Origin: a virus | Lineage: Duplodnaviria > Heunggongvirae > Uroviricota > Caudoviricetes | Virus record (IMG/VR): IMGVR_UViG_3300029577_000207 | DNA length: 12,718 nt | Strand: one strand, 5' to 3' | Shown here: in pieces, positions 1-12,718 of the stretch | How positions within the stretch are numbered: the stretch's first letter is position 1 | How the letters are laid out: each line of letters starts with the position of its first letter | The notes under the pieces: generated by a model | What the model was told of the DNA's origin: nothing | Databases searched by the model: none | The model's input: the letters and a program-made list of their open reading frames with translations, nothing else | Made by a program: the position numbers and the translations under genes

Positions 1-93
1 TTTTACTGGTTGATACTGTTTTTGTCATGTGAGTCACCTCTGACTGAGAGTTTACTCACTTAGCCGCGTGTCCACTATTGCTGGGTAAGATCA
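1..93 (-). mobile_element. IS3 terminus (left inverted repeat plus first codons of orfA on the - strand); the element body lies left of the window
   Basis: Reverse complement of 1-93 reads TGATCTTACCCAGCAATAGTGGACACGCGGCTAAGTGAG...ATGACAAAAACAGTATCAACCAGTAAAA, which I recognise from memory as the IS3 left end and orfA start. nt 13-93 are the exact reverse complement of nt 12638-12718. Confidence 0.85.
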
Positions 94-243
94 GAGAATA
101 CCTATGGATTCTGGCAAGGACCCCAACTATTCCAGATAAAGTAAAAGCAGACTATGTGCGAACCGCTCAAAAGTTGGGATTCAATGTCAATGAATTATTA
201 TGGGTTAAACAATAAAATCCCTACCCGAAATAATACTTATTAG

Positions 244-270
244 AAAAAAACCAGCCTTTGGGGAGGCTGG
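244..270 (-). terminator. Rho-independent terminator downstream of Q (tR'-like)
   Basis: Hairpin CCAGCCT/AGGCTGG at 251-270 (7-bp stem, 6-nt loop) followed on the - strand by a run of 7 T (244-250), about 100 nt downstream of the Q stop codon. Confidence 0.7.
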
Positions 271-370
271 CTAAATCAGGAAACAAGCTGTTATATGATA
301 ATAACTACGTTGCGATTCCAACATTTAAAATGTTAGACTAATGAGAATCAGACAGCAACTTTTCCTTTAA

Positions 371-748
371 TTATTTCGAACAATCAGCATCCATCTCCAA
401 TCGGAGATCCAATACCATCAGCATGCCCTCCACTACGCCCTCAGCTTTCTGGAGCATCCTGCCAACCCAACAATCAGATCGCCCATGCTTACGTGCAAGC
501 GCCATAAAAGTCATGCCGCCAACATAATAGTCCACCAATAAATCATGTAAATCGCTGTTGTTTTTTCTCAGGCGAGCCATACATTCACAAATGATCATCG
601 CGTCATCGTCACAGCATTGCGGACGAGATCTTACTTTTGAAGGAATTAATCCCTTAAAACCAGCGGCAATGGACGACCAGGTCACATCTTCATGATTATT
701 AGCCGCCCATGCCCCCCAACGCTCAAGAACCATCTGAATATCACGCAT
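371..748 (-). CDS. Late-gene antiterminator Q (phage 21/82 type, QuuD-like)
   Basis: The ORF begins [31 protein letters not shown]..., which I recall as near-identical to E. coli DLP12 QuuD. ATG at 748; the six-frame track's upstream extension to 763 starts with TTG. Sits at the distal end of the rightward operon, followed by a terminator. Confidence 0.75.
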
Positions 749-765
749 CAACTTACTCCACAAAA

Positions 766-1815
766 TTAGGCCAGCACACCAATTGCCAGCGCGCGATCGA
801 TAAATCGAAAAATCAGCTCCAGTTGGGAGCCATACTTCTCTTCAAATGCCACGGTATCCGTATGCAACTCGTCGTGATGCTTTCTGCACAAAGGCAACAC
901 AAAGAGATCATGTGCTTTGGTTCCCATTCCGCCCTGCCCGTGACCAATCAGATGATGCGGATCGTCGGCTGGCATCCCGCAGCAAGCACACGGCTGTGTC
1001 TTAACCCAGCGTGTGTATTTCTCCTTAACCCAACGGTGACGTTTAGGCAGCTTCATGAAAGATTCCGGAGACTCTGGATCAACGGTGATGCTTACCACCG
1101 TCTTTTCCTGTGATGGGTTTTGTTGCTGGTGGGCGTGAGGCAACGGTGCAAGATTTTTTGTGCGCTGTTTCAATATGCTGGTGGCGGTCTGCTCTCCCGG
1201 TACGATGTCGCTTTCGCGGTACACCGAGCAGATTTTTTCCGCTGGTAATCCCAGCGAGCGACGTAATACCGCTTCCGGTAGCGCGTCCGCCAGCTGATTG
1301 CGGAGCGCCCACCAGGATAATTCAGCCAGAGATAATTCACGCTCCTGCGTACCGCTTATTGCGTGACCGATGACGTCAATCATCCATGCTGACAGGTTTT
1401 GATGAGCAAGTTGCTCGAGTGATTCGGATGTCTGGTCACGCAGCTGGTTGTCGCAGTGCCAGCACAACACCATTGCGCCGGTACCATATCGGTGAATAAC
1501 GGTTTCGCTGTGATGATAATCGCCGTGTGGCCACTGGCAGGATTTAATATGGCGCAACAGCCAGTCAGACAATGCACCAGCACCACCAGCAGCACGAATT
1601 ACCCGTGCGTTACTGAAAAACGGCAGCAATGTTTTGTCTTCCACCAGCGGCTGGCGAACGGCAGGAACGACCCCGGACGGCAGATTACGCATGCTTTTCG
1701 GTTCCGGCTCCACCAGTACCCGGGTATTGTGGAATACCGGCATGGATTCACGGCCCGGCTTAACGACCACCAGCCCGAGTTCCGGTACCAGAACAGGTCG
1801 AAGTAATACCCGCAC
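766..1815 (-). CDS. ydfU: YdfU-like prophage protein with two HNH-like Cys/His clusters
   Basis: 349-aa ORF with GTG start at 1815 preceded by GGAGG; 1 nt after the stop of the upstream ORF. Contains [10 protein letters not shown]...H...CWHC and CACCG...HHLIGH...CRKHHDELH motifs. Position (between rem and Q) and length match my memory of K-12 Qin YdfU; the DUF968 assignment is from memory. Confidence 0.65.
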
Positions 1816-1816
1816 G

Positions 1817-2095
1817 TTACCTCCAGATGCGTTGCTGGAATGTACGGGACGGACGCGGTGGGCGTTCGGAGTAAGGCAATCTGACTGAGATTATCCAGTG
1901 ACGGTAGTCGAGACTAAGGGCTTTCTTAACCTCGTATCCGCGCCTGCGGTAACACTGAATTATCCATTCAGCCTGCTCTTCAGTGCATGGAGGGTGTTGG
2001 AACCATTCAGACTTGAATGCGTGAGAATACCGCTCGTGCGTGCAGGCAAGAACGGGCGAATTATCAGAATTGTAATATTTTACGTTGCGTGCCAT
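1817..2095 (-). CDS. Hypothetical 92-aa Cys/His-containing protein
   Basis: ATG at 2095 with GGAG about 8 nt upstream; stop codon abuts the ydfU GTG start, suggesting translational coupling. No family recognised. Confidence 0.55.
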   Translation of the reverse strand: MARNVKYYNSDNSPVLACTHERYSHAFKSEWFQHPPCTEEQAEWIIQCYRRRGYEVKKALSLDYRHWIISVRLPYSERPPRPSRTFQQRIWR

Positions 2096-2161
2096 CGGTT
2101 TTCTCCGGTGGCACGGTGTTACTCAGCGGGAGTTCAGCCCCGCGCAAGATTGTAGATGAGT

Positions 2162-2413
2162 TTATTCTTCTGCAAAAGCTGAAAAGCCTGCTTTTATTCC
2201 GATCTCTTTCAGTGCCTGTAATGAAGTGACAAACTCACCTTCGCGCAAGATAAATCCGTCTGTCACTCGACCATCCACAAAATTAATTAACGCAGCCCCA
2301 TTCTTTCGCAAACACATAATGCGGTAATGACTAACAAGATTTCCATTTTCAACGCACACAGCATAGAGGCCATCTTCACAAAAAATTTTACGCAGTTCTT
2401 CGATGTTCATCAT
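2162..2413 (-). CDS. rem: Rem-like small prophage protein (83 aa)
   Basis: ORF MMNIEELRKIFCEDGLYAVCVENG... with GGAAGG 6 nt upstream of the ATG at 2413. Size and position next to hokD match K-12 Qin rem as I recall it. Confidence 0.6.
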   Translation of the reverse strand: MMNIEELRKIFCEDGLYAVCVENGNLVSHYRIMCLRKNGAALINFVDGRVTDGFILREGEFVTSLQALKEIGIKAGFSAFAEE

Positions 2414-2529
2414 CAGAATCCTTCCGGATAATTAGCTCTCCCCTTTAAGGGACCATCCCTCTTATCCCTGCGCGCTACTTAAGTATTTTTGATTCTATTC
2501 CGGCACCGTCCAGAACTTCAAACGCGTTG

Positions 2530-2560
2530 AAAATAAAAACAAAAACCCGCCGAAGCGGGT
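2530..2560 (-). terminator. Rho-independent terminator of the hokD transcript
   Basis: Hairpin ACCCGC-CGAA-GCGGGT at 2545-2560 followed on the - strand by TTTTTGTTTTTATTTT. A second 9-bp-stem hairpin (2601-2622) lies between the hok stop and this terminator, as expected for a hok mRNA 3' fold-back element. Confidence 0.75.
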
Positions 2561-2629
2561 TAAGTGCGGGTGCGTTGAGGATGCCTGCCACATCAGAGGT
2601 GGCGAGGGATTTCTCCCTCGCCGGGTCTC

Positions 2630-2785
2630 TTACTCCTCAGGTTCGTAAGCTGTGAAGACAGCGACCTCCGTCTGGCCGGTTCGGATTCGTACCTCGCAGA
2701 GGTCTTTCCTCGTTACCAGTGCCGTCACTATGACGGTTAAACAGATGACGATCAGGGCGATTAACATCGCCTTTTGCTGCTTCAT
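2630..2785 (-). CDS. hokD: Hok-family type I toxin (51 aa), HokD/RelF-like
   Basis: Translation MKQQKAMLIALIVICLTVIVTALVTRKDLCEVRIRTGQTEVAVFTAYEPEE matches HokD as I remember it. AAGGAG 9 nt upstream of the ATG at 2785. An in-frame upstream ATG at 2842 gives the 70-codon frame listed in the ORF track (mok-like leader). Confidence 0.85.
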   Translation of the reverse strand: MKQQKAMLIALIVICLTVIVTALVTRKDLCEVRIRTGQTEVAVFTAYEPEE

Positions 2786-2834
2786 AGCCTGCTTCTCCTT
2801 GCCTTTCGGCACGTAAGAGGCTAACCTACATGTG

Positions 2835-2906
2835 TCTAGCATGAAATTGGCCTCAGATTAATGTTAAGCGTCTTGCAGGACGCGTAATGTTAACTGGGGC
2901 TTTTCT
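2835..2906 (+). ncRNA. Putative Sok-like antisense RNA to the hok leader (boundaries approximate)
   Basis: + strand promoter-like TTGCCT (2799-2804), 17-nt spacer, TAACCT (2822-2827), antisense to the hok leader and mok-like start; small hairpin 2868-2883 and a T-rich run at 2900-2908. Inferred from hok/sok architecture, not from a recognised sequence. Confidence 0.3.
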
Positions 2907-2960
2907 CTATCTGCCGTTGGTGTTCATGCCCGAGGCAGATAGCCTCAAGCACCCGCAGCC

Positions 2961-2989
2961 ATTCTACTTAACTACCGTTACCTCGCCAA
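2961..2989 (-). promoter_or_regulatory. Candidate sigma70 promoter of the hokD mRNA
   Basis: On the - strand: TTGGCG (2989-2984), 17-nt spacer, TAGAAT (2966-2961). Predicts a leader of about 170 nt before the hok ATG, as in hok-family mRNAs. Confidence 0.45.
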
Positions 2990-3467
2990 TATGAAATCAG
3001 TCAGAAAGGCGATCCATAAGAACAATAGCAAGACAATAAATCGCCATTACAGCCGTAATAGCCAGCGCACATTTGAGAACCAGCACCACAACCTCCTGTA
3101 TTGGACGTACACCAGTCCTGATGAATATGAGGCTGTCTCGTCAGTGATTCAATACAACTATTGGGTATAGTTTCTCTGATTTTTTCTGTGGAAATGGGGC
3201 TCAACCACTAGTCACCACCTGCACTTCTTTTAATACGCAAAGTCCGACACAAGCTAACCTTTTAGTCCGCTTTGAGCGAACAACGGAAGTTCGGAATAAA
3301 TACTGACATAGACGTGTTTTCTTGCGGTGGCCAGTTTTTGTTGACCACTTCATTGTACCTAATCTTGGAGGTTGATCAGTTAACCCTCATTATTGCGGGT
3401 TAACTGAAGTTAGGCTTACTGTGTATAGATAAAACAAGCGTTTTTCCAAGTTACCTTAGAAAAAGCC

Positions 3468-4400
3468 TTAAGTTAGAAGCCGTTCCTCGTAATCGTCGGT
3501 TGTGGGCATTTTTCCGATCTCTGTCATGCGACACACTAATCGGGATAAAAGCACTCGTACCTCAATTATATGCTCAACTAAAAAGTTATCTGACGTAGCT
3601 CCCCCATGCACTGCCTTCGAACGGTAGTCATACAGCTTCTTAACCCTACGATAGGTGGCTAAACGATCAGGCCCTCGCTCCTCAAGATATGCTGCGGCCA
3701 TAAGAGCAAGACGAAAACGAAGCTCTGAATTGATTCCAAAGAGCGCTTCAAATCCTGCCCATAAAGCAGCAGCAGCCATTCTCAAATTCGCGTGTTGGTT
3801 GTGAGTAGTTAAAGAATCAATAGCGAGCCGGAATGCTGGTTGCTCTAGCAGATCTATCCAACGCTTGAGATTCTCTTGAACCCAGTCGAGAGACTCTACT
3901 GATATCTCTACACTTGGGCTTATTCTCCGAACTGCCGGCACGTCCTCAAGAAGTTGGACTTCACACGAGTTGGCTTGAAGAGCAGGGAATACATCCCAAG
4001 ATGCACTTGCTACTGCAGGAACAAGTATATCGGTGAGTGTGCGGCATCGGATCGCGGATATGATCCACCATCCGATAGTCAGGTCTGATTGAGAAAATTT
4101 CGACTCACTGCTTTGCAACGCAAGCTCATGCGTAACTGCGGGCATATGACGAGCAACAGCGCTGAGTAGCGACTTGCTCTTAAGCGCTTTGGCTAACTCT
4201 ATCTCTCCTGGTGGATGAAGTACCTCCCTTAATTCACCTACGTCTTGGAAAACATAAGGCCCGTTTCGAAACGTCAATCCTGACAAAGCGAAACAGATCT
4301 CATTCTGACTGGATAAACTAGATATTCGAGTTGCAGCGTATTTCTTGCGAGACTCGAAGTAGTTAAGTAAACCTGACAATTTTTCTTTGTTGATTTCCAT
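3468..4400 (-). CDS. Orphan 310-aa hypothetical protein; candidate HEPN-like effector (C-terminal R-x4-H-G motif)
   Basis: Uninterrupted 933-nt ORF with long non-coding flanks (189 bp upstream, about 620 bp downstream). No family recognised; motif YDYRSKAVHGG at residues about 258-268 (nt 3606-3623), about 50 residues from the C-terminus. Weak Shine-Dalgarno. Confidence 0.7.
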   Translation of the reverse strand: MEINKEKLSGLLNYFESRKKYAATRISSLSSQNEICFALSGLTFRNGPYVFQDVGELREVLHPPGEIELAKALKSKSLLSAVARHMPAVTHELALQSSESKFSQSDLTIGWWIISAIRCRTLTDILVPAVASASWDVFPALQANSCEVQLLEDVPAVRRISPSVEISVESLDWVQENLKRWIDLLEQPAFRLAIDSLTTHNQHANLRMAAAALWAGFEALFGINSELRFRLALMAAAYLEERGPDRLATYRRVKKLYDYRSKAVHGGATSDNFLVEHIIEVRVLLSRLVCRMTEIGKMPTTDDYEERLLT

Positions 4401-4422
4401 ATTCCCAAGCTTAGAATTTTCG

Positions 4423-4450
4423 CTATTGTGTACCGTATATTACACAATAG
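4423..4450. promoter_or_regulatory. Perfect 10-bp inverted repeat (candidate operator or RNA hairpin) upstream of the 310-aa gene
   Basis: CTATTGTGTA-ccgtatat-TACACAATAG, 23-50 nt upstream of the ATG at 4400, flanked by AGCTTAG direct repeats. Confidence 0.5.
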
Positions 4451-4589
4451 CTTAGTTAGGGCGTAGGCGTCCGCTTTTGGCACAAAGCGGACAACCACGC
4501 CAGATCTACCCTGTGCCATGAAAAATGAGAATGTCAATTCACTCCTGAACTAATGCTTTTTAATCTAGTAACGTCTAAAATACCTAACA

Positions 4590-4991
4590 TTATCCCTGAT
4601 AAAATGCCAGTATGCGCTGCATAACTTCACTCATCCGGCACTCGCGACAGATTATGTTTAGGCGACTGTCGTAGCGACGTATTTCTCCATCAGGTAACGA
4701 CCAGATAAGGTCCGGATCAATCACAGCTGTTTTCTTCACCTTTGCCCTCGAGAGTTTTTTGCGGGCGTTTTGCCAGTCCTTACGCGCCTGTTCAGACGGG
4801 AATAACCCGTAACCAGAGCTGTATACATCGCCACTGGCAACCAGCTCTCTGGCCAGAACGCTCATCAGATATCTTGTTGCCCCAGTTTTAGCTTCCAGTT
4901 GTCGTAATGTCTCGCGCCCACTCTGGCGTACGAGTTCCACCACCTGCCCTTTAATTTTTTCCCGCTCTTCTTGTGTAAAAACTTTTGCCAC
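4590..4991 (-). CDS. Small (133 aa) protein with a predicted N-terminal winged-helix DNA-binding domain
   Basis: GTG start at 4991 with GGAGGA immediately upstream, 40 nt after the O-like stop. N-terminal region QVVELVRQSGRETLRQLEAKTGATRYLMSVLARELVASGDV has the pattern of PapI/FaeA-like winged-helix regulators (pattern-level similarity only). Confidence 0.65.
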   Translation of the reverse strand: MAKVFTQEEREKIKGQVVELVRQSGRETLRQLEAKTGATRYLMSVLARELVASGDVYSSGYGLFPSEQARKDWQNARKKLSRAKVKKTAVIDPDLIWSLPDGEIRRYDSRLNIICRECRMSEVMQRILAFYQG

Positions 4992-5031
4992 AAGTCCTCC
5001 TGAACATTACTTTATGCCCTAAAATCAACAC

Positions 5032-5997
5032 TTATCCCCTGAAACCAGGCGGAATTTCTGTATCCGGTTCAGAAATATGATTCACACAACGCTGTACAGG
5101 TGAACGTCCCAGGCGGATGACCAGTTCGTCCCATTTTTTGCGGAGTTTTGACGGGCTCATGATGTTTTTTACCCAGAATTGATCTCGCTGTACCCGACCA
5201 AACATTTCGCAAATTTGTCTGTGGCTTCTGCCATCCAGCATCCGCATTGTGCGCACGTCATTGGCCCAGGCTGTCCAGTTAGGCTCTTTTGGTCGCATGA
5301 TCTCTCCATCGTCGCTGGCAGCCTGTTCGTAAAGGTTCACGATCCGCCCCCAAATCCACTGCGCACACGCCAAATCCTCCCTGCTACCCCACTGGCGTTT
5401 TTTCGCACTAAACACAACCGCGTCGGGGTTCCGGGTTAAAAAATCCTGTTCAGCCGTCTGCGGGTCCGGTTGCGAAGCTTCCGGACGAAAAGTGTTTTTA
5501 TTCTCTGTAGTAATCTCTGTTGTATTCTCTGTAAGATCATCAGGCCATTTTGACCCGATGACATTGGGTCGTTTTGAACCAATGGAGCGTTTCATTTTGA
5601 CCTCTTCCATCGTGTCATTTTGACCTGATGGAGCGGCGCATTTTGAACTGATGGATTCGCTCAATTTGCCACCATCTAAAAGCTCGCTCCCGTAGTTGAT
5701 CGTGTAGAAATTGGTCATGTCGCGCTTTGATTTATTGAGCTTTTCGCAACGTAAAAGCCCCAGCGTTTTCAGACTTGCAAACGCGCGCTTTAACGTTGAC
5801 TCTGACCAGAACGGGAACTGTTCCAGCCATTGTTCCGTTGTGTTGTAAATCCAGCGAACACCATCACATTCCATGCCGGAATTGGTATCTCTCAACCAGT
5901 AATGCAACTGCTGCAACACAATGGCTTCGTTTAAGCCAATCTTCATCGCAAGCTGTGTGTTTATAACCAGTGGGCGTTCAGCAAAAAGAAGGCTCAT
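5032..5997 (-). CDS. Phage replication initiator (lambda O-like replisome organiser) containing the origin iterons
   Basis: N-terminal winged-helix region typical of O/DnaD-like initiators (...LNEAIVLQQLHYWL...WSESTLKRAFASLKTLGLL...), five direct repeats inside the coding sequence, and position after the cro/cII-like genes. First ATG at 5997; the track start at 6051 is TTG. Confidence 0.7.
   Translation of the reverse strand: MSLLFAERPLVINTQLAMKIGLNEAIVLQQLHYWLRDTNSGMECDGVRWIYNTTEQWLEQFPFWSESTLKRAFASLKTLGLLRCEKLNKSKRDMTNFYTINYGSELLDGGKLSESISSKCAAPSGQNDTMEEVKMKRSIGSKRPNVIGSKWPDDLTENTTEITTENKNTFRPEASQPDPQTAEQDFLTRNPDAVVFSAKKRQWGSREDLACAQWIWGRIVNLYEQAASDDGEIMRPKEPNWTAWANDVRTMRMLDGRSHRQICEMFGRVQRDQFWVKNIMSPSKLRKKWDELVIRLGRSPVQRCVNHISEPDTEIPPGFRG
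5546..5654. repeat. Replication origin iterons: five direct repeats of about 23 bp, consensus CATTTTGA(C/A)C..ATGG
   Basis: Repeat units begin at about 5546, 5570, 5593, 5616 and 5639 with a regular 23-24 bp period. Adjacent 5483-5540 is AT-rich with three TCTCTGT repeats that encode a T-T-E-rich linker in the O-like protein. Confidence 0.8.
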
Positions 5998-6499
5998 AAT
6001 TCCATCCAGCTTTTTGTTGGTATTGCTGTCGATACGCAAGTTTGAAAGCAATTGCTTTTTCTATAAGTTCGTCAGTTTCACGATCCACTACGGCAGGATC
6101 AGCAAAAAGCAGTCCGGACTCCACCACATCGCCATATTCTTTGTTTAACCCGGCGATCATGTACGTAATGCTTTTCCCGTCACTAATTTCACGATACAAC
6201 CTGAAATCACTAATCCGGATAGCCTCCATAATTGCAGGCACTAGCGCCGTGAACTTTTCACGCTTATCCCTGGTGTCAATAGCCTTCCAGCGTTCGAATA
6301 TCTTCACTCGATTAACGCCAAGCGCTCGCTGATCAACCGCGCCACCTTCATCTGTGACACGCTGAACATCGATGTTCGGGCGCTCTTTCAAAGACCAAAA
6401 TGCTTCAGTGATTAATATCGTCGCCTGCTCCTGTGTCATTCCTGGTCGACATATCCAGGCATCCAGAGCCTCACGAGCCTGTTCAGGAGTGATTTTCAT
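5978..6499 (-). CDS. Early-right operon protein at the YdaT/CII-equivalent position (function uncertain)
   Basis: 173-aa ORF with ATG at 6499, overlapping the dicC 3' end by 17 nt and the O-like start by 20 nt. Assignment is by position between cro-like and replication genes only. Confidence 0.5.
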   Translation of the reverse strand: MKITPEQAREALDAWICRPGMTQEQATILITEAFWSLKERPNIDVQRVTDEGGAVDQRALGVNRVKIFERWKAIDTRDKREKFTALVPAIMEAIRISDFRLYREISDGKSITYMIAGLNKEYGDVVESGLLFADPAVVDRETDELIEKAIAFKLAYRQQYQQKAGWNYEPSFC

Positions 6500-6710
6500 T
6501 GTTCAACCGCCCCGCCCGCTTCGTCTTACGATATTCGTCATAAACCTTGGGATCATACAGAAGCTCGCCGCCAGATGCCTCCTGTAGACGCATCGCGCGA
6601 CCTTCAGGAACCAGCTCTTGCCATTGAGAAACAGCAGATGGGTCAACGCCAGCAGCTTTCGCTACTTTGGCTTTCGTACCGTAAAAATTAATTACGTCTG
6701 ATTTAAACAT
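6483..6710 (-). CDS. dicC: Cro-like regulator DicC
   Basis: C-terminal sequence ...VPEGRAMRLQEASGGELLYDPKVYDEYRKTKRAGRLNNENHS matches DicC as I recall it. ATG at 6710 with GGGGGTG upstream; divergent from dicA. Confidence 0.75.
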   Translation of the reverse strand: MFKSDVINFYGTKAKVAKAAGVDPSAVSQWQELVPEGRAMRLQEASGGELLYDPKVYDEYRKTKRAGRLNNENHS

Positions 6711-6723
6711 CGCACCCCCAATA

Positions 6724-6737
6724 TTGAGTTTTCTCAA
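6724..6737. promoter_or_regulatory. Palindromic operator TTGAGTTTTCTCAA in the dicC-dicA divergent promoter region
   Basis: Perfect palindrome in the 77-bp dicC/dicA intergenic region. The same GAGTTTTCTCA core recurs at 7260-7273 and inverted at 7296-7305 upstream of ydfA. Confidence 0.55.
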
Positions 6738-6787
6738 TGCTAATCACTCAAGGAATCTCAAGTCAAGGGTTATTAAGATATCTAAAT

Positions 6788-7195
6788 ATGAACGAGAAAA
6801 CTTTAGGTCAACGCATTAGAGAAAGACGTAAGCAGGTAGGCTTAAGTCAAAACGGTTTAAGCAAAGCTGCTGGCGTATCTGGCTCATCAATTTCATTATG
6901 GGAAAGTGACCATACAGCCCCGCGCGGGCAAAATTTGCATCGCCTCGCCGAGGTATTGCAATGTTCACCAACCTGGATACTGTTTGGCGACGAGGACAAA
7001 ACACCAACTCCCCCTGTTTCACTCGATAGTGCCTTAGACTTATCGGAAGATGAGTTAGAGATGTTGCGTTTGTATCGCGCACTTCCTAAATCAGAGCAAC
7101 AAGCACAACTCAGCGAACTCCGCGCCCGCGTTGAGAATTTTAATCGCCTGTTCACCGAGCTATTAGAGGCTCGCAAACGCAACAAGCATCAATAA
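6788..7195 (+). CDS. dicA: Repressor DicA (cI-like HTH repressor of the dicB operon)
   Basis: 135-aa ORF MNEKTLGQRIRERRKQVGLSQNGLSKAAGVSGSSISLWESDHTAPRGQNLHRLAEVLQCSPTWILFGDEDK... closely resembles K-12 DicA. The track's start at 6737 is an upstream extension. Confidence 0.85.
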   Translation: MNEKTLGQRIRERRKQVGLSQNGLSKAAGVSGSSISLWESDHTAPRGQNLHRLAEVLQCSPTWILFGDEDKTPTPPVSLDSALDLSEDELEMLRLYRALPKSEQQAQLSELRARVENFNRLFTELLEARKRNKHQ

Positions 7196-7259
7196 TCATC
7201 CCTTCACAAAATTTTAAAGCCTTACATTTCAATGTATTGGCTTTATCTTGCGCCAATAC

Positions 7260-7311
7260 TTGAGTTTTCTCATCAAAAAGCCTTGACGAAAAATAATGAG
7301 AAAACTAAATT
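7260..7311 (+). promoter_or_regulatory. dicB-operon promoter with flanking DicA-operator-like inverted repeats
   Basis: TTGACG (7283-7288), 17-nt spacer, TAAATT (7306-7311), bracketed by GAGTTTTCTCAT (7262-7273) and its inverted copy ATGAGAAAAC (7296-7305). Confidence 0.5.
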
Positions 7312-7387
7312 ACCTCCATCAAGACACCGCACGGTGTTCTCAGCAAACAGTTCCGCTACCCCGGCGTTAAGGGGAAATGAGGTCAGC

Positions 7388-7543
7388 ATGGATACTATCG
7401 ATCTTGGCAACAGCGAATCTCTGGTATGTGGCGTGTTCCCCAACCAGGACGGTACGTTCACCGCGATGACGTATACCAAAAGCAAAACGTTTAAAACCGA
7501 AAATGGTGCCCGTCGCTGGCTGGAAAGAAACCCAGGTGAGTGA
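7388..7543 (+). CDS. ydfA: YdfA (51 aa, Qin-type prophage protein)
   Basis: MDTIDLGNSESLVCGVFPNQDGTFTAMTYTKSKTFKTENGARRWLERNPGE with GAGG 7 nt upstream; matches K-12 YdfA from memory. Confidence 0.8.
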   Translation: MDTIDLGNSESLVCGVFPNQDGTFTAMTYTKSKTFKTENGARRWLERNPGE

Positions 7544-7544
7544 T

Positions 7545-7673
7545 ATGGATTTCGACACAATCATGGAAAAGGCTTACGAAGAATACTTCGAAGGTCTTGC
7601 CGACGGCGAAGAAGCTCTCAGCTTCAACGAATTTAAACAGGCGCTTTCCAGTTCGGCAAAATCTAACGGCTGA
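7545..7673 (+). CDS. ydfB: YdfB (42 aa)
   Basis: ATG at 7545 preceded by AGGTGA, 1 nt after the ydfA stop; translated from the sequence as MDFDTIMEKAYEEYFEGLADGEEALSFNEFKQALSSSAKSNG. Below the size cutoff of the ORF track. Confidence 0.75.
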   Translation: MDFDTIMEKAYEEYFEGLADGEEALSFNEFKQALSSSAKSNG

Positions 7674-7702
7674 TAAGCGAAACAGCACCGCGAGGAATCA
7701 GT

Positions 7703-7921
7703 ATGCAGAAACGAGAACCCGTCATCATCGCGCCAGACTATACCGATGATGAACTTTATGAGTGGATGCGCCAGAAAATTAATGCAGCGCAGGATTTGAA
7801 ATGGGCCAATGAAACCAGGGCTAAGCAGGCTGAAAATCTGTCCGCTCTGGAGCAGGATATCACCAATCTGGAAAAAGCAGCGGCATTAAGCATTGCCAGA
7901 ATGATTACATACCCGCGTTAG
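7703..7921 (+). CDS. ydfC: YdfC (72 aa)
   Basis: ORF MQKREPVIIAPDYTDDELYEWMRQKINAAQDLKWANETRAKQAENLSALEQDITNLEKAAALSIARMITYPR with GAGGA upstream; position before dicF. Confidence 0.8.
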   Translation: MQKREPVIIAPDYTDDELYEWMRQKINAAQDLKWANETRAKQAENLSALEQDITNLEKAAALSIARMITYPR

Positions 7922-8261
7922 TAGCTAATCAACAAAGCTAAGGTTAGTAATTAAGGAGTTCTCCACGGGTGAGGTGGAGTGCGTGCGCCGGACACGGGTG
8001 AGCATCCGGCACTGACAGTTTACTGAAAGGATATTTCCCTGAAAAGTCAGACCATAACGCGAAAGCGCACGGCGAGGTAGCTGGTTCATAGATAGCCTGT
8101 CGTTAAATTTTCGTCGACCGTGCGCTTCCGGTTGTGGCAACCCGCGAAATGGCGCGGCGGTAAGTATGGCGGGGTTATTCCTTCCCCGTTGAGGACACCG
8201 GGTTGTCAGGTTGACCATACGCTTAAGTGACAACCCCGCTGCAACGCCCTCTGTTATCAAT

Positions 8262-8319
8262 TTTCTGGTGACGTTTGGCGGTATCAGTTTTACTCCGTGA
8301 CTGCTCTGCCGCCCTTTTT
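8262..8319 (+). ncRNA. dicF: DicF small RNA (53 nt plus U-tail), ftsZ-targeting sRNA of the dicB operon
   Basis: TTTCTGGTGACGTTTGGCGGTATCAGTTTTACTCCGTGACTGCTCTGCCGCCC followed by TTTTT matches the DicF sequence as I remember it; located between ydfC and dicB. Confidence 0.85.
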
Positions 8320-8488
8320 AAAGTGAATTTTGTGATGTGGTGAATGCGGCTGAGCGCACGCGGAACAGTTAAAACCAAAAACAGTGTTATGGGTGGATTC
8401 TCTGTATCCGGCGTTAATTGTTAACTGGTTAACGTCACCTGGAGGCACCAGGCACTGCATCACAAAATTCATTGTTGAGGACGCGATA

Positions 8489-8677
8489 ATGAAAACGTTA
8501 TTACCAAACGTTAATACGTCTGAAGGTTGTTTTGAAATTGGTGTCACTATCAGTAACCCAGTATTTACTGAAGATGCCATTAACAAGAGAAAACAAGAAC
8601 GGGAGCTATTAAATAAAATATGCATTGTTTCAATGCTGGCTCGTTTACGTCTGATGCCAAAAGGATGTGCACAATGA
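8489..8677 (+). CDS. dicB: Cell division inhibitor DicB (62 aa)
   Basis: MKTLLPNVNTSEGCFEIGVTISNPVFTEDAINKRKQERELLNKICIVSMLARLRLMPKGCAQ; GAGGA 7 nt upstream of the ATG at 8489. The track ORF from 8384 is an upstream extension. Confidence 0.85.
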   Translation: MKTLLPNVNTSEGCFEIGVTISNPVFTEDAINKRKQERELLNKICIVSMLARLRLMPKGCAQ

Positions 8678-8865
8678 ATTCAGCATTTGTGCTTGTTCTG
8701 ACAGTTTTTCTTGTTTCCGGAGAGCCAGTTGATATTGCAGTCAGTGTGCACAGGACAATGCAGGAGTGTATGACTGCAGCAACCGAACAGAAAATTCCCG
8801 GTAACTGTTACCCGGTCGATAAAGTTATTCACCAGGATAATATCGAAATCCCGGCAGGTCTTTAA
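8674..8865 (+). CDS. ydfD: YdfD (63 aa, small membrane/lysis protein)
   Basis: MNSAFVLVLTVFLVSGEPVDIAVSVHRTMQECMTAATEQKIPGNCYPVDKVIHQDNIEIPAGL; start overlaps the dicB stop in an ATGA arrangement. Confidence 0.8.
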   Translation: MNSAFVLVLTVFLVSGEPVDIAVSVHRTMQECMTAATEQKIPGNCYPVDKVIHQDNIEIPAGL

Positions 8866-8958
8866 AACAGTTCCGTAATAAATATCCGGTTTCATTCTTA
8901 TATGCCAGCAATGGCAGGGATTTGTTCATCCTTAAATCTGTCATGAGGTTAAAACAAA

Positions 8959-11430
8959 ATGAGTAAAGTCTTTATTTGCGCCGCTATTCCTGACGAACTG
9001 GCAACAAGGGAAGAAGGCGCTGTGGCTGTAGCCACAGCCATTGAAGCTGGCGACGAACGCCGTGCTCGAGCAAAATTTCACTGGCAGTTCCTGGAACATT
9101 ATCCGGCTGCTCAGGACTGCGCTTATAAATTTATTGTCTGCGAGGATAAACCTGGCATACCCCGCCCTGCCCTCGATTCATGGGATGCTGAATATATGCA
9201 GGAAAACCGCTGGGATGAGGAGTCTGCTTCTTTTGTCCCGGTTGAGACTGAATCCGATCCGATGAACGTCACTTTTGACAAGCTGGCCCCTGAAGTACAG
9301 AACGCTGTCATGGTTAAGTTCGACACATGTGAAAACATCACCGTTGATATGGTTATTAGCGCACAGGAATTGTTGCAGGAAGACATGGCAACATTCGACG
9401 GACATATCGTTGAAGCGTTGATGAAAATGCCAGAAGTTAACGCCATGTATCCGGAGCTTAAGTTGCACGCCATTGGGTGGGTTAAGCATAAATGTATTCC
9501 TGGTGCTAAATGGCCCGAAATTCAGGCAGAGATGCGCATCTGGAAAAAACGTCGCGAAGGTGAACGCAAGGAAACCGGAAAATACACGTCTGTTGTTGAT
9601 CTCGCCCGCGCCAGAACCAATCAACAGTACACTGAAAATTCAACAGGAAAAATCAGCCCGGTCATTGCTGCCATTCATCGCGAATACAAGCAGACATGGA
9701 AAACACTGGATGACGAACTGGCCTACGCTCTCTGGCCTGGTGATGTGGATGCCGGAAACATTGACGGCAGCATCCATCGCTGGGCAAAAAAAGAAGTTAT
9801 CGACAACGACCGCGAAGACTGGAAGCGTATCTCGGCATCAATGCGCAAACAGCCTGATGCCCTTCGCTACGACCGCCAGACTATTTTTGGCCTTGTCCGT
9901 GAGCGTCCGATCGACATTCACAAAGATCCCATAGCACTGAACAAATATATCTGCGAATACCTGACGACAAAGGGCGTGTTTGAGAATGAAGAAACAGACC
10001 TGGGCACTGTTGATGTTCTCCAGTCATCAGAAACACAAACTGATGCAGTGGAAACTGAGGTATCTGATATCCCAAAAAATGAAACCGCGCCGGAAGCTGA
10101 ACCATCTGTAGAGCGTGAGGGGCCGTTCTATTTCCTCTTCGCAGATAAGGACGGAGAAAAATACGGTCGCGCAAACAAACTTTCTGGTCTGGATAAGGCA
10201 CTGGCTGCTGGCGCCACTGAAATCACAAAAGAAGAATATTTTGCCCGAAAAAATGGCACATACACGGGCTTACCGCAAAATGTAGATACCGCTGAAGATT
10301 CAGAACAACCAGAGCCGATAAAAGTTACCGCTGACGAAGTAAACAAAATTATGCAGGCAGCCAATATCAGCCAGCCTGACGCCGATAAGTTGCTTGCTGC
10401 ATCACGTGGTGAATTTGTTGAAGGGATTAGTGACCCGAATGATCCGAAATGGGTTAAGGGGATCCAGACCCGCGATTCTGTGAACCAGAACCAGCATGAA
10501 TCGGAACGGAACTACCAAAAAGCGGAACAAAACAGCACAAATGCGTTACAAAACGAGCCAGAAACGAAACAGCCTGAACCAGTGGCGCAACTGGAAGTGG
10601 AAAAAGTCTGCACCGCCTGCGGTCAGACCGGCGGCGGCAACTGCCCTGATTGTGGCGCGGTGATGGGCGACGCAACATACCAGGAAACATTCGATGAAGA
10701 GTATCAGGTTGAAGTTCAGGAAGATGATCTGGAGGAAATGGAAGGCGCTGAACATCCACACAAGGAGAACACTGGCGGCAATCAGCATCACAATAGCGAT
10801 AATGAAACTGGCGAGACGGCAGATCACTCAATTAAGGTGAACGGTCATCACGAAATCACATCCACCAGCAGGACGTGTGACCATCTAATGATCGACCTTG
10901 AAACCATGGGAAAAAATCCTGATGCCCCGATCATCTCAATAGGTGCAATATTTTTCGATCCGCAAACCGGAGATATGGGACCGGAATTTAGTAAGACTAT
11001 CGATCTGGAAACTGCTGGCGGAGTCATTGATCGGGACACCATTAAATGGTGGCTTAAGCAATCACGCGAAGCGCAATCTGCCATTATGACCGATGAAATC
11101 CCGTTAGATGATGCACTGTTACAATTGCGGGAATTTATCGACGAAAACTCCGGTGAATTTTTTGTTCAGGTTTGGGGAAATGGAGCCAACTTCGACAACA
11201 CGATTTTGCGCCGTTCATACGAACGGCAGGGGATCCCCTGCCCGTGGCGTTACTACAACGATCGCGATGTACGCACAATCGTTGAGCTGGGGAAAGCCAT
11301 AGACTTCGATGCCAGAACGGCTATTCCATTCGAAGGTGAGCGCCATAATGCACTTGATGACGCCCGTTACCAGGCAAAATACGTTTCAGTTATCTGGCAA
11401 AAACTGATCCCGAGTCAGGCTGATTCTTAA
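8959..11430 (+). CDS. ydfE: YdfE-like large protein (823 aa) with C-terminal DnaQ-like (DEDDh) 3'-5' exonuclease domain and a CxxC-x8-CxxC zinc ribbon
   Basis: Exo I MIDLETMG, Exo II VWGNGANFDNTIL and Exo III HNALDDARYQ motifs in the last ~185 residues (about nt 10870-11427); CTACGQTGGGNCPDC at about nt 10609-10656; long acidic Q/E-rich linker. Gene symbol is by position after ydfD. Confidence 0.7.
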   Translation: MSKVFICAAIPDELATREEGAVAVATAIEAGDERRARAKFHWQFLEHYPAAQDCAYKFIVCEDKPGIPRPALDSWDAEYMQENRWDEESASFVPVETESDPMNVTFDKLAPEVQNAVMVKFDTCENITVDMVISAQELLQEDMATFDGHIVEALMKMPEVNAMYPELKLHAIGWVKHKCIPGAKWPEIQAEMRIWKKRREGERKETGKYTSVVDLARARTNQQYTENSTGKISPVIAAIHREYKQTWKTLDDELAYALWPGDVDAGNIDGSIHRWAKKEVIDNDREDWKRISASMRKQPDALRYDRQTIFGLVRERPIDIHKDPIALNKYICEYLTTKGVFENEETDLGTVDVLQSSETQTDAVETEVSDIPKNETAPEAEPSVEREGPFYFLFADKDGEKYGRANKLSGLDKALAAGATEITKEEYFARKNGTYTGLPQNVDTAEDSEQPEPIKVTADEVNKIMQAANISQPDADKLLAASRGEFVEGISDPNDPKWVKGIQTRDSVNQNQHESERNYQKAEQNSTNALQNEPETKQPEPVAQLEVEKVCTACGQTGGGNCPDCGAVMGDATYQETFDEEYQVEVQEDDLEEMEGAEHPHKENTGGNQHHNSDNETGETADHSIKVNGHHEITSTSRTCDHLMIDLETMGKNPDAPIISIGAIFFDPQTGDMGPEFSKTIDLETAGGVIDRDTIKWWLKQSREAQSAIMTDEIPLDDALLQLREFIDENSGEFFVQVWGNGANFDNTILRRSYERQGIPCPWRYYNDRDVRTIVELGKAIDFDARTAIPFEGERHNALDDARYQAKYVSVIWQKLIPSQADS

Positions 11431-11502
11431 TGTTCAACTGTCGCCGGTTGTGACTGGTATTCTGCAACCGGCGCTCGTCTAATGTAAGAGATAAAGAAAT
11501 CG

Positions 11503-11754
11503 ATGAGCGAAGTAATCATGATTGTCTCTCCCGGCAAATGGGTATCCGAAGAGCAGTTAATTGCGCTGAAAGGAATAAAAAAAGGTACGTTAAAAAAGGC
11601 CCGGAAAAAATCGTTTATGGAAGGAAGGGAATATAAGCATGTCGCTCATGACGGTATGCCATGGGATAACAGCCCATGCTTTTACAACCTGGAAGAAATT
11701 GATCGCTGGATTGAGCGCCAGGCATCAGCGAGACCAAGACGTCATCTTACTTGA
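11503..11754 (+). CDS. Excisionase (Xis-like)
   Basis: 83-aa ORF immediately upstream of the integrase, with a GREY motif region (FMEGREYKHVAHDG) reminiscent of lambda Xis (DGREYLFHESAV). Start codon choice (11503 vs 11518) uncertain. Confidence 0.6.
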   Translation: MSEVIMIVSPGKWVSEEQLIALKGIKKGTLKKARKKSFMEGREYKHVAHDGMPWDNSPCFYNLEEIDRWIERQASARPRRHLT

Positions 11755-11788
11755 CTAAAAGCCACACTAACTAATGAGAGAAGTTGAA

Positions 11789-12640
11789 ATGAAATATCCG
11801 ACAGGCGTGGAAAACCATGGAGGGAAATTACGTATCTGGTTTGTTTATAAAGGCGTAAGAGTCAGGGAAAATCTGGGGGTTCCTGACACAGCAAAAAACA
11901 GGCGCGTTGCAGGTGAACTACGCGCCTCTGTTTGTTACGCAATAAAAACTGGTGTTTTCGACTATGCAAAACAGTTTCCCTCCTCACGCAATCTGGAAAA
12001 ATTTGGTGAGGCCCGACAAGATTTAACCATAAAAGAACTGGCTGAAAAATTTCTGGCACTGAAAGAAACTGAAGTCGCAAAAACATCACTCAACACATAC
12101 CGTGCCGTCATCAAAAATATCCTGAGCATAATCGGTGAAAAAAATCTTGCCTCATCGATTAATAAAGAAAAATTACTGGAGGTTCGTAAAGAGCTACTGA
12201 CTGGATACCAGATCCCCAAAAGTAACTATATTGTTACACAACCAGGGAGATCGGCTGTAACTGTAAATAATTACATGACAAATCTTAACGCCGTGTTCCA
12301 GTTTGGTGTTGATAACGGTTACTTGGCAGATAACCCGTTTAAGGGGATCTCGCCATTAAAGGAATCAAGAACCATTCCGGATCCTCTTTCGCGGGAGGAA
12401 TTCATCCGTCTTATCGATGCGTGCAGAAATCAGCAAGCCAAAAATTTATGGTGTGTTTCTGTTTATACTGGCGTTCGCCCTGGTGAGCTGTGTGCACTTG
12501 GATGGGAGGACATAGATCTGAAAAATGGAACAATGATGATCAGGAGAAATTTAGCAAAAGACCGTTTCACGGTACCAAAAACACAGGCGGGAACCAATCG
12601 GGTCATTCATCTTATTAAGCCAGCAATCGACGCTCTCTGA
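11789..12640 (+). pseudogene. Tyrosine-recombinase phage integrase, 3'-truncated by IS3
   Basis: N-terminal SAM-like domain and the first catalytic Arg region (TGVRPGELCALGWEDIDL) are present, but the ORF ends after about 283 codons with a TGA supplied by the first three bases of the IS3 terminus (12638-12640). The downstream His/Arg/Tyr catalytic residues are missing. Confidence 0.8.
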
Positions 12641-12718
12641 TCTTACCCAGCAATAGTGGACACGCGGCTAAGTGAGTAAACTCTCAGTCAGAGGTGACTC
12701 ACATGACAAAAACAGTAT
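12638..12718 (+). mobile_element. IS3 terminus (left inverted repeat plus orfA start at 12703); element continues rightward out of the window
   Basis: TGATCTTACCCAGCAATAGTGGACACGCGGCTAAGTGAG...ATGACAAAAACAGTAT, the IS3 left end as I recall it; exact inverted copy of nt 13-93. Confidence 0.85.

Follow-up and report, generated by a model that had tools for sequence, protein, structure and literature searches.

A gut metagenome contig probably holding the early half of a Qin-type prophage, bounded by two IS3 insertions at an assembly break

Background

The closest described relatives of the locus reported here are the Qin (Kim) prophage of Escherichia coli K-12 and its kin, with which it has in common the order of a Q-type antiterminator, ydfU, rem, hokD/sok and cro/dicA. 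The integrase of these prophages is often defective, and mutations in intQ are a common cause of Qin 'grounding' (PMC6379469). Also held in common are ydfA, DicF, dicB, ydfD, an exonuclease, xis and int.

The insertion sequence IS3 (IS3 family, IS3 group) is a 1258-bp element whose orfA and orfB are connected by a -1 frameshift and whose insertion is accompanied by a 3-bp target duplication. Its target sites are without a clear consensus (PMC10379815). Because IS3 is present in multiple copies, assemblers fail to read across it, and contigs end there.

The window, by which we mean the entire stretch of 12,718 nucleotides analysed, had been interpreted in a sequence-only reading as a prophage remnant bracketed by two IS3 ends and both excision-dead and lysis-dead, with an assembly contig breaking in IS3 repeats as the fallback. 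We consider it very probable that the early half of a Qin-type prophage, two opposite IS3 insertions and an assembly break together form the whole explanation. The window would be a complete or near-complete short-read (de Bruijn graph) contig of a human-gut E. coli strain, containing the early half of a lambdoid prophage, of the type found integrated beside rspB, in the order Q, ydfU, rem, hokD/sok, replication genes, cro/dicA, DicF, dicB, exonuclease, xis and the 5' part of int. Two distinct copies of the 1258-bp IS3 would have inserted in opposite orientations, one into a blc-like lipocalin cargo gene converging on Q and the other at codon 283 of the integrase. The contig would stop one k-mer's length into each of them, which would produce a terminal inverted repeat.

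Results and discussion

By megablast, the window is colinear with Qin-type prophages at rspB, the best match being NZ_CP115186 (98.3% identity over 94% of the window), and at least 80% of its length is covered, at 96-98% identity, by 232 genomes. All genome matches end at window position 12637 and at 89-92. The block adjoins rspB-rspA-ynfA in every complete relative; the window itself lacks both the attachment site and the int 3' end, and a position at rspB is presumed for it from these relatives. A twin of the window, ENA contig ERZ920233 k127_3154 (12790 nt, hereafter L005), assembled with MEGAHIT at k=127 from a human-gut sample whose reads are ERR1190801 of project PRJEB12124, is 100% identical over the fetched stretch (window 1789-12718). 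Megablast, RefSeq relatives, Rfam and Pfam together place the gene content and order, including DicF and dicB, within the Qin type.

The antiterminator gene Q (371..748, minus strand; 125 aa; Pfam Phage_antitermQ, 1e-50) has a terminator-like hairpin with a T run downstream of it (249..272, minus). On its other side the minus strand carries ydfU (766..1815; DUF968, HNH-like; Pfam DUF968 at 2e-76 and the RefSeq name in relatives), rem (2162..2413; synteny with L001, and Pfam Rem on L005) and hokD/sok (2630..2954), where the 70-aa form of the hokD toxin ORF (2630-2842; Pfam HOK_GEF on L005) is accompanied by a sok match at 2780-2954 (Rfam RF01794, 115 bits). A 310-aa cargo protein (3468..4400, minus), named 'HEPN domain-containing protein' by RefSeq in relatives, gave no match in Pfam, PADLOC or NCBIfam; it is present in other islands too. 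The replication region (4590..6499, minus; Pfam) comprises a DUF977 gene (4590-4991; Pfam), a 321-aa protein with internal iteron-like repeats (5032-5997) and a YdaT-like protein (5978-6499; Pfam), the repeats reading CATTTTGA(A/C)C..GATGG with a spacing of about 23-24 bp across 5538-5680.

The immunity switch consists of a Cro-like gene (6483-6710, minus; Pfam P22_Cro on L005) and a DicA-like repressor (6737-7195, plus; HTH_3, 2e-15). The plus strand then carries the DicF small RNA (8263..8314; Rfam RF00039, 76.7 bits, full length), dicB and ydfD (8489..8865; Pfam DicB and DUF1482 on the identical L005 at 6701-7077, offset 1788), an 823-aa exonuclease (8959..11430; YdfE/RecE-like; Pfam YdfE_N, YdfE_C and Rv2179c-like, with a match to NCBIfam exodeoxyribonuclease VIII that falls below the cut-off), an excisionase (11503..11754; DUF1233; annotation of relatives, L005) and the integrase. 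The alleles of the exonuclease and the 310-aa protein are very widespread (3170 and 2605 index blocks, respectively) and, not being lineage-specific, were rejected as pointers to the nearest resolved genome.

A repeat search of the window returned a perfect inverted repeat with 85-nt arms at 13-97 and 12634-12718, 100% complementary and each composed of 81 nt of IS3 left end plus 4 nt of native target, TCTC. The search agrees with the earlier observation that nucleotides 13-93 are the reverse complement of 12638-12718, and makes the repeat 4 nt longer. The assignment of both ends as inward-facing IS3 left ends with the orfA start was likewise correct: window 1-93 (minus, as reverse complement) and 12638-12718 (plus) are identical to nucleotides 1-93 and 1-81 of an annotated 1258-bp IS3 (L002, 4836-6093). 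Both read out of the window from the terminal repeat IRL into the start of orfA, of which the right end includes the first 16 nt, and the transposase ATG lies at 28-26 and at 12703-12705. The extra nucleotides, GAGA at 94-97 and TCTC at 12634-12637, belong to the target genes, being present in strain MY203L1, where blc and int are uninterrupted, and are therefore not part of IS3.

An 85-nt perfect inverted repeat in 12.7 kb cannot have arisen by chance; only in the 4 nt shared by the flanks (about 1/256) could chance be at work. In a set of 79 distinct IS3 left-end flanks, the two sites of the window are the only ones with TCTC, and the target preference amounts to at most 0.24 bit per position, with no preference for TCTC. 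Because both tetranucleotides are native to uninterrupted genes, we rejected a mechanistic origin of the shared TCTC through donor-flank carry-over or duplicative inversion. By our own derivation, replicative inversion would leave the duplicated bases at an inner end and an outer end instead of at both left ends.

The left IS3 interrupts the convergent blc-like lipocalin gene at codon 135, leaving in the window the last 40 codons (94..215, plus; stop 213-215; colinear with L001 5603-6127), with the translation EYLWILARTPTIPDKVKADYVRTAQKLGFNVNELLWVKQ. In strain MY203L1 the uninterrupted gene reads ...CCGAACA GAG AATACC. The fusion protein predicted across the missing junction, Blc(1-135)+VILPT, was found exactly on 27 contigs by a look-up in a protein collection and is present in NCBI draft genomes too, and partner contigs L133-L142 read ...CCGAACAGAG joined directly to TGATCCTACCC, the IS3 right end, with AACAGAG as the last bases before IS3. 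One of the 27, k127_92854 (25264 nt, L133), comes from sample ERZ920233, as does the twin of the window; it ends in CCGAACAGAG followed by the IS3 right end, and carries ybgA, IS1, holin, lysozyme, Rz, terminase and portal genes. The recovery of a partner junction with GAG means that the left IS3 is a simple insertion with a 3-bp target duplication, its inner copy at window 94-96 (intact blc and partner contigs) and its outer copy on the partner contigs, and that the lysis and packaging genes are still present. Beyond this IS3 the prophage would go on with the blc 5' half, ybgA, IS1, holin, lysozyme, Rz, cspI, gnsB, terminase and portal. The 45-aa IS3-blc fusion ORF of the window (78-215) is not on record by exact look-up.

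These results bear directly on the earlier interpretation of the 12.5 kb as an isolated remnant, left lysis- and excision-dead by IS3-mediated removal of the late region and the int 3' end. Both ends of the window are indeed IS3, no lysis or structural gene lies within it and the truncation of the integrase is real; however, the same sample holds the blc 5' half joined to an IS3 right end with matching GAG on a contig that carries ybgA, lysis genes, terminase and portal, on the inner side of the left IS3 blc resumes exactly where it broke off, and an IS3-mediated deletion would leave no duplication. Already contradicted on the left side, a remnant is highly improbable, and with holin, lysozyme, Rz, terminase and portal on the partner contig the 12.5 kb is not lysis-dead but the early half of a larger prophage. 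The left IS3 had been placed about 150 bp past the Q terminator, where holin, endolysin and morphogenesis genes would normally follow; the distance stands (the hairpin lies about 155 bp from the IS3 end), but the DNA at this position is the blc-like gene, and it is this gene that the element interrupts.

Two copies of the same IS flanking a 12.5-kb segment in inverted orientation also recall a composite transposon, in which IS3, prophage and IS3 moved as a unit. The segment nevertheless sits in its native prophage context: blc is contiguous across the left IS3, which has its own GAG/GAG duplication, and the inner 12.5 kb is colinear with uninterrupted prophages. The outer ends of such a transposon would, moreover, both be right ends. 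We regard this possibility as extremely improbable.

From its RefSeq-type start at 11789, the integrase ORF (11789..12640, plus) retains 283 of 426 codons and ends in a TGA (12638-12640) formed by IS3 nucleotides 1-3, so that ORF and IS3 alignment agree with the earlier claim of an IS3-supplied stop after about 283 codons. An uninterrupted integrase, for which a check of other strains had been proposed, is found in strain MY203L1, whose intact 426-aa int contains the native CTC target (...GACGCT CTC CGGAGT). Window 12635-12637, also CTC, is the presumed inner target duplication of the right IS3. The truncated protein covers positions 4-72 of 172 in Pfam Phage_integrase (PF00589), as against 4-165 in the intact 426-aa protein, and aligns to XerD positions 9-171 of 290; by both alignments a complete tyrosine recombinase catalytic domain is absent. 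H244, R247, H270 and Y279, which we take to be the catalytic residues of XerD, fall beyond the aligned part. As the truncated protein is without the C-terminal third of Int and the part of the catalytic domain within it, which the right insertion would have stripped away, it is fair to deduce from sequence, as had been done before, that the prophage would be excision-dead, at least as regards excision by its own integrase.

On the other side of the right IS3, the partner junction is predicted to run from the IS3 right end through CTC into CGGAGT (after the IS3 right end: CTCCGGAGTCAG; CTCCGGAGTCAGATG). The end of k127_92854 consists of GAG plus 124 nt of IS3, 127 in total, which implies that the sample contains another IS3 right end next to GAG, in keeping with the prediction at int. 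The 3-bp duplications expected at the far ends of both copies are thus present on the left, as GAG on both sides, while the outer copy on the right is deduced from 124+3=127 and is probable. A scan of JGI metagenomes matched neither the int 3' partner junction nor the right junction of the window, and a scan of IMG/VR matched neither window junction. A 140-aa ORF of the Int C-terminus (P0016) was rejected as a marker of the partner junction, since it arises from many other int lesions, including frameshifts and insertions of IS1, other IS3-family elements and IS5-type elements.

The twin reaches 42 nt further into IS3 than the window on the right and, by its length, 30 nt further on the left; both of its terminal repeats are therefore 127 nt, equal to the assembler's k. 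Terminal repeats of this length strongly indicate that the assembly broke off inside a repeat, and the fallback of the sequence-only reading is in this way borne out. No carrier contig, the window included, reaches more than 127 nt past the IS ends.

An exact look-up of the 283-aa truncated integrase gave 22 contigs, of which ten were listed. Nine of the ten (L006-L014) were rejected as IS3 junctions: these contigs merely end at codon 283, some of them going on with C, the base of the intact allele, at the junction, and their matches are a selection artefact of an exact-sequence look-up. Among the matches listed, the int::IS3 junction is found only on L005 and its four look-alikes.

The metagenomic source admits a chimera, in which the two junctions stem from co-resident strains with one insertion each. 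With 46 index blocks, blc::IS3 is commoner than int::IS3 (L005 and four similar places, among the matches listed), so that strains with blc::IS3 only very probably exist. Against a chimera, an intact allele at comparable depth would branch the graph at the junction, as in L006-L014, whereas L005 and L133 run 123-124 nt into IS3, past their junctions. About five further assemblies, moreover, give the same pair of contigs (four places similar to L005, five to L133). A chimera is accordingly very improbable, and both insertions would belong to one genome. From graph logic rather than a spanning read, we infer the linkage of three contigs: that of the window type, k127_92854 and the one on the rspB side.

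Among 5426 complete E. coli genomes, int::IS3 at codon 283 is absent and neither window junction is resolved, the only matches being in two pieces. These were rejected as instances of the window's arrangement, since IS3 had inserted there independently, 31 bp and 237 bp from the window's sites. In seven genomes of enterotoxigenic (ETEC) strains, 504239 and TW11681 among them, the same integrase is interrupted by IS3 in the same orientation but 237 bp further into int, with the duplication TAT. In 23 others, IS3 lies in the blc-like gene of a lambda-like prophage, again in the same orientation but 31 bp upstream in blc, with the duplication ATA. Both independent sites adjoin the motif ATACTTA, which the sites of the window do not.

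The structure that we favour, an early half flanked by two opposite insertions, might also occur with its 12.5 kb inverted, or switching orientation by recombination between the IS3 copies, as RecA can act on 1.26-kb inverted repeats separated by 12.5 kb. Short reads are blind to such repeat-mediated inversions, as the junctions stay the same (PMC5009759); here, too, the junction sequences would be alike in both orientations, and we consider an inverted or switching state unlikely. As a statement on the DNA, the earlier view that the segment could move or invert only through IS3 homology is reasonable. Were inversion real, it would make Q and its late promoter point now towards, now away from the genes for holin, lysozyme and packaging. 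That a gut E. coli lineage thereby possesses an invertible early-region cassette, a reversible IS-built switch uncoupling lysis from the regulatory region, has only a slight chance of being true, and a regulatory role for the inversion is speculation.

Conclusions

The finding is real, but its biology is ordinary: a further case of an IS-broken cryptic Qin-type prophage, and of short-read assemblies fragmenting at IS copies, with little biological weight. Its lesson is one of method. When a metagenome contig ends in an inverted repeat, the first reading should be that the assembly broke off within a repeat, rather than that a mobile unit has its edge there. A fusion ORF predicted across the missing junction, together with an exact-sequence look-up, sufficed to recover the neighbouring contig and to overturn the 'remnant' reading.

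In its comparison with known systems, the locus shows no difference from IS3, of which the window displays the ends alone: its termini (93 and 81 nt) are identical to the element, the left copy has a 3-bp duplication, and there is no clear site consensus. It resembles short-read contigs that end in a multi-copy IS in that the overlap of the twin equals k and the partner contigs end in the complementary IS end; the window's own arms of 97 and 85 nt are unequal and not a standard k, unlike the 127 nt of the twin. With respect to the Qin prophage of K-12, which has ydfT/quuQ, the window represents a variant with a 125-aa Q of the PF06530 type, a 70-aa hokD without relBE, and a 310-aa 'HEPN' gene and a blc/ybgA cargo block between Q and holin, while its partner contig keeps terminase and portal.

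IS3 ends and their flanks

The window is correctly read as part of a larger prophage with an inactivated integrase, cut at IS3 repeats. Its ends form an 85-nt inverted repeat (13-97 and 12634-12718, 100%). The outermost 93 nt on the left and 81 nt on the right match, at 100%, the left end of a 1258-bp IS3 that is annotated in L002 (4836-6093), with the transposase ATG within both ends (28-26 and 12703-12705). This identity upholds the sequence-only reading in its claim that the IS3 left ends point inward, both copies reading outward. The repeat exceeds IS3 by 4 nt, both sites carrying TCTC followed by TGATC. TCTC is native to the uninterrupted int of a close relative (GACGCTCTC followed by CGGAGT) and, on the other strand, to the uninterrupted blc (GGTATTCTC followed by TGTTCGG), and was therefore not carried by IS3. 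Among 79 distinct IS3 left-end flanks, drawn from genome and viral contig collections, the TCTC flank is unique to the window's two sites. Information content is at most 0.24 bit at every position of these flanks, in agreement with the literature, where no IS3 insertion preference is reported (PMC10379815). The shared 4-nt flank of the two insertions is accordingly treated as a coincidence, of about 1/256.

In three IS3 insertions that arose independently in genes of lambdoid prophages, namely ybgA, int and blc, the motif ATACTTA ends 1-2 nt before the left end (GGTTATACTTAAC, GACATACTTAT and GAGCATACTTATA; L002 6094-6108, L003 16281-16295, L004 16055-16069), and a fourth IS3 (L112) occupies the same ybgA site with a 1-nt shift and in the opposite orientation. 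No further carriers were present among the 79 sites; the motif may define a minor IS3 hot-spot class, despite the lack of target preference in the literature. Exact E. coli IS3 left ends also occur in the GTDB representative set on short contigs in MAGs and drafts of unrelated phyla, namely L025, L028, L034 (Candidatus Nanosynbacter MAG), L041 (Bacteroidales MAG), L045 (Prevotella MAG), L038 (Rhodococcus) and L027 (Lamprocystis); mis-binning of, or contamination by, E. coli contigs that end in IS3 is the most likely source.

Disruption of the integrase

The integrase, intact at 426 aa in relatives, here stops after codon 283 at a TGA that is nt 1-3 of IS3. This confirms the proposed truncation at about 283 codons with a stop supplied by the IS3 terminus, and the relatives provide the uninterrupted gene that was to be sought in other strains. 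The truncated protein retains the arm-binding domain, while its Pfam Phage_integrase match covers positions 4-72 of 172 (4-165 in the intact protein) and its XerD alignment positions 9-171 of 290. Because the His-x-x-Arg, His/Trp and nucleophilic Tyr of tyrosine recombinases fall in the missing part, the loss of integrase activity can soundly be inferred. This integrase is often disrupted; 398 index blocks contain the 140-aa C-terminal ORF of the broken gene, and the lesions behind it include frameshifts, IS1, and other IS3-family and IS5-type elements. A review has named intQ mutations as a likely cause of Qin 'grounding' (PMC6379469).

Exact look-up of the truncated protein also returned contigs that simply end at that codon: nine of the ten matches listed (L006-L014) are without IS3 at codon 283, some then having the intact-allele base C. 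Contigs ending by chance at the queried codon are thus a trap for junction finding by exact protein look-up.

The left insertion and its partner contig

According to the sequence-only reading, the left IS3 lay some 150 bp beyond the Q terminator, at the point where genes for holin, endolysin and morphogenesis normally follow. The minus strand does have a terminator-like hairpin at 272-249, but the insertion site is inside a convergent blc-like lipocalin gene, whose last 40 codons occupy 94-215 and which is uninterrupted in strain MY203L1 (L001 5603-6127). Onward in relatives the order is blc, ybgA, an IS1-broken HTH gene, holin, ydfR, lysozyme and Rz. The IS1 between ybgA and holin, within the HTH gene, is found in the same lineage too (L133 7675-8369; L001 3277-3971), so that, between Q and the lysis genes, two IS elements of different kinds interrupt the late operon of this prophage.

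A simple insertion predicts that the other half consists of blc codons 1-135 and then G followed by TGATCCTACCCACGTAA, that is, Blc(1-135)+VILPT. This 140-aa query, built from the MY203L1 allele, was found by exact-identity look-up on 27 contigs (NCBI, JGI, Logan, ENA), and all ten fetched matches listed read CCGAACAGAG directly into the IS3 right end. The 3-bp target duplication was thereby recovered for the left IS3, with GAG at 94-96 and again at the partner-contig junction. A composite transposon is excluded, since the left copy is flanked by a duplication of its own and lies within contiguous blc sequence.

The partner contig k127_92854 (25264 nt), from a human gut sample (ENA ERZ920233, run ERR1190801), shares 99.88% identity with MY203L1 over 6 kb, and the same sample gave k127_3154 (12790 nt), 100% identical to the window over the fetched stretch, 1789-12718. 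The partner carries ybgA, IS1, holin, DUF1327, lysozyme, Rz, cspI, gnsB, DUF1398, Nu1, the large terminase subunit, gpW and portal. Lysis and packaging genes thus lie beyond IS3, and the description of the segment as a 'lysis-dead remnant' therefore fails. The partner junction on the int 3' side was not itself retrieved; scans of JGI metagenomes and IMG/VR gave none of the junctions, which are also absent from all 5426 complete E. coli genomes.

Assembly signature

The twin k127_3154 reaches further into IS3 than the window (42 nt on the right; 30 nt, by length, on the left), and each of its terminal arms, 123 nt of IS3 and the 4-nt shared flank, therefore comes to 127 nt, the k of that MEGAHIT assembly. 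These arms and the IS3-ended partner favour the alternative that had been offered, a contig breaking in IS3 repeats; the window's own arms are 97 and 85 nt, neither a standard k. At the end of the partner contig, GAG and 124 nt of the right end of IS3 likewise add up to 127 nt, so that the contig stopped where a k-mer first coincides with one from a second IS3 right-end junction, also with GAG outside but differing in the fourth base. The int partner as predicted (ACTCCGGAG followed by TGATCC) fits this second junction exactly, lending indirect support to a CTC duplication at int; we estimate at about one in ten the chance of a random other IS3 copy giving the same stop.

Both contigs pass their junctions far into IS3, whereas L006-L014 stop at the junction itself, the pattern where an intact allele competes; the dominant strain of the sample therefore most likely carries both insertions. 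Contigs of these two types recur in about five further assemblies (4 and 5 similar places). The blc insertion (46 index blocks) is commoner than that in int and, being more widespread, was probably the earlier.

Identity and gene content

Megablast against the 5426 genomes covered at least 80% of the window in 232, the top match being MY203L1 (98.3% over 94%), and every alignment was limited at 12637 on the right and 89-92 on the left. The block corresponds in relatives to the early half of a lambdoid prophage of Qin type adjoining rspB-rspA-ynfA. It comprises the Q antiterminator (371-748), ydfU (766-1815), rem (2162-2413), hokD (2630-2842, minus strand), sok (2780-2954, Rfam match), a 310-aa cargo protein (3468-4400, minus strand), DUF977, a 321-aa protein and a YdaT-like protein (4590-6499), a cro-like/dicA-like switch (6483-7195), DicF (8263-8314), dicB and ydfD (8489-8865), an 823-aa exonuclease (8959-11430), xis (11503-11754) and int (from 11789).

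In the hokD region (2630-2954, minus strand) the gene has its 70-codon form, the sok match is full and relBE is not adjacent; PMC6379469 describes this as the ancestral condition, insertion of relBE having later cut hokD to 51 codons in K-12. Within the 321-aa ORF (5032-5997, minus strand), which has no match in Pfam, iteron-like repeats with the sequence CATTTTGA(A/C)C..GATGG, about six in number, follow one another every 23-24 bp at 5538-5680 and look like an origin within a lambda-O-like initiator gene. The 310-aa protein, named 'HEPN domain-containing' by RefSeq in relatives, gave no match in Pfam, PADLOC or NCBIfam. Identical copies have at least three settings unrelated to one another: in Qin-type prophages, in a Mu/P2-like remnant near xdhC-ecpD, and beside a P4-type integrase island. 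They are often adjoined by a 327-aa partner, and the gene is a mobile cargo gene.

Comparison with known systems

The original observation was accurate and the finding is real, its component elements, IS3 and a Qin-type prophage, both being well known. A 12.5-kb inversion between the inverted IS3 copies alters no junction and would therefore be invisible to short reads, as inversions of this kind are (PMC5009759). In other strains the same two genes contain IS3 in the same orientation but at different sites, as independent insertions.

What the first reader, a model, noticed from the sequence alone, without database searches (positions are those of the whole stretch)
2530..2990. Complete hokD type I toxin locus without the adjacent relBE found in K-12
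The Hok reading frame is intact and has the expected parts: a candidate promoter (TTGGCG-17-TAGAAT), a leader of about 170 nt with a 9-bp-stem hairpin (2907-2942), an upstream in-frame mok-like start at 2842, a 3' fold-back hairpin and a terminator. In K-12 as I recall it hokD lies directly downstream of relBE and is thought to lack its own regulation. Here relBE is absent and a candidate antisense promoter exists on the + strand (2799-2827), so this copy may be an autonomous hok/sok module.
Basis: partly seen in the sequence, partly recalled or inferred. Interest (0 to 1): 0.45.

Follow-up and report, generated by a model that had tools for sequence, protein, structure and literature searches.

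The report
Intact prophage hok/sok toxin-antitoxin cassette
This is an ordinary, complete copy of the long-known hok/mok/sok RNA-controlled toxin cassette, carried by a Qin-type prophage of E. coli; the unusual version is the one in lab strain K-12, where a known rearrangement removed the control region and left relBE in its place.

Summary
Window 2536-2989 holds a complete hok/mok/sok type I toxin-antitoxin unit on the minus strand. It has a promoter, a 169-nt leader that matches Rfam RF01794 end to end (115 bits), an in-frame mok start, a HokD ORF identical to the K-12 protein, a 3' fbi element pairing with the 5' end, and a terminator. On the plus strand it has a Sok promoter and a ~77-nt antisense RNA that aligns with annotated sokC.

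K-12 is identical only from position 2799 downward. Upstream of that, K-12 carries relE-relB-ydfV-flxA-ydfW instead. The window has no RelB or RelE homologue.

Expression and activity were not tested.

It is not new. At least 2460 of 5426 complete E. coli genomes carry the intact form, against 1166 with the K-12 junction. 74 phage records carry the cassette (mEp460 at 99.8%), and the 70-aa Mok-Hok ORF occurs on at least 1000 contigs. The K-12 truncation has been in the literature since 1999. Interest is low.

Side observation: a conserved, unannotated ~300-nt segment with a 29-codon membrane-peptide ORF lies just upstream, next to a variable cargo slot.

The parts
2984..2989 (-). hok promoter -35 (TTGGCG)
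   Evidence: Consensus scan. 17-nt spacer to the -10.
2961..2966 (-). hok promoter -10 (TAGAAT), 6 nt before +1
   Evidence: A TAnnAT hexamer lies at the same offset from the conserved +1 in relatives with unrelated upstream flanks.
2536..2954 (-). Full-length hok (mok-hok) mRNA, about 419 nt; +1 = G2954
   Evidence: Rfam RF01794 model position 1 aligns to 2954. Fold -173.3 kcal/mol, z = -7.06 against shuffles. The structure is kept in 32 relatives.
2943..2954 (-). tac element (GGGUGCUUGAGG), the 5' end of the mRNA
   Evidence: Pairs with nt 375-387 in the MFE fold. Pairs with nt 53-59 when the mRNA is cut at nt 368. Conserved in relatives.
2907..2942 (-).
   Evidence: helix 2: 95.8% of cells paired, 3 pairs changed on both sides.
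2896..2902 (-). ucb / anti-SD (AAGCCCC). Predicted to pair with the mok SD region in the full-length form and with tac in the processed form.
   Evidence: cols 56-58 with 104-107 invariant G-C pairs. Element names as in PMC9841398.
2851..2854 (-). mok Shine-Dalgarno (GAGG), 8 nt before the mok ATG
   Evidence: Invariant GAGG in 32 relatives.
2630..2842 (-). mok reading frame: 70 codons, in frame with hok (19-codon N-terminal extension), stop included
   Evidence: Same arrangement as annotated mokC/hokC in K-12. The exact 70-aa product is on at least 1000 public contigs.
2817..2821 (-). dcb (GCCUC). Pairs with GAGGC of the mok SD region in the processed form, closing the Sok-target hairpin.
   Evidence: Fold of the mRNA cut at nt 368 and the Rfam consensus structure.
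2795..2799 (-). hok Shine-Dalgarno (AGGAG). K-12 homology begins exactly here.
2630..2785 (-). hok (hokD) ORF, 51 aa plus stop
   Evidence: Pfam HOK_GEF 3e-23. RefSeq protein WP_000813254.1 in both the best-matching genome and K-12.
2601..2622 (-). 3' stem-loop after the stop codon; presumed 3' end protector of the processed mRNA
   Evidence: Helix 19: 97.3% of cells paired, 3 pairs changed on both sides. The role is inferred from R1 (PMC9841398).
2568..2580 (-). fbi element (CCUCAACGCACCC), complementary to tac
   Evidence: duplex -21.1 kcal/mol; same position in 34 of 36 relatives, with compensatory changes. (col 4/403: U-A in 21 sequences, C-G in 9).
2536..2561 (-). Intrinsic terminator of the hok mRNA (7-bp G+C stem plus T-run)
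2799..2804 (+). Sok promoter -35 (TTGCCT); overlaps the complement of the hok SD
   Evidence: Aligned with the R1-type and sokC promoters. TTGCCT or TTGACC in all relatives. K-12 hokD keeps only its first base.
2822..2827 (+). Sok promoter -10 (TAACCT), 17-nt spacer
   Evidence: Not called by the consensus scan.
2834..2910 (+). Sok antisense RNA, about 77 nt. About 9 nt of 5' single-stranded tail, then a long hairpin and U-run. Complementary to hok mRNA nt 45-121, which includes the mok SD and AUG.
   Evidence: Ends mapped by alignment to annotated sokC (NC_000913 16952-17010). Fold -30.3 kcal/mol, z = -5.27.

Best explanation
Window 2536-2989 is an intact, self-contained hok/mok/sok type I toxin-antitoxin cassette of the hokD type. 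It is carried as accessory cargo between the replication genes and the rem-ydfU-Q region of a Qin/mEp460-type lambdoid prophage.

Inferred mechanism, as established for plasmid R1:
1. The hok promoter makes a stable ~419-nt mRNA. Its 5' end (tac) pairs with a 3' element (fbi).
2. In this closed form the mok ribosome-binding site is held by an upstream anti-SD (ucb), so neither translation nor Sok binding occurs.
3. Slow 3' trimming removes fbi. tac then pairs with ucb, and the mok SD region forms the Sok-target hairpin with dcb.
4. The mRNA can now be translated, with hok translation coupled to mok. Alternatively it is bound by the unstable ~77-nt Sok RNA made from the opposite strand. Sok binding blocks mok, and therefore hok, and leads to duplex cleavage.
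5. If Sok synthesis stops, the membrane toxin Hok is made.

Shown here: sequence identity, all elements in place, predicted folds and covariation. Inferred only: transcription, processing, toxicity and biological role.

The K-12 relBE-hokD arrangement is the derived state. There, a 2.07-kb relE-relB-ydfV-flxA-ydfW segment replaces window 2800-6219.
For: - Leader: the Rfam RF01794 match is full length at 115 bits.
- Toxin: HOK_GEF domain, and the protein is identical to HokD.
- Full-length fold: the MFE pairs nt 1-12 with 375-387, z = -7.06.
- tac-fbi in relatives: complementarity sits at the same 3' UTR position in 34 of 36 relatives, with compensatory changes.
- Independent consensus fold: RNAalifold recovers the 5'-3' helix, and 16 of its pairs show changes on both sides.
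- Pair counts: the window's structure is 87.4% paired across 32 relatives against 37-44% for slid controls. 35 pairs change on both sides, and 0 of 500 shuffles reach the observed values.
- Processed form: cutting the mRNA at nt 368 gives tac-ucb plus the target hairpin.
- Sok: its promoter and ends align to annotated sokC and to the R1-type locus. The Sok fold has z = -5.27.
- mok: the in-frame arrangement equals annotated mokC.
- K-12 rearrangement: breakpoint at 2799/2800 and the replaced segment mapped.
- Prevalence: intact form in >=2460 of 5426 genomes against 1166 with the K-12 junction.
- Phages: the same cassette is in 74 phage records.
- Literature: mechanism from PMC9841398; HokD coding sequence toxic on overexpression and hok enriched in prophages (bioRxiv 10.1101/2025.08.07.668861).
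Against: - There are no expression data.
- The Sok promoter matches the consensus at only 7/12, and the scan does not call it.
- The predicted fold of the processed mRNA depends on the 3' end chosen. Only the cut at nt 368 gave tac-ucb; cuts at 374 and 360 kept a 5' hairpin.
- The tested structure was derived from the window's own sequence, which favours it over the slid controls.
- As summarised in the 2025 preprint, the native chromosomal hokA, hokB and hokC loci that were tested did not mediate post-segregational killing. An intact sequence therefore does not prove activity.
Confidence: 0.9

Rival explanations
1. The cassette is intact in sequence but physiologically silent or only weakly active. 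This would match what was reported for other chromosomal hok/sok loci. It would then persist by hitch-hiking on the prophage rather than by killing or stabilising anything.
For: [quoted passage not shown] The Sok and hok promoters are only moderate consensus matches.
Against: All regulatory elements are kept, with compensatory changes, across genera. The cassette is retained as a unit in many phages with unrelated flanks. Both points argue for selection on function. The HokD coding sequence is toxic when overexpressed.
Confidence: 0.25
2. The cassette works as described, but its role is to help the phage rather than to stabilise it. Hok would be released when Sok falls during prophage induction and would speed lysis and phage release, as shown for hokW-sokW of Sakai prophage Sp5.
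For: PMC8621323 reports that sokW disappears after mitomycin C, that HokW is made in a RecA-dependent way, and that phage yield halves without the locus. The window's cassette lies in the early-right region of a lambdoid prophage, in the same orientation as rem-ydfU-Q.
Against: hokW is a distant relative, about 37% identical over 41 aa, and sits at a different phage position downstream of lom. Nothing has been tested for the hokD type. The prophage in the window may be defective.
Confidence: 0.3
3. The locus is a decayed or dependent remnant, as in K-12. Hok would then be expressed only by read-through from upstream genes and without Sok control.
For: This is the state of hokD in K-12 and in 1166 of 5426 genomes.
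Against: The window carries the whole leader, its own promoter at the family-conserved offset, the mok start, and the Sok promoter and terminator. None of these is present in K-12.
Confidence: 0.03

Closest known systems
hok/mok/sok (parB) of plasmid R1
   Same: Same parts in the same order: promoter, tac, leader hairpin, ucb, mok SD, mok overlapping hok, dcb, hok SD, Hok/Gef toxin, 3' hairpin, fbi, terminator. The cis-antisense Sok has its promoter between the mok and hok starts (element names from PMC9841398).
   Different: Toxin only 42% identical over 45 aa. Nucleotide similarity is limited to short leader blocks. The Sok hairpin is longer. The locus is prophage-borne rather than plasmid-borne.
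hokC/mokC/sokC (gef) of E. coli K-12
   Same: Closest annotated chromosomal paralogue that has an annotated Sok RNA. mok is in frame with hok as a 19-codon extension. The Sok 5' and 3' ends align directly.
   Different: The K-12 copy has IS186 downstream and no fbi at the normal position. SokC is 59 nt against about 77 nt here, because the hairpin carries an 18-nt insertion.
hokD (relF) of the K-12 relBEF operon, Qin prophage
   Same: Identical Hok protein, hok SD, 3' UTR, fbi and terminator, at the same prophage and chromosomal position. Window 766-2799 is 94% identical to K-12.
   Different: K-12 lacks everything upstream of 2799: the hok promoter, tac, ucb, the mok start and the Sok gene. 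It has relE-relB-ydfV-flxA-ydfW instead.
The same cassette in sequenced phages (mEp460, HannyBb, Evi, Tritos, a Rac record, Stx2a-phage records)
   Same: 99.8% identity over all 461 nt in mEp460 and HannyBb. Same neighbours on the rem/ydfU/Q side. Already annotated as Mok/Hok/HokD.
   Different: The gene immediately upstream of the cassette differs from phage to phage.
hokW-sokW of Sakai prophage Sp5
   Same: A prophage-borne hok/sok locus shown by experiment to be a type I TA system (PMC8621323).
   Different: Distant Hok, about 37% identical, at a different position in the phage genome.

Membership tests
[quoted passage not shown] | Small Hok/Gef membrane toxin ORF | tested here: met
   Pfam PF01848 E=3e-23, 81.6 bits against a cutoff of 22. 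Identical to RefSeq HokD WP_000813254.1.
[quoted passage not shown] | Conserved hok mRNA leader (sequence and structure) | tested here: met
   Rfam RF01794 covers model positions 1-157/157 at 115.3 bits against a gathering score of 59.
[quoted passage not shown] | Long-range tac (5' end) to fbi (3' UTR) pairing that closes the full-length mRNA | tested here: met
   Present in the MFE fold. Conserved in position, with compensatory changes, in 34 of 36 relatives. Recovered by RNAalifold. Pair counts.
[quoted passage not shown] | Alternative tac-ucb and mok SD-dcb pairing after 3' processing | tested here: inconclusive
   The sequence fits the Rfam structure that encodes this form, and the MFE of the mRNA cut at nt 368 shows it. 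Cuts at nt 374 and 360 gave a 5' hairpin instead. The real processing site is unknown.
[quoted passage not shown] | Overlapping mok frame with its own SD, starting upstream of hok | tested here: met
   ATG 2842, GAGG 8 nt upstream, 70 codons. In frame, as in annotated mokC; the frame is not conserved across the family.
[quoted passage not shown] | Cis-encoded antisense Sok gene with a promoter between the mok and hok starts and a terminator hairpin, covering the mok SD and AUG | tested here: met
   Promoter and both RNA ends align to annotated sokC and to the R1-type locus. The boxes are kept in all relatives. Fold z = -5.27. This shows that the gene is present, not that it is expressed.
[quoted passage not shown] | Sok expression, 3' processing of hok mRNA, RNase III cleavage, toxicity, post-segregational killing | not testable with these tools
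   Needs northern blots or RNA-seq and genetics. HokD coding-sequence toxicity is reported elsewhere.
relBE type II toxin-antitoxin system (K-12 relBEF context) | RelB antitoxin and RelE toxin genes adjacent to hokD | tested here: not met
   tblastn of K-12 RelB and RelE against the whole window gives only noise (E 3.9 and 9.8). The gene upstream of hok is a 310-aa ORF that RefSeq names HEPN domain-containing.

The most novel reading that the evidence does not exclude
The stretch just upstream of the hok promoter may be a recombination and cargo-exchange point of Qin/mEp460-type lambdoid phages. Different accessory genes are found beyond it: a HEPN-annotated protein, a zeta-toxin family protein, the Paa adhesin, relBE-ydfV-flxA, and others. 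On this reading the K-12 relBE-hokD fusion is one such swap that overshot into the hok leader.

A conserved, unannotated ~300-nt segment (window ~2990-3290) lies between hok and that slot and is found in about 1,700 genomes. It encodes a 29-aa hydrophobic peptide behind an invariant AGGAGG SD. This peptide might be an undescribed small membrane protein that is functionally linked to hok/sok.
Probability: 0.25. Interest if true: 0.3.

Novelty: already known. Interest (0 to 1): 0.08.

Why it matters
It matters little as a discovery. The hok/sok architecture has been understood since the 1990s, the K-12 hokD truncation was described in 1999, and this exact cassette is annotated in thousands of genomes and dozens of phages.

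Its practical value is as a reminder that K-12 is the atypical reference for hokD. Anyone studying HokD regulation, A-to-I editing of hokD mRNA, or the role of hok in prophages should use an intact copy such as this one, or the copy in phage mEp460, rather than the relBEF-fused K-12 gene.

Tried and rejected
- Chance ORF or chance promoter. Rejected: the full-length Rfam hit, the identical HokD protein and the conserved offsets rule it out.
- Direct nucleotide search for R1 hok/sok with the window cassette. It found only short, 16-18% coverage matches in plasmids. An R1-type locus was therefore fetched through the R1 Hok protein instead.
- My recollection that mok is always out of frame with hok. 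Not upheld: it is in frame in the window, hokC, an O157 copy and the R1-type variant I fetched, and out of frame in hokB and an IncY phage-plasmid copy.
- Equating the cassette with the experimentally studied hokW-sokW of Sp5. Rejected: Sp5's Hok-like hit is only about 37% identical and lies downstream of lom. The 'MokW' labels in phage records are annotation names only.
- A literature search for 'sokD' returned nothing relevant. The review PMC2593563 is not held. The 1999 Pedersen and Gerdes paper could be cited only second-hand, through PMC12214031, PMC1635323 and the 2025 preprint.
- PADLOC, Pfam and NCBIfam gave no hit for the 310-aa 'HEPN' neighbour or for the small upstream ORFs. Only a PHROG of unknown function matched.
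- Two early scripts failed for technical reasons, a wrong file layout and a faulty regular expression.

Full report
**What is there**

The minus strand of window 2536-2989 carries a complete hok-type unit (sequence read).

- The Rfam 'sok' family RF01794 is modelled in the sense of the hok mRNA leader. It matches 2954..2780 over its whole length (positions 1-157 of 157) at 115.3 bits, against a gathering score of 59.
- The ORF 2785..2630 encodes the 51-aa protein MKQQKAMLIALIVICLTVIVTALVTRKDLCEVRIRTGQTEVAVFTAYEPEE. It has a Pfam HOK_GEF domain (E = 3e-23).
- It carries the same RefSeq protein accession (WP_000813254.1, HokD) in the best-matching genome and in a K-12 derivative.

- Promoter. 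TTGGCG-17-TAGAAT lies at 2989..2961. Such a match alone is not above chance, since 1.4 are expected in the scanned 1.1 kb. However, its -10 ends 6 nt before the conserved 5' end GGGUGCUUGAGG. Relatives from several genera have a TAnnAT hexamer at the same offset even where the flanks further upstream are unrelated.
- Leader. With +1 at G2954 the leader is 169 nt.
- Hairpin. The 9-bp-stem hairpin at 2907-2942 is predicted. Across relatives it keeps 95.8% pairing, with three pairs changed on both sides.
- mok. The ATG at 2842 opens a 70-codon frame in frame with hok, with GAGG 8 nt upstream.
  - The in-frame arrangement is not unusual. Annotated mokC and hokC of K-12 share a stop codon in the same way.
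  - mokB and an IncY phage-plasmid copy are out of frame.
  - This fits the published view that it is translation of mok, not its product, that matters (PMC9841398).
- 3' end. A 3' stem-loop (2622..2601), the fbi element (2580..2568) and an intrinsic terminator (2561..2544 plus T-run) follow the stop codon.

**RNA architecture**

- Full-length fold. The minimum-energy fold of the full-length mRNA (419 nt, -173.3 kcal/mol, z = -7.06 against dinucleotide shuffles) closes the molecule by pairing nt 1-12 with nt 375-387. The mok SD region pairs with the upstream AAGCCCC box. This is the tac/fbi and ucb arrangement described for R1 (PMC9841398).
- tac-fbi in relatives. In 36 relatives from Escherichia, Shigella, Kluyvera, Pseudocitrobacter, Photorhabdus and Pantoea, a tac-complementary 3' element lies 45-56 nt after the stop codon in 34 of them. 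The changes are compensatory: GAGG with CCUC versus GAGA with UCUC, and GGGUGC with GCACCC versus GGCGC with GCGCC. The exceptions include K-12 hokC, which has IS186 downstream.
- Independent consensus. RNAalifold recovers the 5'-3' helix without being given it. At column 4/403 there are 21 U-A and 9 C-G pairs. 16 of its pairs are changed on both sides.
- Pair counts. The window's own structure mapped on the alignment is 87.4% paired, against 37-44% when partners are slid. It has 35 pairs with changes on both sides, against 9-20 for the slid versions, and 0 of 500 shuffles reach the observed values. One caveat applies: the structure was derived from one member of the alignment, which favours it over the slid controls.
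- Processed form. Cutting the mRNA at nt 368 gives tac-ucb pairing plus the GAGGC/GCCUC target hairpin. Other cut points keep a 5' hairpin, so this switch is compatible with the sequence but not proven.

**The antisense gene**

On the plus strand, TTGCCT (2799-2804), a 17-nt spacer and TAACCT (2822-2827) sit exactly where the Sok promoters of the R1-type locus and of K-12 sokC sit. The match to consensus is only 7/12 and the scan does not call it. The aligned R1-type and sokC boxes match the consensus to the same degree, and both boxes are kept in every relative.

Alignment to the annotated sokC RNA (NC_000913 16952-17010) places Sok +1 at G2834 and its 3' end near 2910. That makes it about 77 nt, which is 18 nt longer than SokC because of a hairpin insertion.

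The RNA folds into a ~9-nt 5' tail plus a long hairpin and U-run (-30.3 kcal/mol, z = -5.27). It is complementary to hok mRNA nt 45-121, which includes the mok SD and AUG.

**The K-12 comparison**

- K-12-lineage genomes match the 631-nt query only over window 2430-2799.
- The pairwise alignment shows identity from AGGAGAAGCAGGCTATG downward and the end of relE upstream.
- Window against K-12 Qin: 766-2799 matches ydfU to hokD at 94%. Homology resumes at 6220-6611 (ydfX/dicC), at 7317-9725 (the region that includes dicF, dicB and ydfD) and at 11910-12637 (integrase).
- Window 2800-6219 therefore has no K-12 counterpart. It holds the hok leader and sok, a 310-aa ORF that RefSeq names HEPN domain-containing, a DUF977 gene, a 339-aa ORF and part of a ydaT-like gene. 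In K-12 it is replaced by 2.07 kb carrying relE-relB-ydfV-flxA-ydfW.
- The window has no RelB or RelE homologue.
- The literature already describes K-12 hokD as inactivated by genomic rearrangement and lacking canonical TA components (PMC12214031, citing Pedersen and Gerdes 1999). hokD/relF has been known as part of the relB operon since 1986 (reference lists).

**How common it is**

- At least 2460 of 5426 complete E. coli genomes hold 80% or more of window 2430-3060, which requires the leader. This is a lower bound, because many 68-77% matches also include the leader.
- The K-12-type relE-hokD junction is in 1166 genomes.
- 74 phage records carry 80% or more of the cassette. mEp460 and HannyBb are 99.8% identical over all 461 nt, and annotations include 'MokW protein', 'HokD toxin', 'mok' and 'hok'.
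- The exact 70-aa Mok-Hok product is on at least 1000 public contigs under Hok/Gef names.
- A 2025-26 preprint catalogues 44,248 Hok homologues, shows that hok is enriched in prophages, and finds the HokD coding sequence toxic.

**Mechanism and function**

The mechanism given under Best explanation is inferred from R1 by element-for-element correspondence. None of its dynamic steps was tested here. The biological role is open.

- Post-segregational killing or prophage stabilisation is the classical idea. However, the native chromosomal hokA, hokB and hokC loci that were tested failed such assays.
- A distant prophage relative, hokW-sokW of Sp5, aids lysis and phage release on induction (PMC8621323). 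It is only about 37% identical and lies elsewhere in its phage.

**Verdict**

The thing itself is already known and common, so interest is low.

**Side observation**

About 300 nt upstream of the hok promoter (window ~2990-3290) is conserved at 90-98% in about 1,700 genomes and is unannotated there. Beyond it the cargo varies. Within it, a 29-codon hydrophobic ORF (GTG 3086 to stop 2997) follows an invariant AGGAGG. It is intact in six copies, with roughly equal numbers of synonymous and mostly conservative replacement changes. It has no family match and is only sporadically called as a hypothetical protein.

Noticed in passing
window 2997-3097 (- strand), within the conserved segment ~2990-3290: An unannotated 29-codon hydrophobic ORF (V/MLVLKCALAITAVMAIYCLAIVLMDRLSD; GTG 3086, stop 2999-2997) lies behind an invariant AGGAGG SD (3097-3092) and ends 8 nt before the hok -35. 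It is intact in 6 copies that are 90-100% identical, with about 5 synonymous and 5 mostly conservative replacement changes. The surrounding ~300 nt is conserved in about 1,700 E. coli genomes and carries no annotation there. It has no Pfam, PHROG or NCBIfam match and is called 'hypothetical protein' on 31 contigs. A terminator-like hairpin (3062..3043) lies inside it, and an overlapping 67-codon frame is also open, so coding is not proven.
   Followed up: partly
window ~3290-6219 and the equivalent positions in L006, L061, L062, L064-L067 and L002: The gene(s) beyond the conserved segment upstream of hok/sok differ between otherwise similar prophages: a 310-aa ORF that RefSeq names HEPN domain-containing (here, shared with only 14 genomes), the Paa adhesin (O157), a 449-aa ORF (mEp460), a zeta-toxin family protein, various hypotheticals, and relBE-ydfV-flxA in K-12. 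This looks like a variable cargo slot.
   Followed up: partly
window 3468-4400 (- strand): The 310-aa protein that RefSeq names 'HEPN domain-containing' has no Pfam, NCBIfam or PADLOC hit. It matches only PHROG 28161 of unknown function (E = 1e-179). Its function is unknown.
   Followed up: partly
window 8263-8314 (+ strand) and 8489-8865: A DicF sRNA is present (Rfam RF00039, 76.7 bits, full length), followed by dicB (8489-8677) and ydfD (8674-8865). This is the Qin-type cell-division-inhibition module, here in a prophage that also has an uninterrupted 823-aa exonuclease ORF, an excisionase and an integrase next to rspB.
   Followed up: no
window 2644-2647 (- strand): The hok Tyr47 codon TAC is followed by G, giving UACG. 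That is the TadA recognition motif as I recall it from the bacterial editing literature; I did not check this. PMC12214031 reports about 6% A-to-I editing of hokD mRNA in K-12, recoding the conserved Tyr to Cys (its position 46 in Hok numbering). The site is unchanged here.
   Followed up: no
window 2492-2521 (- strand): A second promoter-like site (TTGAAG-18-TAGAAT, 9/12) lies just downstream of the hok terminator and upstream of rem (2413..2162). It may be the rem promoter.
   Followed up: no
window 2860-2885 (+ strand) compared with L003 sokC: The Sok hairpin of the hokD-type cassette carries an 18-nt insertion relative to SokC, SokB and the R1-type Sok. The same longer form is seen in Kluyvera and some other relatives.
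   Followed up: partly

Follow-up and report, generated by a model that had tools for sequence, protein, structure and literature searches.

A putative stand-alone anti-phage HEPN ribonuclease carried as a single-gene cassette in two prophage slots

A 310-residue protein encoded on the minus strand of a Qin-like prophage integrated beside rspB (positions 3468..4400, from an ATG start and with the stop codon included in the end coordinate) is probably a stand-alone anti-phage HEPN ribonuclease of the abortive-infection type, carried by the prophage as cargo. Coordinates refer throughout to the window, the whole 12,718-nucleotide stretch of DNA that was analysed (IMG/VR record IMGVR_UViG_3300029577_000207). 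The original prediction had described the gene as an orphan of no recognisable family. That description is wrong: the protein is identical to RefSeq entry WP_042058399.1, which carries the PGAP name 'HEPN domain-containing protein', it is matched by PHROG 28161 (function unknown; E=1e-179), its relatives make up a large family, and it has an entry in a published table of defence predictions. Since the cassette that holds the gene travels between two prophage defence hotspots, its product is probably an abortive-infection nuclease and not an orphan.

The reading frame lies where it had been predicted, with the minus strand now specified; the cro-like, ydaT, O-like and DUF977 genes lie on this strand as well. 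It is a real, conserved protein-coding gene under purifying selection, as follows from a dN/dS of 0.12 against an 88%-identical homologue, from 220 close homologues in Enterobacter, Kosakonia, Pseudomonas, Burkholderia, Planctomycetota and Acidobacteriota, and from a profile search of 1.84 billion cluster representatives that returned 3,694 clusters at E<=1e-3, 687 of them also passing E<=1e-10. Counted at 50% identity, the family comprises 3,694 clusters or more and ranges from Enterobacteria to Planctomycetota. Upstream, a 189-bp gap (4401-4589) containing the perfect palindrome already noted, with 11-bp arms, extends up to the stop codon at 4590 of the DUF977 gene (4590..4991, minus strand), which comes last in the replication module and borders the slot on its upstream side. 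Downstream, 625 bp separate the gene from the end of the hok/mok reading frame at 2842, in agreement with the sparse stretch of about 620 bp described earlier; because Rfam places the sok RNA at 2780-2954, about 510 bp of this stretch are left without annotation. The downstream border of the slot is the hokD/sok type I toxin-antitoxin locus (2630..2954, minus strand). The gene order given earlier for the Qin prophage of K-12 was also accurate, reading hokD-relE-relB-ydfV-flxA-ydfW-ydfX-dicC.

The HEPN label in RefSeq and the prediction of a role in defence are already known, and the family itself is uncharacterised. In Table S10 of DefensePredictor (Science 2026, PMC13092281), which covers 3,000 E. 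coli strains, WP_042058399.1 is entered as a 'Predicted novel defense gene' with a mean log-odds of 9.43 (sd 1.39, range 8.09-11.94; strict cut-off 4) and a weak HHblits link to PD-T7-4/DUF4145 (q_cov 0.29, probability 63.8). Of the predictions tested in that study 45% were validated overall, the rate climbing with log-odds; WP_042058399.1 is absent from Table S6, which lists the transcription units chosen for testing (PMC13092281). A literature search returned no main-text mention of this accession and no experiment on any member of the family. Neither the protein nor the 88 relatives scanned match a model in Pfam, NCBIfam or PADLOC. The Pfam and PADLOC negatives are weak, because true ApeA proteins escape Pfam and partly also the PADLOC ApeA model: the same Pfam library gave 0 matches among the bona fide, experimentally studied ApeA proteins checked, the Ec2ApeA-like protein P0293 matches the PADLOC ApeA model at only 2e-12, and Thr1ApeA does not match it.

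The C-terminal half of the protein (residues 166-310, 145 aa; 3471..3905, minus strand) is all-helical and is very probably a HEPN domain, with a core like that of ApeA lacking the ApeA insertion. Near its end, the segment Y257-D-Y-R260-S-K-A-V-H265-G-G is encoded at about 3600-3632, and contains the predicted catalytic motif R260-S-K-A-V-H265-G266 (R-x4-H; 3603..3623, minus strand), for which the reverse complement of 3603-3623 reads CGT TCG AAG GCA GTG CAT GGG. The earlier observation of an R-x4-H motif followed by glycine and preceded by a predicted helix was correct. In an alignment of 42 homologues at 41-88% identity (A1), R260, S261, V264, H265 and G266 are invariant (RSxxVHG), so that R260 is followed by a polar residue, S261, as in the R-x4-6-H motif of HEPN proteins. 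In a more divergent alignment of 46 sequences at 22-35% identity (A4), R260 is the sole invariant column, and H265, G266, W214, E218 and Y257 are at least 90% conserved. The AlphaFold2 model of the 310-residue protein, computed with an alignment, has a pLDDT of 91.3 and a pTM of 0.89. Its core is an up-down bundle of four helices as in HEPN domains, in which the R260-H265 motif closes the third core helix (residues 244-265) and is followed by a long helix (271-295); a further motif, W214-A-G-F-E218 (3747..3761, minus strand), lies on the first core helix and is common with ApeA (LWIALESL).

The nearest detectable relative of this domain is, at the level of sequence profiles, the HEPN domain of ApeA. 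When the divergent profile A4 was compared with 177,635 PDB sequences, the best match was Thr1ApeA (9hxl_A, E=8.6e-4), with motif falling on motif: WaGiEALf aligns with WAAIEALL, and lYdlRskaVHG with LYRQRNIVLHG. The R260-H265-G266 motif aligns with R502-N-x-I-V-H507-x-G509 of ApeA, and W214 and E218 with the invariant ApeA residues W367 and E371. For the wider comparison, ApeA sequences given in truncated form in the preprint supplement were used together with 120 full-length relatives that were fetched, 31 of which were aligned; in 115 of these 120 ApeA-family proteins, the family profile again aligns collinearly over the same two segments. Alignment of the C-terminal domain with the ApeA HEPN region by hhalign gave a probability of 73% (P=3.1e-5, score 37.4); all 200 column-shuffled templates scored lower (mean 13.5, sd 2.7, max 27.1), as did the reversed template (16.4). 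A greedy alignment is collinear across the whole domain, within which ApeA holds an insertion of about 57 residues. Over the whole length of the proteins the hhalign match to ApeA is marginal (E ~1e-3, probability 17-22%). The close-homologue profile A1 found no match in the PDB, ApeA being reached only by the divergent profile A4, and a Foldseek search of the model against PDB and BFVD returned no significant match.

These profile and structure searches brought up no confident non-HEPN fold, their best profile match being ApeA, and together with the conservation of the motif, the AlphaFold2 model and the profile and hhalign links they support the HEPN-like character first proposed. The comparison then drawn with RnlA/LsoA has to be replaced: these toxins do share a C-terminal HEPN-type RNase domain within a multi-domain prophage or plasmid protein, but the closest relative is ApeA. 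A reading in which the resemblance is superficial, the C-terminal domain being a non-catalytic helical bundle for ligand binding or scaffolding and the R-x4-H motif a structural element, is very improbable given that R260 is the only invariant residue at the level of the superfamily, with H265 and G266 next, and that two separate motifs are collinear with the catalytic core of ApeA well beyond the shuffled controls. The R260/H265 site is described here as a predicted catalytic site.

Likeness to ApeA does not extend to the rest of the protein. Shared features are W-x3-E on the first core helix, [LI]Y-x2-R-[NS]-x2-[IV]H-x-G on the third and a long fourth helix, and both proteins are products of single genes without a partner that reside on mobile elements. 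ApeA, however, is a protein of 536-605 aa in which helical N-terminal and Mid domains (about 330 aa) precede a split HEPN domain with long insertions, whereas the 310-residue protein described here combines an uninterrupted HEPN domain with an unrelated alpha/beta domain of about 165 aa. The three-domain architecture of ApeA (~540-600 aa) is thus missing, hhalign aligns the HEPN core alone, and neither the PADLOC ApeA model nor the Pfam HEPN_Apea model matches the protein, both being weak negatives in view of the ApeA proteins checked above. Because both the architecture and the family models fail to fit, the protein is not a member of the ApeA family and belongs to a distinct family with an ApeA-like catalytic core.

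The N-terminal domain (residues 1-165; 3906..4400, minus strand), delimited from the AlphaFold2 secondary structure and alignment A1, has no sequence match in Pfam, NCBIfam, PADLOC or the PDB, nor does hhalign match it to the N-terminal and Mid domains of ApeA. In close homologues it is invariant at P64, E66, E68, E92, W111, R118, P128, W135, E152, D153 and P155, its invariant motifs being PPGExE, E92 and LLEDxP. By analogy with other single-protein HEPN defences, it may be a sensor or regulatory domain. Among these, DARNA, PD-T4-2, Tha, DS-11 and AbiD/F/J likewise fuse a HEPN RNase to a non-catalytic sensing domain and are borne by prophages or other mobile elements, where they act by abortive infection through cleavage of tRNA or mRNA; their domain order and partner domains differ from those found here, and none of their PADLOC models matches the protein. 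Identity with DARNA (PD-T7-3) is ruled out by the N-terminal position of the DARNA HEPN domain, whose motif is R117-x4-H122. Unlike the HepT toxins of HEPN/MNT (HepT/MntA) pairs, the protein has no MNT or other conserved partner, is about twice as long and shows no sequence-level match.

The gene forms a self-contained cassette, observed in two prophage slots where other prophages harbour known defence systems. It is rare, occurring in 27 of 5,426 complete E. coli genomes, and it does so as a 1.23-kb single-gene segment (about 3265-4492; cassette 3265..4492, minus strand) whose nucleotide sequence is 99-100% identical between locations, these being Qin-like prophages, P2-like prophages (G/FI slot) and two other E. 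coli loci. Contexts inspected include a Qin-like prophage (L001), an island with a frameshifted integrase (L002) and a locus beside paoD/IS1, close to P2-like tail remnants (L003). Six viral contigs in IMG/VR carry the gene: in three P2-like contigs it lies between the tail-fibre assembly gene G and the tail sheath gene FI, and in two Pseudomonas-type contigs it adjoins an integrase at the contig end. It was not found in 50,697 sequenced phage genomes, a point that weighs against the favoured reading, and a plasmid search gave one weak match only. Eight other contexts examined revealed no neighbour gene conserved across homologues; some homologues in other phyla adjoin the PADLOC candidates FRG/PDC-S15 and DUF4917/PDC-S21 or an integrase. 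An integron cassette/attC identity was rejected, no R''/R' core sites fitting the boundaries in our reading of the sequence, and the 'Integron cassette HEPN' is a separate small family.

This distribution bears on whether the protein serves the prophage itself, as a HEPN RNase or cyclic-oligonucleotide-degrading enzyme with a housekeeping RNA-processing or counter-defence role in the phage's own cycle. Some HEPN proteins do process rRNA or deplete cyclic oligoadenylate signals (bioRxiv 10.64898/2026.02.22.705581), and the gene immediately follows the replication module on the early-right strand, where, the junction hairpin described below having no T-run, it could be read through from pR. We nevertheless regard such a role as unlikely: the P2 late region and non-phage islands also carry the identical cassette as cargo, an argument against its integration into the programme of one phage; the alternative occupants of its slot are defence systems; and rarity and swappability are what is expected of accessory immunity cargo.

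The occupants of that slot were surveyed in Qin-like prophages that are otherwise collinear and in which the interval between DUF977 and hokD carries variable cargo. KwaA and KwaB together with QueH are found in L022 (PADLOC, E=1e-101 and 1e-159), a dCTP deaminase with a hypothetical gene in L019 (PADLOC, E=7e-128), the SMEK protein WP_000566847.1 with a methyltransferase in L020, a RelA/SpoT-domain protein (PDC-S33) in L018, a DUF4209 protein (PDC-S39) in L016, a Sll1717-family P-loop ATPase in L021, and relBE in K-12. WP_000566847.1 is the cluster representative of DS-27, a validated system (DefensePredictor, PMC13092281); four other slot occupants are not among the DefensePredictor table entries listed. 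The suggestion that this variable early slot carries anti-phage or toxin genes is thereby borne out by Kiwa, dCTP deaminase, SMEK/DS-27, RelA/SpoT, DUF4209, P-loop ATPase and relBE cargo, and the survey of collinear prophages identifies the DUF977-hokD interval as a defence hotspot. The second location is of the same kind: the position between G and FI in P2 is that of fun(Z), annotated as blocking the growth of T5, and the Z/fun locus of P2 has been cited as a defence locus (PMC13586616). The gene thus resides, as is characteristic of defence genes, in hotspots, namely the Qin-like slot and the P2 fun(Z) slot. As a separate observation, a listing of the spread names an NgoMIV restriction-modification pair, Doc toxins, ImmA/IrrE and others as candidate occupants, their exact slot position aside.

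Both slots are bounded by the same element, a hairpin with 9-bp arms (HP, GTCCGCTTTTGGCACAAAGCGGAC; 4469..4492). HP is the last backbone sequence ahead of the variable cargo and not part of the cargo itself: of six prophages with alternative cargo, five lose homology on the DUF977 side at 4468-4470 and one at 4478, and the 16-mer TGTGCCAAAAGCGGAC directly precedes variable DNA in P2 (after gene G), in one P2-like contig and in other islands. At the hokD-side junction, a degenerate copy of HP is present at 3265..3281 (GTCCGCTTTGAGCGAAC on the plus strand), and four backbones have (N)GCTCAAAGCGGAC at the cargo end on this side, so that direct CAAA(A)GCGGAC repeats flank the cargo. Of 5,426 E. 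coli genomes, 2,666 contain HP, at 1-6 copies each. In the GenBank records AJ512677 and AJ512681 (P2-EC31 and P2-EC48, 'proviral Z-region'), an element that ends in HP is annotated 'left inverted repeat', so that the junction element was already known for P2. From the reference lists of the records, we take these two entries to belong to Nilsson et al. 2004. A literature search of sources other than that 2004 paper on the P2 Z region found no description of an HP-type junction at the lambdoid slot. The cassette occupies exactly the fun(Z) locus in P2-like contigs, with HP forming the end of its left inverted repeat; here, by contrast, the same junction element bounds a lambdoid, Qin-like slot between DUF977 and hokD.

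Besides the gene, the cassette contains non-coding elements. The perfect palindrome GCTATTGTGTA-N8-TACACAATAGC (4422..4451; 11-bp arms, 8-nt spacer) lies 22-51 nt upstream of the ATG and is possibly an operator or promoter region; by our estimate about 0.02 perfect 11-bp inverted repeats (spacer <=40 nt) are expected by chance in the 1.76-kb region scanned. It moves together with the cassette and is degraded in the 88% variant (L026). A LexA or CRP box was rejected since the spacing does not fit in our reading of the sequence, as was an operator of the prophage repressor, for which the spacing is likewise unsuitable and no repeat of the half-site was found at the prophage immunity region. Directly 3' of the stop codon, a terminator-like hairpin is followed by GUUUUAUCU (3427..3468, minus strand); a consensus terminator scan did not call it. 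The surrounding 3' stretch (3262-3475, 214 nt) folds better than shuffled controls, with z=-3.9. Two small reading frames considered as partners, 3201-3353 (minus strand) and 3272-3403 (plus strand), cross the cassette boundary or lack support.

A well-folded tail of about 200 nt that moves with the cassette could be taken for part of an addiction or toxin module, in which a HEPN RNase is held in check in cis by an RNA antitoxin in the flanks or by a small peptide and stabilises the prophage or island. HEPN toxins of toxin-antitoxin systems exist (HepT/MntA), AbiF has an RNA antitoxin (bioRxiv 10.64898/2026.02.22.705581), and the neighbouring hokD/sok, like relBE in K-12, is a toxin-antitoxin locus. 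The tail, however, is conserved neither in the 88%-identical variant nor in the Enterobacter and Pseudomonas homologues and, with the degradation of the palindrome in that variant, this argues against an essential RNA partner in cis; an RNA antitoxin array of the type III or AbiF-like kind was likewise rejected, as TRF detects 0 tandem repeats in 2840-4600 and the flanks are unconserved in the diverged homologue. The cassette holds a single gene, no MNT nucleotidyltransferase antitoxin gene adjoins it and no other neighbour is conserved, and a protein of 310 aa with an additional 165-residue domain resembles sensor-effector fusions more than minimal toxins. Taken together, these observations make a toxin module quite unlikely.

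For the favoured anti-phage ribonuclease, a mechanism can be proposed by analogy with HEPN defences that consist of one protein, such as ApeA and DARNA. ApeA on its own brings about abortive infection: it cleaves tRNA anticodon loops and assembles into doughnut-shaped decamers or dodecamers of HEPN dimers; Ec2ApeA is triggered by 5'-phosphorylated deoxydinucleotides that bind in a pocket between its N-terminal and HEPN domains, and its defence is abolished by R502A or R521A (bioRxiv 10.64898/2026.01.26.701840). DARNA (PD-T7-3), also a single-protein HEPN tRNase, has as its activator ssDNA presented by phage SSB (bioRxiv 10.64898/2026.02.22.705581), so that both are tRNA anticodon nucleases turned on by nucleic-acid cues derived from infection (bioRxiv 10.64898/2026.01.26.701840; 10.64898/2026.02.22.705581). 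By this analogy, the lysogen would produce the protein in an inactive form, assembled as a HEPN dimer or a larger oligomer; that it is expressed there is an assumption, since a scan found no consensus sigma-70 promoter on the strand of the gene. A cue from the infecting phage would then be sensed through the family-specific N-terminal domain, or in a pocket between this and the HEPN domain, whereupon the composite R260/H265 site would cleave RNA, most likely tRNA anticodon loops, stopping translation and aborting the infection. The trigger, the tRNA target, the oligomeric state and the role of the N-terminal domain as sensor are all proposed by analogy.

A more far-reaching possibility, to be held only tentatively, is that the family represents a new and widespread class of single-protein immune RNases, in which a minimal ApeA-type HEPN core would operate under an undescribed alpha/beta sensor that responds to a cue unlike the deoxydinucleotides of ApeA or the SSB-bound ssDNA of DARNA, and whose cassette would move between P2-like and lambdoid prophages via the TGTGCCAAAAGCGGAC hairpin, a shared docking site at which unrelated phage families would exchange defence cargo.

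In summary, with the HEPN label standing in RefSeq and the defence prediction published, a specialist would find nothing surprising in the assignment as such; if confirmed, it would introduce an immune nuclease of the HEPN type that is compact (310 aa), encoded by one gene, very widespread and equipped with an uncharacterised sensing domain. How infection is sensed is the question posed by single-protein HEPN defences, resolved for ApeA and DARNA only in 2026. A 2026 survey of P2/P4 hotspots described the process by which defence genes are swapped as still to be elucidated, and a single junction hairpin, found at the edge of the cargo in the P2 fun(Z) slot as well as in a lambdoid early-region slot, offers a handle on such swapping between phage families. 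The putative sensor domain and the shared junction hairpin are the parts from which something new could come.

Qin-like prophages have a defence hotspot in the interval between the DUF977 gene and hokD; it comprises positions 2955-4468 of the window and the equivalent region of L016 and L018-L023. Apart from the HEPN gene, this slot is occupied by Kiwa, a dCTP deaminase, SMEK (DS-27 cluster), RelA/SpoT (PDC-S33), DUF4209 (PDC-S39) or an Sll1717-family ATPase and, in K-12, by relBE; a search of the literature did not find it named as a hotspot. The prophage itself (L001) carries, outside the window, an IS421 transposase gene located between its tRNA-Arg and tRNA-Ile genes (L001 3617-5218), as well as tolA-like fragments close to the lysis module, and the presence of these elements suggests that it is partly decayed.

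A 214-nt minus-strand stretch of the HEPN cassette (window 3262-3475), which spans the gene's stop codon together with its non-coding 3' tail, folds to give four hairpins (z=-3.9) and is 99% identical across all E. coli copies; this conservation is absent in the 88%-identical variant of the gene. As expected for a Qin-type prophage, the window also encodes the sok antitoxin RNA beside hokD (2780-2954, minus strand; Rfam, 115 bits) and the DicF sRNA upstream of dicB (8263-8314, plus strand; Rfam, 77 bits).

Within the wider HEPN family, some members (P0264, P0266, P0267, P0250 and P0257) either lack residues 1-100 or differ at the N-terminus, and several ~160-aa matches (P0205-P0212, P0244, P0245 and P0256) span the N-terminal half alone or the C-terminal half alone; these may be fragments from metagenomes, or versions of the protein that are split between two genes. 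At two loci with distant homologues, one on a metagenome contig and the other from a member of the Planctomycetota (L012 4289-6850 and L011 4609-6856), the gene has unannotated genes (227 and 295 aa, or 83 and 265 aa) as close same-strand neighbours, which had no match in a Pfam/PADLOC search and could be operon partners within those lineages. As to ApeA, the single-protein anti-phage tRNA nuclease nearest to the C-terminal domain of the HEPN protein, we scanned P0293, P0319 and P0341, a set that includes Thr1ApeA itself and a protein 99% identical to Ec2ApeA. None of these matched Pfam at E<=1, and the PADLOC ApeA model recognized only some of them, with weak scores (2e-12), so that detection by the present models falls short even for ApeA.

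A further feature of the slot is a hairpin at its DUF977-side junction (window 4469-4492), whose 16-mer TGTGCCAAAAGCGGAC is the final conserved sequence ahead of the variable cargo in lambdoid Qin-like prophages; the hokD-side junction element lies at window 3265-3281, and direct CAAA(A)GCGGAC repeats are found on both sides of the cargo. The identical 16-mer is likewise the final conserved sequence before the cargo of the G-to-FI fun(Z) slot of phage P2 (L030 336-359). In GenBank entries AJ512677 and AJ512681, the hairpin is annotated as the terminal part of the P2 Z region's "left inverted repeat". Loci with the hairpin include L016, L018, L025 and L017, a paoD/IS1 locus (L003) and an E. coli island with a frameshifted integrase at its end (L002 295-8228), and about half of E. 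coli genomes contain the hairpin. The island harbours four copies in the same orientation and, because these divide its small genes (GNATs, DUF8087, DUF4160 and the HEPN gene) into groups, its layout looks like a cassette array. The hairpin may act as a docking site where phage families exchange cargo.

Follow-up and report, generated by a model that had tools for sequence, protein, structure and literature searches.

The 189-bp spacer (positions 4401 to 4589) preceding a HEPN-domain gene in a viral DNA of 12,718 nucleotides (IMGVR_UViG_3300029577_000207; the whole of this stretch is termed the window) is probably a seam between a prophage backbone and a swappable cargo carrying the HEPN gene, with two boundary hairpins, termed R and L, delimiting the slot occupied by the cargo and a perfect palindrome, also located in the spacer, lying apart from that machinery. 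An initial annotation had described the palindrome and a second hairpin, which is R, as features of a single intergenic region upstream of an orphan gene. The two spacer hairpins are separate things and not one regulatory unit, because the second hairpin also borders unrelated cargo, in either orientation, and fun(Z) of phage P2. The features of the region, in window coordinates, are as follows.

3265-3288, no strand: L-type hairpin, GTCCGCT-TT-GAGCGA-AC-AACGGAA, with a degenerate 3′ arm; left edge of the slot.
3289-4468, minus strand: mobile cargo of ~1.18 kb, comprising the HEPN gene with a 68-nt upstream flank and a 179-nt downstream flank.
3376-3407, no strand: second perfect 11-bp palindrome, TCAGTTAACCC-N10-GGGTTAACTGA, within the cargo, 61 nt past the stop codon and with no U tract.
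3468-4400, minus strand: HEPN gene; its 310-aa product has an uncharacterised alpha/beta domain at the N terminus and a HEPN domain at the C terminus.
4390-4417, plus strand (opposite to the gene): promoter-like site, TTGATT-16-TAGAAT, the sole consensus-scan match in 3300-5100.
4422-4451, no strand: perfect palindrome (11 + 8 + 11 nt) within the cargo, 22 to 51 nt upstream of the ATG.
4469-4492, no strand: R-type hairpin, GTCCGCT-TT-TGGCAC-AA-AGCGGAC; right edge of the slot.
4493-4589, minus strand: prophage backbone, 3′ flank of the DUF977/Ren-like gene, containing TGTGCCA and a lone TTGACA.
4590-4991, minus strand: gene for a DUF977/Ren-like exclusion protein (133 aa), the last backbone gene before the slot, whose 3′ end faces R.

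The composite nature of the spacer was apparent from the distribution of its two parts. Positions 4469 to 4589 are backbone, common to ~420 E. coli genomes with other cargo, and positions 4401 to 4468 move with the HEPN gene into other genomic islands. In hundreds of E. coli genomes lacking the HEPN gene, the match to the window began at 4468/4469 and extended rightwards, and the match from the left ran to ~3298; the homology of phage mEp460 to the window began at 4468. The HEPN cargo was present in 26 to 27 E. coli genomes. The encoded protein is identical to WP_042058399.1, and DNA with at least 99% identity (~3265 to ~4490) was found in two further island contexts, one beside the pao operon and a tRNA fragment in E. 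coli chromosomes and the other within a large defence island (L002). An alignment of the HEPN cargo in its three contexts was unbroken from ~3265 to ~4490 and failed on both sides. These opposite limits of homology assign 4469-4589 to the backbone and 4401-4468 to the cargo, and place the second hairpin exactly on the junction.

The prophage in the window is of the mEp460/Qin-like lambdoid type of E. coli. A near-identical annotated copy contains, in order, genes for an antiterminator, RusA, DUF968, rem, hokD, the HEPN-domain protein, DUF977, a replication protein, YdaT, a Cro/CI pair, ydfA, dicB, ydfD, an exonuclease, an excisionase and an integrase. Q, xis and int are among the genes of the E. 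coli prophages matched by the window, and the viable phage mEp460 has the same backbone. This gene order, together with the mEp460 backbone, indicated that the early operon is on the minus strand of the window. The slot is located between the replication/ren genes and hokD. As the DUF977 protein matched a PHROG annotated as Ren-like exclusion protein, the spacer is presumably positioned where the nin region of lambda begins. The hok/sok locus adjoins the cargo slot, with sok (2780-2954) being the sole Rfam match above the gathering threshold within 2400-5200; no family matched 4401-4589, even at E ≤ 10. Qin of strain K-12 was tried as a comparison and was uninformative, being rearranged here (relBE, ydfV, flxA) with a single L-type hairpin kept.

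On the minus strand, the ATG of the HEPN gene begins at 4400. The term orphan does not fit this gene: 220 homologues of the 310-aa protein were detected at E ≤ 1e-3, and it is a member of phrog_28161. The protein has the four-helix HEPN fold with the conserved Rx4-6H motif, present in the Rx4H form as RSKAVH at residues 260 to 265, preceded by the alpha/beta domain of ~160 aa for which there was no recognised relative. Searches of Pfam, NCBIfam, PADLOC and PDB sequences with the protein yielded no matches. The cargo consists of this single gene, with no MNT or other partner gene and no recognisable DNA-binding protein or HTH encoded. The protein is probably a ribonuclease of the abortive-infection or defence type. 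It differs from the HEPN/MNT toxins, AbiV and Csm6 in the unrecognised N-terminal domain, in having no MNT or partner gene and in having no match to a Pfam, NCBIfam or PADLOC model.

Other cargos occupy the slot on the same backbone. These include PDC-S39 (DUF7380/DUF4209; a PADLOC candidate) on the opposite strand, an RT-Toprim retron (type I-C), two paired HAD hydrolases, several unknowns and a protein whose match in Pfam to HEPN_RES_NTD1 (HEPN/RES N-terminal domain) was weak and fell below the cutoff. At many loci and on at least three backbones, the variable sequence began directly after the 3′ arm of L and ended directly before the 5′ arm of R. As judged from these genome comparisons, different single-gene cargos, mostly of the defence type, replace one another between R and L. 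No empty slot was present among 421 genomes with this backbone (the flanks were never within ~600 bp of each other), and hence the products of insertion and excision were not observed. The earlier association of the second hairpin with control of the HEPN gene was not supported, given the presence of this hairpin at the same place in prophages with unrelated cargo and at the flank of fun(Z).

The second hairpin (GTCCGCTTTTGGCACAAAGCGGAC, 4469-4492) was found to be real and to have 9 perfect pairs instead of the 7 first reported. These pairs are formed by GTCCGCTTT (4469-4477) and AAAGCGGAC (4484-4492) around a loop of 6 nt, and the stem extends imperfectly to 4453-4508. L, at the opposite junction (3265-3288), reads GTCCGCTTTGAGCGAACAACGGAA. 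The pattern GTCCGCT-N6-14-AGCGGA was observed in 0/200 shuffles of the window. On neither strand was there a U tract or T run after R, L or the two 11-bp palindromes, and a terminator scan detected no intrinsic terminator at any of the four hairpins; an identity as intrinsic (Rho-independent) terminators was ruled out on the lack of a U tract. A sigma-54 reading of the TGGCAC loop was rejected by inspection, the GG-N10-GC spacing being absent. The sense-strand RNA of the spacer was strongly structured (z = −4.65), and no structured cis-regulatory RNA family was matched there by the Rfam covariance models.

R and L belong to a widespread family. When viral contigs were scanned for the stem common to both, at least 120 loci were detected, dominated by the R type (GTCCGCTnnTGGCACnnAGCGGAC) and the L type (GTCCGCTnnGAGCGAnnAGCGGA). 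Among the matches listed in this first scan were at least 64 L-type and at least 61 R-type hairpins, with conserved stems and loop cores. A later count, in which up to 2 arm mismatches were tolerated, covered 124 viral-contig loci (the listed scan matches and four loci fetched with the HEPN protein) and yielded at least 100 R and at least 96 L copies. These 124 listed loci contained at least 16 R-spacer-L doublets, 12 of them with a spacer of 18 nt, and at least 43 distinct L...R cargos with a median size of 1442 bp (range, 339 to 3465 bp). The longest reading frame of the 43 listed cargos was in one orientation in 27 cases and in the other in 16; as cargo genes are present in both orientations, the hairpins do not serve cargo expression. 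R was always located 20 to 100 nt beyond the 3′ end of a backbone gene pointing at it, these genes being DUF977, a P2-type tail-fibre assembly gene and a umuC-like gene. Variants of the hairpin stems were mainly G-U wobbles, with few double compensatory changes. As the stems were conserved mainly in sequence, selection on pairing is plausible but not proven.

A scan of genome contigs for the hairpin pattern identified at least 120 contigs. In E. coli, the hairpins are present at 1 to 2 places per genome and are confined to mobile elements. In the L002 defence island, single genes (GNAT, several unknowns, DUF8087, DUF4160 and the HEPN gene) are separated by R/L hairpins or doublets and form a cassette array. 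The only recombinase genes within 49 kb of this array were integrase fragments, one of them frameshifted, and no intI or attI was found. In an exact scan of one genome per species, most of the matches listed were from Xanthobacteraceae and other Hyphomicrobiales; Pantoea, Klebsiella, Citrobacter, Leclercia, Phytobacter, Mixta and Shimwellia (Enterobacterales) and Pseudomonas were also among those listed. The listed Xanthobacteraceae/Hyphomicrobiales genomes had several extragenic copies each, with a second hairpin ~20 nt after R that shared the stem of R and differed in its loop (GGGGGTAA or GACCCAA). No recurrent transposase-like, RAYT or recombinase neighbour was present beside the alphaproteobacterial copies. 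A literature search for the hairpin strings found no relevant paper among those that could be searched.

Phage P2 contains an R/L pair flanking fun(Z). The R-type hairpin, with one arm mismatch, is at 15335-15358, after gene G (the minus strand reads GTCCGCTTTTGGCACAGAGTGGAC), and a degenerate L-type hairpin is at 17432-17455, before FI (F operon), where the sequence is the reverse complement of GTTTCCTTTGAGCGAGAAGCGGAA. The layout in P2 is that of the slot described here, namely, the 3′ end of a backbone gene, R, a variable defence cargo, L and the next backbone operon. According to PMC8987985, which cites Nilsson et al. 2004, inverted repeats lie on either side of the fun gene and were proposed to allow recombination of the site-specific kind. 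Judging from the P2 sequence, R and L would be the same repeats, with the same hairpin sequences, as those reported at P2 Z/fun (Nilsson, Karlsson and Haggard-Ljungquist 2004, Mol Biol Evol 21:1). So far as that report is represented in PMC8987985, the repeats at P2 Z/fun have been known since 2004, and documented here are the boundary repeats in a lambdoid prophage and in chromosomal arrays and the mapping of breakpoints to the loop. Unlike in P2, the pair in the window is located in a lambdoid prophage, between a ren-like gene and hokD, and the family extends to arrays in chromosomal islands. We know of no demonstration of recombination at the P2 Z/fun repeats.

The position of the breakpoints was examined by comparing loci that share a backbone flank and differ in cargo at four variable loop positions, two on each side of the core. 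For R loops with the same backbone and different cargo, the last two bases, on the side of the backbone, were identical in 61/70 pairs, and the first two bases, on the side of the cargo, were identical in 14/70 (background, 16 to 22%). In the same comparison of L loops, the first two bases (backbone side) were identical in all 37 of 37 pairs and the last two (cargo side) in 9/37. The converse was observed with the HEPN cargo, which keeps ...AC in L and TT... in R in all three contexts, with changes in the loop bases on the backbone side; comparisons of the same cargo on different backbones comprised just 4 to 5 pairs. As the backbone-side loop bases follow the backbone and the cargo-side bases follow the cargo, the mosaic breakpoints are placed within or at the edge of the 6-nt loop cores TGGCAC and GAGCGA and not in the stems or flanks, a placement drawn from four loop positions only, at which hypervariability could mimic part of the pattern. 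Hairpin-directed recombination would leave such breakpoints, which do not identify the agent.

These patterns are consistent with a model in which R and L would be the sites of cargo exchange, probably as extruded or single-stranded hairpins, with exchange being brought about by some recombinase or by a hairpin-directed break or template switch. R may additionally form a REP-like barrier at an RNA 3′ end, as it adjoins the 3′ end of the backbone operon. The most likely role of R is that of a cargo-exchange site, possibly together with this REP-like function where the upstream transcript ends. In its full form, which we put forward tentatively, the proposal is that an undescribed cassette-exchange system uses R and L as its recombination sites, that cleavage and rejoining take place in DNA hairpin loops with no known integrase, and that this system moves defence genes singly between lambdoid phages, P2-like phages and chromosomal cassette arrays of Enterobacterales. 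It would share ancestry with the two-hairpin extragenic repeats of Xanthobacteraceae and would resemble integrons in function but differ from them in mechanism. It is also possible, though short of probable, that R (and L) are primarily RNA or DNA structures of the backbone, such as a REP-like 3′ barrier, an insulator or a factor-dependent terminator after the ren-like gene, and that cargo is swapped by short-homology recombination of the Red/RecET type over the conserved 23 bp. The constant placement of R 20 to 100 nt past the 3′ end of a gene pointing at it, the resemblance of the doublets to REP/BIME/REPIN elements, the many extragenic copies in Xanthobacteraceae and the structured sense-strand RNA of the spacer would all fit with a structural element, and the prophage encodes an exonuclease/recombination module; Rad52-type phage recombinases reportedly use short, diverged homology. 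However, the U tract is absent on both strands and the terminator scan was empty at this site, the listed cargos have genes in both orientations (27 versus 16), and the number of copies per E. coli genome is just 1 to 2. Furthermore, the loop sequence is conserved across unrelated backbones, suggesting sequence-specific recognition, and the breakpoints cluster in the 6-nt loop core instead of being spread over the whole 23-bp identity.

Comparisons were made between the cargo-exchange sites proposed here and known systems. As with integron cassettes and attC sites, there are promoter-poor single-gene cassettes, arrays of these (L002) and, between the cassettes, short imperfect palindromes that probably act as folded single strands. 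Integrons differ in that R, L and the R-18 nt-L doublets have, by inspection, no RYYYAAC/GTTRRRY cores, and in that the boundary here consists of two hairpins with identical stems and different loops and the cargo is in both orientations. The similarities to REP/BIME/REPIN elements are an extragenic palindrome of 23 to 24 nt, often paired with a short spacer and located after gene 3′ ends, and multiple copies in some Alphaproteobacteria; the differences are the 1 to 2 copies per E. coli genome, the absence of a GTAG-type 5′ tetranucleotide and the absence of a RAYT nearby. In sequence, R and L are not related to the REP consensus of E. coli. Membership of R and L in the attC or the REP/BIME/REPIN class was, hence, rejected on the features that define these classes (core sites and intI/attI for the former; copy number and RAYT for the latter). 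The pdif modules of Acinetobacter plasmids, with XerC/D sites, are similar in having cargo modules, short palindromic sites and many backbones, but R and L have no resemblance to dif (11-6-11). The P2/P4 hotspots (PMC9122126, 2022) are, like the slot described here, fixed sites amid conserved phage genes that accommodate diverse defence systems, including retrons, and these systems, like the cargos here, are mostly of one or a few genes. In that paper, the exchange pathway was left open, with cos-proximal recombination as a speculation, and boundary hairpins or repeats were not mentioned; the slot in the lambdoid early operon is, in contrast, far from cos.

It is an open question by what route phages and their hosts exchange anti-phage genes at fixed hotspots; PMC9122126 calls the pathway unknown. 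Our findings suggest that such hotspots in two unrelated phage types and in chromosomal arrays share one pair of 24-nt hairpins at their edges and that the points of exchange lie within a 6-nt loop core, making the question of exchange directly testable. R and L also make it easy to retrieve cargo genes by sequence as candidates for defence systems. Among these candidates is the HEPN-fold protein, which is listed in no defence database.

The palindrome at 4422-4451 was confirmed as a perfect inverted repeat, with arms of 11 bp (GCTATTGTGTA, 4422-4432, and TACACAATAGC, 4441-4451) separated by 8 nt and not of 10 bp as initially annotated. Its length had also been called unusual. Taken alone, the palindrome is mildly so: perfect arms of at least 11 bp with a loop of 3 to 20 nt occurred in 13/200 dinucleotide-preserving shuffles of the window (6.5%). 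There are, however, two perfect repeats of at least 11 bp in the window, and the same 1.2-kb cargo contains both. The predicted fold had an energy of −14.9 kcal/mol (z = −4.7) in the window allele, and the equivalent region of the relatives had z values between +0.2 and −1.1, the fold being significant in the window allele only. The upstream regions of homologues with 88% (L129) and 83% (L139) protein identity could be aligned to that of the window, with 7/12 and 6/11 positions, respectively, still complementary and no compensation in either. Homologues at 74 to 78% identity (L131, L135, L140 and L141) had unrelated upstream regions, and one group of these was again located behind an R hairpin. 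The 64 nt around the palindrome were detected in 27/5426 E. coli genomes, once in each and always with the HEPN gene, and the copies form one closely related set with at least 99% identity; the suggested search for this motif elsewhere in the host genome, accordingly, returned a single copy per genome. Matches to the palindrome half-site within the window were not above chance (6 or more matches in 18/200 shuffles), and there was no 6-mer shared with the operator region of the prophage immunity locus between cI and cro. Resemblance to sites for CRP, LexA, TyrR and LacI/GalR and to N15 telO was ruled out on spacing or symmetry. On the alleles compared, the palindrome is an element private to one cargo allele, with an uncertain function, and the conspicuous perfect repeat is probably not a conserved regulator.

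The two functions first ascribed to the palindrome did not withstand these comparisons. That the palindrome is an operator through which a dimeric repressor controls the HEPN gene is unlikely. The perfect dyad with its 11-bp arms and its location 22 to 51 nt before the ATG, where a core promoter would have to sit, are as expected of an operator, and the half-site ATTGTG resembles half-sites of the LacI/GalR type. However, the dyad decays asymmetrically (7/12 and 6/11 matches at 88% and 83% protein identity) and is absent at 74 to 78% identity, there is no further copy in any of 5426 E. coli genomes, the palindrome is unlike the immunity operators of the prophage, and the cargo has no recognisable HTH regulator gene. 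The 19-bp centre-to-centre spacing of the arms also misfits LacI/GalR and CRP geometry, and no consensus promoter overlaps the palindrome on the strand of the gene, where a weak non-consensus promoter could still be present. The operator reading failed every comparative test that was run on these sequences. As for a riboregulatory or RNase III stem, the fold was lost without compensation in the homologues with 88% and 83% protein identity, and a classical RNase III site needs a stem longer than 11 bp. Two other readings fit better than an operator. With low confidence, the palindrome would form a stable stem-loop in the leader of transcripts crossing the 5′ flank of the cargo, these being either read-through from the early operon on the strand of the gene or a divergent transcript from ~4424. 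Equally, it may be a young palindrome without function, and generation of such a repeat from an imperfect one by template switching (quasi-palindrome correction) is a possibility that we hold with some reserve. Related alleles have an imperfect repeat at this place, with 6 to 7 of 11 to 12 positions complementary and no significant fold; the perfect form is restricted to the one closely related set with at least 99% identity, and an 11-bp perfect repeat arises in 6.5% of window shuffles. Against this, a second perfect 11-bp palindrome is present across the same gene, making two accidents less likely, and three alleles are too few to polarise the change.

Scans with a consensus and with a weight matrix agreed with the initial annotation that there is no convincing sigma-70 promoter on the strand of the gene. 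The consensus scan found no sigma-70-like site on the minus strand between the DUF977 and HEPN genes, and in the weight-matrix scan the best sense-strand score in the 68-nt flank of the cargo was 5.5, compared with a median best score of 6.5 per 220 nt. The gene may therefore be read through from the early operon that precedes it. The TTGACA noted earlier has, as stated, no usable −10 element; its position on the minus strand is 4537-4532, one base away from the 4538-4533 that was given. The plus-strand site TTGATT-16-TAGAAT had a score of 10.6, above the 90th percentile, which is attained by about 1 in 10 or fewer windows of 220 nt, and could have arisen by chance in AT-rich DNA. The predicted start of a transcript from this site is ~4424, at the first bases of the palindrome, and this plus-strand transcript is a lead, not a finding. 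In a further reading, which is improbable, a small divergent or cis-antisense RNA would start at ~4424 on the plus strand, with the palindrome as its 5′ stem-loop, extend across R and counter the HEPN mRNA much as type I antitoxins do. Such an RNA would have no terminator downstream on the plus strand, would miss the ribosome-binding site and start codon and would match no Rfam family; moreover, its 5′ hairpin is not kept in L129 or L139, and AT-rich DNA beside start codons often mimics promoters. In its favour, the site is the best promoter-like sequence of the region, a HEPN toxin encoded by itself, with the cargo supplying no protein partner, would have to be controlled in some way, and a hok/sok locus is next door. 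A −10-like hexamer is, furthermore, present at the same position in L129 (TATATT) and L139 (TAAAAT), within surrounding sequence that differs. In the backbone part of the spacer, the TGTGCCA at 4512-4518 is complementary to the R loop.

The array of single-gene cargos detected on an Escherichia coli chromosomal island contig (L002) carries the same HEPN gene as the window, together with genes for a GNAT acetyltransferase, DUF8087, DUF4160 and unknown proteins.
L002 3295-7135 (NZ_CM176497.1, E. coli Eco_23-2667): array of single-gene cargos separated by hairpins
R, L or R-18 nt-L hairpins stand between the single genes, and the array is surrounded by a defence island with integrase fragments. 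This arrangement looks integron-like but differs from integrons in being without attC cores and without intI.

Placement of cargo behind an R hairpin was also observed in L141-L143, in which a HEPN-fold homologue with 78% identity to the protein of the window (cargo at 3289-4468) is encoded directly behind R. The next feature there is a degenerate R-like hairpin, beyond which lies a DUF7380/DUF4209 (PDC-S39-type) gene. In other strains, this last cargo type occupies the slot of the window's prophage alone. The Qin prophage of K-12 MG1655 (L144) retains one L-type hairpin between flxA and ydfW, and its relBE-hokD region is rearranged relative to the window.
L144 3473-3496 (K-12 MG1655, about 1646972-1646995): L-type hairpin GTCCGCTAAGAGCAAGAAGCGGAA

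Within and beyond the slot, three further features were detected in the window.
3376-3407: second perfect 11-bp palindrome, TCAGTTAACCC-N10-GGGTTAACTGA, within the cargo, 61 nt 3' of the HEPN stop codon
2780-2954, minus strand: antitoxin RNA sok (Rfam RF01794), scoring 115 bits (gathering score 59)
2540-2621, minus strand: weak match to the Hfq-binding RNA isrK, scoring 25.7 bits (gathering score 50)
The HEPN reading frame is thus bracketed by two palindromes, at 3376-3407 and 4422-4451, the former of which has no U tract. An arm of the latter, CTATTGTGT, resembles the outer arms of telRL (CTATTGTGTG), the telomere-resolution site of phage N15; this likeness was judged to be a coincidence. Prophages of the window's type have no protelomerase. 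The sok match sits upstream of a hokD homologue (about 2630-2785), which identifies the first backbone unit past the slot as a predicted hok/sok type I toxin-antitoxin locus. The isrK-like match, just downstream of hokD, is probably a terminator-like structure.

The loop of R, TGGCACA (4478-4484), is complementary to TGTGCCA in the backbone (4512-4518), some 27 nt away, and in phage P2 (L145, 15310-15350) the corresponding pairing spans 10 nt (GGCACAGAGT/ACTCTGTGCC). As both show complementary segments, a putative alternative pairing, mutually exclusive with the R hairpin, seems to be conserved in two backbones; it was not seen in a third.

Exact R-type hairpins also occur in soil Alphaproteobacteria (Xanthobacteraceae/Hyphomicrobiales MAGs, contigs L146-L265), and no RAYT-like neighbour of these copies was found among the contigs listed. 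Among the matches listed, there were several copies per genome, often directly past gene ends, and ∼20 nt beyond R lay a second hairpin with an identical stem and a loop of GGGGGTAA or GACCCAA.

Follow-up and report, generated by a model that had tools for sequence, protein, structure and literature searches.

A DUF977/Ren-family gene closing the early-right module of an mEp460/Qin-type prophage, probably an accessory gene unlinked to the neighbouring HEPN cassette

Overview

The 133-aa gene at positions 4590–4991 (minus strand) of a 12,718-nt stretch of Caudoviricetes DNA (IMG/VR record IMGVR_UViG_3300029577_000207; the whole stretch is called the window below) is best read as a member of the DUF977/Ren family that stands last in the early-right module of an mEp460/Qin-type prophage, that is unlinked to the HEPN gene beside it, and that would serve, like lambda ren, as a dispensable accessory; this reading is given a probability of about 0.75. 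The evidence comes from the family assignment and predicted fold of the protein, from the place of the gene in seven phage replication modules, and from the distribution of the HEPN cassette and of the inverted-repeat sites around it.

The Gene and Its Prophage Context

In the ORF list, the gene opens with GTG, and reading of the sequence places a Shine–Dalgarno motif, AGGAGG, 4 nt upstream of this start (4996–5001, minus strand). PGAP-annotated DUF977 homologues begin at the identical position (MAKVFTQEE...), so that the ORF with a strong ribosome-binding site described in the first-pass annotation is real. The window corresponds to the early part of a lambdoid prophage of E. coli, of mEp460/Qin type. 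The closest complete genome is that of E. coli MY203L1, whose matching stretch is 99.9% identical to the window; on one side PGAP annotates an integrase, an excisionase, an 823-aa exonuclease, ydfD, dicB and the repressor, and on the other strand it annotates cro, a YdaT-family (CII-like) gene, a hypothetical (O-like) gene, DUF977, a HEPN-domain gene, hokD, rem, ydfU (DUF968) and Q. The DUF977 copy of MY203L1 (L001 7291–7696) has a 4-nt insertion and is annotated as frameshifted, whereas the window copy is intact; the frameshift is compatible with dispensability and gives no positive information on function.

A PR-like promoter, TTGACT-18-TAGCAT, was recognized by consensus scan upstream of cro (6737–6766, minus strand), and the terminator scan gave no better-than-chance match between this promoter and position 4590. 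Since DUF977 shares its orientation with cro, the YdaT/CII-like gene and the O-like gene, and no convincing terminator lies between, the promoter probably drives all four genes, and DUF977 would then be expressed on induction or infection. Elsewhere in the window there are a hokD/sok type I toxin–antitoxin locus (2630–2954, minus strand; Rfam sok 115 bits, Hok-family ORF 2630–2842) and the DicF small RNA (8263–8314, plus strand; Rfam 77 bits), both of which are expected of a Qin-like prophage. PADLOC was run on three proteins and returned no match.

Family Assignment

The gene had initially been put forward as a possible dedicated regulator, and its product turned out to belong to an already catalogued family. 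Residues 1–133 align with positions 1–131 of the 134-position Pfam DUF977 profile (PF06163) at 94.5 bits and E 7.2e-27, the gathering threshold being 22.1 bits, and the protein also matches PHROG 142, the “Ren-like exclusion protein” family (phrog_142, E 7.6e-44). Lambda Ren, taken from J02459, falls into phrog_142 too (E 1.6e-41). When the DUF977 and Ren alignments were compared with hhalign, a probability of 97.2% and an E-value of 4.2e-11 were obtained over 88 columns, which comprise the winged helix-turn-helix (wHTH) and a C-terminal motif; with BLASTP, this DUF977 motif aligns with lambda Ren over 20 residues at 50% identity (E 4e-6). The motif, N-x-I-C-x-E-C-R-x-S-x-x-M-x-R-x-L-A-F-Y, occupies residues 111–130 and is conserved family-wide. 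It is this motif, and not the recognition helix, that forms the most conserved part of the family, which suggests that the C-terminus contacts a protein partner.

Lambda Ren is a protein of 96 aa encoded by ren, the gene after O and P. In addition to the shared PHROG, it resembles the window protein in its N-terminal wHTH and in its C-terminal motif (N-x-x-x-x-E-C-R-x-S-x-x-M-x-R-V-L-A-x-Y), and its gene likewise closes the replication module and is transcribed rightward from PR. However, the two proteins are only about 24–31% identical, Ren is without the helix/linker insertion of 35–40 residues and the first Cys of CxxC, and it falls short of the Pfam DUF977 model. The regions behind the two genes differ as well: reading of the lambda sequence shows the intrinsic terminator tR2 after ren, whereas the window has an inverted-repeat site instead.

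Within DUF977 itself, LygF of phage mEp460_ev081 (VUF53746.1) is 98.5% identical to the window protein and of equal length. The PF06163/LygF proteins of E. coli, Shigella and Salmonella prophages, such as those of mEp460_ev081 and Rac-SA53 (lygF), are of the same family, with full-length HMM matches; most E. coli copies have 141 aa, whereas the window and mEp460_ev081 alleles end 8 residues earlier. DUF977-related genes are found in 3,999 of the 5,426 complete E. coli genomes. Among 1.84 billion representatives, the family comprises 95 clusters at 50% identity. The number rises to 864 at 90% identity, and nearly all of these carry the name E. coli “DUF977 family protein”, with a usual length of 141 aa; the named database matches come almost exclusively from Escherichia or Shigella. 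Truncated Ren fragments are labelled “MarR family” by PGAP. A literature search on LygF function yielded no usable account.

Predicted Fold

An AlphaFold2 model was obtained from a 25-sequence alignment of DUF977 and Ren-family proteins, with a mean pLDDT of 77.8. Three helices (residues 6–23, 28–35 and 39–52) and a beta hairpin (56–63) make up a winged helix, and the pLDDT of 89–94 across residues 11–70 makes this N-terminal prediction, spanning residues 6–63, a confident one. Beyond the wing, the model continues with a long helix (66–86), a low-confidence linker and two short C-terminal helices (115–131); the C-terminal half is weakly predicted, with pLDDT 51–65 across residues 81–120. Against the PDB, Foldseek matched the model to winged-helix DNA-binding domains only (GntR, AraR, MarR, DtxR/MntR, ArsR and Rpa2-WH), at probabilities of ~0.99 and E-values of 0.017 or weaker, the latter being modest because only ~65 residues align. 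The AraR DNA-binding domain (4egy_B), for instance, superposes at 2.5 Å over 64 columns. The search for solved structures related to the protein by sequence found none. A winged helix in DUF977 had already been predicted by Kinch et al. 2009 (PMC2686095).

The N-terminal segment had been described in the first-pass annotation as a winged helix of the PapI/FaeA type. The winged helix itself is borne out by the model and by Foldseek, and the PapI/FaeA label finds no support: Pfam gives no match to FaeA up to E 0.1, and no PapI or FaeA structure occurs among the top 50 Foldseek matches. PapI and FaeA are small winged-helix proteins, as is the 133-aa protein, but they are without the Ren-type C-terminal motif and are not genes of phage replication modules.

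Place in the Replication Module

The gene order in the window is cro, YdaT-like, O-like and DUF977. The O-like replication initiator lies at 5032–6051 (minus strand; longest ORF 339 aa, phrog_391, E 9e-93), and PGAP calls it at 5032–5997, as a protein of 321 aa, in a near-identical genome. The first-pass annotation had stated correctly that no helicase loader follows this gene: it ends at 5032 and the next gene is DUF977, and among the window genes tested or annotated none resembles lambda P, DnaC or DnaB. The 133-aa protein has no match to a loader family in Pfam, PHROG or NCBIfam, its fold matches being to wHTH domains only. The deposited genomes of phages mEp460_ev081, Tritos and HannyBb have the same loader-less module. 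No usable account of initiator-only replication modules was found in the literature.

The position of DUF977 at the end of the module, on the initiator strand, recurs in six other phages including lambda, and the genes in front of it vary. In the window, mEp460_ev081 and Tritos the O-like gene stands alone before DUF977; in Rac-SA53 it is accompanied by YdaV and DUF1627, and in Shigella phage 75/02 Stx and phiSTEC1589-Stx1c by a DnaC-like loader and DUF1627, DUF977 being last in each case; in lambda O and P are followed by ren as the last gene. The family therefore closes the module whether the loader is absent, DnaC-like or P, which argues that it is not a loader substitute.

The O-like gene has two further features of interest for replication. 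Six iteron-like units (CATCNGGNCATTTTGACCNGATG) are spaced at ~23 bp within it (5538–5676) and adjoin an AT-rich repeat (5496–5534); the array is presumed to be the origin. In addition, the C-terminal 20 residues of the O-like protein (...SEPDTEIPPGFRG) resemble the DnaT C-terminus (NF002770, residues 320–339 against positions 160–179 of the 179-position profile, E 0.006); the match is far below the cut-off of that model and thus amounts to a motif-level resemblance only. An initiator of this type, with an embedded iteron origin and a DnaT-like tail, presumably recruits host DnaB–DnaC, which would account for a module without a loader, and DUF977 would have no part in this step. The tail in particular may be the element that attracts the host primosome or DnaB–DnaC.

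The HEPN Cassette and Its Palindrome

Downstream of DUF977 and co-oriented with it lies the 310-aa HEPN cargo gene (3468–4400, minus strand), which encodes an N-terminal alpha/beta domain and a C-terminal HEPN-fold domain. The protein was modelled with a pLDDT of 92, and its HEPN assignment is supported by the four-helix fold together with the conserved R-x4-6-H motif, present here as an invariant R259-x4-H264. Its N-terminal domain has no match in the PDB, and the protein is absent from PADLOC, Pfam and NCBIfam. Homologues extend from Enterobacterales to Pseudomonas, Burkholderia and Firmicutes. The protein is a candidate single-gene abortive-infection RNase.

A palindrome had been noted at 4423–4450 between the two genes, and it does exist. 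Located at 4422–4451, 21 nt before the HEPN start codon, it reads GCTATTGTGTA-N8-TACACAATAGC, the arms being perfect over 11 bp and separated by 8 nt; 0.08 palindromes with perfect 11-bp arms are expected in a window of such size. It is absent upstream of the Enterobacter and Pseudomonas HEPN homologues. Several simple explanations of it were examined and rejected. As a CRP site it fails on reading of the sequence, since the gap from TGTG to CACA is 12 nt and not 8, and neither the palindrome nor the neighbouring inverted-repeat site A serves as an intrinsic terminator, there being no T-run and no match in the minus-strand scan. A consensus scan gave no minus-strand sigma-70 promoter for the HEPN gene, and Rfam gave no family in the intergenic region, its matches in the window being sok and DicF elsewhere. 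A second inverted repeat (3376–3407), its 14-nt arms 93% complementary, follows the HEPN stop at a distance of 61 nt; it has no T-run and is thus not a canonical terminator.

Comparison with other genomes places the palindrome in a mobile unit. Homology to mEp460_ev081 ends at ~4468 and resumes at 3279, and between these points the window carries a 1.2-kb HEPN cassette (~3265–4493) that contains the 310-aa gene, the palindrome and the inverted repeat at 3376–3407. In the same slot, mEp460_ev081 and Tritos have a different gene, of 444/449 aa, on the opposite strand. Together with its palindrome, the cassette recurs in 27 E. coli genomes at 99% identity or more, and the homology across its other copies spans window positions 3265/3273 to 4488/4493. 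It stands beside DUF977 in this prophage in 14 of the 27 and outside this prophage arrangement in the other 13; the four of these 13 that were inspected have it either in islands adjacent to tRNA-Pro or in an array on the yagU side, and DUF977 is missing from its surroundings. Conversely, one DUF977 allele (98%) adjoins at least five different cargos or cargo sizes in viral contigs. The mobility of the cassette without an adjacent DUF977 gene and the pairing of one DUF977 allele with at least five cargos lead to rejection of a dedicated regulator–effector pair. The HEPN gene is an independently mobile, exchangeable cargo cassette that is not linked to DUF977. At least one strain in which the cassette is located elsewhere, AR_0119, has DUF977 copies in its other prophages, and incidental binding or regulation of the HEPN promoter by the DUF977 protein in trans is conceivable.

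In the tRNA-Pro-adjacent islands (L004–L006), the sequence GCTTTTGGCACATAGCAGCC occurs at the edge of the HEPN cassette (~4550–4573) and again at the 5′ edge of a degenerate 82-nt “tRNA-Pro” (6540–6563/7315–7338), and it looks att-like. The 82-nt “tRNA-Pro”, whose 5′ half is replaced, is called by PGAP and not by ARAGORN, which found no tRNA genes at the island junctions. A tyrosine integrase lies near the repeat in one island (L006 1672–2886).

Inverted-Repeat Sites Around the Cargo Slot

The slot that holds the cassette is bounded by two related inverted repeats. Site A, GTCCGCTTT-TGGCAC-AAAGCGGAC (4469–4492), starts 97 nt downstream of the DUF977 stop, forms the right-hand junction and is the core of a longer imperfect palindrome (4453–4508). 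Site B, GTCCGCTTT-GAGCGAAC-AACGGAAG-TTCG (3265–3293), forms the left-hand junction. Their patterns are GTCCGCT-N2-TGGCAC-N2-AGCGGAC for A and GTCCGCT-N-GAGCGA-N-AGCGGA for B, and the homology breakpoints, both against other phages and against other copies of the cassette, fall at the centres of the two sites. To our knowledge, sites of the A/B type have not been described before, and the literature on cassette hotspots flanked by inverted repeats offered no usable account.

A scan of viral contigs for site A gave at least 120 contigs. In 40 of 120, a DUF977 gene ends 94–102 nt from the site, always in the same orientation; in the remaining 80, DUF977 is missing and the site adjoins tail-fibre, umuDC or P2-like genes. 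The other flank of site A is hypervariable, with 73 distinct 40-mers and a distance to hokD that ranges from 1.4 to 6.2 kb, and genes carried in the slot encode, among others, a SMODS cyclase, a RelA_SpoT protein, a HEPN/RES-NTD protein, a DUF7380/DUF4209 protein and a 202-aa integrase-only recombinase. In arrays on E. coli chromosomes and plasmids, several small cassettes are separated by composites in which 18 nt lie between A and B; in one such array (L007), sites are located at 775, 1547, 2736/2770, 3304/3346 and 4550/4592. Beside the Ren/DUF977 genes of lambda, Rac-SA53, 75/02 Stx and phiSTEC1589 the site is absent.

The arms of the sites are conserved in sequence and do not covary, and the two positions flanking the centre are often unpaired, for which reasons covarying RNA hairpins were rejected. 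Integron attC sites were also rejected, as there is no GTTRRRY/RYYYAAC pair in the right orientation and the arms read GTCCGCT/AGCGGAC, and TGGCAC is not part of a sigma-54 promoter, there being no TTGC at −12. The 202-aa tyrosine recombinase, which consists of the catalytic Phage_integrase domain only, occurs in some slots and arrays (L026 9378–9983, L116 5396–6001 and L013 1861–2466); it was rejected as the cognate enzyme of the sites because it is present in only 3 of the 135 loci examined.

The 22-nt site motif is also abundant in Xanthobacteraceae, Pseudolabrys and other alphaproteobacterial metagenome-assembled genomes, with several copies per contig (e.g., L158, L214, L219, L239 and L241 among L139–L258). 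In these genomes it is clustered in tandem with a second palindrome, GTCCGCTTTYGGGGGTAAAGCGGAC, and it often follows closely on genes of a paralogous set, the products of which have ...ADEVIE at their end and, on reading of their sequences, look like substrate-binding proteins of ABC transporters. This distribution is REP/BIME-like, and the occurrence of the same sequence in enterobacterial phages is surprising. Sites A and B may be recombination sites, REP-like elements, or both.

Proposed Role and Alternative Explanations

Lambda ren is dispensable for replication, and ren mutants are reportedly Rex-sensitive, a result attributed to Toothman and Herskowitz in 1980. By analogy with Ren, the most likely role of the 133-aa gene is that of a non-essential early accessory of the replication module, an analogy drawn across ~25% identity. 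According to Thomason et al. (bioRxiv 10.1101/2021.04.19.439022), lambda ren is transcribed from PR along with O and P, the gene is “likely involved in DNA replication”, and a two-hybrid assay shows that both O and Ren interact with the Rex proteins. The DUF977 protein would have DNA, a protein partner or both as its target, perhaps within the phage replication complex, and could help lytic growth to escape Rex-type exclusion; transcriptional control of the neighbouring gene would not be among its tasks. The idea of a replication accessory factor, which the first-pass annotation had offered as its second option, is thus plausible through homology to lambda Ren, whereas the stand-in for a loader finds no support.

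That the protein might replace the missing loader of the O-solo module was suggested by its place: it occupies the slot directly after the O-like gene where P or DnaC-like loaders sit in other lambdoid phages, and Ren is regarded as replication-linked by Thomason et al. (bioRxiv 10.1101/2021.04.19.439022). The proposal that a small DNA binder has taken the loader's place nevertheless fails to fit the other phages, in which DUF977 or Ren coexists with a DnaC-like loader or with lambda P, and neither in sequence nor in fold does the protein resemble P, DnaC, DnaB or DnaD. The frameshift in the closest genome and the dispensability of lambda ren point the same way, and a role as loader substitute is judged unlikely. 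A role as a general phage transcription factor at other promoters of phage or host, as in delayed-early or nin-region control, is improbable too; the wHTH fold is closest to MarR, GntR and ArsR-type regulators and PGAP gives truncated Ren fragments a MarR label, but there are no candidate operators common to the different phages that carry the gene, and the conservation of the C-terminal motif over the recognition helix points to a protein partner.

The remaining alternatives tie the protein to the DNA downstream of it and are less probable still. It could bind the adjacent GTCCGCT-TGGCAC-AGCGGAC repeat, as an architectural or accessory factor for cargo exchange or as an operon-end insulator; the 7-N2-6-N2-7 anatomy is that of a protein-binding site, and the constant spacing and orientation of DUF977 relative to the site in 40 of the 120 contigs would fit. 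Two-thirds of these contigs, however, carry the site without DUF977, the site is abundant in Alphaproteobacteria, and four phages with Ren or DUF977 are without it, which makes such a binder very unlikely. The wider proposal, that A and B are cassette-exchange recombination sites which swap defence-type cargo among lambdoid and P2-like prophages, islands and plasmids, with the DUF977 protein as the phage-encoded site binder, is most improbable as a whole: the junctions at the site centres and the hypervariable cargo are compatible with its cassette-exchange part, and the occurrence of sites and DUF977 genes mostly without each other makes the link to DUF977 unlikely. Equally hard to credit is the regulator–effector pair of the first-pass annotation, in which the protein would be dedicated to controlling transcription of the 310-aa gene through the 4422–4451 palindrome. 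The winged-helix fold, the statistically unusual perfect palindrome so close to the HEPN start, and the adjacency and shared orientation of the two genes speak for it. Against it, the palindrome belongs to the mobile cassette (3265/3273–4488/4493), with the phage backbone resuming at 4468; that cassette is known from 27 genomes and adjoins DUF977 in 14, the four others inspected having no DUF977 neighbour, whereas DUF977 is found in 3,999 genomes and beside many cargos. HEPN homologues reach Pseudomonas, Burkholderia and Firmicutes, and DUF977, with its 95 clusters at 50% identity, has named matches almost all in Escherichia or Shigella.

Significance

The reading of the 133-aa gene as a Ren-like accessory places it in a very common and already catalogued phage family, and the finding as given matters little in itself. 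It adds one example to each of three questions: what function the Ren family serves where lambdoid replication modules close; how an O-like initiator with a DnaT-like tail replicates without a phage-encoded loader; and what the conserved inverted repeats are that bracket the hypervariable, defence-rich slot downstream of DUF977.

Follow-up and report, generated by a model that had tools for sequence, protein, structure and literature searches.

In phage lambda, the replication origin lies inside the initiator gene O, in the part coding for the linker that joins the DNA-binding domain to the C-terminal one, where four iterons of 18–19 bp are followed in the direction of transcription by a purine-rich, AT-rich segment. 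Phage SPP1 likewise has its oriL inside the initiator gene, in the form of initiator-binding repeats next to a DUE (PMC5737612); the SPP1 initiator G38P is a modular protein with a purine-rich repetitive linker, and its own loader G39P and helicase G40P are encoded directly downstream. In oriC and RK2 oriV, short tandem repeats in the melting region adjoin the initiator-binding sites, and these DUE 13-mers are bound strand-specifically by DnaA or Rep, with the exact sequence mattering beyond the AT content (PMC10797057). Such DUE repeats are reported to differ between replicons (PMC10797057). Among lambdoid phages, a 2025 survey counted O-only modules in 34 of 314 phages, and described these modules as never studied and the way they replicate as 'not yet understood' (PMC12315714).

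The locus described here lies in a 12,718-nt stretch of DNA (the window). We take it, with a probability of roughly 85%, to be the place where a lambdoid (Qin/mEp460-like) E. coli prophage starts its vegetative replication, an origin embedded in the initiator gene of that prophage. Taken at face value, this is an ordinary lambda-style origin annotation whose iterons are of a new specificity; with its delimited origin, modular initiator and DnaT-like tail, the locus also offers a concrete O-only system with few testable host partners.

Layout of the origin and its initiator

The elements of the locus are as follows.

5032–5997, minus strand: O-like replication initiator gene, 321 aa, holding the entire origin; ORF with the ATG annotated in phages HannyBb and PhiR42_1
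5035–5097, minus strand: last 21 aa of the protein (VQRCVNHISEPDTEIPPGFRG), a copy of the host DnaT C-terminus and a candidate host-recruitment motif (phmmer against the PDB)
5113–5451, minus strand: helical C-terminal domain, aa 183–295, homologue of the lambda O C-domain (BLASTP E=7e-28; AF2 helices with pLDDT 57–80)
5488–5537, no strand assigned: most AT-rich 50 bp in the gene, 72% AT against 51% gene-wide, with a purine-rich gene strand
5497–5532, minus strand: three tandem 12-nt units, consensus ACAGAGAnTACn (ACAGAGAATACA, ACAGAGATTACT, ACAGAGAATAAA), a proposed DNA-unwinding/helicase-entry element
5538–5560, minus strand: iteron 5, CATCGGGTCAAAATGGCCTGATG, dyad-symmetric, core invariant in 71 relatives
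5562–5584, minus strand: iteron 4, CATTGGTTCAAAACGACCCAATG, dyad-symmetric
5585–5607, minus strand: iteron 3, GAAGAGGTCAAAATGAAACGCTC
5608–5630, minus strand: iteron 2, CATCAGGTCAAAATGACACGATG, dyad-symmetric
5631–5653, minus strand: iteron 1, CATCAGTTCAAAATGCGCCGCTC
5654–5676, minus strand: degenerate sixth iteron, promoter-proximal, GATGGTGGCAAATTGAGCGAATC, in 23-bp register with the array
5674–5967, minus strand: N-terminal winged-helix-like domain, aa 11–108, presumed to bind the iterons
6737–6766, minus strand: pR-like promoter upstream of cro, from which transcription would run over cro, the cII-like gene and O and across the origin (consensus scan 9/12, not above shuffled expectation)

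A preliminary description of this DNA had placed five direct repeats with a 23–24-bp period in the middle of the O-like gene, next to an AT-rich TCTCTGT segment. The gene indeed houses the repeats, and its strand is corrected here to minus (5032–5997); therefore, the motifs read CATCrGGTCAAAATG...GATG and ACAGAGA on the gene strand. Counting bears out the five repeats: the iteron core CRTTTTGAMC occurs five times in the 12.7-kb window against 0.23 expected, all at 5546–5648 on the plus strand, with start-to-start spacings of 24, 23, 23 and 23 bp, and none of 200 shuffles reached five copies. No second cluster of this core was found elsewhere in the window. The span first given for the origin, 5483–5654, contains these five iterons but stops short of the degenerate sixth, at whose position the relatives carry a better copy (GGTCAAAGTG). 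Internal dyads read from the iterons starting at 5538, 5562 and 5608 match at 7–8 of 9 arm positions, and a repeat search found the arms of 5538–5560 and 5608–5630 to be 78% complementary.

Following the iterons in the direction of transcription is the AT-rich block, in which TCTCTGT is found at 5502, 5514 and 5526 with an exact 12-bp spacing (the window as a whole has five, where 1.35 would be expected); a tandem-repeat search recovered the same 3-copy, 12-nt family at 5499–5534, and the iterons and the three TCTCTGT repeats together span 5497–5653. The three repeats thus stand as first described, but the segment is just moderately AT-rich (72%) and is better regarded as three tandem 12-nt units. 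Its GC content is 0.36 across 5475–5549, and the gene strand is 60% purine over the 50 nt at 5486–5535. A single match to the DnaA box TTWTNCACA was found in the window, at 4972–4980, outside the origin and at chance level, and a promoter and terminator scan around the origin gave nothing above shuffled expectation.

The earlier claim of a lambda-like arrangement of iterons and AT-rich DNA within O holds in position, order, iteron shape and C-domain homology. The repeats occupy nucleotides 322–501 of the gene, corresponding to aa 108–167, within a segment (aa 109–175) predicted by AF2 to be disordered; this linker separates the winged-helix N-domain from the lambda-O-like C-domain, so that the repeats lie between two folded domains as in lambda. 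The two origins also share dyad-symmetric iterons, a TCAAAA-type core, a spacing of about two turns, a purine-rich AT-rich segment after the iterons, and the cro/cII-like/O order, which here reads cI/cro/cII-like/O. In contrast to the four lambda iterons, there are five (or six) of 23 bp with a different sequence, as had been noted. The AT-rich coding stretch of lambda aligns exactly onto the 12-mer block (BLASTP), although lambda lacks the 12-mer itself, whereas the unwinding segment here would consist of three copies of it.

The gene product matches PHROG 391 'replication initiation O-like' (7.7e-93) and no Pfam family. In BLASTP, the C-domain aligns with lambda O over 148 aa at 34% identity (E=7e-28). 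The N-domain, by comparison, has no detectable sequence similarity to that of lambda O, and differs from it in giving no match to PF04492 (Phage_rep_O) even at E up to 10, where lambda O itself scores 5.7e-36. At E up to 10, Pfam returned no family for the N-domain, RepA_N included, and solely chance-level hits to Slx4 and YLR146W-A; nine diverse family members searched against Pfam gave no N-domain family, and a PDB sequence search found no solved relative for the N-domain or the C-domain. The AF2 model is modest (mean pLDDT 56, from an MSA of 15 sequences of 70–99% identity) and was used for domain boundaries and as a fold lead only. The best structural match of the predicted N-domain fold is the N-domain of a staphylococcal plasmid RepA (pSK41 RepA, PDB 4PTA), a likeness to RepA_N initiators that depends on this moderate-confidence model; those initiators belong to plasmids, whereas the context here is a phage and the Pfam RepA_N profile does not match. 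PHROG families labelled 'DnaD-like helicase loader' match the N-terminal part of the protein, a label that the annotation of SPP1 G38P shares. SPP1 gene 38 was considered as a carrier of the 12-mer and rejected, as it has just one ACAGAGA, with other purine-rich repeats of 11–12 nt. With neither a Pfam family nor a detectable likeness to its lambda O counterpart, the N-domain is presumed to bind the iterons on the strength of the architecture, the moderate-confidence model and the co-variation described below.

We infer iteron binding, unwinding at the 12-mers and a helicase-loading route as follows. Transcription from the cro-side promoter would lead to expression of the O-like protein, whose N-terminal winged-helix dimers would bind the five (perhaps six) 23-bp iterons at 5538–5653(–5676) and form a complex resembling the lambda 'O-some'. 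This nucleoprotein complex, with supercoiling and transcription, could open the three ACAGAGAnTACn units; melting is proposed to start at 5497–5532, a block of 72% AT that may be the counterpart of the lambda AT-rich region and of the oriC and RK2 13-mers. Host DnaB would then be loaded onto the opened DNA with the help of host DnaC; because no phage loader is encoded, its recruitment would have to run via the initiator's C-terminal domain and/or the DnaT-like tail.

Phage context and helicase loading

The module is present at 96.6–98.9% identity, with the same iterons and without a loader, in the isolated or induced phages HannyBb, PhiR42_1 and mEp460_ev081. Among 5,426 complete E. coli genomes, 1,749 (about a third) have the module at ≥80% coverage, strain MY203L1 being a 100% match. 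The K-12 Rac prophage oriJ/YdaU was rejected as the identity of the module, since YdaU belongs to a different family (DUF1376) and has the DnaC-like YdaV behind it.

The lack of a visible helicase loader gene, noted previously, was confirmed. No P, DnaC or DnaB homologue was found downstream of O, where the next genes are a DUF977/Ren-like gene and a member of an unknown PHROG family, nor was a downstream loader or helicase found in HannyBb, PhiR42_1, mEp460_4F5 or the Klebsiella and Pantoea phages. In this respect the locus differs from both lambda, which has its P gene, and SPP1, which has G39P and G40P. One could therefore suppose that the origin in the present prophage is a relic that no longer supports autonomous replication because the loader is absent, all the more as the window resembles the dicA/dicC/DicF region of the defective K-12 prophage Qin. 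We consider this unlikely. The prophage has an intact O gene that shares 98.9% identity with its counterpart in phage mEp460_ev081, the loader-less layout recurs in isolated phages, purifying selection acts on the iteron cores across 71 variants, and lambdoid phages with O-only modules are recognised as a class and seem to be viable (PMC12315714). Since isolated phages carry the same module without a loader, the origin is probably functional despite this absence, as judged from these comparisons.

A candidate for the missing link to the host is the very end of the protein. Lambda O keeps its own C-terminal end, whereas the tail here aligns to residues 159–179 of E. coli DnaT with 15 of 21 positions identical (phmmer against the PDB) and ends in ...SEPDxxIPPGFRG. 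The likeness to DnaT is limited to these last 21 residues: the NCBIfam model NF002770 (DnaT) gives 16.4 bits against a cutoff of 201, and only at profile positions 160–179. 'Primosomal protein I' (DnaT) was accordingly rejected as the family identity, and because nothing else in the protein matches DnaT, the occurrence of that label on mEp460 records is a transfer from the tail only. An [IV]PxGFRG ending is retained on unrelated C-domains. In a tblastn screen, loader or helicase matches were found for 8 of 53 loci with the tail against 29 of 72 without it, a weak association among loci that are not phylogenetically independent and one on which we do not rely; the eight tail-bearing exceptions match DnaC/IstB-like ATPases, maybe of IS21. 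Our working hypothesis is that the DnaT-like tail offers a lead to how O-only lambdoid modules recruit DnaB.

Plasmid iterons have dual roles, and in lambda the cloning of phage origins reportedly inhibits cognate phages (the 'inhibition phenotype'). By analogy, the iterons might serve mainly for control, through autoregulation, copy-number 'handcuffing' or exclusion of related phages, with replication starting elsewhere; orphan copies on small plasmids such as pBSG3 could then be decoys. This is quite unlikely in our view, as the layout matches the experimentally defined lambda and SPP1 origins, with iterons and an unwinding element in the initiator gene, and the window offers no second iteron cluster; moreover, control roles are compatible with origin function.

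The 12-nt motif in other replicons

A genome scan for the 12-mer block listed 120 matches, a lower bound on the total. Among the matches listed, the 12-mer was found in initiator genes of phages, prophages and plasmids from Gamma- and Deltaproteobacteria, Firmicutes, Cyanobacteria, Chloroflexi and CPR. Significant periodic repeats lie immediately upstream in 91% of 91 loci from different species that carry the block, compared with 4% for a control segment. These iterons are unrelated in sequence and have a period of 21–24 bp, mostly 23 (23 bp in 53 of the 83 loci with repeats, 22 in 16, 21 in 5 and 24 in 4). Three units is the modal number, in 52 of 91 loci, and is also the number in the window. 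With its tandem 12-nt gene-strand units directly after 23-bp iterons, in the middle of a gene for a modular initiator, the window falls within the ACAGAGAnTACn-type in-gene origins (2–4 units, iterons of 21–24 bp), a class delineated in the present analysis. Initiators of different phyla whose iterons and C-domains are unrelated thus share one 12-mer consensus, in contrast to the replicon-specific repeats of oriC and RK2 oriV. On this distribution, the TCTCTGT repeats are a specific and very widely conserved 12-nt DNA motif, beyond AT-rich filler.

In 98 of the 120 matches listed, translation follows one and the same frame and gives TE[NITS]T within a long ORF, and the block might accordingly be kept for its peptide, for example as a protein-interaction or phosphorylation linker of TExT repeats. 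The codons make this very unlikely. Adjacent unforced TExT units have ACA at a frequency of 87% against a background of 30%, and GAG at 83% against 41%, and a degenerate-codon scan of initiator contexts returned almost only ACA and GAG. The sole freely varying position of the 12-mer is a second codon position, where the residue x becomes Asn, Ile, Thr or Ser, and the near-fixation of ACA and GAG holds across hosts of very different GC content. Furthermore, orphan copies exist on plasmid pBSG3 and at other loci, outside any long ORF or out of frame, and iterons and 12-mers are also arranged together in non-coding DNA. By codon usage, therefore, the ACAGAGAnTACn units are constrained as DNA rather than as peptide.

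A wider reading, which we advance tentatively and hold at rather less than even odds, is that the TCTCTGT repeats are an apparently undescribed cross-phylum origin-core element (ACAGAGAnTACn, 2–4 copies after initiator-specific iterons) that is independent of the iteron sequence, the C-terminal adaptor and the loader, and that enterobacterial O-only initiators also mimic the DnaT tail. Since the 12-mer is conserved across systems, something that they all have in common would recognise its sequence specifically, in double- or single-stranded form; the reader could be a conserved surface of the winged-helix initiator superfamily, or a universal host protein such as DnaB or primase. Mimicry of the DnaT tail, for its part, would let O-only initiators enter host DnaB–DnaC loading without a phage loader. 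The sequence-specific conservation of the 12-mer contradicts the usual view of replicon-specific unwinding repeats (PMC10797057), and raises the question of what reads it. As a cheap sequence tag, the 12-mer can also point to origins and initiators in phages, prophages and plasmids that are uncharacterised and whose initiator N-domain falls outside Pfam. A search of the open-access subset of the literature returned nothing relevant on the 12-mer (strings such as ACAGAGAATAC) or on the PGFRG tail, which is not proof of novelty.

Selection on the repeats and coupling to the N-domain

In 71 distinct relatives, third-codon-position variability is 0.195 in the N-domain, 0.071 in the spacers and 0.033 in the iteron cores, while at first and second codon positions the linker varies more than the N-domain does. 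Judged by codon positions, this variability shows selection acting on the DNA itself at the iterons. The peptide encoded by the linker is visibly repetitive (SKxxxPSGQ..., TENTTEITTEN), and the translated repeats lie in a predicted disordered linker that would tolerate slippage, yet it is hardly credible that they are coding repeats only, raised by tandem duplication in a low-complexity linker and devoid of any cis-acting function, since third positions are conserved and first and second positions relaxed (the reverse of protein-level selection), the iteron type changes with the N-domain, the synonymous sites of the 12-mer are fixed while its amino-acid-changing position varies, and iterons and 12-mers also occur in non-coding DNA; the codon analysis appears largely to refute this view.

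The iteron sequence had further been suggested to define initiator specificity, and it does co-segregate with the N-domain. Where two relatives share the N-domain but have unrelated C-domains, the iteron region is conserved (n=20 pairs, median identity 0.76), whereas in pairs with unrelated N-domains and the same C-domain its identity is 0.30, near the background of 0.27, in a critical discordant class that is small (n=4). Types A to D differ in both iterons and N-domain. These comparisons support the view that it is the N-domain, rather than the C-domain, that the iterons accompany, although the test has physical linkage as a confounder, the iterons being next to the part of the gene coding for the N-domain. 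In the Pantoea and Klebsiella relatives, the iterons have diverged and the 12-mer block is unchanged.

The probable iteron origin and its initiator

The element within the O-like gene is very probably an in-gene origin of the lambda type in a new form, distinguished by a non-lambda N-domain predicted to be a winged helix, an apparently new iteron specificity, the lack of a phage helicase loader and a putative unwinding-segment motif that crosses phyla. The preliminary description, which had recognized an iteron origin here, was right in both observation and interpretation, although strand, extent and the nature of the AT-rich part need amendment.

5032-5997, minus strand: O-like gene, 321 aa, with ATG at 5997 as annotated in HannyBb and PhiR42_1 (longest reading in the ORF listing, 5032-6051)
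5035-5097, minus strand: tail VQRCVNHISEPDTEIPPGFRG, the last 21 residues of the initiator

The 12.7-kb window has five copies of the CRTTTTGAMC core, all within 5546-5648 and spaced 24/23/23/23, against an expectation of 0.23 (none of 200 shuffles reached five copies). A repeat search fits these copies into a 23-bp register and adds a degenerate copy at 5654-5676, a possible sixth iteron beyond the end originally assigned; the O-like gene itself lies on the opposite strand. On the gene strand the unit reads CATCrGGTCAAAATGnCnyGATG, and three iterons are dyad-symmetric (7-8 of 9 arm positions) about an A-tract, a design common to the lambda iteron ATCCCTCAAAACGAGGGA, whose dyad arms also surround an A-tract centre. 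The AT-rich TCTCTGT segment was borne out as the AT maximum of the gene (5488-5537 in 50 bp, 72% versus 51% AT for the gene), but it is more than AT-rich DNA, since TCTCTGT (at 5502, 5514 and 5526) belongs to a three-copy 12-nt tandem repeat, ACAGAGAATACA ACAGAGATTACT ACAGAGAATAAA on the gene strand.

The initiator matches the PHROGs family 'replication initiation O-like' (7.7e-93), and its residues 147-294 are 34% identical to the C-terminal half of lambda O (E=7e-28), the AT-rich coding stretch of lambda (TKDTITKEK) aligning onto TENTTEITTEN. The proposed likeness to the lambda ori arrangement thus holds, with dyad iterons followed by an AT-rich block inside an initiator gene with a lambda-O-like C-domain. 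Lambda O itself matches Pfam PF04492 at 5.7e-36, whereas our protein, its N-terminal part included, gave no Pfam match, and that part is not lambda-like. In an AF2 prediction (mean pLDDT 56, built on an alignment of 15 sequences), residues 11-108 form an N-domain (helix-helix-hairpin-helix-helix-hairpin, pLDDT 66-82), 109-175 are unstructured (pLDDT about 25), 183-295 make up a helical C-domain and 297-321 are a disordered tail.

By analogy with the annotated lambda ori, we infer that N-domain dimers would bind the iterons, that the 12-mer array beside them would then open, and that DnaB would enter at the opened array. SPP1 oriL, with its G38P-bound 'AB boxes' and adjoining DUE embedded in gene 38 (PMC5737612), is a second precedent. 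The DUE repeats of oriC and RK2, bound single-stranded by their initiators in a sequence-specific manner, have been described as replicon-specific (PMC10797057), whereas the 12-mer is common to many replicons. A GATC (Dam site) lies at 5535-5538, precisely where the last iteron meets the first 12-mer; it is present in some iteron types and missing from others. A gene for a Dam-type methylase lies 1-2 genes downstream of the initiator in several relatives (mEp460_4F5, Klebsiella phages).

The 12-mer block across phyla

Scanning one genome per species for ACAGAGANTACNACAGAGANTAC gave more than 120 matches, where chance predicts about one (20 fixed bases, 596 Gb, uniform base composition assumed). 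The hosts among the matches listed include Pseudomonas, Acinetobacter, Xenorhabdus, Desulfuromonas, Bacillus, Clostridia and Lachnospiraceae, as well as cyanobacteria, Chloroflexi, Nitrospirae and Gracilibacteria, and in 98 of 120 listed loci the TE[NITS]T reading falls in the middle of an ORF of 270-470 aa. Periodic repeats (z>3) occupy the 135 nt directly upstream of the 12-mers in 91% of the 91 analysable loci, compared with only 4% for a control segment 190 nt farther upstream. A count of the period, which had been proposed as a check in related prophages, makes 23 bp the commonest at these loci (53), followed by 22 (16), 21 (5) and 24 (4), while the repeat sequences differ at every locus; the modal number of 12-mer units is three (52/91). 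For nine diverse 12-mer initiators the N-domains matched no Pfam family, and the C-domains vary (DnaB_2/DnaD-like, Phg_2220_C, DUF6017 or none). Among phage isolates, replication-initiator genes that overlap the motif come from Acinetobacter, Bacillus, Staphylococcus, Klebsiella, Stx, Vibrio, Burkholderia, Erwinia, Xanthomonas, Synechococcus and Pseudomonas phages. We found no description of it in the searchable literature, an absence that is no proof of novelty.

A conserved peptide could in principle underlie the block, and we have checked codon usage in TExT units that adjoin the search pattern yet are not forced by it. There, ACA encodes Thr in 41 of 47 cases against a background of 30%, and GAG encodes Glu in 39 of 47 against a background of 41%. 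A scan with fully degenerate Thr/Glu codons likewise returned initiator contexts that are nearly all ACA/GAG; ACT/GAA matches were unrelated T/E-rich low-complexity proteins, and GAA is used at two initiator-context loci. Only position 8 of the unit varies freely; it is a second codon position, and its changes swap the residue among Asn, Ile, Thr and Ser. The arrangement also occurs in an 8.4-kb Bacillus plasmid, pBSG3 (NC_014104, 746-842), as three CCTACAGGGAAA repeats at 22-23-bp spacing and then ACAGAGATTACT, with two complete 12-mers and a third shortened to ACAGAGATT; this copy, about 550 nt upstream of a rolling-circle rep gene, has neither an annotated gene nor a long ORF in the TExT frame across the stretch. 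Four further loci (L143, L153, L185 and L195) carry similar copies outside initiator ORFs, which could be phage decoys, hitch-hiking origins or remnants. Nearly fixed codons, an amino-acid-changing position 8 and copies outside long ORFs together show that the 12-mer is selected as DNA.

Iteron specificity and helicase loading

Codon-position variability, determined for 71 distinct relatives sharing the iteron type of the window, follows an ordinary protein-coding pattern in the N-domain; in the origin segment the pattern is reversed, with synonymous sites shielded from change and constraint eased at those that alter the amino acid, a signature of nucleotide-level selection.

Variability at codon positions 1, 2 and 3
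N-domain: 0.054, 0.029, 0.195
Iteron core: 0.018, 0.044, 0.033
Spacer: 0.087, 0.082, 0.071

The exact 31-nt 12-mer block is present at no fewer than 120 loci in viral contigs, where, among the matches listed, it stands behind at least five iteron types: that of the window (GGTCAAAATG), GATGAGGGCAAATTGCCCTCATC, GATAGGGACAATTTGTCCCTATC, GGGAAACCC/TTTTCGGGAAA and others. Every type among these matches goes with a distinct variant of the N-domain or with an unrelated one. In 5995 pairs of loci the iterons follow the N-domain, in agreement with the earlier proposal that they define initiator specificity; 'N-domain plus iterons' would thus be preserved as an exchange unit, as the lambda paradigm predicts, with physical linkage contributing.

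Median identity of the iteron region by domain class
N-domain same (>=80%), C-domains unrelated (<30%): 0.76 (n=20)
N-domains unrelated (<40%), C-domain same (>=80%): 0.30 (n=4)
Both domains unrelated (background): 0.27 (n=4278)

That no loader gene is visible was also confirmed, with no P, DnaC or DnaB homologue beside the initiator in the close and distant enterobacterial relatives compared. Such O-only modules occur in 34 of 314 lambdoid phages, and their replication 'is not yet understood' (Zheng et al. 2025, PMC12315714). The E. coli plasmid pF17EC0245-1 (L351, 1953-5046) carries the 12-mer block in a 'replication protein' gene, downstream of which come genes for a DnaC-like ATPase and a DnaB-like helicase, so this origin type occurs both with and without loader genes.

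The C-terminal end of the initiator, VNHISEPDTEIPPGFRG, nearly copies the tail of host DnaT: 15 of its last 21 residues are identical to those of E. coli DnaT, with no DnaT likeness elsewhere in the protein. This tail is probably the source of the mEp460 gene label 'Primosomal protein I'. Initiators of Escherichia, Klebsiella, Pantoea and Scandinavium whose C-domains are unrelated share an [IV]PxGFRG ending, which is limited to Enterobacterales among the matches listed from the species-level sample; related -GFR/-GFK endings exist, for example SGFRVVG in Xenorhabdus. In three initiators with the same origin layout (L071, L103 and L209), the lambda-O-like domain is replaced by a segment (…FRMYWEPTGRCFHHTQWIQKFVQRLKSDL…) that, judged by eye, may resemble the DnaT C-domain. 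We hypothesize that the tail mimics the DnaT end and so gains access to DnaB-DnaC loading by the host; its association with a missing loader gene, crudely scored, is weak. Removal of DnaT 154-179 lowers ssDNA affinity and cooperativity (PMC4132743), and the paper on the 2026 preprimosome structures does not discuss this segment in the sections consulted (PMC13377028).

Prophage context

The window corresponds to the early region of a Qin/mEp460-type lambdoid prophage. Its O-like gene matches a locus of E. coli MY203L1 at 100% identity and the genes of phages mEp460_ev081, HannyBb and PhiR42_1 at 98.9, 97.3 and 96.6%; of 5426 complete E. coli genomes, 1749 carry it at >=80% coverage. A Rac prophage module was ruled out, K-12 YdaU/YdaV being different families.

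11774-12640, plus strand: integrase
11503-11754, plus strand: excisionase
8959-11430, plus strand: RecE-like exonuclease
8263-8314, plus strand: DicF sRNA (Rfam RF00039, 76.7 bits)
6737-7195, plus strand: cI-like repressor
6483-6737, minus strand: cro
5978-6499, minus strand: cII/YdaT-like gene
4590-4991, minus strand: DUF977/Ren-like gene, 133 aa
3468-4400, minus strand: 310-aa gene, with PHROG 28161 (unknown function) as sole match (1.2e-179)
2630-2954, minus strand: hok/sok-type module, with sok antisense RNA (RF01794, 115 bits) at 2780-2954 and a MokW/Hok-like ORF at 2630-2842
766-1815, minus strand: HNH endonuclease
371-763, minus strand: Q

The cII/YdaT-like gene and the start of the O-like gene share 20 nt (5978-5997), which suggests translational coupling. 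The position of lambda P is filled by the DUF977/'Ren-like exclusion protein' (LygF in PhiR42_1), which is unlikely to be a helicase loader, judging from its small size and family matches; its place beside O is constant in the E. coli members. The 310-aa ORF, without Pfam or NCBIfam match, sits between replication and late-regulation genes; since HannyBb and PhiR42_1 carry different genes there, it is a possible moron or piece of defence cargo. The DicF sRNA lies between a ydfC-like ORF and the RecE-like gene in the leftward operon, as in the K-12 Qin prophage, and the hok/sok-type module is a toxin-antitoxin system.
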